A stretch of DNA of 64,000 nucleotides, taken from a virus. Lineage: Duplodnaviria > Caudoviricetes. The notes under the pieces were generated by a model. It was given only the letters and a program-made list of their open reading frames with translations, was not told where the DNA came from and searched no databases. Both the position numbers and the translations under genes were made by a program. The stretch is taken from IMG/VR virus record IMGVR_UViG_3300028364_000013. One strand, written 5' to 3'. Of the stretch, positions 1 to 64,000 are shown piece by piece. Numbering within the stretch: the stretch's first letter is position 1; every line of letters starts with the position of its first letter.

Positions 1-20
1 ACCAATTTGTCCACTGAGCA
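1..20 (-). tRNA. 5' part of a tRNA cut by the window edge (identity unknown)
   Basis: Reverse strand reads TGCTCAG TG GAC AAATTGGT, an acceptor strand plus D-loop like the adjacent tRNA-Gln. Confidence 0.55.
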
Positions 21-26
21 ATTTAG

Positions 27-100
27 TTGTAAGAGAAGGCTTCGAACCCTCAAATTCTCGATTCAGAGTCGAGTGACTTTACCAGTTTGTCTATCCTACA
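27..100 (-). tRNA. tRNA-Gln(CTG)
   Basis: Cloverleaf, anticodon arm CTCGA-CTCTGAA-TCGAG, U1-A72. Confidence 0.92.
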
Positions 101-166
101 ATATCGCACACATTACTAATATCCCAACCCCTGCAGAGGTTGTCGTTCATAAAGCATATGCATACT

Positions 167-252
167 TGGTTGTACAGGTAGGGCTCGAACCTACACGCCT
201 TTTGGGCACCCGCTTCAAAGGCGGGCGAATCTGCCAGTTTCTCCACTGTACA
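167..252 (-). tRNA. tRNA-Gln(TTG) with long variable arm, CCA encoded
   Basis: CCCGC-CTTTGAA-GCGGG; variable region TGCCCAAAAGGCGT; T-arm GTAGG-TTCGAGC-CCTAC. Confidence 0.85.
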
Positions 253-293
253 ATATTACACTTTACTATCAATGGTCAATAGTAAAGTGTTTG

Positions 294-364
294 TTTCGGG
301 GAGAAGATTCGAACTTCTATGGTCACTGTCAAAAAGTGAAATCCTGCCATTAGACGACCCCGAA
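294..364 (-). tRNA. tRNA-Gln(TTG)
   Basis: TCACT-TTTTGAC-AGTGA anticodon arm, canonical T-arm. Confidence 0.9.
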
Positions 365-375
365 ATATTAAACAC

Positions 376-407
376 AAAAAAAAGCCTGAACGTTCAGTCC
401 AGGCTTT
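376..407 (-). terminator. Intrinsic terminator (attenuator) ahead of the Gln tRNA cluster
   Basis: AAAGCCTG-N11-CAGGCTTT followed by T-run. Confidence 0.85.
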
Positions 408-436
408 AAATATTTTTGTTTTATTAACTAAAATGT

Positions 437-517
437 TCAGGCACCACCAGGACTGTCCTCTTTCGAAGATTGTTGCTGCTGTTGCTGCTGTACGTTTATG
501 TTAATTACTGTTTTCAT
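437..517 (-). CDS. Putative attenuation leader peptide, poly-Gln: MKTVININVQQQQQQQSSKEDSPGGA
   Basis: 26-aa ORF read by hand; 7 consecutive CAG/CAA codons; terminator then three tRNA-Gln follow. Confidence 0.85.
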   Translation of the reverse strand: MKTVININVQQQQQQQSSKEDSPGGA

Positions 518-577
518 TACTTTTAAATAGTATTCTTTTTTTGTTTACCAATAATCAGCGTGGTAATCCGCTATTTG

Positions 578-659
578 TGACCCAGGTCGGAGTCGAACCG
601 ACACGTCTTGCGACACACGCCCCTTAAACGTGCGTGTCTACCAATTCCACCACTGGGCC
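578..659 (-). tRNA. tRNA-Leu(AAG)
   Basis: CACGT-TTAAGGG-GCGTG, long variable arm, A73. Confidence 0.85.
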
Positions 660-767
660 AATTTAACCATAACTTAGTAAAGTGCCTCTACCGTTCTACT
701 GTCGAAGTTTGTTCGGGTGTTTACTCGCCTTGATAAGGACTGTCGATTGTTATAATTAATTTCTTAT

Positions 768-780
768 ACGCAAATGTAAT
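768..780 (-). promoter_or_regulatory. Bacteroidota-type sigma promoter -7 element (TACATTTG)
   Basis: Matches TAnnTTTG; similar elements near 4738, 29992, 34985, 36802, 44392, 60041. Confidence 0.65.
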
Positions 781-865
781 ACTTTTGTTTCAATTATTCA
801 ACTCTTTTTTTAATTATTTTTGTCGTAAGCAATAGGGTTCAGAAATTTTTAATATATTTATTGAT

Positions 866-1786
866 ATGAACAAAGAATCTAAAACAGAAAAGTTTATTCA
901 AAAAGCAATTTGTGCTCATGTAGATAGATATGACTATTCTCTATCTAAATATTCAAATTCTAAAATTAAAGTTATAATTATATGCTCAAAGCATGGTCAG
1001 TTTAGTGTAACTCCAGATAATCATATAAATAAAAAATCTGGGTGCCCTAAATGCAATGGTGGGGTTAGATTATCTATCAATGAATTCATTGAGCAATCTA
1101 ACAAATCTCACAATAGCAAGTATGATTATTCTTTAGTAGAATATAAAAATAACGCCACTAAAGTGACAATAATATGCCCAGAGCATGGAAAATTTAAACA
1201 GAGGCCTCAAGACCACATGAACAAACTTGGATGCTCTAAATGTGGCATTAAAAAAAGAGCTAATTCAAGAACTTCAAATGCAGAAGAATTTATTAAAAAA
1301 GCAATTTATACTCATGGAGACAAATATGATTATTCAAATGTTGAGTATAAAAAATCAAACTTAAATGTAACAATAATATGTAATCAACATGGTGAATTTC
1401 AACAAAAACCAAATGACCACCTTAGCAATAAAAATGGCTGTCCTATCTGTTGTGAATCTAAAGGAGAAATTGCAATAAGAAATTTCTTAACAGAAAATTC
1501 AATAAAATTTATACCTCAAAAAAGATTCAAAGATTGTAAAGACAAAAGAACACTTCCTTTTGATTTTTATTTGCCAAAATTAAATCTTTGCATAGAATAT
1601 GATGGCATTCAGCATTTTAATAAAAAAAACAGATACTATTCAGATGACAGAAAGAAAAAAGATGAAATCAAAAATCAATATTGCACAGGCATAAATGATA
1701 AACCTAAAATTTTAAGAATATCTTACCTTGAAATTGATGATATTAATCAAATTCTAACAAACTCTGTCAAACGACAAAAACAATAA
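866..1786 (+). CDS. Putative homing endonuclease: repeated Cys/His zinc-binding modules plus C-terminal PD-(D/E)XK (DUF559/Vsr-like) domain
   Basis: Repeats of YDYS.VEY....KV.IIC..HG.F.Q.P.DH....GC.KC; C-terminal PFDFYLP..NLCIEYDGIQH. Confidence 0.8.
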   Translation: MNKESKTEKFIQKAICAHVDRYDYSLSKYSNSKIKVIIICSKHGQFSVTPDNHINKKSGCPKCNGGVRLSINEFIEQSNKSHNSKYDYSLVEYKNNATKVTIICPEHGKFKQRPQDHMNKLGCSKCGIKKRANSRTSNAEEFIKKAIYTHGDKYDYSNVEYKKSNLNVTIICNQHGEFQQKPNDHLSNKNGCPICCESKGEIAIRNFLTENSIKFIPQKRFKDCKDKRTLPFDFYLPKLNLCIEYDGIQHFNKKNRYYSDDRKKKDEIKNQYCTGINDKPKILRISYLEIDDINQILTNSVKRQKQ

Positions 1787-1796
1787 ATCAAAGAAC

Positions 1797-2045
1797 TTAA
1801 AATAGATTTCTCAAAAAACTTTTTAGTGAGTTGAATCTATTCTTAATATATTTAAAAACGTTAATTTTAGCTACAAAGAAGTATGCTCCAAAAAACGAAG
1901 CTGACAATAGGTAGAAAATAGACATAGTAGTCCAATAATCTCCCGTCCATTTCATCACAACTGCCGTTGCAGCATCGAATCCTATTGGACAAAAGAACAT
2001 TCCCATCATTAGGAACATTATACCTATGTTCTTTCTGTTTCTCAT
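1797..2045 (-). CDS. Small membrane protein
   Basis: Two hydrophobic segments. Confidence 0.6.
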   Translation of the reverse strand: MRNRKNIGIMFLMMGMFFCPIGFDAATAVVMKWTGDYWTTMSIFYLLSASFFGAYFFVAKINVFKYIKNRFNSLKSFLRNLF

Positions 2046-2124
2046 AATCCCCTATACTGTCTGATTCCATTTAATCAAGTTTTGTTAATAATTTTCCACC
2101 AAAAGTGGACTCTTCTATAAATAG

Positions 2125-2796
2125 TTTAAATTCCTTCAACAAGAATTTGATACAGCTAAAAGCGATGACAAACTACCTTGTCAATGCTCAGTTTGCAAAG
2201 AAACTTTTTATCTAACAAAACACCAAACACAAAGAGTATTAAATCCAAATCAACAAAAAAATGGAAATTTTTGTTCTAACAAATGTAGAGCAAAAAACAA
2301 CACTAAAAAAGAAACAATAAATTGCACAAACTGTGATGAAGAATTTGAAAAACAATATAGCCAAATTAAAAAATCAAAAAACCACTTTTGCTCTCTCTCT
2401 TGTAATGCAACCTACAACAACAAACACAAAACCCACGGCACTCGTAGGTCAAAACTTGAAGTTTGGCTGGAGGAGCAGTTAACCAAGCTTTATCCAAATA
2501 TCCAAATAGACTTCAACAAGAAAAATACTATAGAGTCTGAACTTGACATCTATATACCTTCATTAAACCTTGCTGTTGAGCTCAATGGAATCTTTCACTA
2601 TGAACCTATATACGGAGTTGATAAACTCCAGCAGATTCAAGAGAACGACATCTCCAAATCCAAGGCATGTCATGACTTAAAAATCGACTTATGCACCATC
2701 GACACAAGTGGTCAAAAATACTTCAAAGAATCTACTTCCAAAAAATATCTTGACATCATAAATAATATTATCAAAGAACGCATGTTAACCTCTTAG
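2125..2796 (+). pseudogene. Start-less PD-(D/E)XK endonuclease ORF, paralog of 41334..42011
   Basis: Open frame 2125-2796 (FKFLQQEFDTAKSDDKLPCQCSVC...ELDIYIPSLNLAVELNGIFHYEPIYG...KYLDIINNIIKERMLTS*), preceded by in-frame TAG, no ATG near the 5' end. Confidence 0.7.
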
Positions 2797-2852
2797 CCAG
2801 CTTTACCTGTTTCCAACAACCGCTACGTGGAAGCGGGTTAACTTTGGTTGTC

Positions 2853-2943
2853 TACTCCTGGTCGGACTCGAACCGACAACGTTTACCTGCATGGGTATCA
2901 GATTTTAAGTCTGATGCGTTTCAACCAATTTCGCCACAGGAGC
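2853..2943 (-). tRNA. tRNA-Leu(TAA)
   Basis: TCAGA-CTTAAAA-TCTGA, long variable arm. Confidence 0.92.
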
Positions 2944-2952
2944 ATTTGTTTG

Positions 2953-3033
2953 TACAGATAGCGAGAGTCGAACTCGCACGCCTCTCGGCCATAGCTTCTA
3001 AGGCTATTGTGTCTACCATTCCACCACATCTGC
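2953..3033 (-). tRNA. tRNA-Leu(TAG)
   Basis: ATAGC-CTTAGAA-GCTAT, long variable arm. Confidence 0.92.
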
Positions 3034-3046
3034 ATGGCGCTGTAGA

Positions 3047-3595
3047 TTAATCTACAGCTTTATATTTTCTAAAAGTCATACTCACTCTTGGGCCACAATC
3101 TCTATCGTGCTTAGGAATCCTGTGCAAATTTGTATCTTGGAATCCTGGAGGCATATAGAATAAAGAACCATTTTCTAACTTTCTCTTATTCTCTTCTGGA
3201 ACTACTCCTTTTTCTCCTTTTAACTTCCACCAAATTTCTCTTTCAGCCCCAAATGATACAACCGCTATCCCATCATTATGGTCAATTGAATGAGAGTCGT
3301 CAGCGTGCCATCCTAATCCATTTCTTGAGTTCATATATAAATTCAAGAAGCAAATATCCAAACTTGTTCCCAACTTTTTATTAACCTTTTCCATTATTTC
3401 CCTAATCGCAGGCAACATTGGTGTTGATTTATAAGTTGGAGCTCCACTGTGGTCTAAGTAAGAGTATTCAATGTCAGAATCTGCCATAAAACACTCTCTT
3501 CTCATCTTCGTCTCATCAATCCAACTAACATCCCTTACCAAGGTGTCAATAAAATCTTCATTGACCAAATCATTTATGTATACTAACTTTTTCAT
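3047..3595 (-). CDS. AlkB-like 2OG-Fe(II) dioxygenase
   Basis: LN.Y...NGLGWHADD (HxD), distal HRIPK and RVSMTFR motifs. Confidence 0.85.
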   Translation of the reverse strand: MKKLVYINDLVNEDFIDTLVRDVSWIDETKMRRECFMADSDIEYSYLDHSGAPTYKSTPMLPAIREIMEKVNKKLGTSLDICFLNLYMNSRNGLGWHADDSHSIDHNDGIAVVSFGAEREIWWKLKGEKGVVPEENKRKLENGSLFYMPPGFQDTNLHRIPKHDRDCGPRVSMTFRKYKAVD

Positions 3596-3609
3596 TTCAT
3601 TTTTATTTG

Positions 3610-3682
3610 TAACTCCACCCAGATTCGAACTGAGACTTTAACGTTCGTAGCGTTAGGTGCTAATCCATTACACCATGGAGCT
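3610..3682 (-). tRNA. tRNA-Arg(ACG)
   Basis: TAACG-CTACGAA-CGTTA. Confidence 0.9.
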
Positions 3683-3985
3683 ATGAATTTCAAAGTGACA
3701 ATTAGCACAAACCAACATACACTTATCTAATTCTTCTTTTATTTTTTTATCAAACTTATGCGACTTCATTTTACTTAAAGCAAAACCTTTTTCTTTTGGG
3801 TCAAGGTGATGAAACTGTAAAGCTCCAACATATTTATCATATCCACATTTTTCACAACAACCACCTTTGTATTCAACGCATTTAATTTTAAACTTTCTAC
3901 CACGTTCTCTACTCTCTTCTTTATATCCAAGAGCCTCTAAAATTATTGGAAGTGCTGATTCTGTGTAAAATATTCTCGGTTTCAT
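3668..3985 (-). CDS. HNH endonuclease (likely start 3985; stop lies inside tRNA-Arg)
   Basis: CEKCGY..ALQFHHLDP..CMLVCANCHFEIH; paralog of 29137 and 57310. Confidence 0.8.
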   Translation of the reverse strand: MKPRIFYTESALPIILEALGYKEESRERGRKFKIKCVEYKGGCCEKCGYDKYVGALQFHHLDPKEKGFALSKMKSHKFDKKIKEELDKCMLVCANCHFEIHSSMV

Positions 3986-4000
3986 ATTTAAAATTTTTTG

Positions 4001-4081
4001 TACAGATGACGAGAGTCGAACTCGCACGCCTTTCGGCACTGGTTTCTAAAACCAGCGTGTCTACCATTCCACCACATCTGC
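4001..4081 (-). tRNA. tRNA-Leu(TAG)
   Basis: CTGGT-TTTAGAA-ACCAG, long variable arm. Confidence 0.92.
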
Positions 4082-4141
4082 ATATTTTTGGATAGTTAGT
4101 CGGAATATTTCCGATTATCCTATCACAATTTTACATTTTTG

Positions 4142-4215
4142 TAGGAGTAGAGGAATTCGAATCCCCGACATCTGACATGTAAAATCAGCGCTCTAACCAA
4201 CTGAGCTATACTCCT
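4142..4215 (-). tRNA. tRNA-Val(TAC)
   Basis: CTGAT-TTTACAT-GTCAG. Confidence 0.92.
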
Positions 4216-4305
4216 ATTTTTTCTAAATTTATAAATTTCATCTTAGGTCAAACCAAGAAGGGCTCGAAATTTAATTTTTAATATATTTTTTAATAAAAAC
4301 TATTA

Positions 4306-4350
4306 AAAAATATCTTGACATCATAATCAATATTATCAAAGAACGAACAT
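4306..4350 (+). pseudogene. 3'-end remnant of the endonuclease gene at 2125..2796
   Basis: aaaaaatatcttgacatcataatcaatattatcaaagaacg is nearly identical to ~2741-2781. Confidence 0.6.
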
Positions 4351-4394
4351 TAAATGCTAAAACCTAAATAATAATTATTTCAAAGAACTTATAG

Positions 4395-4468
4395 TGGAAT
4401 AGGGTGGATTCGAACCGCCAACGCTCACCGCTTCAAGATGACGCTCTACCAATTGGAGCTACTATTCC
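4395..4468 (-). tRNA. tRNA-Phe(GAA)
   Basis: TCATC-TTGAAGC-GGTGA. Confidence 0.88.
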
Positions 4469-4521
4469 ATTTATTTCAATAATTTTCCTTTCGAATACCA
4501 ATGGACGTTTCCATAGGGCAC

Positions 4522-4554
4522 AAAAAAAGCCCGAACAATTATGTTCGGGCTTTT
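4522..4554 (-). terminator. Intrinsic terminator (attenuator) ahead of the Phe/Val/Leu/Arg cluster
   Basis: AAAAGCCCGAACA-TAAT-TGTTCGGGCTTTT plus T-run. Confidence 0.88.
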
Positions 4555-4584
4555 AAAATATCTTGTGTTATATAATTTACATCA

Positions 4585-4689
4585 TCACACTAAAGACATA
4601 TCACGTCCGAACTTTTGTCTACTAAAGACAAACAGTAACTGCAAGAATTGCAGTGATAACTGACGTAATATGTTGTTAATGTTTTTCAT
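4585..4689 (-). CDS. Putative leader peptide, Leu/Phe-rich: MKNINNILRQLSLQFLQLLFVFSRQKFGRDMSLV
   Basis: 34-aa ORF with 7 Leu, 4 Phe, 2 Val, 3 Arg; terminator then the matching tRNAs follow. Confidence 0.8.
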   Translation of the reverse strand: MKNINNILRQLSLQFLQLLFVFSRQKFGRDMSLV

Positions 4690-4821
4690 GTTATTTCTAA
4701 ATATACTAAAATTTTGTTTTCTCGTTTTATTATACGCAAATATAATACTTTTGTTTCAATAAAACCTAATCTTTTTTAGATAAAATTAAAATTAATTTAT
4801 AATCACTTGATTGTTAGCGCT

Positions 4822-5304
4822 TTATTCTATACTAATTTTTCCTTCATCATCCCAGAAAACATTTCTCTCTCCCATTTTTGAAGCTATTTGTGATAATTTT
4901 TCTCCGACATCTCCAAGTCCTCTATCCCAAAAACCAGCACCATGACCATTTCTTGTAAGCCAAAGGTCATGTCCAATTTGAGAAGGGTCTATATTATTAA
5001 GAAGACTTCCTGCAGCATTAACAAAATCTCTAATATCTGTATAGGCATCAATTTTTGAATCGTTGTTTATATAAGATTCAAGGTCACCTTCTGAACCAAG
5101 CTCTTCTTCTGCTGTGAAAATAGCAGCTTCAATATAACTATCCAGCATGCTTATTGTATCTTTGCTTGCTACTTCATTTTCTATCATTAGAAATTCATCT
5201 TGAAGCTTTTTTTTCTCATTCTCAAGAATTGACTTTTTTGTAACTTTATTTGTTCCTTCAGATATAATAGAACTTAATTTTGATATGATTTCTTTTTTTT
5301 TCAT
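4822..5304 (-). CDS. Hypothetical phage protein
   Basis: 160-aa ORF, C-terminal GHDLWLTRNGHGAGFWDR motif, upstream TATTTATA. Confidence 0.75.
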   Translation of the reverse strand: MKKKEIISKLSSIISEGTNKVTKKSILENEKKKLQDEFLMIENEVASKDTISMLDSYIEAAIFTAEEELGSEGDLESYINNDSKIDAYTDIRDFVNAAGSLLNNIDPSQIGHDLWLTRNGHGAGFWDRGLGDVGEKLSQIASKMGERNVFWDDEGKISIE

Positions 5305-5370
5305 GATAAAAGTACCTTTTCTATAAATACAAAAAAAAACCCGACACTTATGTACCAGGTTTTTAAAATT

Positions 5371-6138
5371 TTACCACCAATCCCAAAGGCAACTGTGCTT
5401 GTGGTTGTATCTGAATTCTACGAAGTCATCGCAGTAATCAGAAAGCCAACATCCCCAGTCATCGTTGATGTCATCATACTTCGCAAACATCATGCTCATG
5501 TTCTTTTTGAGCGCTTGCTTGTTGTGATGTCTATCGGCTCTGTTGTAGAGTTGAACCATGTCTTTGCTTGGTCCACTTCTCCATCCGTGCTTTTTCTTTT
5601 CATTAAAAAATGTAGTTTCTAAAGCAGCGTCAATTTCAGCCTCTTCTTGCTTAAGCACTTCATCAATCACTTTGTAGTGAGTCTTGTAGTGCTTAGACTT
5701 TTTTAGCTTAAAGTAGTACTCAGGTAAATTAACCTTGTAAAACTTTTTAACACTTCCCCAGTAAACTCTGTCTTCTGATGGGGCGTATACGAAGAATCTT
5801 TTGCACCACGGAAGAAGTCTTTCATAAGTACCTTCGTCAATTAATTTGAAGTAAGGCTTAATGTCAACTTCTCTTTTTTGCTTATAATCATATATGGTAA
5901 AAGACTTGTCTCTGCACCAAACTGATTTACCAAAGTGATAAATTAGATTCTCAATATCCTCTCCATCTTTACTTCTGGCAATGTCTGCTCTAAGCTTCCA
6001 TTCGCCATCGTAACCATCGTGGATTGGTTTATCAAGTGGTTTGTAACCAAGAGCTCTTTGAGCTTCCCAGTTTTCGTTTAACTCATTTTCCTTTCGGAGA
6101 TAAGCCTTGAACTTTTCAGTTCTCTCATTTCTTTTCAT
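5371..6138 (-). CDS. Hypothetical protein
   Basis: 255-aa ORF. Confidence 0.75.
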   Translation of the reverse strand: MKRNERTEKFKAYLRKENELNENWEAQRALGYKPLDKPIHDGYDGEWKLRADIARSKDGEDIENLIYHFGKSVWCRDKSFTIYDYKQKREVDIKPYFKLIDEGTYERLLPWCKRFFVYAPSEDRVYWGSVKKFYKVNLPEYYFKLKKSKHYKTHYKVIDEVLKQEEAEIDAALETTFFNEKKKHGWRSGPSKDMVQLYNRADRHHNKQALKKNMSMMFAKYDDINDDWGCWLSDYCDDFVEFRYNHKHSCLWDWW

Positions 6139-6248
6139 GCTCTGTGTTTTTCTAAGTGAATACTTAGAACACGGAGCCCTTTCTTGAAATTTTTGTCATT
6201 TTTTTGTCGCTTGTTTATATATACGTAAAATTATGTAAAATGTTGCCT

Positions 6249-6452
6249 TTAATCTAAATAAATTTCATATTTATTTATCATATTGAAATCATGAGCATAA
6301 CCTTTTGCTATCCAGAAGTTAATTTCCCACTCAGTTGTAGACTCTTCTAACCTTGTGATAATCATATCAGCATACCACTGGGCCCACTTGTGAATTTTAC
6401 TTAATCTCCACTTTTTAAACTGTTCTATCTTCTTTTTCATCTTCTTTTTCAT
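6249..6452 (-). CDS. Hypothetical protein
   Basis: ORF in the codirectional gene run. Confidence 0.55.
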   Translation of the reverse strand: MKKKMKKKIEQFKKWRLSKIHKWAQWYADMIITRLEESTTEWEINFWIAKGYAHDFNMINKYEIYLD

Positions 6453-6696
6453 CTTCTTTTATAAATACTGTTTTACTTGGGTCAACCCACACTGGAGGTT
6501 GGCTCTGTCCAGATACAACCCCAAGCCATACCTTCCCATAGAATAAAGTTTTTAACCTTTCTTTCCACGTCATCTTCCAGCAAGATATGCATTGTTGACC
6601 ATCACTATAGACCCACATTGAATTACATTCTTCGTCAGTCATTGACGCTGGCTTGGCCAAGTTCTTTGTCGCCTCTTCAAATTTAATTGGTTTCAT
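6415..6696 (-). CDS. Hypothetical protein
   Basis: 93-aa ORF. Confidence 0.7.
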   Translation of the reverse strand: MKPIKFEEATKNLAKPASMTDEECNSMWVYSDGQQCISCWKMTWKERLKTLFYGKVWLGVVSGQSQPPVWVDPSKTVFIKEDEKEDEKEDRTV

Positions 6697-7218
6697 CTTC
6701 TTTGATATTTAATTTTTCTTTTATGTCTGTCTCAATCTTCTCTGCTATAGCTGCACAAAATTCAGCCTCCCAATCCATGACACACAAAACTCCTCATAAA
6801 ACTCCATTCTATTTTGAAGTTATGTAAGGATTTTTTTGAAATATACTTATCGTACATAGCTCTTTTTGTAATCGTCATAATCCTTGTGTTCTCTATCTCG
6901 ATGATATGAGCTCCACTTTGGAAGTACGACATCATACAAATACTTCATATACCTTTCCTCTCCAGTATAAATAGCTTTTGCCAGAGGAGAATTGTAATGT
7001 TTCTTACAAGTGTTTATTATCTCTGGAATGTAGTCTGCAGCTTCAGGTGTTTTTGAAACTATCCTTCTAATTATAGGAAAAATAACTGTATCTAACTTTT
7101 CATTTATTTCGATAACACGGCCAGTTATTTCGTGAACCATATCAAAATGCTTATAGTCCATTAGTGAACTACCCACAAACGTAAAAACGATTTGTGGGCT
7201 TCGTAATCAAAGCGTGTA

Positions 7219-8337
7219 CTAATGTACTACTTTAGCGATTGCAGGATTGTTCCTAATCCCGAAATTCATTATATTTTTACCTGCATTAACATCTCTATCT
7301 TCCGAATGTCCACACTTATCACAATTATATGTCCTATCTGAAAGTTTAAGGTCTTTCTTGATATTCCCACAAACATTGCACAATTTACTACTTGGTTCAA
7401 ATCTTCCGATTACAACAAGGTTTTTACCTTGCCATTCAGATTTATATTCAAGCATTGTTCTTAATTGCCCCCAACCCATATCAGATATAGCCTTTGCTAA
7501 ACAATGGTTTTTAACCATATTAGAAACTGCTAAATCCTCAATACAAATTGTTTCATAAGTATCCACTAATTCAGTAGATATTTTATGCAAATAGTCAGTC
7601 CTTTGGTTACGGATTTTCTCTTGCAATAATGCTACTTTTAATTTTTGTTTTTCTCTATTACTACTTCCTTTTACTTTTCTTGCTAAACTTCTTTGTTCAA
7701 CTCTCAGCCTTATTTGTTGTGATTTGAAAAAGTTTTTATTTTCATACACAACTCCATCAGAAGTGATAGCTAAATCTTTAATCCCAAAATCAATTCCTAC
7801 ACTTGTACTTGTTGTAATTATTTTCTTTTTAGGTATTTCTTTATCATTATCAACTAAAATAGATACAAAATATTTACCTGTTACAGTCTTAGTTAATGTT
7901 ACTCTTTTTGGTATTCCTTTAAATTCTCTATGATAATCAATAGCAACTTCTTTTAATTTAGGAAGTTTAATAACATTGTCCTTAAATGATATTTCAAAAC
8001 CTTGCGGAAATGTAATTGATTGTTTAGAATATCTATTTTTATATTTAGGAAATTGCCCCCTGCCTTTAAAAAAGTTTTGATATGCAGTATCTAAATTAAT
8101 TAAACTATGTTGCAAAATTTGGCTTGGGCATTCCTTTATGTAATCAAATTCTTTTTTTAATTCGGGTAATTGTTTAATTAAATCATACTTAGATATTGAT
8201 TTTTTGTTTGAAGCATACGCAGTAGTCTTAGTTTCTAACCCTAAGTTAAAAACCAATCTATTAACTCCAAAGTACCGTTGTAATTGGTCTTTTTGAGTTT
8301 CCGTTGGGAAAATTCTGTATTTATATCCTTTTAACAT
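7219..8337 (-). CDS. tnpB: TnpB RNA-guided endonuclease
   Basis: N-terminal YKYRIFPT HTH, RuvC motifs GIDFGIK / IEDL / DRDVNA, zinc finger CNVC..CDKC. Confidence 0.95.
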   Translation of the reverse strand: MLKGYKYRIFPTETQKDQLQRYFGVNRLVFNLGLETKTTAYASNKKSISKYDLIKQLPELKKEFDYIKECPSQILQHSLINLDTAYQNFFKGRGQFPKYKNRYSKQSITFPQGFEISFKDNVIKLPKLKEVAIDYHREFKGIPKRVTLTKTVTGKYFVSILVDNDKEIPKKKIITTSTSVGIDFGIKDLAITSDGVVYENKNFFKSQQIRLRVEQRSLARKVKGSSNREKQKLKVALLQEKIRNQRTDYLHKISTELVDTYETICIEDLAVSNMVKNHCLAKAISDMGWGQLRTMLEYKSEWQGKNLVVIGRFEPSSKLCNVCGNIKKDLKLSDRTYNCDKCGHSEDRDVNAGKNIMNFGIRNNPAIAKVVH

Positions 8338-8483
8338 CTATTATTAAATAGTCTAATTTTTTGTAAAGATACATAATTTTTAATTAAAACTTGTGTTTTG
8401 GTTAAATTATATTTAATTAATACCGTATTTAGTTTAAATCATTCCGTCTTTGGTTGTAAATAATTTAAACTAAATACTACATT

Positions 8484-8888
8484 ATGCAATCAAATTACAT
8501 TTCTACAAATCATTCAAAACATTACTTAAAAGCTCATATTATTATAGTTTGCAAGTATCGTAAGCCATTATTAGTTGGTCAACTCAAACAAGATATGCAC
8601 AATATTCTACAAAATATTATCTCTAATTCAGATTTTAGTGTAGAAGTATATGAGTCAGATTTAGACCACTATCATTTTCTTATTCGTTACATACCCCGTC
8701 TTTCAATCTCTCAAATAGTTCGTAGGTTAAAACAAGAATCCACTAAACACATTTGGCTACTACACCCAGCATTACTTCGTAGAGAATACTGGTACAAAAA
8801 TACATTTTGGAGTGATGGTTATTTCGTTTGTTCAATAGGCAAAGCAAGTCCTGATACTATTCGTCAATATATTTTAAGTCAAGGTTAA
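8484..8888 (+). CDS. tnpA: TnpA Y1 (HUH) transposase
   Basis: DHYH HUH motif, FWSDGYF, terminal YILSQG. Confidence 0.93.
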   Translation: MQSNYISTNHSKHYLKAHIIIVCKYRKPLLVGQLKQDMHNILQNIISNSDFSVEVYESDLDHYHFLIRYIPRLSISQIVRRLKQESTKHIWLLHPALLRREYWYKNTFWSDGYFVCSIGKASPDTIRQYILSQG

Positions 8889-9246
8889 TCGTTACCTTTG
8901 TCGCTTACATCTCACCCACGCAAAAGCGATGAGTGAGTTTTACGCTCCGTTTTATAAAAAATGTGATGTTATCTCATAAGATAACGCTACTTTCATTGCA
9001 ACCTCTTTATCAAGACCTTCTAAAAAACCATACTCATCCCATCTATTAAAGATGTAGTGATTGGAAATTCTGTCTTTATCAAGGATTCCAAACCTTCCGC
9101 TGTTTAATAATTCACTCATGAGGAAATATACAAAAGATAATTCATAAAATCAAAAAAAGCCCTTAGAATAATCCAAGAGCTTTTTATATTATTCAGCGCA
9201 AAACCTAATCATCACCGTTGGTGTGACTGGGAGGATTGGGGGTTTT

Positions 9247-10275
9247 TTATTTAATCAAAAATTCTTGGAGAACCTCACTCCCAAACTCTCCTTTGGTTAA
9301 ATTAATTATTTCTGTAACTGAATATTTTTCTTTCTTATTTATTTTATTTCTCTCAACAAAATCTTTAACACCAAAACTGCAAGCTCCAGTTATAGCTCGA
9401 TAACAAGAAACTGCTTGCTCAAAACTTAACTTATCTGTTAGCTTTAAGTTTTTAAAATCATCTTTGTTTACATCAGAATTTAACTTATAAATCAAATCTT
9501 CTCTTGCTTCTGAAAGAGAGTCTCCATGAGCATATCTGCCATTCCCATCTGTAACCAAATAAAAAACCTTCTCTTTAAATAGCTCTTTAACTCTGAAAAC
9601 ACCGCCTCTCACAGAAATAATCTCTGTAAATATACCATCTGCCTTTATGTATTTATCGCCCCACATAACTGGTCCAATTAATTTCGTGTAATCACAAGTC
9701 AAACCTCCCAAGTCCAAACCTCCTCCAACGGTTGGGTTAAATCCCTCTGGAATCGAAGTCAAGTTGTTCAAGTACAAACCTTCTCCAACAGTTGGGTTAA
9801 ATCCCTCTGGAATCGAAGTCAAGTTGTTCAAGTACAAACCTTCTCCAACAGTTGGGTTAAATCCATCTGGAATCGAGGTCAAACTGTTCAAGTCCAAACC
9901 TCCTCCAACGGTTGGGTTAAATCCCTCTGGAATCGAAGTCAAGTTGTTCAAGTACAAACCTTCTCCAACAGTTGGGTTAAATCCATCTGGAATCGAAGTC
10001 AAACTGTTCAAGTCCAAATATCCTCCAACGGTTGGGTTAAATCCCTGTGGAATCGAGGTCAAACCGCTCAAGTCCAAACCTCCTCCAACGGTTGGGTTAA
10101 ATCCCTCTGGAATCGAAGTCAAGTTGTTCAAGTACAAACCTTCTCCAACAGTTGGGTTAAATCCATCTGGAATCGAAGTCAACCCTCTCAAGTGCAAGCT
10201 TCCATTTATTTTAACTTCACCAGTAAACTGCTCTTCAGTTAAATTGTATTCCTTGCAAAATTCTTTTTTATTCAT
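9247..10275 (-). CDS. Protein with tandem 20-aa LRR-like repeats (LxLxxLTSIPEGFNPTVGG)
   Basis: About 8 units of a 60-nt repeat; close paralog of 22234..23262. Confidence 0.85.
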   Translation of the reverse strand: MNKKEFCKEYNLTEEQFTGEVKINGSLHLRGLTSIPDGFNPTVGEGLYLNNLTSIPEGFNPTVGGGLDLSGLTSIPQGFNPTVGGYLDLNSLTSIPDGFNPTVGEGLYLNNLTSIPEGFNPTVGGGLDLNSLTSIPDGFNPTVGEGLYLNNLTSIPEGFNPTVGEGLYLNNLTSIPEGFNPTVGGGLDLGGLTCDYTKLIGPVMWGDKYIKADGIFTEIISVRGGVFRVKELFKEKVFYLVTDGNGRYAHGDSLSEAREDLIYKLNSDVNKDDFKNLKLTDKLSFEQAVSCYRAITGACSFGVKDFVERNKINKKEKYSVTEIINLTKGEFGSEVLQEFLIK

Positions 10276-10283
10276 AATGTTTT

Positions 10284-11831
10284 TTATTTTGTTTCTAATT
10301 TTATAAATGGTTTAATCTTTTCACACTGTTTTAGTGCGACTCTAATTTCTTCAAATTTTCCAGGAATTACTGGATAGTAGAGTTCATTTATTTTCGTAAT
10401 GGCATAGTGAATCTCTAGGACTAGCGGCCAACCTTTCTCAAGGTCTTTCCAAGGTTCTGCATCACCAATTCTCTTATTAAGTTCTTTTACAAGCTTGTTT
10501 GTCTCTTGAAGGGCGTCTGAAATTAGATAGTTGTTCCAAAGTGTTTTTATATTGTCAATTCTCTGGTCAAGTCCAACACACCATTTTTCTTCAGACACAT
10601 AAGAGTGGTCTAATTCAATATTTGGGTCATCCACGAACTTGTCGAGAGTCTTACTAGCCAATACGGTGACTCTGGTGACTAAATTACCATAATCATCAGC
10701 AAGGTCATTGTTGTATTTAGCTACAAGCAACTCTTCATCCCAAGATGAGTTTCCATAAGTTCTTAAACCCGCAAGCGCATAGTAACGAACTGCATCAACT
10801 CCATATTTTTTAACTTGGTCAATAGGGTCAACAACATTTCCAACAGACTTACTCATCTTACGTCCATCTTTATCCAAAATAGTTCCATGAACAAGTAATT
10901 TATCTGTTTTTTTGATTCCTGCAGACATTAATAGTCCCTGAAATATTACAGACTGGAATTTAAGGTTATCTGGGCCACAAATCTGAATTACTTCAGACTC
11001 ATTCCACCTTTCTTCAAAGTCATGGTCGTCATGAAGGTCATTAGGGTAGTATCCTGCAGCAAATATGTAGTTTAACAAAGCATCAAACCATACATATATG
11101 ATTTGGTCTTCATCTCCTGGAACTGGGATTCCCCAACTAACAGTTTCTTTAACTCTGGATATAGAAATGTCCTGAAGATTCTCTATAATCTTATCGAATT
11201 CTCCAATCTTATTCTTTGGTTCAAAAAATTTGTCATTTACATGCAGCCACTGAAGAAACCTTTCTCTATATTTAGAAAGTTTGAAGAAATAGTTTTCTTC
11301 TTCAACTTCTTGAAGCTCTGTTGTTGGGTGGTCTGGACAAACTTTTCTTTTGTGTATATGCACCTTAGGATATTCAAGAGCAGGGTCAACTCCTCCAATA
11401 ATTCTATCCTCAAGTTCTCTATCGCTTTTGAATGACTCGCATCCAACACAATAGGTTCCAGTGTATTTCTTTTTGTAGATGTCGCCTCTATTGAAGGCTT
11501 CAACCCAGAACTGCTGAACATTCACATAATGCTCTGAGTCAGATGTTCTGTAAAATGAATCCCAGCTATCAATCTTAAGTTCTTTAATGAAATCTTCCCA
11601 ACTGTAAAGAAGGTCATCAACATATGCTTGAGGAGAAATACCCTTAGCTTCAGCTGCTTGCTGAATCTTTAAGCCATGTTCATCAAGACCAATATTGAAA
11701 AATACATTATCACCACGATATTTGAAATATCTCACCAAAGCATCAGCTATGATAAATTCAAAAGCGTGTCCTATGTGCGGATTTGAGTTCGCATATGGCA
11801 ATGTGGTCGTTATGTATTTATTTTTATTCAT
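10284..11831 (-). CDS. metG: Methionyl-tRNA synthetase
   Basis: HIGH and KMSKS motifs, YVWFDAL, anticodon-binding helical C-terminus. Confidence 0.95.
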   Translation of the reverse strand: MNKNKYITTTLPYANSNPHIGHAFEFIIADALVRYFKYRGDNVFFNIGLDEHGLKIQQAAEAKGISPQAYVDDLLYSWEDFIKELKIDSWDSFYRTSDSEHYVNVQQFWVEAFNRGDIYKKKYTGTYCVGCESFKSDRELEDRIIGGVDPALEYPKVHIHKRKVCPDHPTTELQEVEEENYFFKLSKYRERFLQWLHVNDKFFEPKNKIGEFDKIIENLQDISISRVKETVSWGIPVPGDEDQIIYVWFDALLNYIFAAGYYPNDLHDDHDFEERWNESEVIQICGPDNLKFQSVIFQGLLMSAGIKKTDKLLVHGTILDKDGRKMSKSVGNVVDPIDQVKKYGVDAVRYYALAGLRTYGNSSWDEELLVAKYNNDLADDYGNLVTRVTVLASKTLDKFVDDPNIELDHSYVSEEKWCVGLDQRIDNIKTLWNNYLISDALQETNKLVKELNKRIGDAEPWKDLEKGWPLVLEIHYAITKINELYYPVIPGKFEEIRVALKQCEKIKPFIKLETK

Positions 11832-12037
11832 ATTAATACGTCAAAATTTTCAAGTAATTCTTTTAATGTTCTATGTTGTAATACTTTTGGATTTTTTGCT
11901 ATCATCTCTATTACCGACAACTGGTCAATCCTAACCTTATGGGTGTCATCTAAGTCTTTTTTTTCTACATGAAATAAAGCACATTGAACATCTACAACCC
12001 ATTCTTCAAACTCTTCTTTATTCATTATCTTGTACAA
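11828..12037 (-). CDS. Hypothetical protein
   Basis: ORF abutting metG. Confidence 0.55.
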   Translation of the reverse strand: MYKIMNKEEFEEWVVDVQCALFHVEKKDLDDTHKVRIDQLSVIEMIAKNPKVLQHRTLKELLENFDVLI

Positions 12038-12599
12038 AATTTAAAGGGTTTAATGGGTCTCTACTTTTCTTCCATTGATTATTCATGTCTGTCCAGAATT
12101 CAATTGCCTGGCTGTATGTCAAACCATACTTCTCAGCAATCTCTTCAACTTCCTTGAAGTTTTGAGAATTCTTTTTATCAATTGAGTGATGGCTGTAATC
12201 TGATTTCTTATTCTCAGTGTTGTTGAAGCTGTATTCACCAGAGTGAATGCTTACATTTACTCCATACTTATCAAGTTGCTCTGCAAACTTTTCGTAAATA
12301 ACCTCAGTATAGTTTTCAGCCCTAAATGTTGACTCTTGCCAATCATAAAAAGCATCAGATAATTTTTCATCAATTAGAAGCCTCCTCATCTCATCTTTTT
12401 CAGACCAACCATTTGGAAAGGTCATAGCATCCTTGGTGAAGTCATCCACCATCTTTCCAAACCTATACCAGAACATGAATTTAATCATCTCGTCTCTGGT
12501 AAGCCATTCATCATTAATCCAACCATCAGCAACAGAAGTCCAGAATTTATATCTTTTCCCATGCTTCTTAGTTTCTTGTATTTTTAAGCTCCAACCCAT
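12018..12599 (-). CDS. Hypothetical protein
   Basis: 193-aa ORF. Confidence 0.7.
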   Translation of the reverse strand: MGWSLKIQETKKHGKRYKFWTSVADGWINDEWLTRDEMIKFMFWYRFGKMVDDFTKDAMTFPNGWSEKDEMRRLLIDEKLSDAFYDWQESTFRAENYTEVIYEKFAEQLDKYGVNVSIHSGEYSFNNTENKKSDYSHHSIDKKNSQNFKEVEEIAEKYGLTYSQAIEFWTDMNNQWKKSRDPLNPLNFVQDNE

Positions 12600-12805
12600 T
12601 ATTCTTCTATTTTAAGACTACTGTAAGCAACATCCATTTCTGCGCCATTGTCAAATTTAACAGCCACAAAATGGTCAAATTTACCAAAAGTTCCAAATGC
12701 TTTATTTGGTATTGTTTTGCCCTCAGAGCCAACCACACATTTACTATTGTATTTGGTCAAACCTGATTTTAATGTTACCTTCTGAGGTTCTCCGCCTAAC
12801 TGCAT
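12599..12805 (-). CDS. Hypothetical protein
   Basis: Coupled to its neighbour. Confidence 0.6.
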   Translation of the reverse strand: MQLGGEPQKVTLKSGLTKYNSKCVVGSEGKTIPNKAFGTFGKFDHFVAVKFDNGAEMDVAYSSLKIEE

Positions 12806-12816
12806 AATATAAATTT

Positions 12817-13188
12817 TTAATAGTTTACAATTCGTGGAGAATCAACTTTAAGTCGAAGTTCAAGCCACTGAAGCAATCTTTTAGAATCATCTTCAGCACC
12901 TTTGTAGCCTTCTTCCCACTTGACAATAAAAGTTGGAATCGTGTCCACCTTTCCATCAAAATTGAGCTCCACACTTTCGTTATACGATAATTTCTCAACT
13001 TTGTTGTAATTTATTTGAATTTCTTTTTCGATTTCCAAAAGAGGAACACTTGTTTTGTTTAAATTAGACAATTGTGACTCAAGGAATTTAATCTTTTCAT
13101 CCTTGTCATGAATTTGAATATCCTTCTCCTTATAAAGGTCTTCAATAAAGTCTGCACTCAAGTGGTCTTCAGCAATTTCTCCAGTCAT
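12817..13188 (-). CDS. Hypothetical protein; may be the C-terminal part of a Bacteroidota DUF389-like protein
   Basis: DTIPTFIVKW..RLLQWLELRL motif recalled from host proteins; unverified. Confidence 0.55.
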   Translation of the reverse strand: MTGEIAEDHLSADFIEDLYKEKDIQIHDKDEKIKFLESQLSNLNKTSVPLLEIEKEIQINYNKVEKLSYNESVELNFDGKVDTIPTFIVKWEEGYKGAEDDSKRLLQWLELRLKVDSPRIVNY

Positions 13189-13238
13189 ATTCTTAGCCTG
13201 GCTTACTGTAAACTTTGCACCTTCAAGACCGTGCTCAT

Positions 13239-13613
13239 CTAACTGTTGCCTCCAAGCTTCTCAAACATTGTGACAGCTCCGTATATGCCACCAATTTCAT
13301 TACAGAAATCCATCATCCACTTTCCAGTTGGAGATGTTGTTCCTCTTAATCTAATTACAGCCCCTTGAAGCTGGCTTCTTTCTATGCCATCCTTGCCTTT
13401 GACTTTAATAGCACTTTTCTCTTCCCAAATCTTGTCACTATCTTCTTTTGATAGGATGTCAACTTCATCAATACTTTTAAGGTGCTCTAACTTCTCTTTA
13501 TCGAAATTCAGAAAAATATATGAATCATTAAACCCCCAATATTGAGTTGTTCCAAATTGTCCTTTTTTAAGAGCAGTTTTTCTATGTCCTGGTTTTTCTA
13601 TTATTTCTTCCAT
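13239..13613 (-). CDS. Hypothetical protein
   Basis: 124-aa ORF with upstream promoter motif. Confidence 0.7.
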   Translation of the reverse strand: MEEIIEKPGHRKTALKKGQFGTTQYWGFNDSYIFLNFDKEKLEHLKSIDEVDILSKEDSDKIWEEKSAIKVKGKDGIERSQLQGAVIRLRGTTSPTGKWMMDFCNEIGGIYGAVTMFEKLGGNS

Positions 13614-13663
13614 TAATAAAATTATTGGTTCACTTAGTTTATACGAAAAAAAAGAGGAATGTT

Positions 13664-14077
13664 CTAATTCCTCTTCTTATTTTTATTATTTCTATATGTA
13701 ATGTGGTCTACAAAACCTTTTTCAGTATGATAACCCCACTCTTTTTCTTTTCTCTTTCCGACAATTGCCAACGTGATTACTTTCTTTGACACAACCTGTC
13801 TGATGCAGTGGAATCTATCCGAATTTCGGTATCCCATGTTTAAAAACGTTCTAACCTTATGAGTTTTATCCTTCCCGTTCTTCATCAAGAGCTCCTCTAC
13901 ATAAGAGCCCCACAATATCATCGTCCAAATACTCCAAGGATGATTGTGAAGATGGTCATCCTGGTCTTCCTTGTAAATACCATGGATGTACACACAAAAC
14001 CATAGAGTCTTTAACAACTGCCATCTCCTGAAGTGCAATTCTCCAGATTTGCTTATTATTTCTTTTACTAAATTCAT
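13664..14077 (-). CDS. Cupin-like protein
   Basis: HLHNHPW ... GSYVEE ... RFHCI cupin-type pattern. Confidence 0.65.
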   Translation of the reverse strand: MNLVKEIISKSGELHFRRWQLLKTLWFCVYIHGIYKEDQDDHLHNHPWSIWTMILWGSYVEELLMKNGKDKTHKVRTFLNMGYRNSDRFHCIRQVVSKKVITLAIVGKRKEKEWGYHTEKGFVDHITYRNNKNKKRN

Positions 14078-14100
14078 AATTCAAATATTAAAAATAAATA

Positions 14101-14328
14101 AAGGCTCATAACCAGGTTCCTGTCGTGGGTTATCATTTGTCTATTGTCCTCTACCCGTACCTCACTGGAGCAGCTCACCCTCCTAAGTACTGTTTGAGTT
14201 TCATCTCGGCAGGAATTACACTTATGGTGGTACAATAACGCTTTTCAGCTCCCACACCGCCTAAACTGTGATGGCCTGAGTTTGTCCTCTCATCCCAACA
14301 AGTGGGGTAGAGCGATAACCTCGCCTTT
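14101..14328 (-). ncRNA. rnpB: Miniature RNase P RNA (~228 nt)
   Basis: P1 AAGGC/GCCTT; P2 GGTTATC/GATAACC; P4 AAC[T]CAGG/CCTGGTT with bulged U; 3' AATGATAACCCACGACAGGAACCTGGTTAT resembles the conserved CR-IV/CR-V. Confidence 0.8.
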
Positions 14329-15151
14329 ATTTATATTCTTTCAACACTGGATACATTGCAAAAGCTTCTGCATCTGTTGTTGGCATCTTGTGGTAACGAA
14401 TGTAAATCTTTTTCTTATAATTCTCTTCATAAGCTTCATGACCCTCTTCATCCTCTTTAACATATCTCAAATTAGGGTCGTAATCTGGAGCAGTAAACTC
14501 AAGACTATACTCACACCCTCTATACTTGTATTTTTTCCAACCAAGTTCTTCAAGCAAATTTAAGAAAAATTCTTGATTAAGAAAATTCTCTTTTGATTTC
14601 ATCGCTTCTTCATGCTTTTTTTTGCTCCAGTGTCCACCTTCTGTACTCCAAATGTGTCCACCATTATGTTTGATGTCGCTGTTGAAGTCTTCTTTAATTT
14701 CATATAAATACCAAGCAACTGGAACTGATTCATGCGAAAGTGTTTTGAATATAGCGAAGTTTCCAAGTTCGTCTACCCAATGTAATTTCTTCATGTGAGA
14801 AGTGGTGTATCCAGAATAAAATTCACAAAACATGTCAACAAGGTCTTGGTTGTAATCGTTTACATCCAAACCTCTCTTCATGTCATCAAGCATATCTTGC
14901 AGATATGATATTTCTCCTTTTTTAAATTTTATTTCATCTCTAACTTCCTCTTTATAGTCAACAACAATCTCTGTCTGCTTTCTCTCAGCAAGAGTAAGCT
15001 CCTGGCGAAGTCTTTTGACCTCATCAGTAGCATCCTGATATTCAGGCAAGAATTTATAACCATCAAGAATCTCTTTCAAGTCTTCTCTCTCCTTGGCTAT
15101 CATTCTTTTTATTTCTGCTTGAGTATGTGACATTTTAATATATTGGTTCAA
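14327..15151 (-). CDS. Hypothetical coiled-coil protein
   Basis: 274-aa ORF. Confidence 0.75.
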   Translation of the reverse strand: MNQYIKMSHTQAEIKRMIAKEREDLKEILDGYKFLPEYQDATDEVKRLRQELTLAERKQTEIVVDYKEEVRDEIKFKKGEISYLQDMLDDMKRGLDVNDYNQDLVDMFCEFYSGYTTSHMKKLHWVDELGNFAIFKTLSHESVPVAWYLYEIKEDFNSDIKHNGGHIWSTEGGHWSKKKHEEAMKSKENFLNQEFFLNLLEELGWKKYKYRGCEYSLEFTAPDYDPNLRYVKEDEEGHEAYEENYKKKIYIRYHKMPTTDAEAFAMYPVLKEYK

Positions 15152-15287
15152 TTTAGTTATACGTCAAAATAAGAAAAATGTTCCAAAAAAAATAATTATC
15201 CAATTATAATGTTATTAAATTGAAAAGTTTTGTATATTTGCGCCTGGTTTCAAAATCTTAGTATATTTACTTTAGAAGATAAACAAG

Positions 15288-15491
15288 ATGAACACAGAGA
15301 TAATAGAGATGAAAGAAAAGAAAGAGACGTTCAACGTTCCATTGTTACCAGTTACAACTAAAGTTCCTGCTAAATTATTGGGTCCTGATATTTTGACCCT
15401 GGAGCAGCAGGCAAAAAACTACAGAACTTCAAGAATAGAAAGGGTTATCAAAAGCTTCATCGCAGTAAAATACATTGGAGAGTTAAAATAG
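15288..15491 (+). CDS. Hypothetical protein
   Basis: Preceded by TATATTTG host-type promoter at ~15233. Confidence 0.55.
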   Translation: MNTEIIEMKEKKETFNVPLLPVTTKVPAKLLGPDILTLEQQAKNYRTSRIERVIKSFIAVKYIGELK

Positions 15492-15498
15492 TGACCAT

Positions 15499-15531
15499 AA
15501 AAAAGGGCGAACTCCAAAGAATCCGCCCTTA
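15499..15531 (-). terminator. Intrinsic terminator
   Basis: AAGGGCGGATTC-TTTG-GAGTTCGCCCTT plus T-run. Confidence 0.75.
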
Positions 15532-15548
15532 AAAAATAAACAACCCAA

Positions 15549-15635
15549 TCACATCGGCATGCCCTTATTCAAATGGGAAACTCCGATAAACTCAGGAAAC
15601 ACTCCTGGCAGTGATGGTTCGCAACTAATCAACAT
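15549..15635 (-). CDS. Small ORF MLISCEPSLPGVFPEFIGVSHLNKGMPM between two terminators
   Basis: 28-aa ORF read by hand; layout resembles the tRNA leaders. Confidence 0.4.
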   Translation of the reverse strand: MLISCEPSLPGVFPEFIGVSHLNKGMPM

Positions 15636-15769
15636 AATCAAACTTTTATTATTAAACTTAATAGTAGTAAGTCAAATCATGTGCCATAGCAATTTATATG
15701 ACATAATGACAAAAAAGACCTAAAATTTAAAAATTTAGGTCTGCCATATTATTCATTATATTTCAATTT

Positions 15770-16441
15770 CTATAAATATTGGTCATACCAATAATTTTCT
15801 GCAACATCAATCGCTTTTTGTATGTCAAAGCCATTTCTAATAAACTTACTTGCTCTTGTCAATAGTTCTTTATATTGTTCGTCTTTATTTAGATAATAAG
15901 CAGTATTAAATATTTCAATGGTTTTAATTTCTTCTTGACTTGCTTCCTGAAACCATTCTTGTTTTTCTTCTTCTGAACCAAAATCATCTTCACTAAATAA
16001 GATGTCAAACTTAAAATATGGACTATCTGGTGAAAGCGTCTTTTTCTTGATGTCAGCTCTATCATAAAACTGTTTCCAAACACCCCACGCTTCGCCTCTA
16101 ACATCTCCATCTCTTGACGGCATAAGTCCTTTACCATTTCTTCCAGCATGCATCATTGCAAGTTCATATATAAATGGCCCAAACCCTTTTTCTGCAGCAA
16201 CACCAGTTACAAAATAATCTGGACCAAACTCATTTCTATAAACCACTGTTATTGTTCCATAAATCTTTTTATTAGTTGGGTCATAAATAACAAGGTCATA
16301 ACCTTGGTTTATATCTCTTACAAATAGCGCTGCTGTTTCTGGAAGGTCTTTTGTTCTTAGTGCGCTCTCTTTAAAAAAAACTTCATCAACAACTTCTCTT
16401 ATTATTTTTATAATATACATATTGTCATTTAATTTTCTCAA
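15770..16441 (-). CDS. Hypothetical protein (GNAT-like central region, IIRE N-terminal motif)
   Basis: GVAAEKGFGPFIYELAM resembles acetyltransferase motif A. Confidence 0.7.
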   Translation of the reverse strand: MRKLNDNMYIIKIIREVVDEVFFKESALRTKDLPETAALFVRDINQGYDLVIYDPTNKKIYGTITVVYRNEFGPDYFVTGVAAEKGFGPFIYELAMMHAGRNGKGLMPSRDGDVRGEAWGVWKQFYDRADIKKKTLSPDSPYFKFDILFSEDDFGSEEEKQEWFQEASQEEIKTIEIFNTAYYLNKDEQYKELLTRASKFIRNGFDIQKAIDVAENYWYDQYL

Positions 16442-17010
16442 TAAATTCTATAGCTCCTGGATTAAATACTATAATATGCTTATCTCCAGACACTCCAGAT
16501 GGAGCATCTACAATTATTCCATCATAACCAAGCTTAACCATATTTCTAACATAATCAACAGAATTATATCTGTAAAAATCTGCCTCTATTTGTTGAAAGG
16601 CTTCAGCTTCATCGTTATTATATTTAATTGCCATGTTAGCTGCTTCGTAAGCGCCAGTTTCTGGGTCTTCAGAATAATCTTGAGCATCCATCTCCCATTC
16701 ATCCTTCATTTTAATAAGCCTAACAAGCTCTTCTGGGTCAACACTGTCAATTGGAGCGTTTCTATCAAGAAACTTTCCCTTTATAAGAACTTTGTAAATG
16801 TGGTCACCATAATAAGAAGCATCTTCAGCGTTAGTTGCAAAATATATCCCAGCACCTTGTGCGTCATTAGCTTTTTCTCCTCCAACAAAGTCATCTGTAA
16901 ATCTTTCAATCTCATTTGGACTACCATGATATGCTTCAAACGAATCTTCTATTATTTCATTAATAAATGATTCTTTTAAAACTTCTCTTATTATGTTTCT
17001 TACCTCTTTC
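16425..17010 (-). CDS. Hypothetical protein, possible ADP-ribosyltransferase-like fold
   Basis: AYHGS..GAGIYFAT..GYDGII pattern; start probably MKEVRNIIREVL. Confidence 0.6.
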
Positions 17011-17011
17011 A

Positions 17012-17842
17012 TTAAACTTTTTGATAACGTCCTTTGAATTTTGGAATGTCTTCTTTTGCTAAGTTCAAGCACACATATTCTTCACCAGCTTTAATGGCTC
17101 CCATAATTCTATGGTGACCATCTCTCAATTGAACTACGAACTTATTGAAGTCTCCTTCTTCATTTACTTTGGCTGATTTTAATGCTATTTCTAAATTTAT
17201 AAACTCGCCAAATGCTTCAACTTCATCTTCATCTGGACCAATGGCCATAAATCCTTCTTTAAGTTGTTCTGGAGTATATCTTTCACCAATAACATCAAAT
17301 TTATGATTTTCAAAAAACTCTAAAGCTTCTGGTCCAACGCTATATGCAAAATCCATGTCTTCAATATTTTTCCCCGCATATTGGTCAAGCTCTTCGCTTC
17401 CAGTTGATGCTGCCTCTATCTTTCCATCATAATCACTATCAAACCTATCTTCGGCTACAGCGTTCTGCTCTTCCTTGATGTCTATAATATCTATGATTCC
17501 ACCAATTCCATAAGAACACTCAAGTTCTATTTTCTCTGGATAATCTGAAATAAGTTTTACAATGTATCTCATTTTGGCTGGGTCATATATATTTCCAAAC
17601 ATACCCTCAATCTGGTCTTTATGGATTACAATCATTTGGTCTGGGTCTCCATACCAAACAACGTTACGGCCTTCATATTTGTGGCTCCACCCTTTTATTT
17701 CATTTGAAATTGTTGGAGTAAAATATTGTTCACCCTCATCTTCCATATAGTGCTCATCATCACCATATTCTTCCTCATCTTCGTAATACTCTTTAAGAAT
17801 TACTTCACGAATAATCTTCCTTATTTCTAATATAATATCCAT
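17012..17842 (-). CDS. Hypothetical protein with ParB/Srx-like C-terminal motif
   Basis: LRDGHHR motif. Confidence 0.65.
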   Translation of the reverse strand: MDIILEIRKIIREVILKEYYEDEEEYGDDEHYMEDEGEQYFTPTISNEIKGWSHKYEGRNVVWYGDPDQMIVIHKDQIEGMFGNIYDPAKMRYIVKLISDYPEKIELECSYGIGGIIDIIDIKEEQNAVAEDRFDSDYDGKIEAASTGSEELDQYAGKNIEDMDFAYSVGPEALEFFENHKFDVIGERYTPEQLKEGFMAIGPDEDEVEAFGEFINLEIALKSAKVNEEGDFNKFVVQLRDGHHRIMGAIKAGEEYVCLNLAKEDIPKFKGRYQKV

Positions 17843-17853
17843 TCCAAAGTCAT

Positions 17854-18642
17854 TTAGTTAATCATATTTTTACCTAACAAACCTTCACGATACATTCTTT
17901 TTAGCAAATCCCTCTTCCATTTAGTCTTAATATCACCAACTAATTGACTGTTTACAATATTCAATGTAGTAGATAATTTTAACAAATCTTCAAACGTCAA
18001 TGAATCCCATATATCAGAATATTCTTTTTTAAGTTGGACTATATTATGTATCTGTCCTTGTATCTCCATTTTGTCTGCATTAATTGGCAAACCTCTTTTA
18101 GTCATTCCGCCACCAGTCTCAAGAGCTTTATTTGCTCTTAATTTTATATGACCATTATGAAGTGTATCATCAATCCAGTGTGCAAGCTCATGATGAATAC
18201 TTCCTTTTATTTTAGACTCTGAAAACTCATTGCTTAAATTTATAGACTGCTCCTTATTTCCACTAAGTTTTAATTCTAAAATTGCCTTATTTAAGTTTCC
18301 ATTAAAATTTTCTAAAACAAAATCAACTGCATTATCTGACACACCCAACGCAATCACAGATGCTTTTGGATTGTAATGATTAGCTCCTATATTTATAAAT
18401 ATTTTACACCTATTTAGCTTATCCGCTTTCTTTGCAAGGGAAGAATTTAAGAAACTTGTATTATATTCTTTTTTTTCAAAATCAACATCATATAAAGAAT
18501 TTGTGCTTTTTACCTTTTCAATATCATCTCTGAAGTAATAATCATATATCATATCAACATCGCTGTCAACATCCATCAACCTCTCATTGATTAGTTCGAC
18601 ATCTTCACTCAACACTTCTCTTATAATTCTTCTAATATCCAT
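17854..18642 (-). CDS. Hypothetical protein with HEXXH-like motif
   Basis: IHHELAHWID. Confidence 0.7.
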   Translation of the reverse strand: MDIRRIIREVLSEDVELINERLMDVDSDVDMIYDYYFRDDIEKVKSTNSLYDVDFEKKEYNTSFLNSSLAKKADKLNRCKIFINIGANHYNPKASVIALGVSDNAVDFVLENFNGNLNKAILELKLSGNKEQSINLSNEFSESKIKGSIHHELAHWIDDTLHNGHIKLRANKALETGGGMTKRGLPINADKMEIQGQIHNIVQLKKEYSDIWDSLTFEDLLKLSTTLNIVNSQLVGDIKTKWKRDLLKRMYREGLLGKNMIN

Positions 18643-18644
18643 TT

Positions 18645-19712
18645 TTAATGTTGTGTAAGTAAGATGCTCTTAACATCACCTCTAAATGCTGCGTCATCTC
18701 CATCATTAGGAGTTACTATAACATTCCACTTAGCAGGACCATCTTTTGGAGTAGACATAAGGTCATCATAAGTTATGACATCCTTTGGGTCAAGTTTAAA
18801 AAACTCTGCAACTCTTGCTTTAAGTTTCTTCTCATCATCAACTCTCATTAAATCTAAATCCTTAAAAAGAGCCTTTGGAACTACAAGCGCAGACTTGTGA
18901 CCTGCTCCCATTTGAGAAGACTGTCTCTTATTTGCTCCAGACGAAAATGTAGTATCAAGGTTAGAATCATTTGCAACACCAGCAACTTTTGTATAAGCGT
19001 AGCTATCTACATTATAACCTTCCGCCTTTAGCCTTGACATAACATTTTCAGCTATGTCTGTATATTTTTTTGCAAAGAAATCTCCAGAATCATTCCATCT
19101 TAGAATAACTCTTGACTTATAGCCTTCAAGCGCTTTGTACTCTTTAGCTTTAGCTTTAAGCTCGTTGTACATTTGCATTTCATATTCTTCTGGGTGATTA
19201 AGAAGAAAGTTTAACCTTCTGGTCATTGAATCGTGAGATGCTGGATATTGAATATATCTGCCTTTTAAAGCGTAGCATATTACAGCACAACTTCCTGCCC
19301 CTGGGCAAGTGTTGATGTAATGGAACTTGCCTGTACTTTCATCATAAGCAATTCCTCTAAAAGCTGGGATACCAGTTTTATAAACATATTCATGAGGTCC
19401 ACCAGACTTTAAAATCTTCTCATTTGTATTAATTACATTAAGTGGTGGCTGCGTCATCTTTGCGATAAAGTGGTCGATGTCAACGACATCTTGCTTTGAA
19501 TCGAAGAATGAAGACTTAGCGTGAACAAATGGTTTGTCTGCTTTAAATTTCTCTCTATCCTTTGTTTTAAGAGGAGCATTGGCTCTAACTCTATTGAGAT
19601 AGTCAACAACATCTTTAGGTGCAATGCAGCTTTGCTTAACGTCACCAAAAGTGTCTTCCCAGTCAATTTCGTTTAATACCTCGCTAATGATTTTTCTTAT
19701 ATCTTTACCCAT
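18645..19712 (-). CDS. Gp88-like phage protein
   Basis: TCPGAGSCAVICYA and RWNDSGDF motifs. Confidence 0.65.
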   Translation of the reverse strand: MGKDIRKIISEVLNEIDWEDTFGDVKQSCIAPKDVVDYLNRVRANAPLKTKDREKFKADKPFVHAKSSFFDSKQDVVDIDHFIAKMTQPPLNVINTNEKILKSGGPHEYVYKTGIPAFRGIAYDESTGKFHYINTCPGAGSCAVICYALKGRYIQYPASHDSMTRRLNFLLNHPEEYEMQMYNELKAKAKEYKALEGYKSRVILRWNDSGDFFAKKYTDIAENVMSRLKAEGYNVDSYAYTKVAGVANDSNLDTTFSSGANKRQSSQMGAGHKSALVVPKALFKDLDLMRVDDEKKLKARVAEFFKLDPKDVITYDDLMSTPKDGPAKWNVIVTPNDGDDAAFRGDVKSILLTQH

Positions 19713-19791
19713 GACTATAAATAGCCATAAAAAATATGATTTTTAACCTATAAACAACAAAAAAGGCGAGAATTTCTTCCCACCTTATTAT

Positions 19792-21219
19792 TTAGTATTT
19801 CCTTTTTGAAGGGTCGTCATCAGCCATCCTAACCACTTGTGGTGTGAATGTACCAAGAATATCAATCAAGTTGTTTTGCGCTTCCATTACTTTCGTAATA
19901 TCTTTATAAGCATATGGAGCCTCATCGAGACCGCCACCAACAAGTGTTACCTTGTTATCTTTAAGAAGCTTAGTAACTGAGCTTTGAGTAAACGAGTTTC
20001 TCGCCACCTTTCTTGACATAGCTCTACCAGCACCGTGAGAAGCTGAAGATATTGAGTCAACAACACCTCTTCCTCTAACAATGAACCCTGGAGAAACCAT
20101 AGAACCTGGGATTATACCAAGGACACCTTTTCCAGCAGGAGTTGCTCCCTTACGGTGAACAATAACCTCTTTACCATCAATGATTTCCTTCCAAGCAAAG
20201 TTGTGGTGATTTTCAATCTTAGCCACTGGGTTTAACTTTAGCTCTTTGGTAATTCTTCTGTGAATCTCGTTGTGACAAGCTTGCGCATAATCACCAGCCA
20301 TATTCATAGCTATCCAGTATTCCACACCAGCTTCCGAATTCATATCAAGCCACGCAAGGTGTTGAGCTGCCTTTGGAAGAGGTGTTGTGTTCATAGCAAT
20401 TTCATGATACTTGTTGGCAAGTGTAGCACCGAACCCTCTTGAACCAGAGTGAGTTAATACACCAACATATTCTCCAACCTCAAGACCGAAGTCGTTAGTT
20501 GGGTCAGTTATCTTAACTATACCAAAGTCCACAAAGTGATTTCCACCTCCTGAAGTTCCAAGTTGTTTCCAAGCTTTGTCCTTAAGAGCTTTTATGTTTG
20601 GTATTTCATTGAACTCTTTCCTATCAAGGAATTCGTGTTCAGTTAATTTACCATCATTCTCAACTCCCATTCCGAAGAATGACTCAGACTTAAGAATGTT
20701 TTCAATCTTATCTCTATTTCCATCAATGTATGAACCACCTTTATCGTAGATGGTCATGTGCATTCTACAACCTATGTCAACACCAACTGCATATGGAATA
20801 ATAGCATTATCTGTAGCAAGGACACCTCCAATTGGAAGTCCATAACCTTGGTGAGCATCTGGCATAAGAGCTGCAGCAACAGAGATTGGCAATCTTGCAG
20901 CAAGTTTTATTTGCTCGTGAGCGCCTTCTTCTATGTTGTCTCCACCATATACAGTATATGGCACACCAACTTCTTTAAGTGGGATTTCAATCACTTCCTC
21001 TTCTACAGCTGGAATCAATAATTCAGCGATTGGCCCAAGAACAATGTCTTCAACATAATCTTCTGGAGTCAAAAGTACAGCCTTTAAAATATCACGTACA
21101 GTATCAAGGTCACTGTGCTTGTAAGCTTTTGTTACAATCTTCAATGTTACACCCATAACTTTACCTGGCTCCATTCCGAACGCCATAAGGTCTTTGCCTG
21201 TTATCTTTAACTTTACCAT
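19792..21219 (-). CDS. rtcB: RtcB RNA ligase (3'-phosphate/5'-OH, tRNA repair)
   Basis: MPDAHQGYGLPIGG, VGVDIGC, LGTSGGGNHF, HRKGAT, SHGAGR, LDEAPYAYK. Confidence 0.95.
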   Translation of the reverse strand: MVKLKITGKDLMAFGMEPGKVMGVTLKIVTKAYKHSDLDTVRDILKAVLLTPEDYVEDIVLGPIAELLIPAVEEEVIEIPLKEVGVPYTVYGGDNIEEGAHEQIKLAARLPISVAAALMPDAHQGYGLPIGGVLATDNAIIPYAVGVDIGCRMHMTIYDKGGSYIDGNRDKIENILKSESFFGMGVENDGKLTEHEFLDRKEFNEIPNIKALKDKAWKQLGTSGGGNHFVDFGIVKITDPTNDFGLEVGEYVGVLTHSGSRGFGATLANKYHEIAMNTTPLPKAAQHLAWLDMNSEAGVEYWIAMNMAGDYAQACHNEIHRRITKELKLNPVAKIENHHNFAWKEIIDGKEVIVHRKGATPAGKGVLGIIPGSMVSPGFIVRGRGVVDSISSASHGAGRAMSRKVARNSFTQSSVTKLLKDNKVTLVGGGLDEAPYAYKDITKVMEAQNNLIDILGTFTPQVVRMADDDPSKRKY

Positions 21220-21222
21220 ACT

Positions 21223-21432
21223 TTAATTTTTTTTCAAATCCTCTACTTTAATAGGGAAAATATTTTTATTTTCACAAGCCTCATTAAACAGAGGCTCATA
21301 CTTATCTTCTATTTCATAATCTAAAAGATAATAAGAATTATTACTAAAATAGTAATCTGATTTTTCTTGCCAATAATTCTGTAGTTTTATATATTGAACT
21401 AACAATTTTCTTAGCCTAATTTGTTTTCTCAT
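21223..21432 (-). CDS. Hypothetical protein
   Basis: ORF in gene run. Confidence 0.55.
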   Translation of the reverse strand: MRKQIRLRKLLVQYIKLQNYWQEKSDYYFSNNSYYLLDYEIEDKYEPLFNEACENKNIFPIKVEDLKKN

Positions 21433-21507
21433 TTCTCAAACACATCTTCAAACCAACATTCAAAAGCTGTTTCTCTACCTTTTGTTTCTAATTCTAACTC
21501 ATCATCA

Positions 21508-21801
21508 CTATAAAGTTTTCCCATCTTCAAACGCCCTCTTAAGGTCTACTTGTGAATACTCTATCTTTGTATCCATTGGAATTGTTTCTGGGAAATGCTC
21601 CACAATCTTCTTTACTGCACCAGCGGTTCCTGCAAGACTTCCTGCTCCCATAGAAACTGCAGAGATAATATTACTCTGCACAAGAGGCCTAAGCCTTTCA
21701 AGTGCTTGTTTTTTTGTTTGAACTTTTTCACTTTCCAGCCACTTAATTACTGGTTCTGTGCTATGCATATAAAGGTATAACTCTAATGCTTTCGAATTCA
21801 T
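21508..21801 (-). CDS. Hypothetical protein
   Basis: ORF in gene run. Confidence 0.65.
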   Translation of the reverse strand: MNSKALELYLYMHSTEPVIKWLESEKVQTKKQALERLRPLVQSNIISAVSMGAGSLAGTAGAVKKIVEHFPETIPMDTKIEYSQVDLKRAFEDGKTL

Positions 21802-21804
21802 AAT

Positions 21805-22170
21805 TTATTTTTTTGGTATTTTACTTAGGTCAATTTTGCCAACCACTTTGAAGTTTGCATTTTCAATATCAAGAGCTCTCTCTCTTCTTTTTCTTATTGC
21901 AATTTCCTCTGGAGTTGGCACATGCTGCTTCACATTAAGCTTGTCTCTGTACTTGTCGGTTATGGTTTTGCCATTTCTACCAATGTGGTACTTGTGACAA
22001 CACTTACACTTGTAAGATACAACCTTGCTAATCCTATGAGCTTGCGCATTTAATTTTTTACAAGCCTCAATAGCCTCGTCAAGAGAGTGAAACTTCTTTT
22101 TATCCTTATATACTTTTGTGCCATCACTTTCTTCTCTGACTAAAGTATTACAAAATTTTTTTTTATTCAT
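21805..22170 (-). CDS. Hypothetical zinc-binding protein
   Basis: YKCKCCHKYHIGR; start probably MNKKKFC. Confidence 0.65.
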   Translation of the reverse strand: MNKKKFCNTLVREESDGTKVYKDKKKFHSLDEAIEACKKLNAQAHRISKVVSYKCKCCHKYHIGRNGKTITDKYRDKLNVKQHVPTPEEIAIRKRRERALDIENANFKVVGKIDLSKIPKK

Positions 22171-22233
22171 AATGTTTTTTGTCTGCGGAAACCAAATCAT
22201 CACCTTATGTGTGACTGGAATTAGCAGAGCTTT

Positions 22234-23262
22234 TTATTTAATCAAAAATTCTTGAAGAGCTTTACTTCCGAACTCTCCTTTGGTTAAATTAATTATTTCT
22301 TTAACTGAATATTTTTCTTTCTTATTTATTTTCTCTCTCTCAACAAAGCCTTTAACACCAAAACCGCAGGCTCCAGTTATAGCTCGATAACAAGAAATTG
22401 CTTGCTCAAAACTTAACTCATCTGTTAGTTTTAAGCCTTTAAAATCATCTTTATTTACATCAGAATTTAACTTGTAAATTAAATCCTCTCTGGCTTCAGA
22501 AAGAGAGTCTCCATGAGCATATTTGCCACCCCCATTTGTAACCAAATAAAAAACCTTCTCTTCACATAACTTCTTAACTCTGAAAACACCGCCTCTCACA
22601 GAAATAATCTCTGTAAATATACCATCTGCCTTTATATATTTATCGCCCCACATAACTGGCCCAACCAATTTCGTGAAATCACAAGTCAAACCTCCCAAGT
22701 GCAAACTTCCTCCAACGGTTGGGTTAAATCCCTCTGGAATCGAAGTCAAACTGTTCAAGTCCAAAGTTCCTCCAACGGTTGGGTTAAATCCCTGTGGAAT
22801 CGAGGTCAAACCGCTCAAGTCCAAATATCCTCCAACGGTTGGGTTAAATCCCTCTGGAATCGAAGTCAACCTGTTCAAGTACAAACCTTCTCCAACAGTT
22901 GGGTTAAATCCCTCTGGAATCGAAGTCAACCTGTTCAAGTACAAACCTTCTCCAACAGTTGGGTTAAATCCCTCTGGAATCGAAGTCAACCTGTTCAAGT
23001 ACAAATATCCTCCAACGGTTGGGTTAAATCCCTCTGGAATCGAGGTCAACCTGTTCAAGTACAAACTTCCTCCAACGGTTGGGTTAAATCCCTCTGGAAT
23101 CGAAGTCAAGCTGTCCAAGTACAAACTTCCTCCAACGGTTGGGTTAAATCCCTCTGGAATCGAAGTCAAGCTGTCCAAGTCCAAAGTTCCATTTATTTTA
23201 ACTTCACCAGTAAACTGCTCTTCAGTTAAATTGTATTCCTTGCAAAATTCTTTTTTATTCAT
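22234..23262 (-). CDS. Tandem 20-aa LRR-like repeat protein, paralog of 9247..10275
   Basis: Same length (342 aa) and repeat architecture. Confidence 0.85.
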   Translation of the reverse strand: MNKKEFCKEYNLTEEQFTGEVKINGTLDLDSLTSIPEGFNPTVGGSLYLDSLTSIPEGFNPTVGGSLYLNRLTSIPEGFNPTVGGYLYLNRLTSIPEGFNPTVGEGLYLNRLTSIPEGFNPTVGEGLYLNRLTSIPEGFNPTVGGYLDLSGLTSIPQGFNPTVGGTLDLNSLTSIPEGFNPTVGGSLHLGGLTCDFTKLVGPVMWGDKYIKADGIFTEIISVRGGVFRVKKLCEEKVFYLVTNGGGKYAHGDSLSEAREDLIYKLNSDVNKDDFKGLKLTDELSFEQAISCYRAITGACGFGVKGFVEREKINKKEKYSVKEIINLTKGEFGSKALQEFLIK

Positions 23263-23346
23263 AATGTTTTTTTCTTCAGAAACCCAATCATCACCGCATG
23301 TGTGGTTGGGTTATTGACATTATACGCAGTAAATCAAAAAATGTTC

Positions 23347-23616
23347 TTAATCTTCAGAAGCATTTTTCTGCATCTCTTCCACAAAGTTTCCAAAATGCAA
23401 CACCAAAGCGGGTTCATAACCAAACATTTTAAATGGATGCTCTGAAGCAAGTATCACATCCATCGGAGATTTAGGATACCAACTTTCAGCTTTTTCATCA
23501 CCCACTATTTTTCTCAAATACTTATCAAACTCAGGCCACATTTCATCGAGACCATCATTACTCAACTCAACACCTGGGTATTGAATTCTTACAAAATGTC
23601 TAAAACAATCTTTCAT
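23347..23616 (-). CDS. Hypothetical protein
   Basis: ORF with upstream promoter motif. Confidence 0.65.
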   Translation of the reverse strand: MKDCFRHFVRIQYPGVELSNDGLDEMWPEFDKYLRKIVGDEKAESWYPKSPMDVILASEHPFKMFGYEPALVLHFGNFVEEMQKNASED

Positions 23617-23661
23617 TCTACTTTATACGTAAAATAATTAAAAATGTTTCAGAGATAGCGG

Positions 23662-24468
23662 TCAGATTGTATAATTTTCATCCCACTCCCTAATTTTCTC
23701 TTTCAATTCTTCTAACGTTATTGAACTATCGTAGTTCTTGACATTATTATCACTATGTTTCATCAACCCGCAGTTTGCTGGGTGAGCTATTATCTCTGGA
23801 GCAACCTTATTAATAAAACCATCTCTTACACTATACGAATGGTCTCTACTGACCCCGTTAATATTATTTCCTTTATTTGATGGGCTGTACCAACCATGTT
23901 GTTCAATCAATGTGAAATTAAATTCTTCTTTAAAATCTCTAACATCAAACTTAAACTCACACGCAGGCCGATAAGCCTCGTAATATTCCATCCTACAATC
24001 GTCACAAATCAACTTATGCTTCTTGGATACTTTAAATTCATCACAATATCTACACTTCTTTTTTCCATTCACTTTTTTGGTTCTTTTTTCTATACTAATT
24101 CCACCTTTCCATCTTGAATTATTTTCTCCACTATTCTTTTTTATTGTTTCATCACTTACTACATGCCCAAAAAGACTTTCTCCTATCTTTTTTTTAGTTT
24201 CATTACTATGAGTACTTCCAAAATTATTAAATGAAGCAGAACAAGAACTTGAACAGAATTTTCTTTTTGATTTAATTAAATCAAAAAAACTTACACCGCA
24301 GTTATTACAACTATATTCTTTATGATTAATGATATTCAACCCTAATCTATAACACCTATTTCTAACACTACTTTTAGTGACCCCTATAACTTGAGCAATA
24401 TCTTCATGTTTTTTACCAATAAGAATTAATTTCCTTAACTCTTCATCCAAATTTTTACTCCATCTCAT
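23662..24468 (-). CDS. Putative HNH-type homing endonuclease with NUMOD3-like segment
   Basis: HSNETKKKIGES, VSRDH..HPANC..N. Confidence 0.7.
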   Translation of the reverse strand: MRWSKNLDEELRKLILIGKKHEDIAQVIGVTKSSVRNRCYRLGLNIINHKEYSCNNCGVSFFDLIKSKRKFCSSSCSASFNNFGSTHSNETKKKIGESLFGHVVSDETIKKNSGENNSRWKGGISIEKRTKKVNGKKKCRYCDEFKVSKKHKLICDDCRMEYYEAYRPACEFKFDVRDFKEEFNFTLIEQHGWYSPSNKGNNINGVSRDHSYSVRDGFINKVAPEIIAHPANCGLMKHSDNNVKNYDSSITLEELKEKIREWDENYTI

Positions 24469-24523
24469 ATTAATAAATATGATAAAAAAAGCAAAAACAA
24501 GATTTCGAGCCAGTATGATTTTG

Positions 24524-24595
24524 AGACAGCGAAGGGATTCAAACCCTTATAACCACACTTTGCAGGTGCGTACCTTATCAATCGGCCACGCTGTC
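24524..24595 (-). tRNA. tRNA-Cys(GCA)
   Basis: CGCAC-CTGCAAA-GTGTG, U73. Confidence 0.88.
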
Positions 24596-24608
24596 TTATA
24601 TTTTATTG

Positions 24609-24693
24609 AGGTCAGGGAGGGATTCAAACCCCCGATGGGCTTGCGCCTACAGATTTGCAGTCTGTCGTCTTCAATCACTCGAACCACCCGACC
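24609..24693 (-). tRNA. tRNA-Cys(GCA) with long variable arm
   Basis: ACAGA-CTGCAAA-TCTGT, variable hairpin GGC-GCAA-GCC, U73. Confidence 0.85.
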
Positions 24694-24712
24694 TTATAAA
24701 GGGGAAAGTCAA

Positions 24713-25384
24713 TTAAGACCTTCCACCTTTACAGATTATATCAGCTGCACAAGTTGCAGCCCAAGAGTTAGGCTTAAACCTTACTCTGTATCCTAATCCC
24801 TCAAGATGCGCTTTTGCAGCAGCATAAACAATGTGGGACCTGTTCTTTGGAATACCTGGAGACTTACCTGCTCTGATAAGTTCTTTTTGCCAAGAAGTCC
24901 AACCAGCATCTGGGTTAATGTCAATATCAATATCAACTAACTTGGTTTGGTTTGACTTGTAACCTTTAGCAACAGCTTCTTCTGGTGTCATCCTCTTGTA
25001 CTTCCCTTCAAGCTCTCTCTCAAAGTATTCTCCAAGTTCGAAAAGCCTTTCGGTTTCATGCCAGATTCTTTGGAAAATAGATGAAGTCAAATTCTTTCTG
25101 TGAAGCTCTTTGTCTTTAACTTTGTTTCCAGTCTTGCTGAATTTAACTTGGTTACCAGAAATAAGCTCTCTATTGAAAATGTAGTGTACACCGTCATTTC
25201 TGTCGTTATCGTAAAACGCTACAACATCTGCATACATAATTTTTCTACCATTTCTTCTTACATCAGAGTCGCATCCAATGTAAACAGTTTCTCCTGGAAA
25301 TTTCTCAATGTGTCCTCTAACGTACTCACCAAGGTCAGCAATTATTTCACCTCCAAATTTCTTAAATACTCTTTCTTCCATCAT
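24713..25384 (-). CDS. YkuK/DUF458-like RNase H-fold protein
   Basis: VYIGCDSD start motif, IDIDINPD, WAATCAAD. Confidence 0.7.
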   Translation of the reverse strand: MMEERVFKKFGGEIIADLGEYVRGHIEKFPGETVYIGCDSDVRRNGRKIMYADVVAFYDNDRNDGVHYIFNRELISGNQVKFSKTGNKVKDKELHRKNLTSSIFQRIWHETERLFELGEYFERELEGKYKRMTPEEAVAKGYKSNQTKLVDIDIDINPDAGWTSWQKELIRAGKSPGIPKNRSHIVYAAAKAHLEGLGYRVRFKPNSWAATCAADIICKGGRS

Positions 25385-25475
25385 TTCTTCTTTTTTTAGT
25401 AGTCCTAAAAAGTTGTCAGTTTTTTCCAGTCTAATTCATCATTATTACTTGTTTTTTGTTTTTAAATTTGCGCAT

Positions 25476-25512
25476 AAAAAAAAGCCCAAACTATTCGAGA
25501 TAGCTTGAGCTT
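25476..25512 (-). terminator. Intrinsic terminator (attenuator) ahead of the YkuK-like gene and tRNA-Cys pair
   Basis: AAGCTCAAGCTAT..ATAGTTTGGGCTT plus T-run. Confidence 0.8.
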
Positions 25513-25536
25513 AAAATTTCTTTTATTATTATAAAT

Positions 25537-25647
25537 CTACTTCATAACACTCAAACTAACGTTTTTTTTGCAAAACGGACATACCCCTTCCAGGCCGCAA
25601 TCAATCGCTTGCGAAGTTGGTCTCCAATATGTCATGTTAGTTTTCAT
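25537..25647 (-). CDS. Putative leader peptide, Cys-containing: MKTNMTYWRPTSQAIDCGLEGVCPFCKKNVSLSVMK
   Basis: 36-aa ORF with 3 Cys, upstream TATTTATA; terminator then two tRNA-Cys follow. Confidence 0.7.
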   Translation of the reverse strand: MKTNMTYWRPTSQAIDCGLEGVCPFCKKNVSLSVMK

Positions 25648-25669
25648 CTGTTTATAAATATATTATTTT

Positions 25670-25945
25670 TTATCCAAGCAGCAATCCGCTCTTTTTTTCT
25701 TGTTTTTTTGCATCTTTCCATTTCCATCCGAGGAAGAATCTGGTACACGCTCTATGAAACCAATTTGGCTTCTTTGTATAGTTGAAGACGATTGAACCTT
25801 CTACTTGGTTGCTTCCTGTTATATCATATCCTCCAACAACTGGTGGTGGAGTGTATATTTTAACATCTGCAACATCAATTGCTTCATCAATTTCTGGCTT
25901 TTTTCTTTCACCAGAATATTCTTGTTCTTCCCAATATATATTCAT
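25670..25945 (-). CDS. Hypothetical protein
   Basis: 91-aa ORF. Confidence 0.65.
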   Translation of the reverse strand: MNIYWEEQEYSGERKKPEIDEAIDVADVKIYTPPPVVGGYDITGSNQVEGSIVFNYTKKPNWFHRACTRFFLGWKWKDAKKQEKKSGLLLG

Positions 25946-26022
25946 ATTGTAAATATATAAAAATAATATTTAATATCAAATTAATAACCTTTTATTTACG
26001 CAGGGACTTATATTATTAATTG

Positions 26023-26096
26023 TGGGCCCCATCAGACTCGAACTGATAACCTTTTCATTATGAGTGAAATACACTAACCAATTGTGTTAGAGGCCC
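26023..26096 (-). tRNA. tRNA with CAT anticodon (Ile2 or elongator Met)
   Basis: TTTCA-CTCATAA-TGAAA; GGGCC acceptor suggests Ile2. Confidence 0.85.
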
Positions 26097-26106
26097 TTAA
26101 ATTTTG

Positions 26107-26183
26107 TCGGGAAGGTGAGATTCGAACTCACATGTAACCAATTACCCTTTCTACAAGATATAAGCTTGAGGGGATACAACCCG
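26107..26183 (-). ncRNA. Rearranged tRNA-like RNA with TAT (Ile) anticodon hairpin
   Basis: Canonical T-arm GTGAG-TTCGAAT-CTCAC; CAAG-CTTATAT-CTTG hairpin lies before a D-loop-like TAATTGG. Confidence 0.6.
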
Positions 26184-26225
26184 ATACATATGTCTATTTC
26201 ACTTTCCATTTTATTTATTTTTTTG

Positions 26226-26323
26226 TGGACAATACGAGAATCGAACTCGTATCTCCAGTTTGCGCTATCCTGTGTGGTTGCACTTCATAGCCTTCACCGA
26301 TTTACCAATTAATCTAATTGCCC
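26226..26323 (-). ncRNA. tRNA-like RNA with expanded, non-canonical anticodon region
   Basis: Acceptor GGGCAAT/ATTGTCC, D-arm and T-arm intact; ~45-nt insert with GCTAT/ATAGC pairing. Confidence 0.6.
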
Positions 26324-26328
26324 TTTTG

Positions 26329-26398
26329 TTGGTGTAGAGGGACTCAAACCCCCGACCCCCTGAATTACAGGTGCTCTAATCAACTGAGCTATACACCG
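26329..26398 (-). ncRNA. tRNA-like RNA with collapsed anticodon loop and C1xA72
   Basis: CCTG-TAATT-CAGG (5-nt loop), otherwise a cloverleaf. Confidence 0.6.
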
Positions 26399-26442
26399 AA
26401 CTCTTCAATCGCCTTAAGTCGATTTCCGAGCTACTTAAGTAG

Positions 26443-26525
26443 TAGTGACGGTGGGAATTGAACCCACTTTGTACTTACGTACCCACGTTATCAGCGTGGT
26501 GCCTAAACCATCCAGCCCCGTCACT
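26443..26525 (-). tRNA. tRNA-Ile(GAT) with long variable arm
   Basis: CCACG-CTGATAA-CGTGG, variable hairpin GTAC-GTAA-GTAC. Confidence 0.82.
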
Positions 26526-26536
26526 ATAAAAACTCT

Positions 26537-26773
26537 TTAGAAGAGTCTTTCTATTTCAATCCAAGTATAGGAATAAACTCCATTTTGAACTGGTATTCTT
26601 TTGCTAATATCCGCTCTTAACACTTTGAACATTGGATACTCTACCAAAAATCTTTCAAGCGCCTCGCTTGGCGTTATCATGTCTCCATCAAAATCAACAA
26701 GCCCGCCAACTACTTCCCACTTGTGTGATTGCCTCCATGTAGTGCAAATACTAAATAAAATATACTCTTCCAT
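26537..26773 (-). CDS. Hypothetical protein
   Basis: 78-aa ORF. Confidence 0.6.
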   Translation of the reverse strand: MEEYILFSICTTWRQSHKWEVVGGLVDFDGDMITPSEALERFLVEYPMFKVLRADISKRIPVQNGVYSYTWIEIERLF

Positions 26774-26780
26774 TGCTCTA

Positions 26781-27551
26781 TTAATTCTTTACTTCATCTA
26801 AAATATTATATTTTAAACACCATTTTCTAACTGTATTATCAGAAACTGCATACTTATTTCCAACCCTTGTAAAATATTTAAATTTTTTAAAATCATCCAA
26901 TAGAACCATTTTGTTTGGTATTCTGCTTTTTCTTTTACAATTATATTCTTTGCACCACTTTTTAATTACACCCAATGAAACCCCTAAGTGTTTAGATAAT
27001 TCTAAATCACTTTTAAATTTCGAAAATACCAACACAAATTCTTCTTTATTTATTTTTGGTAAAATATTTATTTCACTAATTACCTTTCCAAGTTTTTCAT
27101 ATTCTCTTTTTATTTTATGACATCTTTTATAATTACCACCTTTAGGGGTTAATCCAGTTTGTATTAATGACTTTCTCATATTCCAGTCATTAATCAACAA
27201 ATATTCTAATAATTTTTCATTACTAATTTTTTCTTTTTTTATTTTATTTCTACCCCTCCAATTACTTGTTAAACCATGGCAGTTTGGACATAGACACTCA
27301 AGGTTTGTTTTTTTATTATTTGTATTATCCCCATCAATGTGATTAATTTCCAAAGGTATATTACACCCTTGCCATTTATTTAATTTACATTTTTTACAAG
27401 TTCTTTTATTTTCATATATAATATATTCTCTAATCATATCCCAAGATAAATCATCAAAATTTTTACTTAAAATATATTCTTCACGTTTTTTTCTTTCTTC
27501 TAAATTATATAACTCCTTTTTTTCACTAATTCTTAACCACTGACTTGACAT
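26781..27551 (-). CDS. HNH homing endonuclease with C-terminal HTH modules
   Basis: CKKC..LEINHIDGDNTNN...CLCPNCH. Confidence 0.85.
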   Translation of the reverse strand: MSSQWLRISEKKELYNLEERKKREEYILSKNFDDLSWDMIREYIIYENKRTCKKCKLNKWQGCNIPLEINHIDGDNTNNKKTNLECLCPNCHGLTSNWRGRNKIKKEKISNEKLLEYLLINDWNMRKSLIQTGLTPKGGNYKRCHKIKREYEKLGKVISEINILPKINKEEFVLVFSKFKSDLELSKHLGVSLGVIKKWCKEYNCKRKSRIPNKMVLLDDFKKFKYFTRVGNKYAVSDNTVRKWCLKYNILDEVKN

Positions 27552-27637
27552 AATATTTGTTTTTTATTATAAATATTATGAAAAAAGTAAAAGTTCGATT
27601 TTTTGTTAAATTAATTCGAACTTTTACTTTAAATTAG

Positions 27638-27710
27638 TCTCCCCGATAGGACTTGAACCTATTCTCTTTCGATTAAAAGTCGAAGGCTTCCCCTGTTAAG
27701 CTACGAGGAG
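27638..27710 (-). tRNA. tRNA-Lys(TTT)
   Basis: TTCGA-CTTTTAA-TCGAA. Confidence 0.88.
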
Positions 27711-27726
27711 GTTTTTAATTCTTTCG

Positions 27727-27798
27727 TGAACCCACCGAGAGTCGAACTCGGTTCCATAGATTAAGAGTCTATAGCATCACCACTAATGCTTTGGGTCC
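27727..27798 (-). tRNA. tRNA-Lys(CTT)
   Basis: ATAGA-CTCTTAA-TCTAT. Confidence 0.9.
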
Positions 27799-27899
27799 AG
27801 AATATGTTTATTATCAAGGCCTGCAACTCTATTGCTTGAGCAAGCCTCTTAACGTTTCTTATATTTCATCTTTTTATATTTCATTTTCTTTCTTTTTTG

Positions 27900-27972
27900 A
27901 GCTGTTGACAGGGGTCGAACCTGCGACATCTTCATTACAAGTGAAGTGCTCTACCAACTGAGCTACAACAGC
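27900..27972 (-). tRNA. tRNA-Thr(TGT)
   Basis: CTTCA-CTTGTAA-TGAAG. Confidence 0.93.
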
Positions 27973-27990
27973 ATATTATTATTTTTCTTG

Positions 27991-28063
27991 AGCTGGAGAT
28001 GGGTCTCGAACCCACAGCCTACTGCTTACAAAACAGTCGCACAACCAATCGTGCTCCTCCAGC
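27991..28063 (-). tRNA. tRNA-Thr(TGT)
   Basis: ACTGT-TTTGTAA-GCAGT. Confidence 0.9.
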
Positions 28064-28069
28064 ATTTTA

Positions 28070-28750
28070 TTACCAAGATTTTCCTTCTTTATAATTTTTT
28101 CTTCTTCTCTTTCTTCTTCTACTATACCTACCATCCCCTTCTGATATAGCTTTCCAACTTTTAGTTAATGCATGATGATTTGGGCATAAAATCTGCAAAT
28201 TATCTACTTTATTATTATCTGGATTACAATCTACATGATGCAACTCCAGCGGTATTTTACCTGAATATTTATTTACCTCTTTCCATCCGCACTCCATGCA
28301 TTTTTCTCCATGTATAGATATAAGATAAGTCTTATAAATTTTGGTATGCTCAGTAGTATATTCTCCTTTTTCTATTTTATCAAAAATCTCTTTTCTTTGA
28401 AATTCTTGTTGACACTTATTATTACAATATTTCTTATTTCCATCTATCTGCTCTTTACAGTTTGTACAATTATTAAACTTTTTTCTTTTTCTATTGTTAT
28501 AACTCACCCCACATGATTTGCAACAAAACTTTTTTGGATTAGACTTATTAACTTCAAACCCACATTTACACTCTAAACAACTCCTATCCTCACTACTTGA
28601 ATTATGTTCTGAAAATTTAACTCCAGATTTATTCATTTTATTCCTAACAGAATCAACACTCCTATTTAATTCTTCAGCTATATGATGAAATCTAAACCCA
28701 TCTATAACAAGCTTTTTAGCTTTTTCAAACTCTTCTTTGCTCCATTTCAT
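28070..28750 (-). CDS. HNH homing endonuclease
   Basis: CMECG..LELHHVDCNPDNN...ILCPNHH. Confidence 0.85.
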   Translation of the reverse strand: MKWSKEEFEKAKKLVIDGFRFHHIAEELNRSVDSVRNKMNKSGVKFSEHNSSSEDRSCLECKCGFEVNKSNPKKFCCKSCGVSYNNRKRKKFNNCTNCKEQIDGNKKYCNNKCQQEFQRKEIFDKIEKGEYTTEHTKIYKTYLISIHGEKCMECGWKEVNKYSGKIPLELHHVDCNPDNNKVDNLQILCPNHHALTKSWKAISEGDGRYSRRRKRRRKNYKEGKSW

Positions 28751-28830
28751 ATCTATCTATTTTATAATAAATAGTTAAAAATAATGAGCTTTCAAAATTA
28801 TTCGAAAACTATACCACTTTCATATACCAG

Positions 28831-28904
28831 AGCCTTGTATGGGACTCGAACCCATCTTTCAGACTTACCGAATCTGTACATCAATCCAACAATGCTTACA
28901 AGGC
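28831..28904 (-). tRNA. tRNA-Thr(GGT), C at position 33
   Basis: CAGAT-TCGGTAA-GTCTG. Confidence 0.8.
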
Positions 28905-28930
28905 ATATTTCAAATAACTTTTACTTTTTG

Positions 28931-29016
28931 GGTGAAAGATGGGTTCTGACCCCACGACCTCCCGATTCACAGTCGGGCGCTCTACGACTTTCGTCTCCAG
29001 CTGAGCTACAATCACC
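28931..29016 (-). tRNA. tRNA-His(GTG) with hairpin insertion in the D-loop
   Basis: CCCGA-CTGTGAA-TCGGG; G-1/C73; D-loop AGCTGGA-GAC-GAAA-GTC-GTA. Confidence 0.82.
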
Positions 29017-29053
29017 ATATTAAATTAAAAAGAACTTTTTCTTTTTTTTGTTG

Positions 29054-29126
29054 AGGACCCACCGAGACTCGAACTCGAAATCGCAGATTAACAGTCTGAA
29101 GTGATAACCAATTTCACCATAGGTCC
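29054..29126 (-). tRNA. tRNA-Asn(GTT)
   Basis: CAGA-CTGTTAA-TCTG. Confidence 0.88.
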
Positions 29127-29136
29127 TTAATTTATT

Positions 29137-29595
29137 TTATTTACTCTTTTCTATTTCTTCATGTATTTCAGCATGACAATTAGAACACACTAAAATACAT
29201 TTATCTAATTCTTTTTTTACTTTTTCCCAAGACCTCGTATAACCTTTGTGACCTATACCAAATTCTTTTTCATTTGGGTTTAAATGATGAAACTCTAAAG
29301 CTCTACTACATTTATTATACCCACACCTTTCACAACAACCACCTTTATACTCAATTGACAATTGCTTAACCTTTTTCCTTCTATTTTGAACTGCTTCAAC
29401 ATTTTTCTTTCTTTTATCTTCTTTTTGAAGGGGTGATAAAGTTCTTTTACTTACATATTCTAACACTGTAGTTTTACTCACTCCAAACTCTTTAGCTACA
29501 ATCCTTGATGATTTTCCAGAATTATACTCTTTTTTAATTAATTTAATTAGTTCTTCACTAATTTTTTTTCCTTTTTTACTTTTTAATTCGTCCAT
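29137..29595 (-). CDS. HNH endonuclease with N-terminal HTH
   Basis: CERCGY..ALEFHH..CILVCSNCHAEIH. Confidence 0.85.
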   Translation of the reverse strand: MDELKSKKGKKISEELIKLIKKEYNSGKSSRIVAKEFGVSKTTVLEYVSKRTLSPLQKEDKRKKNVEAVQNRRKKVKQLSIEYKGGCCERCGYNKCSRALEFHHLNPNEKEFGIGHKGYTRSWEKVKKELDKCILVCSNCHAEIHEEIEKSK

Positions 29596-29649
29596 AATAT
29601 TAACTTTGTTTGTTAAAAAATAGGACTAAATTTTTCAAAGCATCACTTG

Positions 29650-29721
29650 CGACTCCAACGGGGCTCGAACCCATAACAAATGATTAACAGTCAAACGTGA
29701 TACCAATTTCACCATAGAGTC
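29650..29721 (-). tRNA. tRNA-Asn(GTT)
   Basis: TGA-CTGTTAA-TCA, G73. Confidence 0.85.
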
Positions 29722-29770
29722 ATATTTCAAATTTTAAGATTCTGAACGTTTCTCAAAAACCTTTGGACAC

Positions 29771-29799
29771 AAAAAAAGCCCGACCTATTGGCCGAGCTT
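29771..29799 (-). terminator. Intrinsic terminator (attenuator) ahead of the Asn/His/Thr/Lys cluster
   Basis: AAGCTCGGC-CAATAG-GTCGGGCTT plus T-run. Confidence 0.85.
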
Positions 29800-29825
29800 C
29801 TGTATATTTTAAATTGTACTTGTGA

Positions 29826-29936
29826 TTAAATTAGTTCATCACTTCCATTTTTGCTTATACATAGCTCGACCATACCATTTTGCTTTTTATTGCAAATCGT
29901 ATTATTAATCGTTGTATGTATATTTAATGAGTACAT
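29826..29936 (-). CDS. Putative leader peptide: MYSLNIHTTINNTICNKKQNGMVELCISKNGSDELI
   Basis: 36 aa; core NIHTTINNTICNKK matches the downstream Asn/His/Thr/Lys (and Ile) tRNAs. Confidence 0.8.
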   Translation of the reverse strand: MYSLNIHTTINNTICNKKQNGMVELCISKNGSDELI

Positions 29937-29981
29937 TGTGTTTCTTTTTTCTAAATAGTAATTAAAAATTCTTTTTTTGTT

Positions 29982-30052
29982 TTCTTCTACGCAAATATAT
30001 AACTTTTGTTCTATTAAATCCAAATCTTTTTTAAAGAAATATTGAAAATAAT
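29982..30052 (-). repeat. ~70-bp promoter module duplicated at 44382..44453
   Basis: Near-identical ...ctacgcaaatatataac.tttgttctattaaatccaaatctttttttaaagaaatattgaaaataatt; contains TATATTTG. Confidence 0.85.
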
Positions 30053-30115
30053 TCGTAACTGCTTGATAATCAAATAAAAAGGGAGTAAACTTTTTTTCAC
30101 TCCCTTTCAATTATT

Positions 30116-30415
30116 TTACCTGTTTGGCTGTGGTCTACGTGTCCACGTTCCATTTTCAAGTCTGTAAACTCCTTGTTTAACCCATTTCTCCCAGCCGTTA
30201 GATTTGATTTTGAAGTGGTCCTCCAAGTGTGATACAGTAAAATTCCAGGATTCGAATCGACCTAAGCCTGATTCATCTCTCGCTATCCTGATAGCCTCTT
30301 GTTCCGATTTCTCTCTTGTCCAAGCTTCTGGTGTAGAAGTTTCGATGTAGAAAGAGGGGGCACGATGGCCAGCGCTGTGCTGGGTATCCACCCTCCATAA
30401 TCTTAGTTTATTCAT
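30116..30415 (-). CDS. Hypothetical protein
   Basis: 99-aa ORF. Confidence 0.65.
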   Translation of the reverse strand: MNKLRLWRVDTQHSAGHRAPSFYIETSTPEAWTREKSEQEAIRIARDESGLGRFESWNFTVSHLEDHFKIKSNGWEKWVKQGVYRLENGTWTRRPQPNR

Positions 30416-30492
30416 AATATGAATTTAATCCATTGACTAAATCCAAGTTATGTGCTATCGAGGTAATATGTTTTTGTGTTCTTCATGCGTTT

Positions 30493-31227
30493 TTAAATAA
30501 GTATTTTTTTTGTAATCTCATCCCAACGTGCCTCAAGCATTTTGCAATAAGCAATTTTATTTAGTCCATATGCACTAAGACCAAATGCGTCATTCATTTC
30601 TATAAGAAGCGTTTTTCCATCTGCAGTAACTCCGAAATCAATTGAGTAAGCCATTGGCTGAACTGCATAATCTCTTATTGCAGACTCAATAATACTATAA
30701 TCTGGAGATATAGTAAAGTCCCCAGTATAATTCTTGCTCCCTATAAGACCTCCATTTAATACAAAACATCTATACTCTGTGACAAAATCAACACATTCTG
30801 ACACTATCAAAGGAGTGTTCGGATTGCATCTAAGCTTCGCTTGCAACAAGTCATGCTTTGATTTAACTACATAACCAGTAAACAACTTATGCTGATATAG
30901 CGGCTTTATAAAGAAAGGAAAAGCTCCTTCTGTTTTAGAATATTCTTCAACATCTTTAAATTCCATTTCAAAAACTTTTCTTCCCATATATTCTGGAAGG
31001 TGGTGATGCGGATTATCTATCCTTGGCTGAAGTATGTGAAGCTCATCAAATATTTTTCTGATTGTATTGATTCCTCCTACAACAATTGGGTTTGTACTAT
31101 GATTAATTTCCTCTGAATTTTCAAAACCAATCACTCTATATCCCATTTGCCCAAAACCAGCAGCGGCTTCATAACAGTTAACGCTTAAGAATTTATTCCC
31201 AGCTCTTTGTATATAGACTTCTCTCAT
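30493..31227 (-). CDS. ATP-grasp domain protein (DUF4343-like)
   Basis: FFIKP..KLFTG, EYRCFV, AYSIDFGV..LIEMNDAF. Confidence 0.8.
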   Translation of the reverse strand: MREVYIQRAGNKFLSVNCYEAAAGFGQMGYRVIGFENSEEINHSTNPIVVGGINTIRKIFDELHILQPRIDNPHHHLPEYMGRKVFEMEFKDVEEYSKTEGAFPFFIKPLYQHKLFTGYVVKSKHDLLQAKLRCNPNTPLIVSECVDFVTEYRCFVLNGGLIGSKNYTGDFTISPDYSIIESAIRDYAVQPMAYSIDFGVTADGKTLLIEMNDAFGLSAYGLNKIAYCKMLEARWDEITKKILI

Positions 31228-31295
31228 TATTCAAATTTAGTAAAAAAAGGGGGAAACTAAAATATTAATTTCCCCTTTCTCTTATAAGATGGTTT

Positions 31296-31676
31296 TTAGA
31301 ACGGTAAATCATCCGCAGCTTGAGCTCCTGGAGCTGCTACTGGCGTTTGGTTTACTGGGGCCTCTGTTGGCGCAGAAGCTGCCGCAGGAACACCTGCTTC
31401 AATTCTCCACATGTCAAGAGAGTTCCAATATCTTACGTTACCTTGAGCATCAGGTTTCCCTTCTCTACCTCTAAGGTTGTAGTGTACTGTTACATCACTT
31501 CCTACTGTGAATGTGCTCAACGCATCGCACTTATCGTTTGTTGCTTGAACTGTGATATGTTGTGGGTATTGACTATCTGCATCAATAGTTACAACAAATT
31601 CTCTTACTTTAAAAGTATCAGAAATGTTTTTCACTTCGTTTAATACTTTAATTTTTCCTGTTAATTCATTAGACAT
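31296..31676 (-). CDS. DUF3127-family single-stranded DNA-binding protein
   Basis: FKVREFVV..QYPQ..V.V.YNLRGRE..YWNSL..WRI, acidic DDLPF tail. Confidence 0.85.
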   Translation of the reverse strand: MSNELTGKIKVLNEVKNISDTFKVREFVVTIDADSQYPQHITVQATNDKCDALSTFTVGSDVTVHYNLRGREGKPDAQGNVRYWNSLDMWRIEAGVPAAASAPTEAPVNQTPVAAPGAQAADDLPF

Positions 31677-31750
31677 AATCTTTCTTTTTTATTTTCTTTA
31701 AATTATTATATTTTAATATACAGAATTCCAGTACTAAAATCAAGTATTTT

Positions 31751-31981
31751 TTACTTTTTTTTCACTTTTTTTTCTATTCCAAAATCATAATTATACCACG
31801 CCCTCTCGTGAAGGTAATATAAAACAAATTTTATGATTACATCTGCAGCTCCAATAGACAAACCAGCCTTAATATCTCCCGTAACTCCCCAAGCAAGAAA
31901 AAAACTTGTCAAGGATGCAATTATTCTCCAAGTTATAGCTTTGAATAAATGTCTTTTCCTATCTATATTTGGTTTAGTCAT
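31751..31981 (-). CDS. DUF2061-like small membrane protein
   Basis: RHLFKAITWR..YYLHERAW. Confidence 0.8.
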   Translation of the reverse strand: MTKPNIDRKRHLFKAITWRIIASLTSFFLAWGVTGDIKAGLSIGAADVIIKFVLYYLHERAWYNYDFGIEKKVKKK

Positions 31982-32580
31982 TGATTAAGTATTTTGCCAC
32001 ATCCTCTTGGATTGATTCGTCTACAAGCTCTTTCCAGTCATCATTTCCATCAATGATTGATTGACGAATCTTTGTTGCCGAAATCCAAGCCAGGTTATCT
32101 GGTGGTGTAAACTCGTTTATTTCGTATCCAACACCACGACCATAATTAACAGACTCAATATCTGGAATTACCACAACTTCAACATCATCACCCTTTGCTT
32201 CATGATATTTTTCAATCATTGAAACCGTTTGTTCTGTTGTAAATGGATTCTTTTCATCTGGCTGAATGTCTCTTACCATTATAAGAGCTGGAATACCTTC
32301 GTCCAACTTTTGTTGAACCAATGAAATATGCCCTTGATGGTAAGGCTGGTATCTTCCAACGAAAATAGCTCTCTTCTTATCTTTGTTTGGTGTTGGGTTT
32401 CCTCCATGGTTTTCTTTAGACCACTTACTTGAATCTATTGGTTCCATGTTCATCTGCGTCAAAACTTTATCAACGCATTGCTCAACGCTAAACTTCCCAG
32501 CCTCTAAAACAATATCTGGATTGTTTGGCTCTTCATACGGTGAGTCAATTCCTGTAAAATTAGGAATAATACCAGACCTT
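31974..32580 (-). pseudogene. C-terminal APS-kinase remnant fused to a HIGH-type nucleotidyltransferase domain
   Basis: NFTGIDSPYEEPNNPD (CysC C-terminus) then FVGRYQPYHQGH..ISATKIR; no P-loop half present. Confidence 0.6.
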
Positions 32581-32742
32581 CTCGATATATAAACCAGAGA
32601 AAGCTCCTTTAAATCCGAAAGAGGCTGCTCCAGTTTCTTCACAACCCATCTCAACAAGTTGATTAAGCCTCTTTCTGGTTAGTTCATTACTTTCTTTTCC
32701 CATATGAGAAAACACAAACTCTTCAACTTCTATCTTGCTCAT
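32560..32742 (-). CDS. Hypothetical protein
   Basis: ORF with upstream promoter motif. Confidence 0.5.
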   Translation of the reverse strand: MSKIEVEEFVFSHMGKESNELTRKRLNQLVEMGCEETGAASFGFKGAFSGLYIEKVWYYS

Positions 32743-32810
32743 ACTAAATTACTTTATAAAAAGTTATACGCAAAAAAAAGAGGAATGTTCTAAATTCCTC
32801 TTATAATTTT

Positions 32811-33125
32811 TTAGCACCAGTACCAATTTCCCCAAGTACATCTCCAGGCGTATCCAGAATAATGCTGAGTGTACCACCCGTTGTTGCCCCAAACGTATAC
32901 ATATCCGCTATATTGTTCTTGATACCATGTTGTAGCTCTACACTTTCTTTTAACAATAGCATTTCCCCAATTGTCATATCCAACAATTACATTTTGCCAC
33001 TGAGTCCAAGATTGACCTTGATATTGATAAACTCTACCTGTAGACCAATTACTTTGTGCATCAGCTGCAAATGTCATACCCACAACAAGAGCAAGTGTCA
33101 GCATTAATTTTTTTAATAATTTCAT
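32811..33125 (-). CDS. Small secreted protein
   Basis: N-terminal signal peptide; W/Y/Q-rich mature part. Confidence 0.7.
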   Translation of the reverse strand: MKLLKKLMLTLALVVGMTFAADAQSNWSTGRVYQYQGQSWTQWQNVIVGYDNWGNAIVKRKCRATTWYQEQYSGYVYVWGNNGWYTQHYSGYAWRCTWGNWYWC

Positions 33126-33180
33126 AATTTTATTTTTATAAATTTATAAAAAATAATAATAAAAATCAAATATTAAAAAA

Positions 33181-33896
33181 TTACTTTTCAGATTTCAATT
33201 TTATACCACAAGCTCTTTCAAACATTTCATATTGCTTAATAACATTTTTCCACATTTTATTTTTCATACCTTTTCCCCATTTAGTATTGAATTCAGCAGA
33301 ATCAAGAAACTTTCTTTGAGGTTTAACAAAATCTAAAAAATCAAGACCAATCTCACTCGATAAACCTGCGATATTTTGATGAATCCAATTATACTCAAAA
33401 ACTTGCATTAAGTCAGCATCTCTAATTATACCTTGCCTAATGTTTAAATCTTTACCATCAATTTCATAAGGATATTGTGTAGCATCAATTATTTCATTAA
33501 CTGAATCCAAGTCAACCTCAATATCTTCAGATTCAATAAATAATTTTATTATTTTTTTTGAATTTTTAATATTTACATCATCCGTCTTCTTACCTCCTGA
33601 GTGATTTACATCATGAAAAATGGCAGCTATTAATAACTCTCTTAATTCTTTTTCGCCAGAAACACCTTCCTCTATAGCTCCAATATAACAGTATTTCAAC
33701 ACTGTTAAAAGATGATTTAAGTTATGATAAGGTTTATCGTTAGAATTGCTATTGATGATAATATATTTAAAAGCTTTTTAAGATAATCATATTTATCTAT
33801 AATCTCAATTGCTTCTAATTTTGTGTCAACCTTTTTTTCTCCTTCATTTATAAAACCTCCTGTACCAGAAAAGTATCTGCATTCTTTGTTTTTCAT
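33181..33896 (-). pseudogene. HD-domain protein with apparent 5' frameshifts in A-runs
   Basis: PYHN..H and FHDVNH, RDADL motifs; frame breaks near 33777 and 33835. Confidence 0.6.
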
Positions 33897-33949
33897 TCAT
33901 TTATAATATTATAAAAATAATGCATAAAAATCAAATATTTGGACAAAAA

Positions 33950-33986
33950 AAAGGCTAAACAACTTTGAAGTTATTTAACCTTTTTG
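33950..33986 (-). terminator. Intrinsic terminator closing the large ncRNA unit
   Basis: AAAAGGTTAAATAAC..GTTGTTTAGCCTTTT plus T-run. Confidence 0.7.
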
Positions 33987-33989
33987 GTT

Positions 33990-34945
33990 TTAAAAGCCTG
34001 AGTTTACAGCATTTATTAGCGTCCTTTAATGACCTTACCCACATCATCTTGCGGTTAATCAATGTATCCACGCACCCTTTCAGGTGGTATACGCCAGTCT
34101 CGATACCTATGGGGTATCATTCCTATCGTGCAATCTAACTCTGTATTTTCCACCTACACTATCTTGCCAGACATATGCGAGCTTTCGTTACAATCGACAC
34201 CCACCTTGCGAGGATGAATGACTCCCTGATTCTGCCGAAGCATCCAGGGTCTGAGAGACCTTTTAATATACACGCCCATGAGACTTTCACTTTTTTTCTG
34301 TTTATAGTAAAAACCAGCCATGCCAAGGCTAATATATACTGCATGAGATATACAGTACGAAGAGACGTGCCCACAGGAGTGGTTTCATAACTTTTTGGTT
34401 ACAAAATGCCACACGCCTCTCTGTTAGTCTATGCTGACCAACAATTAAACCCGAATTACTTTCTACGAATAGTTAAGTAACCAAATCCAAATGAGATGAA
34501 GCCCTTGCGTTTCTTACACGCTCGAACAACACAACTAAGCTTTTCCTTTTCATCAGCCGAAGCCAACTTTTTTTGCAAAATTTCTAATGCTCAACTACCA
34601 TTTTTAATCTCATGATAGTTTACCTTGTCCAGGTAAGTACTCACTTATTGCATAGGTGTCCAACAGAATAAATTCTGAAGGCGAGGGTGACACCCCCTTT
34701 TATAGCTTGTTACCAAACTTTATCTTCCCACAAGGGGCTTGCAATGATTTTCATCACCACGAGACTCTACACAGCCTCAAAATGATTGTTATTTGAATTG
34801 TAAAAGCTGGTTCATGTTACATAACCAATTTAAAAGCGAAGGACTCTGCTATATTTCATACAGTTGAATGTTTGTCCCATTCTCACTTTCCTCACTTACT
34901 CTTACTGTCGAATGGACCTAAACATTTAGACCAATAACAATTTTT
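33990..34945 (-). ncRNA. Large structured non-coding RNA candidate (~950 nt, possibly GOLLD-like)
   Basis: No credible ORF; own TAGCTTTG promoter at ~34985 and a terminator; many hairpins (TTACCT/AGGTAA, AACTATCAT/ATGGTAGTT, TACTGTAT/ATGCAGTA, GATACC/GGTATC, TTCG loops). Confidence 0.65.
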
Positions 34946-35051
34946 TCAATATTTTTAATTCAAAGAACGTTTCCTTTTGTCTTGCGACTCTGCAAAGCTA
35001 AACTATTTATTAACACAATGCAAGCTTTTTTTAAAAAAAATAAAAACTTTT

Positions 35052-35690
35052 TTATTTTCTACCTTTTTCCCAACCTTGTTGAGTATGGTTTTCCAACTCA
35101 TGTTTTTTTATTTTCTTGTTTTCTCCATCTCTGGTAATCCAACAAGTTCCATACTGAGAGTTCTTCCCCCCTTTTCCAAGACCCTTCTTTGATTCGCTCA
35201 TCAATTTCTTTGTCTCTTCTGTATGACTCTTTCCACTCCAATCGTATTGCTTTACCTTGCCTAATACATGTAGTTTTTTCATATTTTTAGAAGCTTTTTC
35301 ACTATGCCACTTAGCATACTCTTTATCTTCCTTTAATTTAATAGTATGTACTTTTCCTCCACGTTTACCACCTTTTGAAGAGGATTTAATATTTAAAAAT
35401 CCACCTTGACCTCCAACCATAAGATTCATACAATCTTTTTTTGCAATCTCATTTAGGTTGACAACCTCCTCCTCTCTCCTCTTCAACTCTTCTCTGGAAT
35501 CTAAAAACTCCAGTATTTCTCTCTCATGGTTTTCTTCACCATGCTTGTTTATGGAATATCTCAGTCTTTTTCCTGAACCCAAATAACCATCTTCTAAATT
35601 GTCTGTTGAGTGCATTCCAATGTAATACTTGCCACTCAGCAAGTTTGTCGTCTTGTAAATGAAGTGAAACTTCTTTTCTTTTCTTGGCAT
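35052..35690 (-). CDS. GIY-YIG homing endonuclease with NUMOD3
   Basis: FIYKTTN..YYIG.H..YLGSG; HTEETKKLMSES. Confidence 0.88.
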   Translation of the reverse strand: MPRKEKKFHFIYKTTNLLSGKYYIGMHSTDNLEDGYLGSGKRLRYSINKHGEENHEREILEFLDSREELKRREEEVVNLNEIAKKDCMNLMVGGQGGFLNIKSSSKGGKRGGKVHTIKLKEDKEYAKWHSEKASKNMKKLHVLGKVKQYDWSGKSHTEETKKLMSESKKGLGKGGKNSQYGTCWITRDGENKKIKKHELENHTQQGWEKGRK

Positions 35691-35741
35691 AACCTATCTG
35701 TTTAAAGATAAATAGTACAAAAAAGTACAAAATCGACTAAG

Positions 35742-35814
35742 GGAATCCATACGGGATTCGAACCCGTGCCTCCTGCCGAAAGGCAAGCGCTCTATCCGCT
35801 GAGCTAATGGACAC
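35742..35814 (-). ncRNA. tRNA-like RNA, Glu(TTC)-like with 6-nt anticodon loop
   Basis: CTTGC-CTTTCG-GCAGG; D- and T-arms canonical; imperfect acceptor. Confidence 0.55.
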
Positions 35815-35897
35815 ATCACCTTAATATCGTTCTACTAAAACTATCTTCAGGCTCCATTCACAACATTAGTAGGGTTGCTTCAGGACTTTTTTTAAAG

Positions 35898-35997
35898 TGG
35901 CGAAGGGAGGATTCGAAACCTCCGACCCCCAATGCTGTCCATTCTTTCACAAGAACAACTAACACACTGGTGCTCTGACCAACTGAGCTACCTCGCC
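35898..35997 (-). ncRNA. tRNA-like RNA with elongated anticodon arm capped by a GTGA tetraloop
   Basis: Acceptor GGCGAGG/CTTCGCC; CCAGTG..TTCTT-GTGA-AAGAA..CATTGG. Confidence 0.65.
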
Positions 35998-36210
35998 AAA
36001 TGATGATGTAGTCACTTACGCAGCAACACCATCAATTTTTTAGACTTTCAAAAAAGGCATAACCCCTTTCAATACATCTAAATGGGTCAAGATGACATTT
36101 GCATTAGCATCAGCTTTCAGCAGAACCTCAAGTGATGGATAATACGTTATATCTCTTTCTTCCATTTCCTCCCACCCATAACATGAACAGTGACCACCTG
36201 ATACCGCAGC

Positions 36211-36426
36211 CTATTGCCCTGAGGCAGTGAACCCGTGTTGAGTAACCCACTCTTCGTAATCATCAAGTTGATAACCATCAGCCATTACAACCCATAGTAC
36301 ATCTCCTAAAGCGAATTGAATTCTGTCGATGTTCTCAATACCTGTTTCCAAGTATTTAGGACCACCCCAGTTATTCATTCCTGCTTGAGCCGAAAGTGCT
36401 TCTTCAAATGTTTCAAATTTTTTCAT
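36211..36426 (-). CDS. Hypothetical protein
   Basis: 71-aa ORF. Confidence 0.6.
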   Translation of the reverse strand: MKKFETFEEALSAQAGMNNWGGPKYLETGIENIDRIQFALGDVLWVVMADGYQLDDYEEWVTQHGFTASGQ

Positions 36427-36865
36427 GATAATATCTTTTTTAGTTAGTATTAGACTTTTCCTAAAATATTATCGCTTCCTTATTTAAAGTTTGAAGAAAT
36501 ACGCTTCAGCAACAACTTGGTCTTCTGTTTGAGCGCAACGTTAATTACAAGCAAATCGTAATACACCTTGTTATTGCTGAATATTTTTAATTTTCAATAT
36601 GTCAATGAACTTTTAGAACCGTTGTTCTAAAAAAACAAAACGCTTTGAAAGATGTAACCTTAGTCCCTTCTGCCCTATTCTGGCGGGAGCCTGAGAATGT
36701 GTTCTTATGGTACAGTCCATCGGCCTTAGTCACTCTATCGTGAGCTTTTCTTAATCTCGTCACCGAGGTATTTCGTTTTGTTTTCTGTTTCTTTATACGG
36801 GCAAAGATATATAATGTTCTACTAATTACCAAAAGAATTTTAATCTTTTTTTAAACCACTATAAA

Positions 36866-37183
36866 TCAACCGTTTGGATACTTACTTTTTAATTCAGCAA
36901 GAACCCTTCTTTCTTCAAGTTCTTTAATATCCTTAGCTTCTTGGGTTGCTGCAGCATCATCTGCTGCAAATAAACCATCAATATCTAATTCGCCCTTATT
37001 TTCACTCACTTCATACAAAGTAGCTCTTTGAATGTTATCTCTTCCGAAATATTCAATTTTTTCTCTCACTTTATTTCCAAGCTCTTCTTCAGAAAATGCT
37101 TCAAATTCAACAATAGTTTCTCCACACGATATAGTGTAGTCACATCCGTTACCTTGATATAGGTGTAATAATAATTTTGCCAT
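36866..37183 (-). CDS. Hypothetical protein
   Basis: 105-aa ORF. Confidence 0.65.
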   Translation of the reverse strand: MAKLLLHLYQGNGCDYTISCGETIVEFEAFSEEELGNKVREKIEYFGRDNIQRATLYEVSENKGELDIDGLFAADDAAATQEAKDIKELEERRVLAELKSKYPNG

Positions 37184-37184
37184 C

Positions 37185-37937
37185 TTAATCTAATTTTTCT
37201 AATTTCTTTAATATCTTAGGATTGAACTCATCGACCCTATCATTTCCAAACCTAATTGAAAGTCCGTCCTCTCTTGTGTTCTTAATGACAAAACCTTTTA
37301 GTCCTATAAATGCACCATATTCTACTCGGTCATCTCTATCCATTTTCTTTTCATCAAGCATAACCCAATCATTCCTCTTTACTTCTTCAAGAATATTGTC
37401 AGTCTTTACTGTATGCCTGAACTTTCCTTTGAAATACTCCAGCATCACATGAATTCTATCACTATGAAGGTATCCAAGTTCTCCAACCTGCTCAGAATCT
37501 GGCATCTCACGACCCCATGGTTCTCCAGTCAACATAACACTCGAACAAACAGAAGTTGTAGGTCTAACGTAATGCCACCCATCTCTATGAGGCATATCAT
37601 AATACATGCTACCTTGTGATATAATCGTAGAGAATACCTCTGGTTCTTCAAGACCTTCTCCGAATCCTACACCCATTTCATATTCTCCTTCAAGCACATG
37701 AATAGCGCTTGGCCAAGGGTGAGGATGAAACAAAGACTCCCCTGCAGCGCAAGGATGAATAAAGTGTAAAAACAATCTATGATTTCCCAGTTGACACCAA
37801 AGCCTTTCAACGTGTGGTGGATGGTAATTTACATCTACTGATTTCCATATAGAAGCGTCACACAAAAGGTCATACAATTTAACTCTTTCAATCTGTTGTA
37901 GTTTTTCTATAAAAGTCCTTTCCATATCTAATAGCAA
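37185..37937 (-). CDS. Cupin-like hypothetical protein
   Basis: FHPHPW..GEYE..WHYV. Confidence 0.65.
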   Translation of the reverse strand: MLLDMERTFIEKLQQIERVKLYDLLCDASIWKSVDVNYHPPHVERLWCQLGNHRLFLHFIHPCAAGESLFHPHPWPSAIHVLEGEYEMGVGFGEGLEEPEVFSTIISQGSMYYDMPHRDGWHYVRPTTSVCSSVMLTGEPWGREMPDSEQVGELGYLHSDRIHVMLEYFKGKFRHTVKTDNILEEVKRNDWVMLDEKKMDRDDRVEYGAFIGLKGFVIKNTREDGLSIRFGNDRVDEFNPKILKKLEKLD

Positions 37938-37954
37938 AAGTATGGAATGTTTGA

Positions 37955-39511
37955 ATGAATACCAAAAATATAAACCTATTTATAAGAAACTTTTTTATAA
38001 TGGACAATATTGAACTTGAAAATGAAATAGAACTAAGGATGAATCCTCACGACTTTTCCTTATCTACAGGGGGCTTAATAGATATAATGAATGAATACGA
38101 TTTATCTGAGCATGATGTAGCCTTTGTTTATAGTAAAATAGTAGAAAGAAAAAGAGAAGAACTTGTAGATACCTCAAAAGATGTTATCAAATATTTTAGA
38201 GATAAAGGAAATCACTACCCTTCATTTAATGAGTTCAAAACAGTTTTTAAACAATACGGTCCTACTTTTGTAGACGACAAAATTCTAAGAGATATGCACA
38301 GGAGAGAAACACGAGATTCAAACCAAATTTCAATGTTTGAAATCAGAAAAATGATTAGAGAAGGGCTTGGTTCTATGTGGAGCGAGTTTGACCCAGAAGA
38401 ATTTGAAGGTGATGCAAAAAAAGCTGCAATGCAAGACATTGGAGACGAATTTGAAGAGCTTGGCACTACTAAGTACGAAAAAGGTATGGACAAAGATGAG
38501 TTCATAGGAAACCTTGACAGAGTTAAGTTAAATTTACCAAGCGATGAAGAAGAGTTCGAAAGAATCTCCAGCATGATGAAAAAGAAAAAAAGCCATGAGG
38601 ACCTATTTGGAGCAGGTACATTGAATGAGGAAGGGATTGGTCAACAAGGTTTATTTAAACCACAAGACTCTCAAGGAAATGACATAAACCTTAAAGCTCT
38701 TGTCACAAACTTGGAAGGGACAAAGAAAGGTCGTGTGCTTGGATTTGGAGATGATGGACAAGGAAACCAAACTATAAGAGTAAGCTGGGCATGGCCTATG
38801 GATATGAAATTCACAGCACCAGAAGAAATGGGAGACAAAGTAGAAATGGCAGCCGACCTTATTGTTCAAGGAATGAACGAGAACAATGGAGAAGCTGGAA
38901 GAAACAACTTAAGAGCCGTTGAAGTTACTTATGTTGACGGCACAGTTATACCAACATCAATGGCTGCTCATCTATCAGACGAAGACATTAAAGCCTATTT
39001 TGAACCAGGTAAACTATTTAACATCGGAAGTGTTGAAGATAATATGCAAGCAGTACAATCAATAAATATAATAAGAGAAGATATGGACAACTTAAATGAA
39101 AATGAAGAAGTGGTTATGGCCACTGGAATGCTAAACAAAGCGCTTATGGACTTTCACAACGCAGGAGGAAGCAAAGAGTCTGCACAACAACAGCTTGATT
39201 CTGTTTTTGTTGGCTCAGACAGCGAATGGTCTACTCATGTAGATGCTATGAAATCAAAATACCCCGACATGTACCAAGATGGTATTGAGGAAGCGAGAGG
39301 TCTTGGTCATGGAGTTAAAAATTCAGGAGATAGAAATGTTAAAAGAAGTAATGATAATTCTCACGCTCCAGTAACAACTCTTCCAGAAGGTAGAACTCTT
39401 GATTCTAAAATCAAAACTTTATCAGAAAGCGCTCCTACAAAGAAGGACCTTTTAAACTTCATTAGCGAACAAGCAACAAAGCTTGCTAAAGATATTAGAG
39501 AAGGTAAATAA
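37955..39511 (+). CDS. Large acidic hypothetical protein (possibly virion-associated)
   Basis: 518-aa ORF; true start may be MDNIELENE. Confidence 0.75.
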   Translation: MNTKNINLFIRNFFIMDNIELENEIELRMNPHDFSLSTGGLIDIMNEYDLSEHDVAFVYSKIVERKREELVDTSKDVIKYFRDKGNHYPSFNEFKTVFKQYGPTFVDDKILRDMHRRETRDSNQISMFEIRKMIREGLGSMWSEFDPEEFEGDAKKAAMQDIGDEFEELGTTKYEKGMDKDEFIGNLDRVKLNLPSDEEEFERISSMMKKKKSHEDLFGAGTLNEEGIGQQGLFKPQDSQGNDINLKALVTNLEGTKKGRVLGFGDDGQGNQTIRVSWAWPMDMKFTAPEEMGDKVEMAADLIVQGMNENNGEAGRNNLRAVEVTYVDGTVIPTSMAAHLSDEDIKAYFEPGKLFNIGSVEDNMQAVQSINIIREDMDNLNENEEVVMATGMLNKALMDFHNAGGSKESAQQQLDSVFVGSDSEWSTHVDAMKSKYPDMYQDGIEEARGLGHGVKNSGDRNVKRSNDNSHAPVTTLPEGRTLDSKIKTLSESAPTKKDLLNFISEQATKLAKDIREGK

Positions 39512-39518
39512 ATTAAAT

Positions 39519-40226
39519 ATGAATTTAGTAGAACAGCTGGCTAAAATATTAAAACCAATACTATCTGAAGAATTGGAACCAGAGGGCGCTTCATACAAAT
39601 CTACTCTTAATAGAATATCTGAATTGTCAGATGAGATTAATGATTTGATTGACGAATCGGATGACCTACCTTCTTGGATTCAAGATAAGATTACAATAGC
39701 AAATCACAATATGGATGCTATTCTTGGTTATTTTAAATCTCAAGAACTTGACGAAGAGTCAAAAGGTCTTTGGGCAAATATTCACGCCAAGAGAAAAAGA
39801 GGAGAATCTCCTGCTAAAAAAGGAGAAAAAGATTATCCAGATAAAAAATCATGGGACAAAGCTTCTAAGTCAGAATCTCTTTCAGAAGAAGAATATAATG
39901 AAGCATGTTCAATAATGGAAAGAGTATCTTTCATGTCTGAAGGAGATAAGTTCGGCTTTAAAGAGATTGATGCTCCAGAATTAAATGAAGCTGAATACCA
40001 AGGTAGAAAAGTTGAGCTGGGAAAACCTACAGCAGGTGATGTCAAAAAATTTAAAGTATACGTTAAGAATGATAAAGGAAACGTAGTTAAAGTAAACTTT
40101 GGACAAAAGGGTGTTAGAATTAAAAAAAATAACCCAGAAAGAAGAAAGTCATTTAGAGCAAGACACAACTGTGAAAACCCAGGACCAAGATGGAAGCCGA
40201 GATATTGGTCTTGTAAAAAATGGTAA
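39519..40226 (+). CDS. Hypothetical phage protein
   Basis: C-terminal KVNFGQKG..RRKSFRARHNC..RYWSCKKW; start MNLVEQ. Confidence 0.7.
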   Translation: MNLVEQLAKILKPILSEELEPEGASYKSTLNRISELSDEINDLIDESDDLPSWIQDKITIANHNMDAILGYFKSQELDEESKGLWANIHAKRKRGESPAKKGEKDYPDKKSWDKASKSESLSEEEYNEACSIMERVSFMSEGDKFGFKEIDAPELNEAEYQGRKVELGKPTAGDVKKFKVYVKNDKGNVVKVNFGQKGVRIKKNNPERRKSFRARHNCENPGPRWKPRYWSCKKW

Positions 40227-40227
40227 A

Positions 40228-40560
40228 ATGAAAAAAGTAATCTGCAAAAATTGTGATTGGAAATGGGATATAGAAAAGGATGACAAAAACCCTTACTTAT
40301 GTCACAAATGTGGGTACGATAATAAGAAAGATAAATTTGACTACAAAGCTCTTAATAAATGGAAGAGTGATAATGGAATCAAAGAATATATAATAGACAT
40401 CAGAAAAATAATACAGGAAGAATTTGAAAAAATTTTTAAAATTGATTATCCATACCATAAAATCGAAAAGCTAGTAGATTATTATAAGGAAGAGTTTGAT
40501 GATTATATGGATAAACAAGGGTGGAATATATTTCAATCCGATTCACCTTCGCTTTTATGA
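40228..40560 (+). CDS. Small zinc-finger protein
   Basis: CKNCDWKW..CHKCG. Confidence 0.55.
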   Translation: MKKVICKNCDWKWDIEKDDKNPYLCHKCGYDNKKDKFDYKALNKWKSDNGIKEYIIDIRKIIQEEFEKIFKIDYPYHKIEKLVDYYKEEFDDYMDKQGWNIFQSDSPSLL

Positions 40561-40927
40561 TAAATATAATACTGATGGTGATTATTTTTGGCAAATTCAA
40601 GTTGTAGATGAGCCATATGGAGAAGCTGGATTCTATGACCAAGATAAAAATGCTGTTATTGGAATTTCTACAGACCAAGAAGCTATAGGGCTTGCTAGAA
40701 AAACAGGCCTCATGGTTGATGATGATGGAGTTGTGTTTGGATTTCAAGGACATTCACTTTTATCTGAAGAAATTAACTTGCCGATAGAAATTGGTGATGA
40801 AATTTTAACTGGACGATTCAAAAACAAGAAGACTAAAATTAAATCTATTGATAAAAACGATAAGGGCGACTTAACAATTAATGATAAGCCTGCTCTTAAG
40901 TTTAGAATACCTAAAAATACAAAATAG
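40496..40927 (+). CDS. Hypothetical protein
   Basis: 143-aa ORF. Confidence 0.6.
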   Translation: MMIIWINKGGIYFNPIHLRFYDKYNTDGDYFWQIQVVDEPYGEAGFYDQDKNAVIGISTDQEAIGLARKTGLMVDDDGVVFGFQGHSLLSEEINLPIEIGDEILTGRFKNKKTKIKSIDKNDKGDLTINDKPALKFRIPKNTK

Positions 40928-40984
40928 AATTAAACAATCCTACCAAAATCTCTTTTACCAACTTTCATTATTTGACTCCGCATG

Positions 40985-41058
40985 TACCGATGAAGGGTTT
41001 CGAACCCTAAGCCTTATCCTTATGAGGGATACGTACTAACCTATTATACGACATCGGC
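40985..41058 (-). tRNA. tRNA-Met(CAT)
   Basis: TATCC-CTCATAA-GGATA. Confidence 0.85.
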
Positions 41059-41093
41059 ATGTGATGGATTGATAGCTCCATCGGGCATTTTCC

Positions 41094-42181
41094 TTATGAG
41101 AATCCATTGTTCTTCTTCCACTGCTCATGCTTTTGCTCAACACTATACATGAAAGAACCTCCTGGAATTACCTTCGCATCTGGGAATCCGTTTTCTGTTG
41201 TCAAAACAGATTCTGATTCTTTTATTGCACCAGTAAACTTTCCAGCACCTTTCTTATTTTCAATATTACCTGTTGAAGGATTGTATTAAAATTAATTTTT
41301 ACTTTTTTTAGTTTATTTATTAATAAACCAAATATGAAACCTAAATATACAAACGAACAACTTAAACATGCTAAGTCTTTTGATAAATTACCATTAGAAT
41401 GTTATGAATGTAATAAAGATTTTTTTATAGCAAAGACGCACATCAAAGATGCTAAAAATCCAAATTGCAAAAGAACTGGTGAATTTTGCTCAAAACAATG
41501 TTTGTCTTTATCAAAAAAAACAAAAGCTAAATATAATTGTCATAACTGCGGAAAAGAATGTGAAAAAAAGATTTCTCAAATAAAACTATCAAAATCAGGT
41601 TATAATTTTTGCTCAAGGAGCTGCACATCATCTTATCATATGAAAAACAAAAAATACGGCACAAATAGGTCTAAATTAGAACAGTGGATTGAAATTCAAT
41701 TAACAAAATTATACCCAAATCTTAAAATATCTTATAATGACAGGCAAATTTTAAATCCTTTGGAATTAGATATATTTATCCCAGAATTGTCAATAGCATT
41801 TGAATTAAACGGCATTTTTCATTATGAACCCATATTTGGACCTGAAAAGCTAAATAAAACTCAAACTAAAGATTTCAACAAACACAAACTTTGCTTTGAT
41901 AAAAGGGTGGATTTATGTGTAATTGACACATCAAGTCAAAAATATTTTAAAGAACAGACATCTAATAAGTTTTTAAATATAATTATAAAAATTATTCAAG
42001 AAAGATTTTAATTCTATGTAACTTATTTGAACAAATAATCCGTTCTAACACCACCCTTAGGCTCAATAAACTCTACCATATAAGACTGTTCAGTTCCATC
42101 ATTCATATGAACAATCAAGTTACCAGTTTCATCTCGGTTCACTAAAAAATTCTTTCTCACCTCTTCTCTCTTGTCTTTCAT
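41094..42181 (-). pseudogene. Small gene split by the inserted endonuclease (42181-42038 and 41285-41094)
   Basis: N-part MKDKREEVRKNFLVNRDETG..IEPKGGVRTD; start-less C-part YNPSTGNIENKKGAGKFTG..KKNNGFS*. Confidence 0.65.
41334..42011 (+). CDS. Putative PD-(D/E)XK homing endonuclease with zinc-binding N-terminus
   Basis: ELDIFIPELSIAFELNGIFHY; several CxxC. Confidence 0.8.
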   Translation: MKPKYTNEQLKHAKSFDKLPLECYECNKDFFIAKTHIKDAKNPNCKRTGEFCSKQCLSLSKKTKAKYNCHNCGKECEKKISQIKLSKSGYNFCSRSCTSSYHMKNKKYGTNRSKLEQWIEIQLTKLYPNLKISYNDRQILNPLELDIFIPELSIAFELNGIFHYEPIFGPEKLNKTQTKDFNKHKLCFDKRVDLCVIDTSSQKYFKEQTSNKFLNIIIKIIQERF

Positions 42182-42227
42182 GACTTTTGTTTTTAAAATT
42201 ATATTTTATTTCATTATCGAACAAATG

Positions 42228-42301
42228 AGCAGGTAGACGGGATTGAACCGTCTCTATTCCAGATTGGAAATCTGGCGCACCACCATTTATGCGTTACCTG
42301 C
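42228..42301 (-). tRNA. tRNA-Gly(TCC)
   Basis: CCAGA-TTTCCAA-TCTGG, U73. Confidence 0.9.
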
Positions 42302-42306
42302 GTTTG

Positions 42307-42461
42307 TGGACATGGGAGGAATTAAACCCAAGACGTAAATCTCGCTTACTTTGCTCCTGAAATGACTAATGCGCACTTATCAATTCACTCACGTTTCAAC
42401 CCTTAGCTTTCTTAGCACCAACACCAAAGTTGGGACGGTTCATCTCACCGCAAGCATATCC
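42307..42461 (-). ncRNA. ~155-nt tRNA-like RNA with large internal insertion
   Basis: Acceptor GGATATG/CATGTCC-A, T-loop-like GGG-TTTAATT-CCT, CTTGC/GTAAG closing helix. Confidence 0.45.
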
Positions 42462-42496
42462 ATATTTGCCTATTTATAGTCGTAGCAAGGACTTTG

Positions 42497-42569
42497 AGCG
42501 AAATGTGGGAATCGAACCCCGTCTTCTCCTTGGAAGGGAGACGCTTTCAGCCATTAAGCTACATCTCGC
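42497..42569 (-). tRNA. tRNA-Gly(TCC)
   Basis: TCTCC-CTTCCAA-GGAGA, U73. Confidence 0.9.
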
Positions 42570-42774
42570 ATATGGAGTCATTTATACACAGCTCCTGAGT
42601 GTTTATTTTACTTATTAAGATTTTTTAATTTATCTTTCTTATTGTCCTCTTGGGTAATTCTTAATCTTGCTGCGAAGTCCATTTGTGAAATTAGTTTTTT
42701 AATCCTATCAGGGTCTTCATTTTCTTTATTTTTCATAGTTTGGTTTTTAACAATATTATAGCCTTCAACTTTTG

Positions 42775-42858
42775 TGGGGGTGGTTGGATTCGAACCAACT
42801 CAGACCTATGCCAATGGTGTTACAGACCATCCCAACTCTCCAACTTTGGCGCACCCCC
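42775..42858 (-). tRNA. tRNA-Tyr(GTA)
   Basis: ATGGT-CTGTAAC-ACCAT, long variable arm. Confidence 0.9.
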
Positions 42859-42984
42859 AGTTTACGAAATTTCTTTTATTTTCAGTTTGCGGATTTCGTA
42901 ATCCCATTTCTGCTATTCTTAATTTGTCAGGGAACAAAGCACTGACAAACGTCTTGTCTGAATTGTAAAATTCATTTCCCTTAG

Positions 42985-43057
42985 TGGAGGTGGTCGAAAT
43001 CGAATCGACCTCAGGAACATTGCAAATGTTTCTCGCCAGCCTTGGACATGCACCCCC
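42985..43057 (-). tRNA. tRNA-Ala(TGC)
   Basis: AACA-TTTGCAA-TGTT; G3:U70. Confidence 0.9.
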
Positions 43058-43117
43058 ATTGCGCTATGGTGGAAAGTACTTTCCTATGGTTACCATAACT
43101 TATTTATCCGCTTTTTG

Positions 43118-43195
43118 TGGAGAAATAGGGAGTTTAACCCAGTTCAGTCGCTCCGCTAAGCTGTTACACAACATTAACTGAATACTTAAATCTCC
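43118..43195 (-). ncRNA. D-armless tRNA-like RNA
   Basis: GGAGA/TCTCC-A acceptor, TTCAGT/ACTGAA long stem, GGG-TTAAACT-CCC T-arm. Confidence 0.45.
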
Positions 43196-43196
43196 A

Positions 43197-43710
43197 TTAT
43201 TTATTATTTTTCATAATTTCAAAGTACTTCTGATTCCTCAATCTTTTTTTCTTGTCGATTCTATTTCTAAAATCTTTAAGAAGAGGTTCTGGAATCTGGA
43301 TGCCCCTCTTTTGGAACTCTCCTAATATTTCTTCCTCTGTAAATGTCCAGTCGCAAATTCCATCGCTCCACTGGTCCACCCAAAGACCAAAACTTCTTTT
43401 TCCACTCATTACAGCTTTGACGATATTCGGATGTCTTGTCCTTATCACTGTATTCCTCTTGATGTCTCCGTTTTCAACTTGCCTAAAGCAATATTTACCT
43501 TCTTCACCATTTGGGTCAAACTCAGTTTCTATTATTGAGCCTGAGAATTCTAATAACCCACTTCTATAGCTCTTAAGAAAAAATATAAACATTTCATTGA
43601 AGTTATCAGAATATTTTCTAAGCTTCCTGTTTTTTCTACTTCCTACTTTCTTTTTTTGCTCATCAAGCCTACTTAACTTCTGGCTCCCAAGCGGTGTTCT
43701 CCTTGCTCTT
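43197..43710 (-). CDS. Hypothetical protein
   Basis: Long ORF between tRNAs; exact start uncertain. Confidence 0.6.
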
Positions 43711-43751
43711 TCATTTTTTCTAAATTTATAAATTAATTTAACATTACCCAG

Positions 43752-43824
43752 CGGTCCCGAACGGATTCGAACCGTCAACCATCTCGCAGACAACGAGCTA
43801 CACTACCAATTGTGCTACGGGACC
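43752..43824 (-). tRNA. tRNA-Asp(GTC)
   Basis: CTCG-TTGTCTG-CGAG, G73. Confidence 0.8.
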
Positions 43825-43830
43825 TTATTG

Positions 43831-43904
43831 TCTAAGTGACAGGGGTCGAACCTGCGGCCTGAGCGCCCCAAACGCCCCACTCTACCAAACTGAGCTACAC
43901 CTAG
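43831..43904 (-). tRNA. tRNA-Pro(TGG)
   Basis: GGGCG-TTTGGGG-CGCTC, C1-G72. Confidence 0.9.
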
Positions 43905-43912
43905 ATATTTTG

Positions 43913-43988
43913 CGGTCTATACGGTTTTCGAATCCGTCTGATATTCCTCCGTGACAGGGAGGTGGACACCCAAGCATCCCCATAGACC
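43913..43988 (-). tRNA. tRNA-Asp(GTC)
   Basis: CCTCC-CTGTCAC-GGAGG, G73. Confidence 0.88.
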
Positions 43989-43999
43989 ATTTTTTTAAG

Positions 44000-44075
44000 T
44001 CTGATGAGCTGGATTTGAACCAACGTGCTGCAATTTCCAAAATTGCCGAGATAAGCCTGACTCCTCTATCACCAG
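44000..44075 (-). tRNA. tRNA-Pro(TGG)
   Basis: GCAAT-TTTGGAA-ATTGC. Confidence 0.88.
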
Positions 44076-44152
44076 ATATTTTACTTTAATTTCCAAGATG
44101 TCAATTTTTTACTTTCGAAAGACTCAGTGACGTTTCACAAAAGTCTATAAAC

Positions 44153-44186
44153 AAAAAAAGCTCGGTCCTTTTTGGAACCGAGCTTT
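44153..44186 (-). terminator. Intrinsic terminator (attenuator) ahead of the Pro/Asp/Ala/Tyr/Gly/Met cluster
   Basis: AAAGCTCGGT(T)CC..GGACCGAGCTTT plus T-run. Confidence 0.85.
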
Positions 44187-44212
44187 AAACTATTCGTTTA
44201 GATATTATATTA

Positions 44213-44332
44213 TCAAACTTTAAGTTTATGCAAAACGATTCCGTCCCTGCTGCAATCATCTGCCGCTGGCGCCCCCATATAGCCCATCGGGTTAATTGAA
44301 GTGTTCTCGTTATATGTATAAACTTTTTCCAT
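44213..44332 (-). CDS. Putative leader peptide: MEKVYTYNENTSINPMGYMGAPAADDCSRDGIVLHKLKV
   Basis: 39 aa; core PMGYMGAPAADD uses only amino acids served by the downstream tRNAs. Confidence 0.82.
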   Translation of the reverse strand: MEKVYTYNENTSINPMGYMGAPAADDCSRDGIVLHKLKV

Positions 44333-44467
44333 TTGAATTTGTTTCTCTTTTTTCTAAATAGCAGAAAATTTCTTTTTCCGCTTTCTTCTACGCAAATATA
44401 TAACATTTGTTCTATTAAATCCAAATCTTTTTTAAAGAAATATTGAAAATAATTTTGAACCTCTTGA

Positions 44468-44640
44468 TTACCAGCAGTTTATCTCACGATAAAATTTTTC
44501 GAAATTTTTCATTTCTTGTATTGTGTAGCCGTATCTCTTTCTATTATGCTCTAAAGACTTCTTAATATCACCATCTTTATTCCTTAAAGTTGATGCCTTC
44601 CAATCAACAAGCATTTCAATTCTATCAAGTGGTTGCATTT
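44468..44640 (-). pseudogene. C-terminal fragment of a DUF5662-like protein
   Basis: IEMLVDWKA..RNKDGDI..SLE.N.KRYG; N-terminus absent. Confidence 0.45.
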
Positions 44641-45101
44641 CCTTTAGCAATAAGTACATCAGCAGGAGTCCATACAGCAACCATGTCAACACCTATTTTC
44701 TTACGTTTTCCAGTTTTAATAGTCTTACCATCAGAAGTAACTTTCACTACGTCTCTTGTTTCAGTGTATCCAGTATTATACTTAATAGAAGCATCTGTAT
44801 TCTCGCTTGCAGCGATGAAGTTAATTGCCTCTGGGTTATAAGTTGTTTCATCTGTGTTTACAGGGATTCCATTATCAGCAGCCCATTTTACAACGATATT
44901 CCAGTCACCATCTCTAATAACGGTAGCACATGTCATACCTCTTGCATTTTGAGGGTCTTGCTTAACAGATGGTGGAGCCATGAATTGGTCCTCACCTAAT
45001 GAACGTCCACATGAGTATATAATCTCAGCTGTGTAGTCATTACCTAATCTTGATAACTGTTCGTTAGCTCCTGCAAGCCATGCTGGACCATAATCACCCA
45101 A
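44625..45101 (-). CDS. Hypothetical protein
   Basis: 158-aa ORF. Confidence 0.65.
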   Translation of the reverse strand: MGDYGPAWLAGANEQLSRLGNDYTAEIIYSCGRSLGEDQFMAPPSVKQDPQNARGMTCATVIRDGDWNIVVKWAADNGIPVNTDETTYNPEAINFIAASENTDASIKYNTGYTETRDVVKVTSDGKTIKTGKRKKIGVDMVAVWTPADVLIAKGNATT

Positions 45102-45183
45102 TTGTTTATTTAATTAATTATTAGTTTAGCGACTACAAAATAAGCCAAAATTTACAACCTATGCAAATTTTAGCCTATATTTT

Positions 45184-45651
45184 TTAATACTTCATTGGAA
45201 AGTCTTCCAAATCTTGGTATACAATTATTTTACATGAATCATTTTCGATTACAATATCTAAGTGAGTTCTTACTTCAGTAGCATTAATTTCTGCTATATA
45301 AACAAGAGTCTTAATGCCATCTTCATCATACATTTTCTTAGGCTTACCAAGTTTGTATCCGAACTGCATTTTTTTATAGTGCTCAAGAATAACATCTTCA
45401 CCGTGTAGGTCAATGCTCATTTGAGAAGTAAACGCCAGCATAGTTTCATACTCGCCTTGTATATACAAAGTTTGGAAGAAGTTTCCAAAATCGCTTCCAT
45501 ATATCAAAGCAGGATTAGAAAAAGGTTTATTTTCTAACTCAGAAGAGCTATCTTTAGCTGTAACCAATGGACCTGGGCCTGGCTTTATTTCAAGCTCATC
45601 ACATGACACAGTGATTAAACAGACTAATAATATGTAAATATAGTTTCTCAT
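45184..45651 (-). CDS. Putative lipoprotein
   Basis: Signal peptide ending ITVSC. Confidence 0.7.
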   Translation of the reverse strand: MRNYIYILLVCLITVSCDELEIKPGPGPLVTAKDSSSELENKPFSNPALIYGSDFGNFFQTLYIQGEYETMLAFTSQMSIDLHGEDVILEHYKKMQFGYKLGKPKKMYDEDGIKTLVYIAEINATEVRTHLDIVIENDSCKIIVYQDLEDFPMKY

Positions 45652-45762
45652 AATATTATCTTGTACGTATAAAAGTTAAAAAATGTTTCAAATTTTTATA
45701 GAAAAATACTAAATGTCTATTAAACTCAACATATTAGAGTCTAAAAAACTATTAACTATCTA

Positions 45763-46347
45763 ATGTCTGATGTTGATTTTAAGGAAGAGTTTGCTGTAGA
45801 GTATAGCTCTATATTTGAGAAGCACTTAAGAAAACTATTGAATGACGGGCCTATACTTAAGCAAGCTTGCAAGGATAGGTTTGGTAAGTTACTTGAACCA
45901 GATGAAGAGAAAGAGCCTGAGTACCCAGAATCGGGTTCTGGCGAAAACGTTGCTCCAGGACCAATCTTGTCAGACTCTAAAGAAGTAGTTGTGTATACTG
46001 GCCCAAAAACAGAAAACAAGGAACCAGCTTTGCTATTGGTGGGAGACCCTGAAAAAGTAAAACACCTATAAAGAAAAATTGTTCAAAAGACACATCCAGA
46101 CAAAGTGAATAGCGATGCGCTAAATGAACTTTACTATAAAGCTACAAAAGCTAATAAGTCGAAAGACCTTCTAGCTCTATACTCTATTTGTAATGAGCTT
46201 GGAATTAAGTTCAATATTACTGATAAAGAAATTGCTATAATTAAGAACAGACTTCTTGCGATAAAACAACAACAAGAAAGGTTTGAGAAAAGCCACTTAT
46301 GGTTATGGGCAAACATAGAAGATGATAAACAAAAAAGGAAATACTAA
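45763..46347 (+). pseudogene. J-domain (HPD)-like gene interrupted by an in-frame TAA at 46069-46071
   Basis: Frame continues KVKHL*RKIVQKTHPDKVNSDALNELY. Confidence 0.7.
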
Positions 46348-46377
46348 AACACTTCCTTCTTAATAACGCTCCTATGG

Positions 46378-47196
46378 TTAAAGGTTTGTTTTAACATACT
46401 CTGTCAAAGCCTCAACATACTTTTCAATATCAGCGTGATAGAACCCTACTGAGTTCATGCATCCACACTCAATGATATAATACCTCATATCACCATCTTC
46501 ATGTCTTACACTTGCTATATCAATAGCTATGACCTCATGTGGAGCATACTCACTTAGTCTGTCTTCAACAAACTGAATCATATCTGCTGGAATGTCTTCT
46601 CCAGACTTTGAAAGTCTAAAGTTCTCTCTGTACCTTGAACTGGTTACTACCTTTCCATCTACACAATAATTTCTCCACTCTTTATGTATGTTGTAAGCTG
46701 GGCCAACAAGTATTTTAGAATCTTCATTCAACGGACCTTCGTACTTAATCATGCGCTCAATCATGTCCATGATTTCATATTCATTAGCTGCTGTGCCATC
46801 AAACTCTTTTCCATCACCATCTGGTCTAACAAACAAAGTTATACATGGATTGCTTCTGTCATTATCAAGAAATTCTGAAACCTTCATTATCTCAGCTCCA
46901 GATGAAAGCATGTGTTCACCCCACTTATTAATATAGTTCTCCATAGAGAAAGTATCTGGATTATAAAACAACCCAACTGGATTCAATTGCTCATGAAGAT
47001 TATTCATAAAAGTAGTTGAGCCATAATAAATATTCTCATACTCATCATCAACTGGAAACTCTGGTAATTCATCTGAAAAAGGAACTACTATAACTTCTAC
47101 GTGCTCAATACCCAGTTTATCACAAGCATCTTGAAATTGGTTCCTGTCGTTTTCTGCTATCAGGTTGTCCTGAATAATCCACCTCACTTTCTTCAT
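46378..47196 (-). CDS. ATP-grasp domain protein (DUF4343-like)
   Basis: FVRPDGDGKEFDG, EWRNYCV, IDIA..IIECGCMN. Confidence 0.8.
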   Translation of the reverse strand: MKKVRWIIQDNLIAENDRNQFQDACDKLGIEHVEVIVVPFSDELPEFPVDDEYENIYYGSTTFMNNLHEQLNPVGLFYNPDTFSMENYINKWGEHMLSSGAEIMKVSEFLDNDRSNPCITLFVRPDGDGKEFDGTAANEYEIMDMIERMIKYEGPLNEDSKILVGPAYNIHKEWRNYCVDGKVVTSSRYRENFRLSKSGEDIPADMIQFVEDRLSEYAPHEVIAIDIASVRHEDGDMRYYIIECGCMNSVGFYHADIEKYVEALTEYVKTNL

Positions 47197-47519
47197 TATG
47201 AATCAAAATTTAAAGGCCTACCCGTTTTGTCACACTCTATTATAAACGGACCAAGCATTGCGTTTTTATATTGCTCTTTTTTGCAGTGACTACACTCATA
47301 ACTCCAAACACCATTCTCTAATTCATAAGAATAAGATTCTGAATGAGATAATTCATTTCCGCATGAACACCAGTTTAAAGAATGCTTCCACCCTTCTGCT
47401 TTCTCAAGCTTTGTTCCTTTTACAAAATCAGTATTTATAATCCATTCGCTATTAACGAAGTAATAAAGATTTCCTGTTAGTTTTCTAAACCAACTCAATT
47501 GTCTTAAATATCGTTTCAT
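47196..47519 (-). CDS. Hypothetical zinc-binding protein
   Basis: WCSCG..CSHC. Confidence 0.6.
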   Translation of the reverse strand: MKRYLRQLSWFRKLTGNLYYFVNSEWIINTDFVKGTKLEKAEGWKHSLNWCSCGNELSHSESYSYELENGVWSYECSHCKKEQYKNAMLGPFIIECDKTGRPLNFDS

Positions 47520-47520
47520 A

Positions 47521-48315
47521 TTATTTAACTGTCATATGAGTTTCCCAGAACTTGACAGACTTTTCGAAATTGTCTTCAATTTCCTTCATCTCTGTTTGGT
47601 ACTTCACAACATCACTGTTGTATTTCTTCATTAATTCTGATTCCTCTACAAGATTTGGCTTCACTGGAGGAACTGGAAGTTTCATTCCACTACCACCCAT
47701 TGATAGGTCCATGTAATTTCTCATCATTGTAATTGGCTTCATTGGCTCCTCTCTCGGAGTCATCTGACCAAGTATTGCAACAACACCCCAATCGGCATCA
47801 AAAGGCTCTGACTTCTCAAGACCGATTGCGTCAACTCCACCTCTTGCTAAAGTTTTCTCATAATCAATCAAAGCTTCTTTGTCCATCTGCGCCTTGCTGT
47901 AAAGAACAGTGATTGTGTATTTTGCCACTGGCTTGCCAAATGGAAGCTCAAGCCATCTTGATAACACTGGCCATTCACCTTTTCTTCTTGATGAATATCC
48001 GCTTCTAACAAAAGGGTAGTGTGCTAACTCAAAAGGAATTGCTCCAGCTTTAGCATCAGTTATGTTTGCCATAACAAGAAGTTTACAGAACGGAGCATAT
48101 CCATCAAGAATGTTAACACGAACATGCCCATCTGATTTATCAATCATTCTATCTTCTGGTTTGTCAAAGTATAGATTTTTAAAACCATTAAGATGTTGTT
48201 CAAAATCTACTGGTTCTAAATTTAGAATTTTTGTTCCACCAAAGTCTTGGTCGAAATGTCTTAAGGCGAAATCACTAATCTTGATTGTGCCCAATCTTTC
48301 TGTTTGTTCTTTCAT
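47521..48315 (-). CDS. DUF3228-like protein
   Basis: DGYAPFCKL..SGYSSRRKGEWPVLSRW..EPMKPITMMRN. Confidence 0.75.
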   Translation of the reverse strand: MKEQTERLGTIKISDFALRHFDQDFGGTKILNLEPVDFEQHLNGFKNLYFDKPEDRMIDKSDGHVRVNILDGYAPFCKLLVMANITDAKAGAIPFELAHYPFVRSGYSSRRKGEWPVLSRWLELPFGKPVAKYTITVLYSKAQMDKEALIDYEKTLARGGVDAIGLEKSEPFDADWGVVAILGQMTPREEPMKPITMMRNYMDLSMGGSGMKLPVPPVKPNLVEESELMKKYNSDVVKYQTEMKEIEDNFEKSVKFWETHMTVK

Positions 48316-48503
48316 TATTTTTTAATGTTTAAAGTAGTTGGCTCTATTCCCTTTTCGGTCTTAATAAATAGGACTGCATCATTTGTTGCTTTATTGTCTT
48401 TTACTAAATAAGCAAGAGTCCCACAACACTCTGTAGAACCTATATGATTTACATATCTGTGATTACACACAAAACACTCAACTGTTATATCATTGTTTTC
48501 CAT
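48315..48503 (-). CDS. Hypothetical protein
   Basis: 62-aa ORF. Confidence 0.5.
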   Translation of the reverse strand: MENNDITVECFVCNHRYVNHIGSTECCGTLAYLVKDNKATNDAVLFIKTEKGIEPTTLNIKK

Positions 48504-48598
48504 TGCACGAATTTACGAAATAAAAAAAGGGGAACCAAATTAATGATTCCCCTTTTATACGTCATAAAACTTAAATTGTTCCATTTTGGAGCAACTAC

Positions 48599-48964
48599 TT
48601 AGTGAATAAAGTAAACTGAGCCTTTTTCTTCATCACACGTTAAATATTGAGGGCTTCTAAATAAATTTGGACCGCAGTGGTGTGTGTTTGCTGAAATATA
48701 TAGCTCCACTATCTCATTATGAGAGTTTCGCACTTTGCATACCCATCCGTCCTGTATTCTTTTAGCATCCTCCAATGCTTTTAATTGATAATTATATCCT
48801 TTTTCACATTCATAAAGGGTCTCGCCCTTCTTGATGTTACTAATTTCTAAGTAGTAATCTACCCAGTTTTCGCCTAAATCGCATTCGCTCGGCTTGATAA
48901 AATTTGTGTTTTTCATAACTTTAAATGTTAATTTTTCAAAGAACTCGTATAACTTTTTATACAT
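48599..48964 (-). CDS. Hypothetical protein
   Basis: 121-aa ORF. Confidence 0.6.
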   Translation of the reverse strand: MYKKLYEFFEKLTFKVMKNTNFIKPSECDLGENWVDYYLEISNIKKGETLYECEKGYNYQLKALEDAKRIQDGWVCKVRNSHNEIVELYISANTHHCGPNLFRSPQYLTCDEEKGSVYFIH

Positions 48965-49077
48965 CTATAAATAGTTACATAAACGAAAAACGGGGTAAAA
49001 AACACTAAATGTTAATAAAAAAATGGCACTAATTTTAGTGCCATTTTGTCAGTATTAGTATGTTAGTTTTCAGCCTT

Positions 49078-49395
49078 TTAAACAGTAGTAATGCTGGCTT
49101 GGTTTTTGCTATTAAGCATCTCATTATATAAAATTGTCTGATTTGTCATTACGAATTTAATGTTTTCGTAAATCGGCTCTTGAGAGACATGTGTTCTACG
49201 AGCCTCTTTAAGCGTTGGTACAATTTCCTCCATAGTTTCTTTAAGGTATTCTGATTGCTTTTCTGGCTTGAAGCCTCCAACCATTGTCAATAGATTATGA
49301 ACTCTATCAAAACCTTTTGCAAGAGAGGCGATTGGACAAGTAGCTAAGTTTGCAAAATAAGTAACTGCTGGAATCTTAACCCCATTTATTACCAT
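49078..49395 (-). pseudogene. C-terminal fragment of a RelA/SpoT-type HD hydrolase-like protein
   Basis: KGFDRVHNLLTM..EKQ..YL.ET; the HD-bearing N-terminus is missing. Confidence 0.5.
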
Positions 49396-49630
49396 TTAAC
49401 CCAGTTTTCTCAGTATAAATTTCATTCCATTCTTCTAAGTTTAAAATATTATACCCACTTGTTAGTAAAGTAACTTTGTAACAATTATCTCCAAAATGTT
49501 TTGCATAATCTAAATTAATCGAAAAATAATCAATGGGCTTCTTGGTTTTATCATAAATACCATCAACACAAGTATATACAATAGTTTTACCAAAACCCCT
49601 CACCTTTTCTATCATTTCCCTTATTTCCAT
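49376..49630 (-). CDS. Hypothetical protein or fragment
   Basis: 84-aa ORF. Confidence 0.45.
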   Translation of the reverse strand: MEIREMIEKVRGFGKTIVYTCVDGIYDKTKKPIDYFSINLDYAKHFGDNCYKVTLLTSGYNILNLEEWNEIYTEKTGLNGNKWG

Positions 49631-49685
49631 ATTCTTTTTATATATAAATATTCTAAAATTAGACCTCCACTAAACAAACCGTACT

Positions 49686-49784
49686 TGTGCTAACAGCGTA
49701 TATAAGAAATGACACATAAACATTCGTACTAAATTTAAACTTTCTGCAAGTGCCACTTCTCATATACGCAAAACGTTACCCACC
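49686..49784 (-). repeat. attC-like imperfect palindrome
   Basis: GGTGGGTAAC-GTTTTGCGTATATGAGAAGTG...CATTTCTTATATACGCT-GTTAGCA. Confidence 0.6.
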
Positions 49785-49785
49785 A

Positions 49786-50004
49786 TTAAGGTAGTTCGGT
49801 AACAACATAGTTTATAGCCATATTTATTTCAGTTTCAATCTGAAATTTAAAGCCCTTAAATTCATACACTTTTTTATCCTTTACTTTTTCAAGGCTATAT
49901 TTTTGCAATAGTTCATATATTTCAGAAAGTGAAATACTGCTTACATTTGCTTTTATATTTAAATTTATTGTCATCATATCTTTCAATTTAACGGTGGGTA
50001 ACAC
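49786..50004 (-). CDS. Cassette-like hypothetical ORF
   Basis: Bounded by GTTACCCACC and its inverse GGTGGGTAAC. Confidence 0.5.
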   Translation of the reverse strand: MLPTVKLKDMMTINLNIKANVSSISLSEIYELLQKYSLEKVKDKKVYEFKGFKFQIETEINMAINYVVTELP

Positions 50005-50058
50005 TACCTAAAAACAAGTTCGTGCCTCACCAATTTTTAGCCTAAACGTTATGTGCCA
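49993..50058 (-). repeat. attC-like imperfect palindrome
   Basis: GCACATAAC-GTTTAGGCTAAAAA...TTTTTAGGTAGT-GTTACCC. Confidence 0.55.
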
Positions 50059-50060
50059 TA

Positions 50061-50360
50061 CTAAAACAACCATATAGCATCACAAAACCCATACTTTATA
50101 CGAGCCTCTTTCCAAAATTCTGCTTCTGCAAATTCAATACATTGGGTTTTAACTTCAAATTTTTCTAACCAACGTACTTTATCAGTAATTTCACCTCTTG
50201 CAATTCCATCACGCTTGTCGATGTAAACAAATGGTTCTACAATAAATTTACGTTTACATAAAAAAGTACGGCACATAACATTGTATAAACCCAATGCCTT
50301 TAGTGCTTTTTTGATATGATATTTCATAATTTTAATTTTAGTGTTGTTAATTAAGTTCAT
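50061..50360 (-). CDS. Hypothetical protein
   Basis: 99-aa ORF between attC-like sites. Confidence 0.5.
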   Translation of the reverse strand: MNLINNTKIKIMKYHIKKALKALGLYNVMCRTFLCKRKFIVEPFVYIDKRDGIARGEITDKVRWLEKFEVKTQCIEFAEAEFWKEARIKYGFCDAIWLF

Positions 50361-50563
50361 TGATAGGCACTGTGTTTATACCTACCGTTACCTGCAAGTT
50401 TTAAAAAGAAAAAAGCCCTTCCCATCAACCGACATGCTATACAAACACCCAGCAATGCTATGACTTTCAATAAACTCAATCTTGTGACCAGCAATTTCAT
50501 AAACTTTAATTTCATCAAGTTCAAACTCATCTTTCTTTCCAAAAAGTCTTTTCCAAAAACCCA

Positions 50564-51367
50564 CTATTTTCTGTTCATAAATTCATATCCATACCACTTA
50601 TACTTGCTGTAATCAACAAGTTCTGCAGGCTTCCAGGTTTTTGTCCAGTGCTCATCAGTTTTAACGTGACCCTGGCGAACCAGTTTGAACAAATTGTTGA
50701 ATTCGTTATGATGCACGTCAAGAACTCCAGCGTTTCTACTATCGTATCCTTCAATGTTTCTAATCACAAATCCTTCAGATGAGTCAGCTCCAGTATCAAG
50801 GTCGTATCCACCAAGCAACCCTGGAGTATCAACACTTTCAACCCAAGTCATTCCCAGATTCTCTTTTAACCAATTGTCAAGCAAAACATCTTCATCAACA
50901 TCATCACGATAAAAATCTTTCAATGTTGTTTTAATAGGAATCACTGGAACCGTTGGAAAATCAAACATGGCAGCGTAGAACTGGACTTCCTCCCAAGATA
51001 ACCACTTGCCATTTTCTCTGGCAGCGAATACATAATAATAAGATTCAAGATTCTTGTAAGCAACAGAGTGAATTCCATACATGTTCTCGCCAAACAATTC
51101 AAGCTTACCAAGGTCATTTTTAATCAACTCCCAGCGTTCACGCATTGGCTTATCCCAAGGATGTGCTGTTGGAGTAACATGACTTCTGGCAAATACTCCT
51201 TCTTTTTTGAAGTGGTTATTTTGTCCATCAAGCTTTTCTGTCATTACAAGCTCTGGCATTTCAGCAAAAGCCTTGACGTAACCCTTAGGCATGAAGCGGT
51301 CATCAGATGTCGTTCCGAGCGAAATCTTTGCATGAAGGCATCTTCCATATTTATCCTAGCTACTCAT
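50564..51367 (-). CDS. ATP-dependent RNA ligase (Rnl2/DRB0094-like); in-frame TAG at codon 4 of the coupled start
   Basis: KYGRCLH..SLGTTSDD, KLDGQN (motif I), LFGEN, EGFVIR, FKLVR. Confidence 0.8.
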
Positions 51368-51555
51368 TATTTTAACTTTTTCTTAATCCTACAAAGTTCG
51401 AGATATACCTCTTCAACCTCTTCTATAAATTCATCACTATAATCTCCGCTTCCCCATGTTTCTGGGTCCAGAAATTCTCTTAAATCCTTAACAGCATCAC
51501 GAACATTAGCTCTGACACTTTCTATTTTCTCATCTGCTGTTGTAGTTGCACTCAT
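51367..51555 (-). CDS. Hypothetical protein
   Basis: Coupled to neighbours. Confidence 0.6.
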   Translation of the reverse strand: MSATTTADEKIESVRANVRDAVKDLREFLDPETWGSGDYSDEFIEEVEEVYLELCRIKKKLK

Positions 51556-52031
51556 CTTCTTATTCCTTTTTTGTATAATTTATAACTATTCTCTACATAT
51601 AGATAATCGTAGTTGTCAAGGCACCTATAAAGATTCGTTCTCAGAATATTTATATCATACTTGAAGTGTTCTTCGATTCCTCTGGTTATGTCATCAATTA
51701 TAACAAAATAATCAACATCATTATCGTCAATCCAGTGCTGAATTTCATCAGCTCTTCCATTGTCAAGTTCTGGTGTTAACCCGATTACTTCAGCTTCAAT
51801 TCCTCTTTTTTTGAATAGGTCTTGAAATACTTCTAAGCTTCTCGTTTTTCTCCAGGTTGATGAAACTACAATCTTACCATCAATGTGATTGGTTATTTTA
51901 TTTAATGCATCAATTGCTGCAGGTTCAAAAAGGTGACCATCAACATCTCTATTTTCTGTTGAGTTTCCCATCTTTAACCAAGAAGCCAACACTCCGTCTA
52001 TATCTAAAAATACTATATTCATTATACGCAA
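51552..52031 (-). CDS. HAD-superfamily phosphatase (RNA-repair type)
   Basis: FLDIDGVL, VVSSTWR, R..EI..W, FVIIDD. Confidence 0.85.
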   Translation of the reverse strand: MRIMNIVFLDIDGVLASWLKMGNSTENRDVDGHLFEPAAIDALNKITNHIDGKIVVSSTWRKTRSLEVFQDLFKKRGIEAEVIGLTPELDNGRADEIQHWIDDNDVDYFVIIDDITRGIEEHFKYDINILRTNLYRCLDNYDYLYVENSYKLYKKGIRR

Positions 52032-52063
52032 ATATAATTAAAATGTTCTTTTCGTGAAAGGGT

Positions 52064-52996
52064 TTATTGATTTTTATTATCCAACCTGGATGCTGGCCTT
52101 TTAATATCCCAATGCTTTGGCATATATTTAGGCTTCATTGTGTCAATGAAATGTTTTCTCCACATTTCTACAAATGCCTGAATTGAATCTGGGCCTTCAA
52201 GTATTAATTTCTCAACAACAATCTCTCCATGAGATTTCATCTTCTTAGCTTCATCGTAACTAATTTCAATTAAGTTATCAATTACTTTTTGAGTTACATT
52301 TTTCCTTCCAGTGTAGATTCTAATCTTTTCTTTATGGTCATCTAATTTATCTTTAGGGATTTGGTCTCCATGATTTTTAATTGCATGCGCAGATTTTATA
52401 GCATAAAATAATTCATGATTTATAGTTGAGCTACCTTCAAGAGGAGCATTGTATTTCTTTGCTAATTTTATCTTTAGCTTATCAGCAACTCTCTCGTACT
52501 CATAATGCTCATTACTTCTTATCGGAACTATGTCATGAGAATTAGCGCTCTTATATTCTTCTGGAAAATACTTTCTGTAGCAATATGGAGAAATGTGATG
52601 TGTTGTCAATGACTCAAGAATTTTACTTCCAGTTACAACACACCTATTTTTCTTTTTAGATAAAGAATACTTATCTCCCTTATTCCCTTCATCTTTAGGT
52701 TCAAAGTTAAATTGTATCTTTCTACTTTTCATTTTAACTGAAAAAATAGTAAACAAGAAATTTAAAATAGGATTTATATGCTTTATCTCGAAAGCTAAAG
52801 GTTTCTTGGTTTTTTCATCAACACGACTAAGGTACCAGTCAATTTTTTTATCAACACAGAGAAACATTAAATTACCATCTGGAGAATAAACTCTACAATT
52901 TACATAGATTTCATTCTTTCTCGAATTACCATTATACTTAAGAAAGTTTTGAGCTTTAGAGTCGTAGGATGTTGTTTTGGATTTTCTCATATGCAA
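52064..52996 (-). CDS. HNH-like protein resembling the C-terminal domain of EXD2
   Basis: NCRVYSPDG.LMF.C..KK.DWYL, NRCVV.G, ISPYCYRKYFP..YKSANSHDIV. Confidence 0.65.
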   Translation of the reverse strand: MHMRKSKTTSYDSKAQNFLKYNGNSRKNEIYVNCRVYSPDGNLMFLCVDKKIDWYLSRVDEKTKKPLAFEIKHINPILNFLFTIFSVKMKSRKIQFNFEPKDEGNKGDKYSLSKKKNRCVVTGSKILESLTTHHISPYCYRKYFPEEYKSANSHDIVPIRSNEHYEYERVADKLKIKLAKKYNAPLEGSSTINHELFYAIKSAHAIKNHGDQIPKDKLDDHKEKIRIYTGRKNVTQKVIDNLIEISYDEAKKMKSHGEIVVEKLILEGPDSIQAFVEMWRKHFIDTMKPKYMPKHWDIKRPASRLDNKNQ

Positions 52997-53043
52997 TTAT
53001 ACGACAAAAAAAACAATTATGTTCTAAAGTGTTGATAAAAAGT

Positions 53044-53661
53044 TTAAAAATCTTTTTCTTGTGGGAACTCGTGAGGGCCATCGCTAACGCTAATATTCAA
53101 GGAGTGTCCTCCAGTTTTTTCTTTAGGAAACTCTCTTGGTTGACCTGGTTTCAAACCATTGCCTCCAATTGACATATCAATTTCTTCAATATCATCTCTG
53201 TTAATACCACCTTCGTTTGCTGCGAGATAATCAGCAGTTCCTTGAAAGGTTTTAATTCCATATCTATTGTCAATTCCATGCTCTTTTATGAACCAACCTT
53301 TTGGAACTCTCATGGATGCTTCTGCAGCAAATCCTGGTATTGGATACCAATCTCCTTGAGTTTTGGAGCCCGTACCTTTCATAGAACTGTAAAACAATAC
53401 AACCGTGCCGTCTGGGTATCCTACTTCAGCAAGAGCTCTTCCACTTCTTTCTCCAGTAGATAAAACTTGCAAACCTGCAATATTGTCTGAATAGTTATTA
53501 TCAAGCTTTGCGCCTGTTGATTTTAACTCAGCCAACTTATCATATATCTTTATAGGTGGAAAGTCGTAATTCTTGTCGTTAGTCGTGTGTCCTTCATTCA
53601 TGACTACGAATATAGAACTTTTTTTTAACTCTTCTCTTATTATTTTTCTAATATCCATCAT
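53044..53661 (-). CDS. Hypothetical protein (MDIRKIIREE N-terminus)
   Basis: ORF. Confidence 0.7.
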   Translation of the reverse strand: MMDIRKIIREELKKSSIFVVMNEGHTTNDKNYDFPPIKIYDKLAELKSTGAKLDNNYSDNIAGLQVLSTGERSGRALAEVGYPDGTVVLFYSSMKGTGSKTQGDWYPIPGFAAEASMRVPKGWFIKEHGIDNRYGIKTFQGTADYLAANEGGINRDDIEEIDMSIGGNGLKPGQPREFPKEKTGGHSLNISVSDGPHEFPQEKDF

Positions 53662-54662
53662 AACAACCAATCTGCATTAGGATTATAACTTATTAAGTCT
53701 CCGTTGAAGTACTTCTTAAGCATCTCTTCGTGATTAACCTTAGGAATATCTGGCATTGCCATTTGTTGACCTTGCATTCTAATGTATTCTTCTCTTAATT
53801 TTTGGTAACTTGCGCTTCCTGGACCAATCCAAGACTTAGCTTCTTTGCACCAAAAAAGTTTATCATCAGCTATTCCAAAATGCTCAACCATGGTTCTATG
53901 ACACTTGCTTTTAGTTTCAGAAAGGTCAACATGCTCCGCTATTCTAAAGTTTGTATTAAACAAAGTATTAAAACTCTTAAGTAAATCATTCACTCTTCTA
54001 TAGGTGTGATTTTCCATATTAAAGCTCTCGCCTTCAAGAAGGACTGACTCTTGGTCTATTTGAATTTGGTTTCTATGATTTAACTTTATATCCTTTGGTT
54101 TCACTTCACAAAACAAATACATCATAAGAGATGTGTGAACTGATTCATAAAACTGCTCCTTACCAGAAGGTTTTCCACTCCTATCAAGAAGTCTGTTTTT
54201 TTTGATTGCGTAACCCATTGTCTTCTTTTCAAGTTGGGTCATATTGTCTTGCATTGGATATGTGGTCCTACTCGCTCTCACTGGAAGTCTGTCAATATTA
54301 TCAACTCCTATGTCATGAAGGGTTGCTGCTTTTCCGCCAACTCTAAATGAAGAATCTTCAGCTTGAGAGCTCTCAATCACGCTTTCACTCTTCGGGTCGT
54401 ATGAATTGTAGGTATTTATAATTGACTTAACATTCATTTCTGGAATGCCGAGAAACTTTGATGCACCTTTGATGTTTGACTCAGTAATAGACTTTGGGTC
54501 AACCTCACAAAGTTCTTGTAGGTAATATTTTTGATTTGTGTTAAAATCCCACTTTAAGTGGTTGAAAGTTGTAGGTACAGGAACTGAAGCATAACCCTTA
54601 TAATAAGATTCGCTCAACACGGTCTTTTGAACCTCTTCCCTTATTAGCTTTCTTATATCCAT
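53658..54662 (-). CDS. Hypothetical protein (MDIRKLIREE N-terminus)
   Basis: 334-aa ORF. Confidence 0.75.
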   Translation of the reverse strand: MDIRKLIREEVQKTVLSESYYKGYASVPVPTTFNHLKWDFNTNQKYYLQELCEVDPKSITESNIKGASKFLGIPEMNVKSIINTYNSYDPKSESVIESSQAEDSSFRVGGKAATLHDIGVDNIDRLPVRASRTTYPMQDNMTQLEKKTMGYAIKKNRLLDRSGKPSGKEQFYESVHTSLMMYLFCEVKPKDIKLNHRNQIQIDQESVLLEGESFNMENHTYRRVNDLLKSFNTLFNTNFRIAEHVDLSETKSKCHRTMVEHFGIADDKLFWCKEAKSWIGPGSASYQKLREEYIRMQGQQMAMPDIPKVNHEEMLKKYFNGDLISYNPNADWLL

Positions 54663-54664
54663 TA

Positions 54665-55276
54665 TTATTCACCAACACTTATTGTAAATAAGGTTCCAGT
54701 TGGAGTATCCATTGTTGGAGTATCTACAATCTTTTCAGCAACCTCATTGATTCCTCCAAGAATATCTAAAAGAGACTGCTTAGCTCTTATGTCGCTTACA
54801 TACTTTGCAGTACCCATTAAGTCCTGCTTAATTTCGTCATCAATTTCAGCAGCTTCGTAATCACCACTTTCAAAATCATCAAGACCTTTTCCTACTCTTA
54901 TGTATTTTAGATTGTCGTTAATGTAGTTTTCTATAACATCACCATCAAGTTCCCAATCGCCTAAATCAACATCAGGCATTCCGTCTTCATCATATCCATT
55001 AAAAGCCTCCTCTCTATCTGCATATTCTGCATAATCATCATTATCTTCTAACTCAGTGTTGTAGACATAAAGTCTTCCTTTTTTATCTTTTACAATTGCA
55101 AAACCAGCATTACCTGCATACCAGATTACTTCAAAGCTTATTTCGCTTGCAGTATTTCCCTTTCTTGTGTTGTCAGTTTGGTTCCATGGTGCAGATGAAT
55201 CGTACTGAGCTCCTGCTGGATAGTTCTCATTTAGAGCTTTCCTAATTTCTTGTTGTATAATTTTCTTAATATCCAT
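54665..55276 (-). CDS. Acidic hypothetical protein
   Basis: 203-aa ORF. Confidence 0.75.
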   Translation of the reverse strand: MDIKKIIQQEIRKALNENYPAGAQYDSSAPWNQTDNTRKGNTASEISFEVIWYAGNAGFAIVKDKKGRLYVYNTELEDNDDYAEYADREEAFNGYDEDGMPDVDLGDWELDGDVIENYINDNLKYIRVGKGLDDFESGDYEAAEIDDEIKQDLMGTAKYVSDIRAKQSLLDILGGINEVAEKIVDTPTMDTPTGTLFTISVGE

Positions 55277-55278
55277 GT

Positions 55279-55620
55279 TTAATCAATGTTAACTTCCCCA
55301 AGTCTTTTAGCCACTTCTGACTTAACTTCTGGAGATGATGTTTTAAAATAACTTTGTACTGCTTCGTTTATGTGCTTCAATGCCTCGCTTAGATGTTTGT
55401 CAACTTCTGGGTTTGTTCCAGACAAACCTAATTGCTCTTTAACTTTTTTCGATGAACCCTGAATATCTTGCATGAATGATAGACCAGCTGAAACTTGGGC
55501 CTCAAAAGCCTCATAGTCCTGACGGTCATGATACTGCCTTTCTTCTGCAGCATAGTCATAATCCTCACTAATAAATTTAGCTATTTCTTCTGATACTATT
55601 TTTCTAAGATTTTTTTCCAT
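55279..55620 (-). CDS. Hypothetical protein
   Basis: ORF with upstream TATTTATA. Confidence 0.7.
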   Translation of the reverse strand: MEKNLRKIVSEEIAKFISEDYDYAAEERQYHDRQDYEAFEAQVSAGLSFMQDIQGSSKKVKEQLGLSGTNPEVDKHLSEALKHINEAVQSYFKTSSPEVKSEVAKRLGEVNID

Positions 55621-55653
55621 AATCAAGCTTTAATATAAATAGGATAAAAAATC

Positions 55654-61912: not shown

Positions 61913-63995
61913 GCATAACTATGTTCCCTTGCTTATCTCCATACCTTTGTGTTAGAGTTTTTCTTGGACCTCCATTAGCATCTTCTTCTGAAAGAGCATC
62001 TGCAATCCTTTGCTTAAATGTGTGATAAGTGTCTTTATCTCTAAGAGCTATTGGTTTACCATATTCATCAATGAATTTTTTAACCTTCTTAGCATCCATT
62101 CTTGAGTGGGTTGACAAATATTCACCAATCTTTAATAGAAGATATTTATTATCACTAAGTATTTTCGTACACTCCTCTTCGCACTCTCTGATAAGTTTTC
62201 TTGCCGCTTGCTCGGTAGCTTTTACGTTTTCTGTATTGAACATTGTGTTAGTGCTTGAACTCTTGTGTCCGTAAAACATTGGAACCTCGTCAAGCATACC
62301 AAAAATCTTAGCCATATTTAAAGCAACTGAAGTTGCACTTTCAAAATCTCCTCCAGTACCAACTCCAAGATTTTCTTCTCCAAAAATCATTTTCTCAGCA
62401 ACAAACCCGCCAAGAGCTATGATTATATACTTTCTTAAAGTATCTCTCGTGTCAATAGCTGGAAGCTCTGCTGCACAGTACCCTTCAGACATATTAGCTG
62501 TTCTACTAAGTATTTCTGTAGGAAGAATTTGAGCTCCATATATTGCTGCAACAGCATGTCCAGCTTCGTGTATTGCTACGTGAGCTTGCATTTCGTCTCC
62601 AGTAGATTTTCTTAGACTTTCAATTTTTAATTTAACTGGGAATTGTGATGTAGACAAAATCTCTCTACTACTATTTAGCATCTCTATTTTATGTTTTCCT
62701 CTGGTAAATTTCCACGAAACTATTTTGACCGAACCTTTTGTTTCAATTATTTGCTCAATTACTTTTCCAACATGACTTTCTACAAGAGAATTTATAGTTG
62801 TAAAAACTGGCCTTGCTCCTTGCGTTGGCAAAACACCTTCTTTGTAAACAATTGTGTTTACTGATTCGTGAAATTCAATATCAATATCATATTCACTACT
62901 TATTTTTTCAACAAGCTTTTCTAACTCAAGAGATATAAGTTGCCTATAAACCTTAGAACTGAAGGCAGGATATATTATTTGACTATTTCCAAGCCTGGCA
63001 ATTTGTTCTGCTCTAAACCTCTTTTGTAAGGCAGCTTTTATTTTTGGCATCGTAATCTTTAGAGAATGCTTATAAAACCTATCAGCATCACTATCTGGGT
63101 CAAAGTTGTTTGACATTTGATATGCTTCATCAACATTTCCAATAACAAAAATACAAGACTTAGAATAATCGAACTCCATTGGCTTAAACGCTCTATGCAT
63201 TGTTTCATCAAGAAAAGTAAGAGACTCATTGTGGTCCATCGTCTTAAGGAACTCCTTCAACTCTCTCTCTGATAAAAATCTCGTTTCCCAAATTGACTGT
63301 ATGTACCAATAGAAAACTGAAGGAACAAATAGGTCTTCCTTTTTTTCTTCTTCTTTTTCTTTCTTGTTTTTTGAATCCGTGCCATCTTCTTTGAAGTACT
63401 TTTCGTGATAACTCTTGTTTGATGATATAATTCCCATCTTAGACTCAACTTTTCCGCTGTCTACACAGTCTTTTAACTTCAAGTAAAGATGATACACTCT
63501 ACTTCCATAATAAGAACTCTGAAGGATTGAAATCTTTCCAGAATCTAATAAATCCCACATAGCTCTAAGTCCTGATTTATCAAGTTCTTCACCATTTTCG
63601 TTTATAGTTCTTCCAAGTTGGAATTCGTCAAACACAATTCCTATCTGGTGGCCTTCTCTGTTTTTTAACTCTTCTGAAAATGAATGAGCTAATTTTGTGT
63701 TATCTTGTGAAGCATAATCTCCAACATCAAACTTATAAAGACTGTCTTCCAAGCCAATGTGAAAGAAAAGTCTTTTTACCAACCTTGTCTTTCCTACTCC
63801 AGTCATTCCCCAGAGATTAATAATTGTTGGTCTAATCTGCCCATTAGGAAAAAGATACCAAGGCCTCATTAAATCGACCACCTCATCAATGATGTCATCA
63901 AGCCCAACGAACTCCTTTTTCAATTCCACTTTGGCACTTTCTAATACCTCTTTTCTTCTAAGAAACCCCTTTTTATCTTCAGCTGAAATTTTCAT
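61884..63995 (-). CDS. AAA+ ATPase fused to an M41-type (FtsH-like) zinc peptidase, no transmembrane segment
   Basis: Walker A GMTGVGKT, Walker B IVFDE, GARP sensor, HEAGH, LGGFVAE, GTGGDFESAT. Confidence 0.8.
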   Translation of the reverse strand: MKISAEDKKGFLRRKEVLESAKVELKKEFVGLDDIIDEVVDLMRPWYLFPNGQIRPTIINLWGMTGVGKTRLVKRLFFHIGLEDSLYKFDVGDYASQDNTKLAHSFSEELKNREGHQIGIVFDEFQLGRTINENGEELDKSGLRAMWDLLDSGKISILQSSYYGSRVYHLYLKLKDCVDSGKVESKMGIISSNKSYHEKYFKEDGTDSKNKKEKEEEKKEDLFVPSVFYWYIQSIWETRFLSERELKEFLKTMDHNESLTFLDETMHRAFKPMEFDYSKSCIFVIGNVDEAYQMSNNFDPDSDADRFYKHSLKITMPKIKAALQKRFRAEQIARLGNSQIIYPAFSSKVYRQLISLELEKLVEKISSEYDIDIEFHESVNTIVYKEGVLPTQGARPVFTTINSLVESHVGKVIEQIIETKGSVKIVSWKFTRGKHKIEMLNSSREILSTSQFPVKLKIESLRKSTGDEMQAHVAIHEAGHAVAAIYGAQILPTEILSRTANMSEGYCAAELPAIDTRDTLRKYIIIALGGFVAEKMIFGEENLGVGTGGDFESATSVALNMAKIFGMLDEVPMFYGHKSSSTNTMFNTENVKATEQAARKLIRECEEECTKILSDNKYLLLKIGEYLSTHSRMDAKKVKKFIDEYGKPIALRDKDTYHTFKQRIADALSEEDANGGPRKTLTQRYGDKQGNIVMLESKKKDSE

Positions 63996-64000
63996 TGTCT

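What the first reader, a model, noticed from the sequence alone, without database searches (positions are those of the whole stretch)
29771..29936. Multi-amino-acid leader (His-Thr-Thr...Asn-Asn-Thr...Lys-Lys) mirrors an eight-tRNA cluster
Downstream order is Asn, Asn, His, Thr, Thr, Thr, Lys, Lys. The leader has 6 Asn, 1 His, 3 Thr and both AAA and AAG, matching Lys(TTT) and Lys(CTT). Its 5 Ile codons may cover the Ile-type genes at 26.0-26.5 kb. Antiterminator GTCGAGCT pairs with AGCTCGGC.
Basis: partly seen in the sequence, partly recalled or inferred. Interest (0 to 1): 0.85.

Follow-up and report, generated by a model that had tools for sequence, protein, structure and literature searches.

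The report
Leader-peptide attenuator gating phage tRNA genes
A 36-codon mini-gene, whose middle is written in the amino acids of the tRNA genes just downstream and which is wired to a switchable transcription stop, probably lets a large lake-water phage make those tRNAs only when ribosomes read these codons slowly; I found no published case of tRNA genes controlled this way.

Summary
On the minus strand, a strong promoter is followed by a 36-codon ORF (w29936-29826). Next come an intrinsic terminator (w29800-29771) and a 4.3-kb unit with at least 13 tRNA genes.

Codons 5-18 (NIHTTINNTICNKK) come only from {N,H,T,K,I,M,C}. All of these except Cys have a confident tRNA gene in the unit. None of 200,000 random proteome segments matched this.

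Five more modules of the same build precede other tRNA clusters in this genome. One has QQQQQQQ before four tRNA-Gln genes. The true leader-to-cluster assignment is the best of 720 permutations at codon level.

The three alternative helices of a classical attenuator are present. Helix 1:2 overlaps the sensor codons. Helix 2:3 is a 15-bp antiterminator (-21.3 kcal/mol against -7.7 +/- 2.0 for shuffles). Helix 3:4 is the terminator.

In 13 metagenomic orthologs the helices, the start codon and the in-set nature of the sensor are kept. Relatives also place an Ile-rich leader before ileS.

I found no RNA data and no publication. This scan noted the same design before in at least 13 other phage genomes; those are unchecked AI notes.

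Verdict: a multivalent leader-peptide attenuator controlling tRNA genes, a new variant of a known mechanism. It is strongly supported in silico and untested experimentally.

The parts
29992..30024 (-). Promoter of Bacteroidota type: TTTG (w30024-30021), 21-nt spacer, TATATTTG (w29999-29992), then GCGTA. It lies in a 130-nt repeat (w29936-30067).
   Evidence: The repeat is 88% and 77% identical to copies before two other tRNA clusters. TAnnTTTGCGTA occurs 10 times, all on this strand. The motif is kept 52-81 nt before the ATG in 13 orthologs. Promoter activity is inferred from the known Bacteroides consensus (my knowledge).
29937..29985 (-). A-rich 5' UTR with the conserved motif TATTTAGAAA (w29957-29948)
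   Evidence: The motif recurs before five of the six leaders; unit E has TATTTAAAAG. It also recurs in the orthologs.
29826..29936 (-). Leader ORF, 36 codons plus TAA
   Evidence: The ATG, the reading frame and the in-frame indels are kept in 13 orthologs. In all 13 the frame is closed 2-16 codons upstream, so the 94-aa TTG ORF is an accident of this genome.
29883..29924 (-). Sensor segment, codons 5-18: N I H T T I N N T I C N K K
   Evidence: 14 of 14 residues are in {N,H,T,K,I,M,C}; 0 of 200,000 random segments matched. Codon-level match. Substitutions in orthologs stay in the set.
29907..29922 (-). Region 1 (nt 15-30), pairs with region 2 (anti-antiterminator)
   Evidence: 13 bp in the MFE. 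Found independently by RNAalifold on 14 sequences. 11-13 of 13 pairs kept in the orthologs.
29856..29871 (-). Region 2 (nt 66-81, GGTCGAGCTATGTATA), pairs with region 1 or with region 3
29790..29806 (-). Region 3 (nt 131-147): 5' arm of the terminator plus TATACA. It forms the 9+6 bp antiterminator with region 2.
   Evidence: Duplex -21.3 kcal/mol against -7.7 +/- 2.0 for 1000 dinucleotide shuffles. 95% of cells paired in 14 orthologs against 26-46% when slid. One A-U to G-C compensatory pair.
29771..29800 (-). Intrinsic terminator: 11-bp stem, AATA loop, U7
29815..29820 (-). AGTACA after the stop codon, pairs with UGUACU at the start codon (w29935-29930); closing helix P0
   Evidence: 5-6 of 6 pairs kept in 7 orthologs
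29744..29754 (-). Small hairpin motif GAGAAACGTTC after the terminator, role unknown
   Evidence: present after the terminators of units A, B, C and most orthologs, with covarying stems. It is weak in this copy (2-4 bp).
29649..29721 (-). tRNA-Asn(gtt), first gated gene, 49 nt after the U-tract
26022..29126 (-). Rest of the unit: Asn, His-like, Thr(ggt), Thr x2, Lys(ctt), Lys(ttt), Ile(gat), three poorly typed tRNA-like genes and tRNA(cat). Three HNH endonuclease genes are interleaved with the tRNAs (one of them, w29137-29595, lies between the first two tRNA-Asn).
   Evidence: No strong terminator lies on this strand before w25512.
25482..25647 (-). Next module (leader F with 3 Cys, plus terminator). 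It ends unit A and precedes two tRNA-Cys genes.

Best explanation
This is a ribosome-mediated (leader-peptide) transcription attenuator placed between a strong promoter and a phage tRNA operon.

Transcription starts about 50 nt before the leader ATG. A ribosome translates the leader while RNA polymerase moves on.

If decoding of Asn, Ile, His, Thr or Lys codons (codons 5-18) is slow, the ribosome stalls on or just behind region 1. Region 2 (GGUCGAGCUAUGUAUA) stays free and pairs with region 3 as soon as it is made. The terminator's 5' arm is then sequestered. Polymerase reads through into tRNA-Asn, Asn, His, Thr x3, Lys x2, Ile and the rest.

If decoding is fast, the ribosome runs over region 2, or sits between regions 2 and 3 up to the stop codon. 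The antiterminator cannot form, the 3:4 hairpin forms, and transcription ends at the U7 tract.

The new tRNAs relieve the stall, so the loop is a negative feedback on decoding capacity.

Shown: the sequence anatomy, the statistics, and conservation of the alternative helices.

Inferred: translation of the leader, coupling to transcription, the direction of the switch, and what is limiting (tRNA amount or integrity, or charging).
For: (1) The sensor mirrors the cluster. Codons 5-18 are 14 of 14 in-set (0 of 200,000 random segments). 49-60% of leader A codons are readable by unit A's anticodons, against 3-14% for the other clusters.

(2) Six paralogous modules each mirror their own cluster: QQQQQQQ before 4 tRNA-Gln; RWSRWSSSS before Ser/Arg/(Trp); PMGYMGAPAADD before Pro/Asp/(Ala)/Tyr/Gly/Met; LRQLSLQFLQLLFVF before Phe/Val/Leu/Arg. 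Arg is CGT where the cluster has Arg(acg), and AGA where it has Arg(tct). The true assignment ranks 1 of 120 (five leaders, amino-acid level) and 1 of 720 (six leaders, codon level).

(3) Of 26 strong terminators on this strand, the only six with a stand-alone short ORF are the six in front of tRNA genes.

(4) The antiterminator is -21.3 kcal/mol, about 6.8 sd below shuffles. The leader MFE has z = -5.8.

(5) The modelled stall window fits the sensor. The terminator's 5' arm stays paired (P = 0.8) for stalls at codons 1-18 and drops to 0.1-0.2 at codons 20-29. The sensor ends at codon 18.

(6) In the 14-sequence set (this leader plus 13 orthologs), 2:3 is 95% paired, with one A-U to G-C compensatory pair that changes Glu to Gly in the peptide. 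1:2 and the terminator are kept. The inner hairpin has two compensatory pairs.

(7) Sensor substitutions and in-frame indels stay in-set (88-94%), against 44% expected for random nonsynonymous changes.

(8) In units D and E and in ortholog L032 the first tRNA starts 9-19 nt after the U-tract. Read-through is then the only route to expression.

(9) Four relatives have an Ile-rich leader with the same terminator family directly before ileS. This matches the known type of aaRS attenuator.
Against: No experimental or transcript data exist for this phage.

At equilibrium the nascent RNA favours the antiterminator even without a ribosome (P = 0.81). Termination without translation would therefore need kinetic trapping of helix 1:2.

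The antiterminators of paralogs B and D are not better than shuffles (p = 0.40 and 0.25).

Helix conservation in the orthologs is mostly invariance, with only one compensatory pair in 2:3.

A conserved AT-rich motif (AAAATTTGAAATAT) just before tRNA-Asn could be a weak internal promoter.

The Cys codon in the sensor has no confident tRNA-Cys inside unit A. The clear ones lie behind the next leader.

The tRNA-His is degenerate.

The host, and hence transcription-translation coupling in it, is unknown.
Confidence: 0.8

Rival explanations
1. The element senses translation as described, but its output or input differs. It may report amino-acid starvation (uncharged tRNA) rather than tRNA supply. 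Or the stall may act on RNA processing or stability, or on timing of the infection cycle, rather than on terminator read-through.
For: Classical attenuators respond to charged tRNA and cannot by themselves tell shortage of tRNA from shortage of amino acid (established knowledge). Conserved post-terminator elements of unknown role exist. Antiterminators are weak in paralogs B and D.
Against: Making more tRNA is useless under amino-acid starvation, so the gene content argues for a tRNA-supply sensor. In unit A a strong, conserved 2:3 helix overlaps the terminator arm.
Confidence: 0.1
2. This is an ordinary small gene with its own terminator. The tRNA genes are transcribed from a separate promoter downstream, and the likeness between peptide and tRNA set is coincidence or a by-product of AT-rich composition.
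For: Asn, Ile and Lys are common in a 34% GC genome. A promoter-like AT-rich motif lies before tRNA-Asn. The default sigma-70 scan finds nothing special.
Against: Random proteome segments of the same genome never reach the observed run. Six modules each match their own cluster (1 of 720). No protein homolog exists. The C-terminal tail is not conserved while RNA-pairing positions are. Units D, E and L032 have no room for a promoter.
Confidence: 0.03
3. The region acts as an untranslated structured RNA, a protein- or RNA-controlled terminator/antiterminator switch or a small RNA. The ORF is incidental.
For: The fold is very stable (z = -5.8). There are weak sub-threshold Rfam hits to MicC and Leu_leader over the terminator.
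Against: The ATG, the frame, in-frame indels and the amino-acid class of codons 5-18 are conserved in 13 orthologs. The codon mirror across six paralogs has no explanation without translation.
Confidence: 0.05

Closest known systems
Multivalent leader-peptide attenuators of enterobacterial amino-acid operons (thrL: Thr+Ile; ilvL of ilvGMEDA: Ile/Leu/Val), and trpL, hisL, leuL, pheL
   Same: A short translated leader with clustered cognate codons. Mutually exclusive helices 1:2, 2:3 and 3:4. An intrinsic terminator before the regulated genes. One leader sensing several amino acids.
   Different: The regulated genes are tRNA genes, not biosynthetic enzymes. The element is in a phage, behind a Bacteroidota-type promoter and without a Shine-Dalgarno sequence. 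Five to seven amino acids are sensed. The stop codon lies 28 nt beyond region 2 rather than at its edge. No sequence homology: Rfam Leu_leader scores 25.5 bits against a gathering score of 50.
pheST (pheM leader) attenuator of E. coli, which controls an aminoacyl-tRNA synthetase
   Same: A leader-peptide attenuator controlling a component of the translation apparatus that serves the sensed codons. Relatives of this phage have the direct analogue: an Ile leader before ileS.
   Different: Here the product is the tRNA itself, and several species at once.
T-box riboswitches
   Same: Antitermination in response to tRNA status. Control of genes that restore decoding capacity.
   Different: A T-box binds uncharged tRNA directly and needs no translation. 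No T-box motif was found here.

Membership tests
Leader-peptide (ribosome-mediated) transcription attenuator | Short ORF with a start codon directly upstream of the regulated genes, on the same transcript | tested here: met
   36-codon ORF at w29936-29826. The ATG and the frame are conserved in 13 orthologs, and the frame is closed just upstream. Translation itself is not shown.
Leader-peptide (ribosome-mediated) transcription attenuator | Clustered codons cognate to what the operon supplies | tested here: met
   Codons 5-18 are 14 of 14 in-set; 0 of 200,000 random segments matched. Codon-level match ranks 1 of 720 over six modules.
Leader-peptide (ribosome-mediated) transcription attenuator | Intrinsic terminator between the leader and the regulated genes | tested here: met
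   11-bp stem plus U7 at w29800-29771
Leader-peptide (ribosome-mediated) transcription attenuator | Antiterminator helix mutually exclusive with the terminator | tested here: met
   9+6 bp, -21.3 kcal/mol against -7.7 +/- 2.0 for shuffles. 95% paired in 14 orthologs, with one compensatory pair.
Leader-peptide (ribosome-mediated) transcription attenuator | Anti-antiterminator (1:2) overlapping the regulatory codons, so that a stalled ribosome frees region 2 | tested here: met
   13 bp, nt 15-30 with nt 66-81. Predicted independently by RNAalifold. The stall-window model fits codons 1-18. At equilibrium, however, 2:3 wins without a ribosome.
Leader-peptide (ribosome-mediated) transcription attenuator | Read-through responds to the supply of the cognate charged tRNAs | not testable with these tools
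   No RNA run was listed. Needs experiment.
Classical attenuators of amino-acid biosynthesis or aaRS operons | Regulated genes encode biosynthetic enzymes or a synthetase | tested here: not met
   The downstream genes are tRNAs and HNH endonucleases. This is why I class it as a new variant.
Rfam RF00512 Leu_leader | Score at or above the gathering threshold (50 bits) | tested here: not met
   25.5 bits, E = 0.044, over the terminator part only

The most novel reading that the evidence does not exclude
This phage lineage runs a set of codon-matched decoding sensors, one per tRNA operon. Each operon is switched on only when ribosomes stall on the codons its tRNAs read. This would be an autonomous supply-on-demand circuit for tRNAs. 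It would also work as a counter-measure when the host depletes or cleaves particular tRNAs, for instance with anticodon nucleases. RtcB ligase, MetRS and many tRNAs with unusual anticodon loops lie in the same island.
Probability: 0.55. Interest if true: 0.9.

Novelty: new variant of a known kind. Interest (0 to 1): 0.85.

Why it matters
How phage tRNA genes are regulated, and why large phages carry them, are open questions.

A leader-peptide switch in front of tRNA operons would mean that the phage measures decoding speed codon by codon and tops up only the tRNAs that run short.

This extends a textbook mechanism, previously tied to amino-acid and synthetase genes, to tRNA genes themselves. 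It gives a direct, testable read-out of which codons a phage expects to be limiting. It also suggests a built-in response to host tRNA depletion.

The six parallel modules, with different amino-acid sets, are a natural experiment for dissecting attenuator design. They could serve as compact codon-specific translation sensors.

Tried and rejected
- The 94-aa TTG ORF (w29826-30110) as a real gene: rejected. It has no Pfam hit, a borderline PHROG hit (E = 0.0011), no tblastn relative, and the frame is closed upstream in all 13 orthologs.
- Close relatives among cultured phages: only the HNH genes and distant RtcB and ATP-grasp hits were found.
- IMG/VR scans by protein and by the promoter word gave no relatives. 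The metagenome scan and the look-ups by exact protein did.
- Search of whole relatives' contigs through handles: not held.
- RNA evidence: no RNA holder was listed in either search, so no reads were laid.
- ileS in this record: absent; only MetRS is hit.
- MetRS in the window has no leader.
- Literature: five full-text searches found no description of leader-peptide control of tRNA genes.
- The sigma-70 promoter scan was uninformative.

Full report
**What the window is**

The window is the reverse strand of a 195-kb IMG/VR virus record (w = 140042 - g), estimated 78% complete. GC is about 34%. ARAGORN finds 37 tRNA genes in the window and Rfam adds several more. All lie on the minus strand.

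The same region holds MetRS, RtcB, TnpB, an FtsH-like protease and three HNH endonuclease genes between tRNAs. DNA runs that hold the stretch are labelled lake-water metagenomes. No cultured phage is close.

**The observation**

On the minus strand the ORF ATG(w29936)...TAA(w29826) encodes MYSLNIHTTINNTICNKKQNGMVELCISKNGSDELI.

Twenty-five nt after the stop comes a terminator, GAAGCTCGGCC/AATA/GGTCGGGCTTT plus U7, ending at w29771. tRNA-Asn starts 49 nt later.

The order Asn, Asn, His, Thr, Thr, Thr, Lys, Lys is correct. The His gene is a degenerate tRNA, seen by Rfam at 41.5 bits with a GTG anticodon loop.

No further strong terminator lies on this strand until w25512. The unit therefore also contains Ile(gat), three poorly typed tRNA-like genes, tRNA(cat), three HNH genes and a 91-aa ORF.

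**Is it more than chance?**

Codons 5-18 (NIHTTINNTICNKK) are drawn only from {N,H,T,K,I,M,C}. I scored this as a local segment against 200,000 random segments of equal length from this phage's own long ORFs. None reached it. AT-rich composition therefore does not explain it.

**The finding is one of six paralogous modules**

The 130 nt upstream of the leader are a repeat (88% and 77% identity) found before other tRNA clusters. The repeat carries TTTG-N21-TATATTTG-CGTA. This fits the Bacteroides -33/-7 promoter consensus (my knowledge). As TAnnTTTGCGTA it occurs 10 times, all on this strand.

| Unit | Leader | tRNA genes behind the terminator |
|---|---|---|
| E | MKTVININVQQQQQQQSSKEDSPGGA | four tRNA-Gln |
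| D | ...RWSRWSSSSNR... | Ser x5 (one low-confidence), Cys, Arg(tct), Arg(cct), a weak Trp |
| B | ...PMGYMGAPAADD... | Pro, Asp, Pro, Asp, weak Ala, Tyr, Gly, Gly, Met |
| C | ...LRQLSLQFLQLLFVF... | Phe, Val, Leu, Arg(acg), Leu, Leu |
| F | three Cys | a 223-aa gene, then two tRNA-Cys |
| A | the present finding | see above |

Arg is written CGT in C, where the cluster has Arg(acg). It is written AGA four times in D, where the cluster has Arg(tct).

The true leader-to-cluster assignment is the best of 120 permutations for five leaders at amino-acid level. It is the best of 720 for six leaders at codon level with wobble rules, with both strict and extended tRNA sets.

Per-leader segment p-values with strict sets are <5e-6 (A), <5e-6 (E), 0.002 (D), 0.004 (C) and 0.008 (B).

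Of 26 strong terminators on this strand, the six that follow a stand-alone short ORF are exactly these six.

**RNA architecture of leader A**

The full leader folds to -42.5 kcal/mol, z = -5.8. The MFE has:
- a closing helix of the start-codon region with AGUACA after the stop codon;
- helix 1:2 (nt 15-22 with 74-81, and nt 26-30 with 66-70);
- the terminator.

Region 2 (GGUCGAGCUAUGUAUA) is also complementary to region 3 (UAUACAGAAGCUCGGCC), which contains the terminator's 5' arm. This 9+6 bp duplex is -21.3 kcal/mol, against -7.7 +/- 2.0 for 1000 dinucleotide shuffles of the upstream part. It forms in the fold of the RNA truncated before the 3' arm.

I modelled a ribosome footprint at every codon. 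The 5' arm stays sequestered (P = 0.8) for stalls at codons 1-18. This falls to 0.5 at codon 19 and to 0.1-0.2 at codons 20-29. The sensor run ends at codon 18.

In five of the six modules the drop comes right after the sensor segment. In unit C it comes inside the Leu/Phe run.

Two caveats:
- Without any ribosome, the equilibrium fold of nascent leader A also favours the antiterminator (0.81). Termination of untranslated RNA would then need kinetic trapping of 1:2.
- The best antiterminator duplexes of B and D are no better than shuffles (p = 0.40 and 0.25). C, E and F give 0.008, 0.028 and 0.058.

**Relatives**

The 99-aa protein encoded just upstream has 22 homologs at 63-82% identity. Their contigs and a metagenome scan gave 13 distinct orthologs of leader A.

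All keep ATG-TAC, the frame, and a sensor such as NIHITKTNTICNNKKHN or NIHITNINTICKTNKHN. The sensor is 88-94% in-set despite substitutions and in-frame indels. Only 44% of random nonsynonymous neighbours would stay in the set.

The C-terminal tail varies freely in sequence and length. The frame is closed 2-16 codons upstream of the ATG in all 13 orthologs, so the 94-aa TTG ORF of this genome is accidental.

The orthologous clusters hold the same tRNA species: Asn, His, Thr, Lys, Ile, Met.

On the 14-sequence alignment (this leader plus the 13 orthologs):
- The antiterminator is 95% paired, against 26-46% for slid controls. One pair switches A-U (8), G-C (3), G-U (2). The A to G change turns Glu into Gly in the peptide, so the RNA pairing rather than the residue seems to be kept.
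- RNAalifold on its own returns helix 1:2, an inner hairpin with two compensatory pairs, and the terminator.

Most pairs are invariant. This is conservation with little covariation.

**No room for another promoter**

In unit E the first tRNA-Gln starts 9 nt after the U-tract. In unit D a tRNA-like gene starts about 15 nt after it. In ortholog L032 tRNA-Asn starts 16 nt after the terminator hairpin. There the tRNAs can only be made by reading through the terminator.

In unit A itself the 49-nt spacer holds a small hairpin motif (GAAACGT) and AAAATTTGAAATAT. A weak internal promoter there cannot be excluded.

**A classical analogue in the same lineage**

Four relatives carry MNSRSLNIIQIIIAIIISISPGLDIV-type leaders (8-9 Ile) with a terminator of the same sequence family. 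This sits 17-20 nt before a gene that scores as ileS (TIGR00392, 735-739 bits against a cut-off of 621). That is the known kind of synthetase attenuator. It shows that this phage group uses the module for translation genes.

**Comparison and novelty**

The mechanism matches multivalent leader-peptide attenuators (thrL, ilvL). It differs in what is controlled: tRNA genes, in a phage.

It is not a sequence member of any Rfam leader family. Leu_leader scores 25.5 bits against a gathering score of 50.

Five full-text searches found no paper describing leader-peptide control of tRNA genes. That library is incomplete.

Earlier AI notes of this scan report the same design in this genome and in at least 13 other phage genomes. 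I used them only as leads. One of them pointed me to leader F.

**Verdict**

I put about 0.8 on a working leader-peptide attenuator that gates this tRNA operon.

Untested: translation of the leader, the response to tRNA or amino-acid limitation, and whether the quantity sensed is tRNA abundance or integrity, or charging. No RNA run was listed for this DNA.

Noticed in passing
window 33995-34421 (-): GOLLD RNA (RF02032) at 169 bits, above the gathering score of 150. It lies near two odd tRNAs: w35741-35813 has a 6-nt anticodon loop and w35898-35997 has an insert of about 25 nt in the anticodon arm.
   Followed up: no
window 29744-29754, 44120-44135, 4505-4520 (-), and orthologs L014-L031: A small hairpin with loop AACG (motif GAAACGTC) lies 10-25 nt after the terminators of units A, B and C. 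Its stems covary (GTGA/TCAC, ATGGA/TCCAT, GGGA/TCCC, GAGA/TCTC). It is followed by TTTCCGAAAGG and ATTTGAAATAT before the first tRNA. The role is unknown: a processing site, a protein site or a weak promoter.
   Followed up: partly
L019:3241-3371, L024:2279-2410, L032:2492-2630, L038:2536-2675: An Ile-rich leader (8-9 Ile in 24-26 codons) plus a terminator of the same family lies directly before a phage ileS gene in four relatives. It is absent from this 195-kb record.
   Followed up: partly
window 29137-29595, 28070-28750, 26781-27551 (-); L017:9847-10233: HNH homing-endonuclease genes are interleaved with the tRNAs of unit A. In relative L017 an HNH (NUMOD4/HNH_3) gene sits right behind the leader terminator, whose 3' arm has been replaced.
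   Followed up: no
window 376-778 (-) and 59877-60048 (-): In unit E a tRNA-Leu(aag) lies between the promoter and the poly-Gln leader, so it escapes the gate. In unit D a 38-aa Lys-rich ORF lies between the promoter and the leader.
   Followed up: no
window 59625-59713 (-) and others (w26226-26398, w28931-29015): Several tRNA-like genes have enlarged or irregular anticodon loops, D-arm inserts or mismatched acceptor stems. Default ARAGORN misses them. They include a Ser(tga)-like gene right after the leader D terminator.
   Followed up: partly
window 10284-11831, 19792-21219, 7219-8337 (-): A phage-encoded MetRS, an RtcB RNA ligase (with an N-terminal piece resembling a tRNA nucleotidyltransferase) and a TnpB/IS605 OrfB gene share the tRNA island.
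   Followed up: no
genome g73284-73356 (outside the window): A tRNA with anticodon CUA (amber suppressor type) lies next to a tRNA-Lys(ctt), with no leader module upstream.
   Followed up: no

What the first reader, a model, noticed from the sequence alone, without database searches (positions are those of the whole stretch)
33990..34945. ~950-nt ORF-free, hairpin-dense RNA with its own promoter and terminator
This is a full transcription unit without a credible CDS, richer in GC than its flanks and full of stems with stable loops. Its size and position among phage tRNA genes fit the GOLLD class of giant ncRNAs. The 3' part (GGGAGTCATTCATCCT...CCGCAAG...TAAACTCAGGCTTT) resembles my recollection of such RNAs, but that is unverified. 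It is ~950 nt against the ~800 nt I recall for GOLLD, so it may be an expanded variant or a new class.
Basis: partly seen in the sequence, partly recalled or inferred. Interest (0 to 1): 0.7.

Follow-up and report, generated by a model that had tools for sequence, protein, structure and literature searches.

The report
GOLLD RNA with extra 5' module
The gene-free stretch is a true GOLLD RNA, a giant phage non-coding RNA known to build RNA-only cages, sitting among the tRNA genes of a jumbo phage; it is ordinary for its family except that about 150 extra bases at its front are a conserved, knotted RNA module that no database lists.

Summary
Rfam's GOLLD model (RF02032) matches window 34421-33995 on the minus strand over its full length at 169.4 bits (cut-off 150, E 8.5e-46). 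This is the conserved 3' domain. The whole unit runs from a Bacteroidota-type promoter (35023-34993) and a boxA-like leader to an intrinsic terminator (33985-33945).

The region has no credible ORF and is richer in GC than its flanks. Relatives support the structure by covariation. Metatranscriptome contigs from three marine studies, 89-97% identical to the window, lie wholly inside the RNA.

The length puzzle (~950 versus ~800 nt) is solved. The first 146 nt (34935-34790) are a separate pseudoknotted module, and the remaining 795 nt are GOLLD-sized. The module matches no Rfam family. It lies upstream of the canonical GOLLD start (env-38). In several relatives it has its own promoter, and it also occurs without GOLLD in cultured Flavobacterium phages (next to a tmRNA) and in a 735-kb megaphage.

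The 368-nt middle region is structured but matches neither the canonical 5' domain nor any fetched locus.

Verdict: a new, divergent member of a known family in its textbook context. The 5' module is the only new element.

The parts
34993..35023 (-). Candidate Bacteroidota-type promoter: -33 TTG (35023-35021), 20-nt spacer, -7 TAGCTTTG (35000-34993)
   Evidence: The regex and position match the cassette TTG-N17-22-TAnnTTTG found 72-75 nt upstream of the element in L076, L068, L102, L173 and L186, with a -7 box also in L164. It is the only minus-strand TAnnTTTG between 33816 and 36802. The motif itself is not enriched in the window (96 against 91 expected), so the support comes from conserved position only. 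Inferred, not shown.
34936..34986 (-). Leader with a small GCAA-capped hairpin and the boxA-like GTTCTTTGAA (34968-34959), followed by ...ATTG
   Evidence: There is an exact match at 34968-34959 on the minus strand. The same motif sits 15-31 nt before the element in L076, L068 and L102, and recurs before canonical P1. Flavobacteriaceae rrn leaders carry a look-alike, AGTTCATTGATTTATTG, after tandem TATATTTG promoters. The antitermination function is inferred.
34790..34935 (-). 5' pseudoknotted module (146 nt). Stem A 34916-34910 / 34882-34876. Helix B2 34905-34899 / 34806-34800. Helix B1 34897-34889 / 34843-34834. Invariant hairpin 34863-34860 / 34849-34846 (core CAACUGUAUGAAAUAUAGCAGA at 34866-34845). 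Hairpin C 34827-34823 / 34812-34808.
   Evidence: Covariance model R1 gives 158 bits here and 19 hits in viral contigs, plus megaphage LR756501 at 63.6 bits. In the pair test, 91.2% of cells pair against 37-55% in slid controls, and 19 pairs change on both sides against 4-8. Stem A is 100% paired and B1 99.3%. There is no Rfam match; the best E is 4.7.
34422..34789 (-). Middle region (368 nt), in the position and size range of a GOLLD 5' (cap) domain but not detectably homologous to the canonical P1-P13
   Evidence: MFE is -101.8 kcal/mol with z -3.63. nhmmer and blastn find no similarity to about 199 loci, including about 118 GOLLD loci. The canonical 5'-domain HMM and CM R2 (positive control L164 at 177 bits) find nothing here. 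RNA contigs cover it, and one hairpin (CUA-UUCG-UAG, 34472-34463) becomes CUC-UUCG-GAG in two of the RNA runs through the paired changes 34470 T>G and 34465 A>C.
33995..34421 (-). GOLLD 3' domain (Rfam RF02032; P14-P27 of the literature numbering)
   Evidence: 169.4 bits against a cut-off of 150, E 8.5e-46, model 1-416 of 416. By my count on the alignment, about 84 of about 98 consensus pairs form. Features kept: the A-rich loop of the first hairpin (CCAAAAAG), the long-range helix CGUGUAUAUU/AGAUUGCACG (8 of 10 pairs), the GAAA tetraloop and the terminal GUAAACUCAG loop. One hairpin (model 248-268) is deleted. Compensatory changes appear against L215. RNAalifold on 10 relatives gives 68 pairs, 43 with changes on both sides.
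34313..34333 (-). Terminator-like hairpin plus U-run inside the variable linker of the 3' domain
   Evidence: The consensus scan flags it. The stem covaries in L215, AGCC/GGCU to AAUCA/UGAUU. An 886-nt RNA-library contig reads through it.
33945..33985 (-). Intrinsic terminator: 17-bp stem 33985-33948 and U8 run 33952-33945
   Evidence: dG is -17.5 kcal/mol with z -3.79, and 0 of 200 shuffles fold as well. L215 keeps the stem through compensatory changes, and similarity collapses after the U-run.

Best explanation
This is the GOLLD RNA gene of an uncultured jumbo phage. The contig is 195 kb, about 78% complete, from lake water, and the host is probably a member of Bacteroidota.

Transcription (inferred). 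The gene is transcribed on the minus strand. It starts at a host-type promoter, passes a leader resembling the host's ribosomal-RNA leader (small hairpin plus boxA-like GUUCUUUGAA), and ends at an intrinsic terminator. The primary transcript would be about 1,045 nt.

Three parts. (1) A 146-nt pseudoknotted 5' module that is not part of canonical GOLLD. (2) A 368-nt structured region in the place of GOLLD's variable 5' 'cap' domain. (3) The conserved 427-nt GOLLD 3' domain.

Assembly (inferred by homology to the solved GOLLD structures). The 3' domain should self-associate into a two-layered ring. The contacts would be its A-rich first loop, the long-range kissing helix, its GAAA tetraloop and a loop-loop contact. 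The 5' region should cap the ring to give a closed RNA-only cage of roughly 10-14 copies.

Function. What the cage does is not known for any GOLLD. The gene sits in a 37-tRNA island, carries an rRNA-style leader, and in relatives has a tmRNA gene close by. The likeliest role is therefore in the phage's takeover of translation, holding or organising tRNAs or ribosomes late in infection.

What is shown: family membership, the anatomy, covariation, and presence in RNA libraries. What is inferred: promoter use, antitermination, oligomerisation and function.
For: Family: RF02032 at 169.4 bits, above the gathering score of 150, E 8.5e-46, full model. It is the only Rfam hit in 33500-35700 and the only copy in the genome.

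Structure conserved in the 3' domain: the 88%-identical L215 shows CACCU-GAAA-GGGUG to CAUUC-GAAA-GAAUG and UGC-UUCG-GCA to UAC-UUCG-GUA. An independent RNAalifold run on 10 relatives gives 68 pairs, 43 kept through changes on both sides, including the long-range helix.

Hallmark loops kept: see the alignment.

Context typical of GOLLD: a phage record with 37 co-oriented tRNA genes. The literature places GOLLD in phages and prophages near tRNA islands (Kretsch 2025, PMC12286853; review PMC12990946).

RNA evidence: in three marine metatranscriptome studies, contigs 89-97% identical lie only inside 33997-34894. One 886-nt contig spans 33997-34886 and bridges the module, the middle region and the 3' domain. 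The 3' stops at 33997 and 34002 match the Rfam end at 33995.

Promoter, leader and terminator.

Cage formation by the family: env-38 forms a 14-mer, Sag full-length a 12-mer, and the Sag 3' domain alone mainly a decamer.

5' module.
Against: The score of 169 bits is low for the family; relatives score 285-332. One 3'-domain hairpin is missing.

The canonical 5' domain, which sets the stoichiometry in the solved structures, was sought with an HMM and a CM and not found. Assembly into a closed cage is therefore an extrapolation.

The RNA evidence is from assembled contigs of relatives in runs chosen because they hold this stretch. DNA carry-over in those libraries cannot be excluded, and ends of contigs are not ends of RNAs.

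The promoter rests on conserved position only; the motif is not enriched in the window.

The boxA reading rests on resemblance. The two host rrn leaders read carry a 2-mismatch variant, not the same word.

No function is known for any GOLLD.
Confidence: 0.9

Rival explanations
1. There are two RNAs, not one. The 146-nt 5' module would be an independent small RNA (or would be cut off), and the functional GOLLD would be only the 795-nt body. The single transcription unit in this phage would be a secondary fusion.
For: In L076, L068, L102 and L182 the promoter cassette recurs between the module and canonical P1. In L173 and L186 the leader motif recurs just after the module.

The env-38 construct that forms cages starts at the site homologous to L076 position 385, about 240 nt downstream of the module.

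The module occurs without any GOLLD in FpV4-like phages and in megaphage LR756501.

RNA contigs from two studies end inside the module, at 34886 and about 34894.
Against: In the window there is no second promoter cassette, no second boxA and no terminator between the module and the rest. An 886-nt RNA-library contig bridges the junction at 34790/34789. No terminator follows the module in the relatives either, so read-through transcripts are expected there too.
Confidence: 0.35
2. The 5' module is a processing device, either a self-cleaving ribozyme or a nuclease guide, that defines the 5' end of whatever large stable RNA follows it (GOLLD, tmRNA or other).
For: Long invariant single-stranded stretches lie between covarying helices in a double-pseudoknot fold, as in ribozymes and riboswitches.

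The module precedes three different large RNAs in different phages.

RNA contigs from two studies end inside it.
Against: It matches no known ribozyme or riboswitch family at E <= 10. The order of its helices differs from the HDV-like fold (my comparison from general knowledge). Contig ends are weak evidence and could be assembly breaks at the variable stem A. No biochemical data exist.
Confidence: 0.12
3. The region is protein-coding, or is a cis-regulatory leader of the downstream genes (the 59-aa ORF at 33896-33717 and the HD phosphohydrolase at 33702-33181), rather than a stand-alone RNA gene.
For: Several ORFs of 45-71 aa overlap the region. The downstream genes are on the same strand.
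Against: The ORFs have no family support. The substitution pattern in relatives is compensatory for RNA helices. A strong, conserved terminator separates the RNA from the downstream genes, and similarity ends there. Rfam identifies the 3' half as GOLLD.
Confidence: 0.02

Closest known systems
GOLLD RNA env-38 (833 nt; cryo-EM 14-mer nanocage; Kretsch et al., Nature 2025, PMC12286853)
   Same: The 3' domain is homologous over its full length (Rfam model 1-416). It keeps the first hairpin's A-rich loop, the long-range kissing helix, the GAAA tetraloop and the terminal loop. The phage and tRNA context is the same. The 795-nt body is similar in size.
   Different: The score is far lower than for env-38-like relatives (169 against 285-332 bits). 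One 3'-domain hairpin (model 248-268) is absent. The canonical 5' domain, whose start is conserved between env-38 and L076, is not detectable. An extra 146-nt module precedes the RNA.
Streptococcus agalactiae GOLLD (700 nt; 12-mer; its 3' domain alone forms mainly decamers; review PMC12990946)
   Same: It is a reduced GOLLD that lacks some helices, P21b among them. The hairpin missing here is the second hairpin of the same three-way junction, so it is probably P21b (my mapping, not verified). It shows that GOLLDs with trimmed 3' and 5' domains still assemble.
   Different: It comes from a Firmicutes prophage or chromosome, has no 5' pseudoknot module described, and was not compared at the sequence level here.
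ROOL and OLE RNAs (other large ornate RNAs)
   Same: They are large, ORF-free, highly structured and partly phage-associated. ROOL also forms cages and sits near tRNAs.
   Different: No Rfam match to ROOL or OLE at E <= 1. They are unrelated folds.
Bacterial rrn operon leader (promoters, boxB hairpin, boxA; Nus-factor antitermination)
   Same: There is a host-type promoter, then a small hairpin, then GUUCUUUGAA...AUUG, ahead of a long structured stable RNA that contains terminator-like hairpins. Flavobacteriaceae rrn leaders read here carry AGUUCAUUGAUUUAUUG after tandem TATATTTG promoters.
   Different: The window has a single promoter. The host motif differs at two positions. No Nus dependence has been shown.
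Phage-encoded tmRNA loci of FpV4-like Flavobacterium psychrophilum phages
   Same: They carry the same 5' module, 78.6% identical with compensatory changes, at the head of an ORF-free stable-RNA region.
   Different: There the module is followed after about 390 nt by a tmRNA (RF00023, 58-66 bits), and no GOLLD exists in the genome.

Membership tests
GOLLD RNA (Rfam RF02032) | Covariance-model score at or above the curated gathering score over the conserved 3' domain | tested here: met
   169.4 bits against 150, E 8.5e-46, model 1-416 of 416, window 34421-33995 minus strand.
GOLLD RNA (Rfam RF02032) | The 3'-domain helices and the long-range pseudoknot or kissing helix are supported by covariation | tested here: met
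   About 84 of about 98 consensus pairs form, and the long-range helix keeps 8 of 10 pairs. Compensatory changes appear against L215. RNAalifold on 10 sequences gives 43 of 68 pairs with changes on both sides.
GOLLD RNA (Rfam RF02032) | Conserved loops used for inter-subunit contacts: the A-rich L14, the GNRA L24, L21a with a central GC, and L27 | tested here: met
   The loops CCAAAAAG, GAAA, UGGCAA and GUAAACUCAG sit at the corresponding model positions. The assignment of P numbers is my inference from the text of PMC12990946 and PMC12286853. The second hairpin of the P21 junction is deleted.
GOLLD RNA (Rfam RF02032) | Canonical 5' domain (P1-P13); the literature describes it as variable, so it does not decide membership | tested here: not met
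   The nhmmer profile of seven env-38-like 5' domains gives no hit. CM R2 of P1 and the following helices gives at best 5.3 bits, E 4.6, in the window's region, against 177 bits for the control L164. A structured 368-nt region (z -3.6) occupies the position.
GOLLD RNA (Rfam RF02032) | Phage or prophage location, often in or near tRNA arrays | tested here: met
   The window lies in an IMG/VR viral record of 195 kb. It holds 37 tRNA genes on the same strand, with phage-type neighbours.
GOLLD RNA (Rfam RF02032) | Expressed as a discrete, abundant RNA | tested here: inconclusive
   RNA-library contigs from three studies, 89-97% identical, are confined to 33997-34894. One 886-nt contig lies wholly inside. 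These are contigs of relatives, not reads of this phage, so strand, level and ends are not shown.
GOLLD RNA (Rfam RF02032) | Homo-oligomeric RNA-only cage of 10-14 copies | not testable with these tools
   Known for env-38 and Sag GOLLD. This RNA would need mass photometry or cryo-EM.
ROOL / OLE / other Rfam large RNAs | Covariance-model match | tested here: not met
   No family other than GOLLD matches at E <= 1 in 33500-35700.
Any Rfam family, tested on the 5' module alone | Covariance-model match for 34770-35010 with permissive filters | tested here: not met
   The best hits have E 4.7-10 and 14-18 bits, all far below their cut-offs.
rrn-type antitermination leader (boxB/boxA) | A boxA word between the promoter and the stable RNA, shared with host rrn leaders | tested here: inconclusive
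   GTTCTTTGAA lies at 34968-34959 and at the equivalent place in relatives. Two Flavobacteriaceae rrn leaders carry GTTCATTGAT and GTTCTTTTAG, not the identical word. NusB/NusE binding was not tested.

The most novel reading that the evidence does not exclude
The first 146 nt would be an undescribed class of structured RNA: a double-pseudoknot module of Bacteroidota phages. It would be placed behind an rRNA-style leader at the head of different large stable RNAs (GOLLD, phage tmRNA, and an unknown GC-rich RNA of about 330 nt in a 735-kb megaphage), either as its own small gene or, as here, fused to GOLLD. On this reading it is a shared maturation, stability or assembly device for phage stable RNAs. 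It would offer an experimental handle on GOLLD biology, because cultured FpV4-like Flavobacterium phages also carry it. The fused form here, together with the non-canonical middle region, would then build a cage with a cap unlike the solved ones.
Probability: 0.4. Interest if true: 0.6.

Novelty: new member of a known kind. Interest (0 to 1): 0.35.

Why it matters
As a GOLLD in a phage tRNA island it adds little: the family, its context and its cage structures are published, and the scan has met GOLLD many times.

Two things are worth keeping.

First, this is a divergent GOLLD. It scores barely above Rfam's cut-off, with a close relative (L005) below it. Its 5' two-fifths match no canonical domain. 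GOLLD diversity in Bacteroidota jumbo phages is therefore under-sampled by the current model. The 5' domain sets cage stoichiometry in the solved structures, so this RNA is a natural test of how far the cap can vary.

Second, the 146-nt 5' module is a well-supported, unlisted RNA motif. It travels with GOLLD, with tmRNA and with a third RNA. It is also present in isolated phages of a culturable host, where expression, processing and knock-out phenotypes can be measured. No function is yet known for any GOLLD, so a genetically tractable companion element is useful.

Tried and rejected
1. Published GOLLD alignment (Kretsch Supplementary File 3). It covers only the 3' domain, so it could not place the 5' module.

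2. My by-eye match of the window's middle region to canonical P1-P2 (GGCUGUGUAGAGUCUC against GGCCGUGUAUGGUCG; CCC-CUUGU-GGGAAGAUAAAGU against CCA-CGAAAG-UGGGAUAAAGU). CM R2 did not support it, so I dropped it.

3. Close relatives for covariation in the middle region. An exact 30-mer scan of viral contigs found none. The metagenome scan found one contig (L215), which ends inside the GOLLD and lacks the 5' part.

4. Bacterial origin of the module. None passed model R1. This is not an exhaustive test.

5. tmRNA in the window's own genome. Only tRNA cross-hits appeared, none above the cut-off. The record is about 78% complete, so absence is not shown.

6. Sigma-70 promoter scan. Nothing relevant. 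The host type uses a different consensus.

7. TAnnTTTG enrichment. Not enriched.

8. Literature for a Bacteroidota boxA consensus. Not found in the papers searched. An exact GTTCTTTGAA is not upstream of the 16S genes in the two readable Flavobacteriaceae leaders; near variants are.

9. Parts of 33800-35100 without RNA-contig cover (33800-33996 and 34895-35100). I do not count these as evidence of transcript ends beyond a weak hint.

10. Paper look-up by id PMC4140389 (my guess for Weinberg 2009). Not held.

Full report
OBSERVATION. The stretch 33990-34945 is real as described, and it reads on the minus strand. The longest ORF inside is 71 aa on either strand, and none of the four ORFs tested has a Pfam match above cut-off. 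GC is 0.38-0.44 inside against 0.24-0.33 in the flanks. The window carries 37 tRNA genes, all on the minus strand. It is part of a 195,333-bp IMG/VR viral record, about 78% complete, whose DNA is held by lake-water metagenome runs.

IDENTITY. Rfam release 15 gives one hit in the region. GOLLD (RF02032) matches window 34421-33995 on the minus strand at 169.4 bits against a gathering score of 150, with E 8.5e-46 and model positions 1-416 of 416. ROOL, OLE and all other families are absent at E <= 1. It is the only copy in the genome.

The Rfam model and the published alignment cover GOLLD's conserved 3' domain only. In the cryo-EM RNA env-38 (833 nt), residues 1-420 form the variable 5' 'cap' domain and 421-833 form the 3' 'ring'. 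By my count on the alignment, about 84 of about 98 consensus pairs form in the window. The long-range helix CGUGUAUAUU/AGAUUGCACG keeps 8 of 10 pairs. The A-rich loop of the first hairpin, a GAAA tetraloop and the terminal GUAAACUCAG loop are all present. One hairpin (model 248-268) is deleted. It is the second hairpin of a three-way junction and so probably corresponds to P21b, which the 700-nt Streptococcus agalactiae GOLLD also lacks. That mapping is my inference.

The score is low for the family. Relatives that share the 5' module score 285-332 bits, and two (L005 at 74.8, L205's record at 91.8) fall below Rfam's cut-off. The window's GOLLD therefore belongs to a divergent fringe of the family.

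COVARIATION. L215 is a metagenome contig 88% identical over 33882-34395. It changes CACCU-GAAA-GGGUG to CAUUC-GAAA-GAAUG, UGC-UUCG-GCA to UAC-UUCG-GUA, and AGCC...GGCU to AAUCA...UGAUU, all of which keep pairing. RNAalifold on the window plus nine relatives, run without Rfam's structure, predicts 68 pairs. Of these, 43 are kept through changes on both sides, including the long-range helix.

ENDS OF THE UNIT. Downstream of the GOLLD 3' end lies an intrinsic terminator. Its 17-bp stem is at 33985-33948 and its U8 run at 33952-33945, with dG -17.5 kcal/mol and z -3.8. L215 keeps the stem through compensatory changes, and similarity collapses directly after the U-run.

Upstream, the 116-nt gap after a GIY-YIG homing-endonuclease gene (35690-35052) holds TTG (35023-35021), 20 nt, and TAGCTTTG (35000-34993). 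This fits the Bacteroidota TTG/TAnnTTTG promoter type. The motif alone is not enriched in the window. However, the same cassette sits 72-75 nt before the homologous point in five relatives, and a -7 box sits at a similar distance in a sixth.

Between the promoter and the first conserved structure lie a small GCAA-capped hairpin and GTTCTTTGAA (34968-34959). I tested that only in part. The word recurs at the equivalent place in the relatives. Two Flavobacteriaceae rrn leaders that I read carry tandem TATATTTG promoters followed by AGTTCATTGATTTATTG and GTTCTTTTAG, which are look-alikes rather than the identical word. Two terminator-like hairpins lie inside the RNA, at 34333-34313 and 34697-34677. 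They would give an antitermination leader something to do; that is inference.

THE EXTRA 150 nt. The only blastn match of the region in GenBank phages is a roughly 100-nt piece at the 5' end. It is 78.6% identical to 29 FpV4-like Flavobacterium psychrophilum phages and carries compensatory changes. Those phages have no GOLLD at all. Instead they have an unannotated tmRNA about 390 nt downstream.

A covariance model of this piece (R1) finds it in 19 viral loci and in the 735-kb megaphage LR756501. On the 19-sequence alignment my five-helix model was tested formally. It consists of stem A, two helices B1 and B2 whose 5' strands lie in stem A's loop and pair downstream (a double pseudoknot), an invariant hairpin, and hairpin C. 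91.2% of cells pair against 37-55% when partners are slid. 19 pairs change on both sides against 4-8. Stem A is 100% paired and B1 99.3%. No Rfam family matches the module even at E 10.

Of 20 other contigs carrying the module, 14 have a GOLLD 3' domain. Only 2 of 80 pattern-sampled GOLLD loci carry the module, so it marks a small subgroup.

The module is outside canonical GOLLD. The env-38 construct printed in the paper's supplement begins at a site (ATGGCCGCTATGGTCG...) homologous to position 385 of the L076 unit, about 240 nt downstream of the module. In L076, L068, L102 and L182 the promoter cassette recurs between the module and canonical P1. There the module looks like its own small gene placed directly in front of the GOLLD gene.

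In the megaphage, the order is a boxA-like word, the module, a second boxA-like word, and then an ORF-free GC-rich stretch of about 330 nt with no Rfam match. That record has neither GOLLD nor tmRNA.

In the window, by contrast, no second promoter, boxA word or terminator separates the module (34935-34790) from what follows. Here the module is fused into the GOLLD unit: 146 + 795 = 941 nt.

THE MIDDLE REGION. The 368 nt between the module and the 3' domain (34789-34422) lie where the cap domain should be, and their size fits (325-420 nt in the solved GOLLDs). They fold significantly better than shuffles (z -3.6). Yet they show no similarity to any of about 199 fetched loci. A profile HMM and a CM of the canonical 5' domain both fail here, while the CM scores 177 bits on an untrained control. 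The variant letters seen in RNA contigs include one compensatory pair in a UUCG hairpin (34470 T>G with 34465 A>C). I therefore call this region a non-canonical 5' domain. A fold equivalent to P1-P13 is neither shown nor excluded.

EXPRESSION. In three marine metatranscriptome studies, assembled contigs 89-97% identical to the window lie only within 33997-34894. One 886-nt contig equals 33997-34886 from end to end, bridging two thirds of the module, the middle region and the 3' domain. The 3' stops (33997, 34002) coincide with the Rfam end at 33995.

These are contigs of relatives, in runs that were chosen because they hold the stretch, and DNA carry-over cannot be excluded. Two contigs end inside the module (34886 and about 34894). 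This may hint at 5' processing or may be an assembly break at the variable stem. It remains unexplained.

MECHANISM. The family is known to self-assemble without protein. The 3' domain alone forms mainly decamers, and full-length RNAs form 12-mers (Sag) or 14-mers (env-38), with the 5' domain capping the assembly and fixing the number. The window keeps the 3'-domain contact elements listed above, so a dihedral ring or cage of about 10-14 copies is the best-supported mechanism. I put cage formation itself at about 0.6, because the cap is non-canonical.

The biological role is unknown for all GOLLDs. The 37-tRNA island, the rRNA-style leader and the closeness of phage tmRNA genes to GOLLD in six related contigs (1-2.5 kb) point to the translation apparatus.

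VERDICT. As a GOLLD this is a new, divergent member of a known family in its usual setting, of modest interest. The fused 146-nt pseudoknot module is the part that appears undescribed and deserves follow-up.

Noticed in passing
L002 1620-3948 (Flavobacterium phage FpV4, KT876724.1 81438-83768 region): A 2.3-kb ORF-free gap without annotation in a cultured phage holds the 5' module (L002 2493-2634) and an unannotated tmRNA (L002 3026-3440, RF00023 at 58 bits). The same layout occurs in four IMG/VR contigs of this phage type.
   Followed up: partly
L336 2300-3300 (uncultured megaphage LR756501.1, 735 kb): The order is a TATCTTTG -7 box, GTTCTTTGAA, the 5' module (63.6 bits), a second GTTCTTTGAAA, and then an ORF-free GC-rich stretch of about 330 nt (2700-3030) with no Rfam match, before a terminator near 3268-3300. 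It may be a further undescribed structured RNA. The record has no GOLLD and no tmRNA.
   Followed up: partly
L193, L179 and L182: the ~90 nt directly upstream of the module: A tRNA-shaped fold that appears circularly permuted. It has a long closing stem GUGUGGGUGU/ACACCCAC, a T arm, an acceptor-like stem closed by a loop, and a D arm. It resembles the permuted tRNA-like modules noted elsewhere in this scan near or inside GOLLD.
   Followed up: no
Contigs behind L182, L164, L160, L186, L068 and L005 (records G003, G007, G012, G013, G015, G016): A phage tmRNA gene lies within 1-2.5 kb of the GOLLD gene in six module-bearing contigs. The window's own record shows no tmRNA above cut-off, but it is only about 78% complete.
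   Followed up: partly
window 35741-35813 and 35898-35997 (minus strand): Two odd tRNA-like genes lie just upstream of the homing-endonuclease gene. ARAGORN calls one 'tRNA-???' with a 2-nt anticodon, and the other is a 100-nt Rfam tRNA hit. Earlier notes of the scan describe them as anticodon-defective mimics.
   Followed up: no
window 34313-34333 and 34677-34697 (minus strand): Terminator-like hairpins with U-rich tails lie inside the GOLLD RNA. The first covaries in L215. RNA-library contigs read through both.
   Followed up: partly
window 34886-34898 (minus strand), inside the 5' module: RNA-library contigs from two independent studies end here, within the loop of stem A and the 5' strand of B1. 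This may be a processing site or only an assembly break.
   Followed up: no
L076 ext +158 and +249; L068 ext +127 and +235: Two further near-identical copies of the promoter/leader cassette stand in tandem between the module and canonical GOLLD P1. This resembles the tandem promoters of rrn operons.
   Followed up: partly
window 35052-35690 (minus strand) and 33181-33702 (minus strand): The flanking genes are a GIY-YIG/NUMOD3 homing endonuclease (phrog_314, 3e-36) and an HD-domain phosphohydrolase. The closest phage homologues of the HD protein are in Lak megaphages of Prevotella and in the 735-kb LR756501.
   Followed up: partly

What the first reader, a model, noticed from the sequence alone, without database searches (positions are those of the whole stretch)
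44153..44332. Six-amino-acid sensor PMGYMGAPAADD matches a nine-tRNA cluster
Twelve consecutive residues use only Pro, Met, Gly, Tyr, Ala and Asp. The downstream canonical tRNAs (44075 to 40985) are exactly Pro x2, Asp x2, Ala, Tyr, Gly x2 and Met. These GC-rich codons stand out in the AT-rich genome. Antiterminator GGAATCG pairs with CGGTTCC. The ORF is in a different frame from the supplied 44185..44424 ORF and is missing from the track.
Basis: partly seen in the sequence, partly recalled or inferred. Interest (0 to 1): 0.88.

Follow-up and report, generated by a model that had tools for sequence, protein, structure and literature searches.

The report
Leader-peptide switch gating phage tRNA genes
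A 39-codon mini-gene, with 12 codons in a row for exactly the six amino acids whose tRNA genes lie downstream, sits with a transcription stop signal between a strong promoter and a nine-tRNA cluster of a 195-kb lake phage, so the phage probably makes these tRNAs only when ribosomes read those codons slowly, a control I found no paper on for tRNA genes.

Summary
ORF 44332..44213 (minus strand) reads PMGYMGAPAADD at codons 15-26. The downstream tRNAs are Pro x2, Asp x2, Ala, Tyr, Gly x2 and Met. Ala appears only at a relaxed ARAGORN threshold, but it has G3:U70 and anticodon UGC.

A run this long has P of about 2.5e-6. It is the longest such run among 1527 small ORFs of the genome; the next best is 7.

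The unit is one of five in this phage. Each has the order: Bacteroidota-type promoter, leader ORF, intrinsic terminator, tRNA cluster. Each leader spells its own cluster, for example seven Gln codons before four tRNA-Gln genes. The true leader-to-cluster pairing is the best of 120 permutations.

Relatives show the same. A phage with only 59% portal identity has a different leader sequence made of the same six amino acids. In metagenome variants the tRNA order and copy number change (up to 19 genes), but the six-amino-acid set does not.

Across 14 units, a segment just after the key codons pairs with the terminator's 5' arm (0 of 20000 swaps as strong).

Ribosome-mediated attenuation is the best reading, but nothing has been tested experimentally. 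I found no published description. This scan has already reported the same design in other phage genomes.

The parts
44378..44434 (-). Promoter module. It has a Bacteroidota-type -33 TTTG (44425-44422) and -7 TATATTTG (44400-44393). It is one of five or six near-identical copies in the window.
   Evidence: Repeat families D3/D5/D6 have copies at 812-756, 4778-4722, 30033-29977, 44434-44378 and 60082-60026, each upstream of a tRNA cluster. This is the only TTTG-N21-TAnnTTTG site on the tRNA strand between 46000 and 40500. The consensus itself is from established knowledge of Bacteroidota promoters.
44351..44360 (-). TATTTAGAAA box, 18 nt before the leader ATG. Its function is unknown; it may be a translation-start context.
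   Evidence: The same box lies 2-18 nt before the ATG of all five leaders in this phage. TATTTA(A/T)AA-like boxes also occur in the relatives.
44213..44332 (-). Leader ORF of 39 codons plus TGA: MEKVYTYNENTSINPMGYMGAPAADDCSRDGIVLHKLKV.
   Evidence: Variants in metagenome contigs keep the frame, and the only indel inside the ORF is 6 nt.
44255..44290 (-). Regulatory run of 12 codons, PMGYMGAPAADD. All six amino acids of the downstream tRNA set are represented.
44230..44248 (-). Candidate upstream strand of the antiterminator. The core GGAATCG lies at 44242-44236, 12 nt after the last regulatory codon.
   Evidence: RNAduplex gives -11.7 kcal/mol with the terminator 5' arm, which is not significant alone (p = 0.43). 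When the 3' arm is left out and a ribosome is placed on the run, the predicted fold pairs it with the arm. The ortholog has GGGAGCGG:CCGCUCCC at the same place, -19.4 kcal/mol, p = 0.006. Variant L212 keeps and extends the pairing.
44153..44186 (-). Intrinsic terminator: AAAGCTCGGTTCC-AAAAA-GGACCGAGCTTT followed by TTTTTTT. CGGTTCC at 44180-44174 is the arm shared with the antiterminator.
   Evidence: -17.6 kcal/mol; z = -5.6 for 44250-44150. Three compensatory stem changes are seen in variant L212.
44088..44104 (-). Conserved box TTGACATCTTGGAAATT between the terminator and the first tRNA. Its function is unknown.
   Evidence: In IMG/VR, 36 of 81 matches to TTGACATNTTGG(N)AAATT lie 0-102 nt (mostly 0-6 nt) before the first tRNA of a cluster. 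Most are preceded by a terminator and a matched leader.
43751..44075 (-). tRNA-Pro(tgg), Asp(gtc), Pro(tgg), Asp(gtc). One copy of each pair is canonical and the other divergent.
42984..43057 (-). tRNA-Ala(tgc). It is divergent, but has G3:U70 and a canonical anticodon loop.
   Evidence: ARAGORN at relaxed thresholds. Rfam does not report it.
42227..42858 (-). tRNA-Tyr(gta) 42858-42774, Gly(tcc) 42569-42496, an odd 155-nt tRNA-like RNA at 42461-42307, and Gly(tcc) 42301-42227.
40984..41058 (-). tRNA-Met(cat), the last member of the cluster. A zf-FCS ORF on the opposite strand (41334-42011) separates it from the rest.

Best explanation
This is a ribosome-mediated (leader-peptide) transcription attenuator that gates a phage tRNA operon.

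Proposed mechanism: host RNA polymerase starts at the strong Bacteroidota-type promoter (44425-44393). It transcribes a 39-codon leader that a ribosome translates at once. Codons 15-26 are a checklist of the codons read by the nine tRNAs downstream (Pro, Met, Gly, Tyr, Ala, Asp), many of them rare codons.

If those codons are decoded quickly, the ribosome runs on over the segment GGAATCG (44242-44236). The terminator hairpin (44186-44157) then forms and transcription stops at the T tract, so no tRNA is made.

If any of the six charged tRNAs is short, the ribosome stalls in the run. Shortage could come from a poor match between host tRNA pool and phage codons, from host tRNA loss during infection, or from cleavage by a tRNA-targeting defence. 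The segment behind the stalled ribosome then stays free and pairs with the 5' arm of the terminator (CGGTTCC, 44180-44174). The polymerase reads through into the tRNA genes. Rising phage tRNA levels then close the switch again, which gives negative feedback.

Four more such units, each with its own amino-acid set, control the other tRNA clusters of this phage.

Shown from sequence: the parts, their order, the codon-to-anticodon match, its recurrence and conservation, in-frame evolution, and family-wide complementarity to the terminator arm.

Inferred: that the leader is translated, that stalling causes read-through rather than the reverse, and that no other promoter feeds the tRNAs.
For: (1) The run of 12 from the cluster's six amino acids has P of about 2.5e-6. 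It is the longest of 1527 small ORFs, with the next best at 7.

(2) 11 of 12 codons are cognate to downstream anticodons, and every one of the six tRNA species is represented.

(3) The phage has five units with the same build:
- A2: MKTVININVQQQQQQQ..., followed by Gln x4.
- B: ..ILRQLSLQFLQLLFVFSRQKFGR.., followed by Phe, Val, Leu x3 and Arg(acg). The leader uses CGT.
- C: ..NIHTTINNTICNKKQN.., followed by Asn, His, Thr, Lys, Ile, CAU-tRNA and Cys.
- E: ..RWSRWSSSSNR.., followed by Ser x5, Arg(tct, cct), Trp and Cys. TCC, AGT and TCG each match one Ser anticodon.
The true pairing of leaders and clusters is the best of 120 permutations, by cognate codons (67 against a next best of 52) and by run length.

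(4) Relatives:
- G002 (portal 59% identical) has (M)KTVTTYSATTPAAPMMGGAGYAPAYDYSYGSGYVLTFRKLG before Pro x2, Asp x2, Tyr x3, Ala x2, Gly x2 and Met. It also has matched C-, E-, B- and Leu/Cys-type units.
- G003 groups its tRNAs differently (His, Phe, Cys, Thr, Leu), and its leader reads LHTTSLHCLTTF.

(5) Metagenome variants of this very leader sit before clusters with different order and copy number. L208 has 19 tRNAs, drawn only from Asp, Ala, Tyr, Pro, Gly and Met.

(6) An independent sample of 18 units, fetched through the TTGACAT box, was tested: the native leader-cluster assignment beats 20000 shuffles.

(7) All 14 units examined have a terminator of -15 to -19.9 kcal/mol starting about 20-40 nt after the stop.

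(8) A segment at codons 20-38 pairs with the terminator 5' arm. The Fisher combined p is 4e-11. Native pairs average -14.8 kcal/mol against -10.1 for swapped pairs, with 0 of 20000 permutations as strong.

(9) With the 3' arm not yet made and a ribosome placed on the run, the predicted fold pairs the arm upstream in all five units.

(10) Indels inside leader ORFs are 3 or 6 nt. Nearly all those outside are not multiples of three; they are 1, 2, 4, 10 or 15 nt, with one of 3 nt in a spacer.

(11) Variant L212 has three compensatory changes in the terminator stem. It keeps the TTCC part shared with the antiterminator, and a leader T-to-G change adds pairs.

(12) This is the only consensus promoter on the tRNA strand in 46000-40500.
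Against: - There is no expression, ribosome-profiling or 3'-end data. No RNA run holds this phage.
- For this unit alone the antiterminator is weak: -11.7 kcal/mol against -17.6 for the terminator. It is no better than shuffled leaders (p = 0.43) or swapped terminators (5 of 12 as strong).
- At equilibrium the terminator wins in four of five units, so the model needs kinetics.
- In the static fold the pairing also forms with no ribosome, or with a ribosome at the stop codon, in units D and C.
- GGC is not read by Gly-UCC under standard wobble.
- The local fold of the run region is not unusually stable (z = 0.45).
- The conserved TTGACAT box between terminator and tRNA is unexplained and could be a second, independent entry point for transcription.
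- tRNA-Met lies beyond an opposite-strand ORF, so it may not belong to the same transcript.
- The six metagenome variants were fetched with a pattern that fixes the peptide. Conservation of the run among them is therefore by construction.
Confidence: 0.75

Rival explanations
1. The leader is translated and does sense decoding of the cluster's codons, but the output is not the classical switch in which a stall frees an antiterminator. Alternatives include: stalling changes RNA processing or stability of the precursor; the ribosome acts through direct coupling to the polymerase; or the logic is reversed, so that fast translation promotes read-through as a feed-forward signal.
For: The antiterminator of this unit is not significant on its own. 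Static folds do not give a clean three-state switch for units D and C. The conserved TTGACAT and TATTTAGAAA boxes have no role in the classical model.
Against: Across 14 units the complement of the terminator arm is significant. It always lies just downstream of the key codons and upstream of the stop, which is the geometry of classical attenuators. In units B and E the segment is sequestered when no ribosome is present, as in trp-type attenuators.
Confidence: 0.12
2. The promoter, small ORF and terminator form a separate tiny transcription unit or insulator. The tRNAs are made from another start, for example one associated with the TTGACAT box and read by a phage-modified polymerase. The terminator would then not be a regulated gate.
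For: A conserved box lies directly before the first tRNA in at least 36 phage contigs. Its TTGACA resembles a -35 hexamer, and in this unit a TAAAAT follows 15 nt later.
Against: In most contigs the tRNA starts 0-6 nt after the box, so a -10 element would fall inside the tRNA. Bacteroidota primary sigma factors do not use TTGACA/TATAAT (established knowledge). There is no TAnnTTTG promoter between the terminator and the tRNAs. This reading also gives no reason why leader composition should track the tRNA set in every unit.
Confidence: 0.07
3. The region acts as an RNA-only sensor or a small RNA, such as a T-box-like element that binds tRNA directly. The open frame would be incidental.
For: The run is GC-rich in an AT-rich genome, as structured RNAs often are. 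Rfam gives weak sub-threshold hits over the terminator region (GibS, L20 leader).
Against: No Rfam family reaches threshold. The run region does not fold better than shuffles. The key codons are always in frame with a start and a stop. Indels keep the frame. Orthologous leaders differ in sequence yet keep composition. A T-box reads one specifier codon, not twelve codons for six tRNAs (established knowledge).
Confidence: 0.03
4. It is a chance ORF, or an ordinary small protein gene that happens to end at an ordinary terminator. The match to the tRNA set would be coincidence.
For: Small ORFs are plentiful: 1527 of 15-80 codons in this genome. The peptide matches no known family.
Against: P is about 2.5e-6 for the run. 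The same rule holds in all five units here and in more than 25 units elsewhere.
Confidence: 0.02

Closest known systems
Leader-peptide transcription attenuators of amino-acid biosynthetic operons (trpL, hisL, pheL, leuL, and the multivalent thrL and ilvL/ivbL of Enterobacteria)
   Same: Both have a short translated ORF with a run of codons for the relevant amino acids, followed by an intrinsic terminator. A segment after the run is complementary to the terminator's 5' arm. Both can be multivalent (several amino acids in one leader), as in thrL (Thr and Ile) and ilvL (Leu, Val, Ile). This comparison rests on established knowledge.
   Different: The genes controlled here are tRNA genes, not enzymes. 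The element is phage-borne and lies in a Bacteroidota-type promoter context. It checks six amino acids at once, and five such units divide up most of the phage's tRNA set. There is no sequence relationship, and no Rfam leader family matches.
pheST attenuator (pheM leader) of E. coli, which controls phenylalanyl-tRNA synthetase
   Same: A leader peptide senses charged tRNA supply and controls a component of the translation machinery for that same amino acid, which closes a feedback loop (recalled from established knowledge, not tested here).
   Different: It controls a synthetase, senses one amino acid and is a cellular gene. Here the product is the tRNA itself.
T-box riboswitches of Firmicutes
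   Same: They respond to the same physiological variable, the supply or charging of a particular tRNA. They also use a terminator/antiterminator choice in a 5' leader.
   Different: A T-box binds the tRNA directly through one specifier codon and the acceptor end, without a ribosome. Here twelve in-frame codons for six tRNAs lie in a translated ORF, and there is no T-box match in Rfam.
Codon-matched leader attenuators before tRNA clusters in other uncultured phages, reported earlier by this scan (e1-5368892, e1-5355741, e1-5347817, e1-3411523, e1-5338825 and others)
   Same: The design is the same: a mini-ORF written in the amino acids of the tRNAs behind it, plus a terminator, several units per phage, in Bacteroidota-type phages. 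I reproduced this design independently in relatives and in 18 further IMG/VR units.
   Different: Those are other genomes. This is a further member with its own partition of amino acids. Their claims were not re-tested on their own DNA here.
Phage tRNAs as a counter to host tRNA-cleaving defences (PMC10264068, PMC11555353, PMC12409363)
   Same: This work gives a reason why a phage would need to replace particular tRNAs on demand.
   Different: As far as their titles and abstracts show, those papers concern what phage tRNAs do, not how their genes are switched. No attenuator is mentioned there.

Membership tests
Leader-peptide (ribosome-mediated) transcription attenuator | A short ORF with a start and a stop lies in the 5' leader, between the promoter and the first controlled gene | tested here: met
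   39-codon ORF 44332..44213 with ATG and TGA, downstream of promoter 44425-44393 and upstream of tRNA-Pro 44075.
Leader-peptide (ribosome-mediated) transcription attenuator | A cluster of regulatory codons for the amino acid(s) tied to the controlled genes | tested here: met
   12 consecutive codons from the six amino acids of the cluster. P is about 2.5e-6, 11 of 12 are cognate to downstream anticodons, and the codons are rare.
Leader-peptide (ribosome-mediated) transcription attenuator | An intrinsic terminator lies between the leader stop codon and the first controlled gene | tested here: met
   Hairpin 44186-44157 (-17.6 kcal/mol) plus a T tract to 44153, 26 nt after the stop and 77 nt before the tRNA.
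Leader-peptide (ribosome-mediated) transcription attenuator | An alternative antiterminator pairing uses the terminator's 5' arm, and its upstream strand lies just after the regulatory codons | tested here: inconclusive
   The family-wide test is met: Fisher p = 4e-11, and 0 of 20000 swaps are as strong. For this unit, GGAATCG:CGGTTCC exists at the expected place but is not above chance (p = 0.43). Support comes from the ortholog (p = 0.006) and from variant L212.
Leader-peptide (ribosome-mediated) transcription attenuator | An anti-antiterminator (1:2) pairing gives termination when the leader is not translated | tested here: inconclusive
   It is predicted in units B and E and in the G002 ortholog, where Ala-Pro-Ala codons pair with the antiterminator strand. 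It is not clear in unit D.
Leader-peptide (ribosome-mediated) transcription attenuator | The leader is translated, and read-through rises when the cognate charged tRNA is scarce | not testable with these tools
   No RNA or ribosome-profiling data exist for this phage. The only indirect evidence is in-frame indels.
Rfam leader families (His_leader, Thr_leader, Leu_leader, Trp_leader and the like) | A match to the covariance model at or near the gathering score | tested here: not met
   No leader family appears in the gathering-score search of the whole window. None of the amino-acid operon leader families appears at E <= 1 in 40000-46000; the one leader hit there is ribosomal-protein L20_leader at 22 bits, against a cut-off of 58.7, over the terminator.
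T-box riboswitch | A T-box covariance-model match with a specifier loop and T-box sequence | tested here: not met
   No T-box hit at E <= 1.

The most novel reading that the evidence does not exclude
The phage carries a bank of five multiplexed tRNA-supply sensors. Each attenuator reads out, in real time, how well the infected cell decodes one subset of codons. It switches on only the matching block of phage tRNA genes. This would let the phage adapt to different hosts. It would also let the phage answer host defences that cut or deplete particular tRNAs with a targeted, self-limiting replacement. The widely conserved TTGACAT box behind the terminator may be a further, unknown part of the same device.
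Probability: 0.6. Interest if true: 0.9.

Novelty: new variant of a known kind. Interest (0 to 1): 0.85.

Why it matters
Phage tRNA genes have been known for more than fifty years, and their role is still debated: codon compensation, or replacement of tRNAs lost to host shut-off or defence nucleases (PMC10264068, PMC11555353). How their expression is controlled is hardly discussed.

A leader that lists the codons of the tRNAs behind it would mean the phage measures demand for each tRNA group and supplies it by feedback. That would also be the first case I know of in which classical attenuation controls tRNA genes.

The reading makes the 'why do phages carry tRNAs' question testable: the leaders state which shortages the phage expects. 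It also offers compact, modular sensors of decoding speed for six or more codon families. And it gives an annotation rule for unusual tRNAs. For example, unit C's leader contains ATA, so its CAU tRNA is predicted to be Ile2, while unit D's leader contains ATG, so its CAU tRNA is predicted to be Met.

Tried and rejected
- DNA search of the GenBank phage collection with 43000-46000 found only tRNA-Pro look-alikes and no relative.
- Exact or degenerate promoter patterns in IMG/VR found nothing. The leader's first 23 nt found nothing either.
- The upstream 158-aa ORF gave one relative without tRNAs. The 703-aa ORF upstream of unit E gave none.
- Five further portal-relative contigs held no tRNAs.
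- Sequencing runs: only DNA runs from lake or salt-lake water hold the stretch. The RNA runs share only a few words, probably tRNA, so no expression evidence could be drawn.
- Reads laid from four runs gave one 95% variant contig plus paralogous promoter copies.
- Equilibrium folding with ribosome masks favours the terminator in four of five units. I set that model aside for a kinetic one.
- The local fold of the run region is not more stable than shuffles.
- I first thought TTGACA...TAAAAT after the terminator was a sigma-70 promoter. I dropped this because in most phages the tRNA starts 0-6 nt after the box.
- I looked for leaders before the amber-suppressor tRNA, before the odd tRNAs near 36000, and at the extra TATTTAGAAA box at 58132. 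None was found.
- Five literature searches for leader-peptide or attenuator control of phage or other tRNA genes found nothing relevant.
- Complex prediction, structure prediction and the large protein searches were not used, because they do not bear on this question.

Full report
**What is there.** The window is the minus strand of a 195,333-bp virus record from lake water. The record has a T4-like terminase, portal and DNA polymerase. Its nearest cultured relatives by portal are Flavobacterium phages, at 40% identity. The window holds 37 tRNA genes by default ARAGORN, all on the minus strand and grouped in clusters.

On that strand the finding reads as follows:
- An ATG at 44332 opens a 39-codon ORF, MEKVYTYNENTSINPMGYMGAPAADDCSRDGIVLHKLKV, which ends at TGA 44215-44213.
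- 26 nt later comes a 12-bp G+C-rich hairpin (44186-44157) with a T tract to 44153.
- 77 nt after that comes tRNA-Pro.

Eight genes are found at default settings. tRNA-Ala(UGC) 43057-42984 appears at a relaxed threshold, and it has G3:U70 and a canonical anticodon loop.

**Is it more than chance?**
- The six amino acids make up 28.8% of residues in the phage's long ORFs. A run of 12 in a 38-residue peptide has P of about 2.5e-6.
- Among all 1527 small ORFs of the genome this one has the longest such run; the next best is 7.
- 11 of the 12 codons are cognate to a downstream anticodon.
- The run is 64% GC in a 34% GC genome, and it prefers rare synonymous codons (P = 0.006).

**The unit is one of a set.** A roughly 57-nt repeat with a Bacteroidota-type promoter (TTTG, about 21 nt, TAnnTTTG) occurs five or six times. 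Each copy is upstream of a tRNA cluster. Each cluster is preceded by a small ORF and a terminator:
- A2: MKTVININVQQQQQQQSSKEDSPGGA, before four tRNA-Gln.
- B: ..ILRQLSLQFLQLLFVFSRQKFGR.., before Phe, Val, Leu and Arg(acg).
- C: ..NIHTTINNTICNKKQN.., before Asn, His, Thr, Lys, Ile, a CAU tRNA and Cys.
- E: ..RWSRWSSSSNR.., before Ser, Arg(tct, cct), Trp and Cys.

The match holds at anticodon level. Unit E uses AGA for Arg and has Arg-UCU. Unit B uses CGT and has Arg-ACG. The Ser codons of unit E cover all three Ser anticodons. In the 5x5 table of leaders against clusters, the true pairing is the best of 120 permutations.

**Relatives.** Portal relatives are common in IMG/VR.
- One 154-kb contig (G002, 59% portal identity) has 40 tRNAs in the same types of cluster.
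- Its D-type unit has a leader of different sequence, (M)KTVTTYSATTPAAPMMGGAGYAPAYDYSYGSGYVLTFRKLG. That leader lies before Pro, Asp, Tyr, Ala, Gly and Met tRNAs.
- G002's other units also match their clusters. So do units in G003, G004 and L078. G003 groups His, Phe, Cys, Thr and Leu, and its leader reads LHTTSLHCLTTF.
- A degenerate pattern for the peptide found six metagenome variants of this very leader.
- Downstream of those variants, the order and copy number of tRNAs differ widely. L208 has 19 genes and begins with Asp. Yet only the six amino acids occur.
- Conservation of the run among these six variants is by construction of the search. The constancy of the tRNA set is not.

An independent sample came from a conserved box (next paragraph). 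It gave 18 further units, in which native leader-cluster assignment beats 20000 shuffles.

**An unexplained box.** The box TTGACATCTTGGAAATT (44104-44088) lies between the terminator and the first tRNA. Of 81 matches to it in IMG/VR, 36 sit 0-102 nt (mostly 0-6 nt) before the first tRNA of a cluster. Usually they come just after a terminator and a matched leader. The geometry does not fit a sigma-70 or a Bacteroidota promoter. I leave it unexplained.

**Is the ORF read as codons?**
- In pairwise alignments of units B and A2 with their L078 orthologs, the only indels inside the ORFs are 3 nt. In A2 the indel removes one Gln codon. The flanks carry indels of 1, 2, 4, 10 and 15 nt.
- Among the D variants the only ORF indel is 6 nt. 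The flanks carry mostly 1-nt indels, plus one of 3 nt in a spacer.
- A 95% variant from a salt-lake run has two changes in the ORF. One is GCG to GCA inside the run, which is synonymous and still read by Ala-UGC. The other is I13N outside the run. The same variant has eight changes in the 30-nt spacer after the terminator.

**The switch.**
- All 14 units studied have a terminator of -15 to -19.9 kcal/mol.
- In each, a segment at codons 20-38, after the key codons, is complementary to the terminator's 5' arm. In all but one unit (G002's Leu/Cys unit, where it runs into the stop codon) it lies before the stop.
- Examples are GGUCGAGCU:AGCUCGGCC in unit C, GAGAUGGG:CCCAUCUC in G003, and GGGAGCGG:CCGCUCCC in the G002 D-type unit.
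- Against shuffled leaders the combined p is 4e-11.
- Native pairs average -14.8 kcal/mol against -10.1 for swapped pairs, with 0 of 20000 permutations as strong.
- When the 3' arm is left out and a ribosome is placed on the run, the arm pairs upstream in all five units.
- At equilibrium the terminator wins in four of five units, as it does for classical attenuators.

It is not above chance alone (p = 0.43; 5 of 12 swapped terminators pair as well).

Variant L212 helps a little. Its terminator stem carries three compensatory double changes. The TTCC shared with the antiterminator is kept. A G-to-A change in the arm turns the G-U pair into A-U. A leader T-to-G change adds three pairs.

**Transcription unit.** The promoter before the leader is the only full consensus site on the tRNA strand in 46000-40500. 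tRNA-Met lies beyond an opposite-strand zf-FCS ORF, so its membership in the transcript is uncertain.

**Comparison with known systems.** The build is that of leader-peptide attenuators (trpL, hisL, and the multivalent thrL and ilvL). Among systems acting on the translation apparatus, the pheST attenuator is the nearest. The element is not a member of any Rfam leader family, nor a T-box. What is new is the target (tRNA genes), the carrier (a phage) and the multiplexing.

Five literature searches found no description. Papers on phage tRNAs as counter-defence supply a rationale. This scan has already followed up the same design in other phage genomes. I did not rely on those notes; I reproduced the pattern on independent DNA.

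**Verdict.** The mechanism is most likely ribosome-mediated attenuation that gives demand-driven tRNA synthesis (confidence 0.75). The weakest link is the antiterminator of this particular unit. The decisive evidence still missing is experimental.

Noticed in passing
window 44088-44104 (minus strand); loci L092-L171: A conserved box, (G)TTCT-TTGACAT-R-TTGG-(N)-AAATT, lies directly 5' of the first tRNA of phage tRNA clusters. 36 of the 81 matches examined sit this way. It usually comes just after the attenuator terminator. Its function is unknown, and it fits neither a sigma-70 nor a Bacteroidota promoter geometry.
   Followed up: partly
window 33995-34421 (minus strand): The Rfam GOLLD RNA family matches above its gathering score (169 bits, E = 8.5e-46). 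The match lies between tRNA clusters, next to odd tRNA-like genes at 35997-35741.
   Followed up: partly
window 44351-44360, 29948-29957, 4694-4703, 520-529, 59882-59891 (minus strand): A TATTTAGAAA or TATTTAAAAG box lies 2-18 nt before the ATG of every leader ORF. Relatives have similar boxes. It may be a translation-start context for hosts that lack Shine-Dalgarno pairing.
   Followed up: partly
window 43751-44075: The tRNAs come in pairs for the same anticodon. One copy is canonical and one strongly divergent, for example the two tRNA-Pro(tgg) and the two tRNA-Asp(gtc). The relative G002 shows the same. The divergent copies might resist tRNA-cleaving defences.
   Followed up: no
window 44468-45101 (minus strand): The two ORFs just upstream of the promoter look like gene remnants. 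The 158-aa ORF equals only the N-terminal part of a longer protein in relative L001. The 74-aa ORF, in another frame, matches only positions 98-138 of the 156-position DUF5662 model.
   Followed up: partly
genome G000:C1:73284-73356 (outside the window, about 2.7 kb beyond its end): A tRNA with anticodon CUA (an amber suppressor, which ARAGORN labels 'Pyl') lies next to tRNA-Lys(ctt). No leader ORF precedes it. G002 has one too (L075).
   Followed up: partly
window 9576-10295 and 22563-23282: Two arrays of eight 60-nt tandem repeats lie 13 kb apart, inside a larger duplicated segment (9244-9543 versus 22231-22530, 91% identical).
   Followed up: no
window 42307-42461, 35741-35813, 26225-26398, 35898-35997: Several tRNA-like genes have abnormal anticodon loops or long insertions. 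One is a 155-nt RNA closed by an acceptor-like stem, between the two tRNA-Gly genes.
   Followed up: no
window 41334-42011 (plus strand): A 225-aa ORF with an MYM-type zf-FCS zinc finger lies on the opposite strand, inside the tRNA cluster, between tRNA-Gly and tRNA-Met.
   Followed up: no
window 44125-44136, 29750-29760, 4508-4518 (minus strand): A short motif GAAACGT(C/T)CA recurs 20-30 nt after the terminators of units B, C and D. A related GGAAGCGTCCA occurs in L078.
   Followed up: no
L072 (G002), minus-strand positions 5685-5798: A further leader, ..GFLCLCAPLCLSS, precedes tRNA-Leu(taa) and two tRNA-Cys. It ends at TAG in a phage that carries an amber-suppressor tRNA.
   Followed up: no
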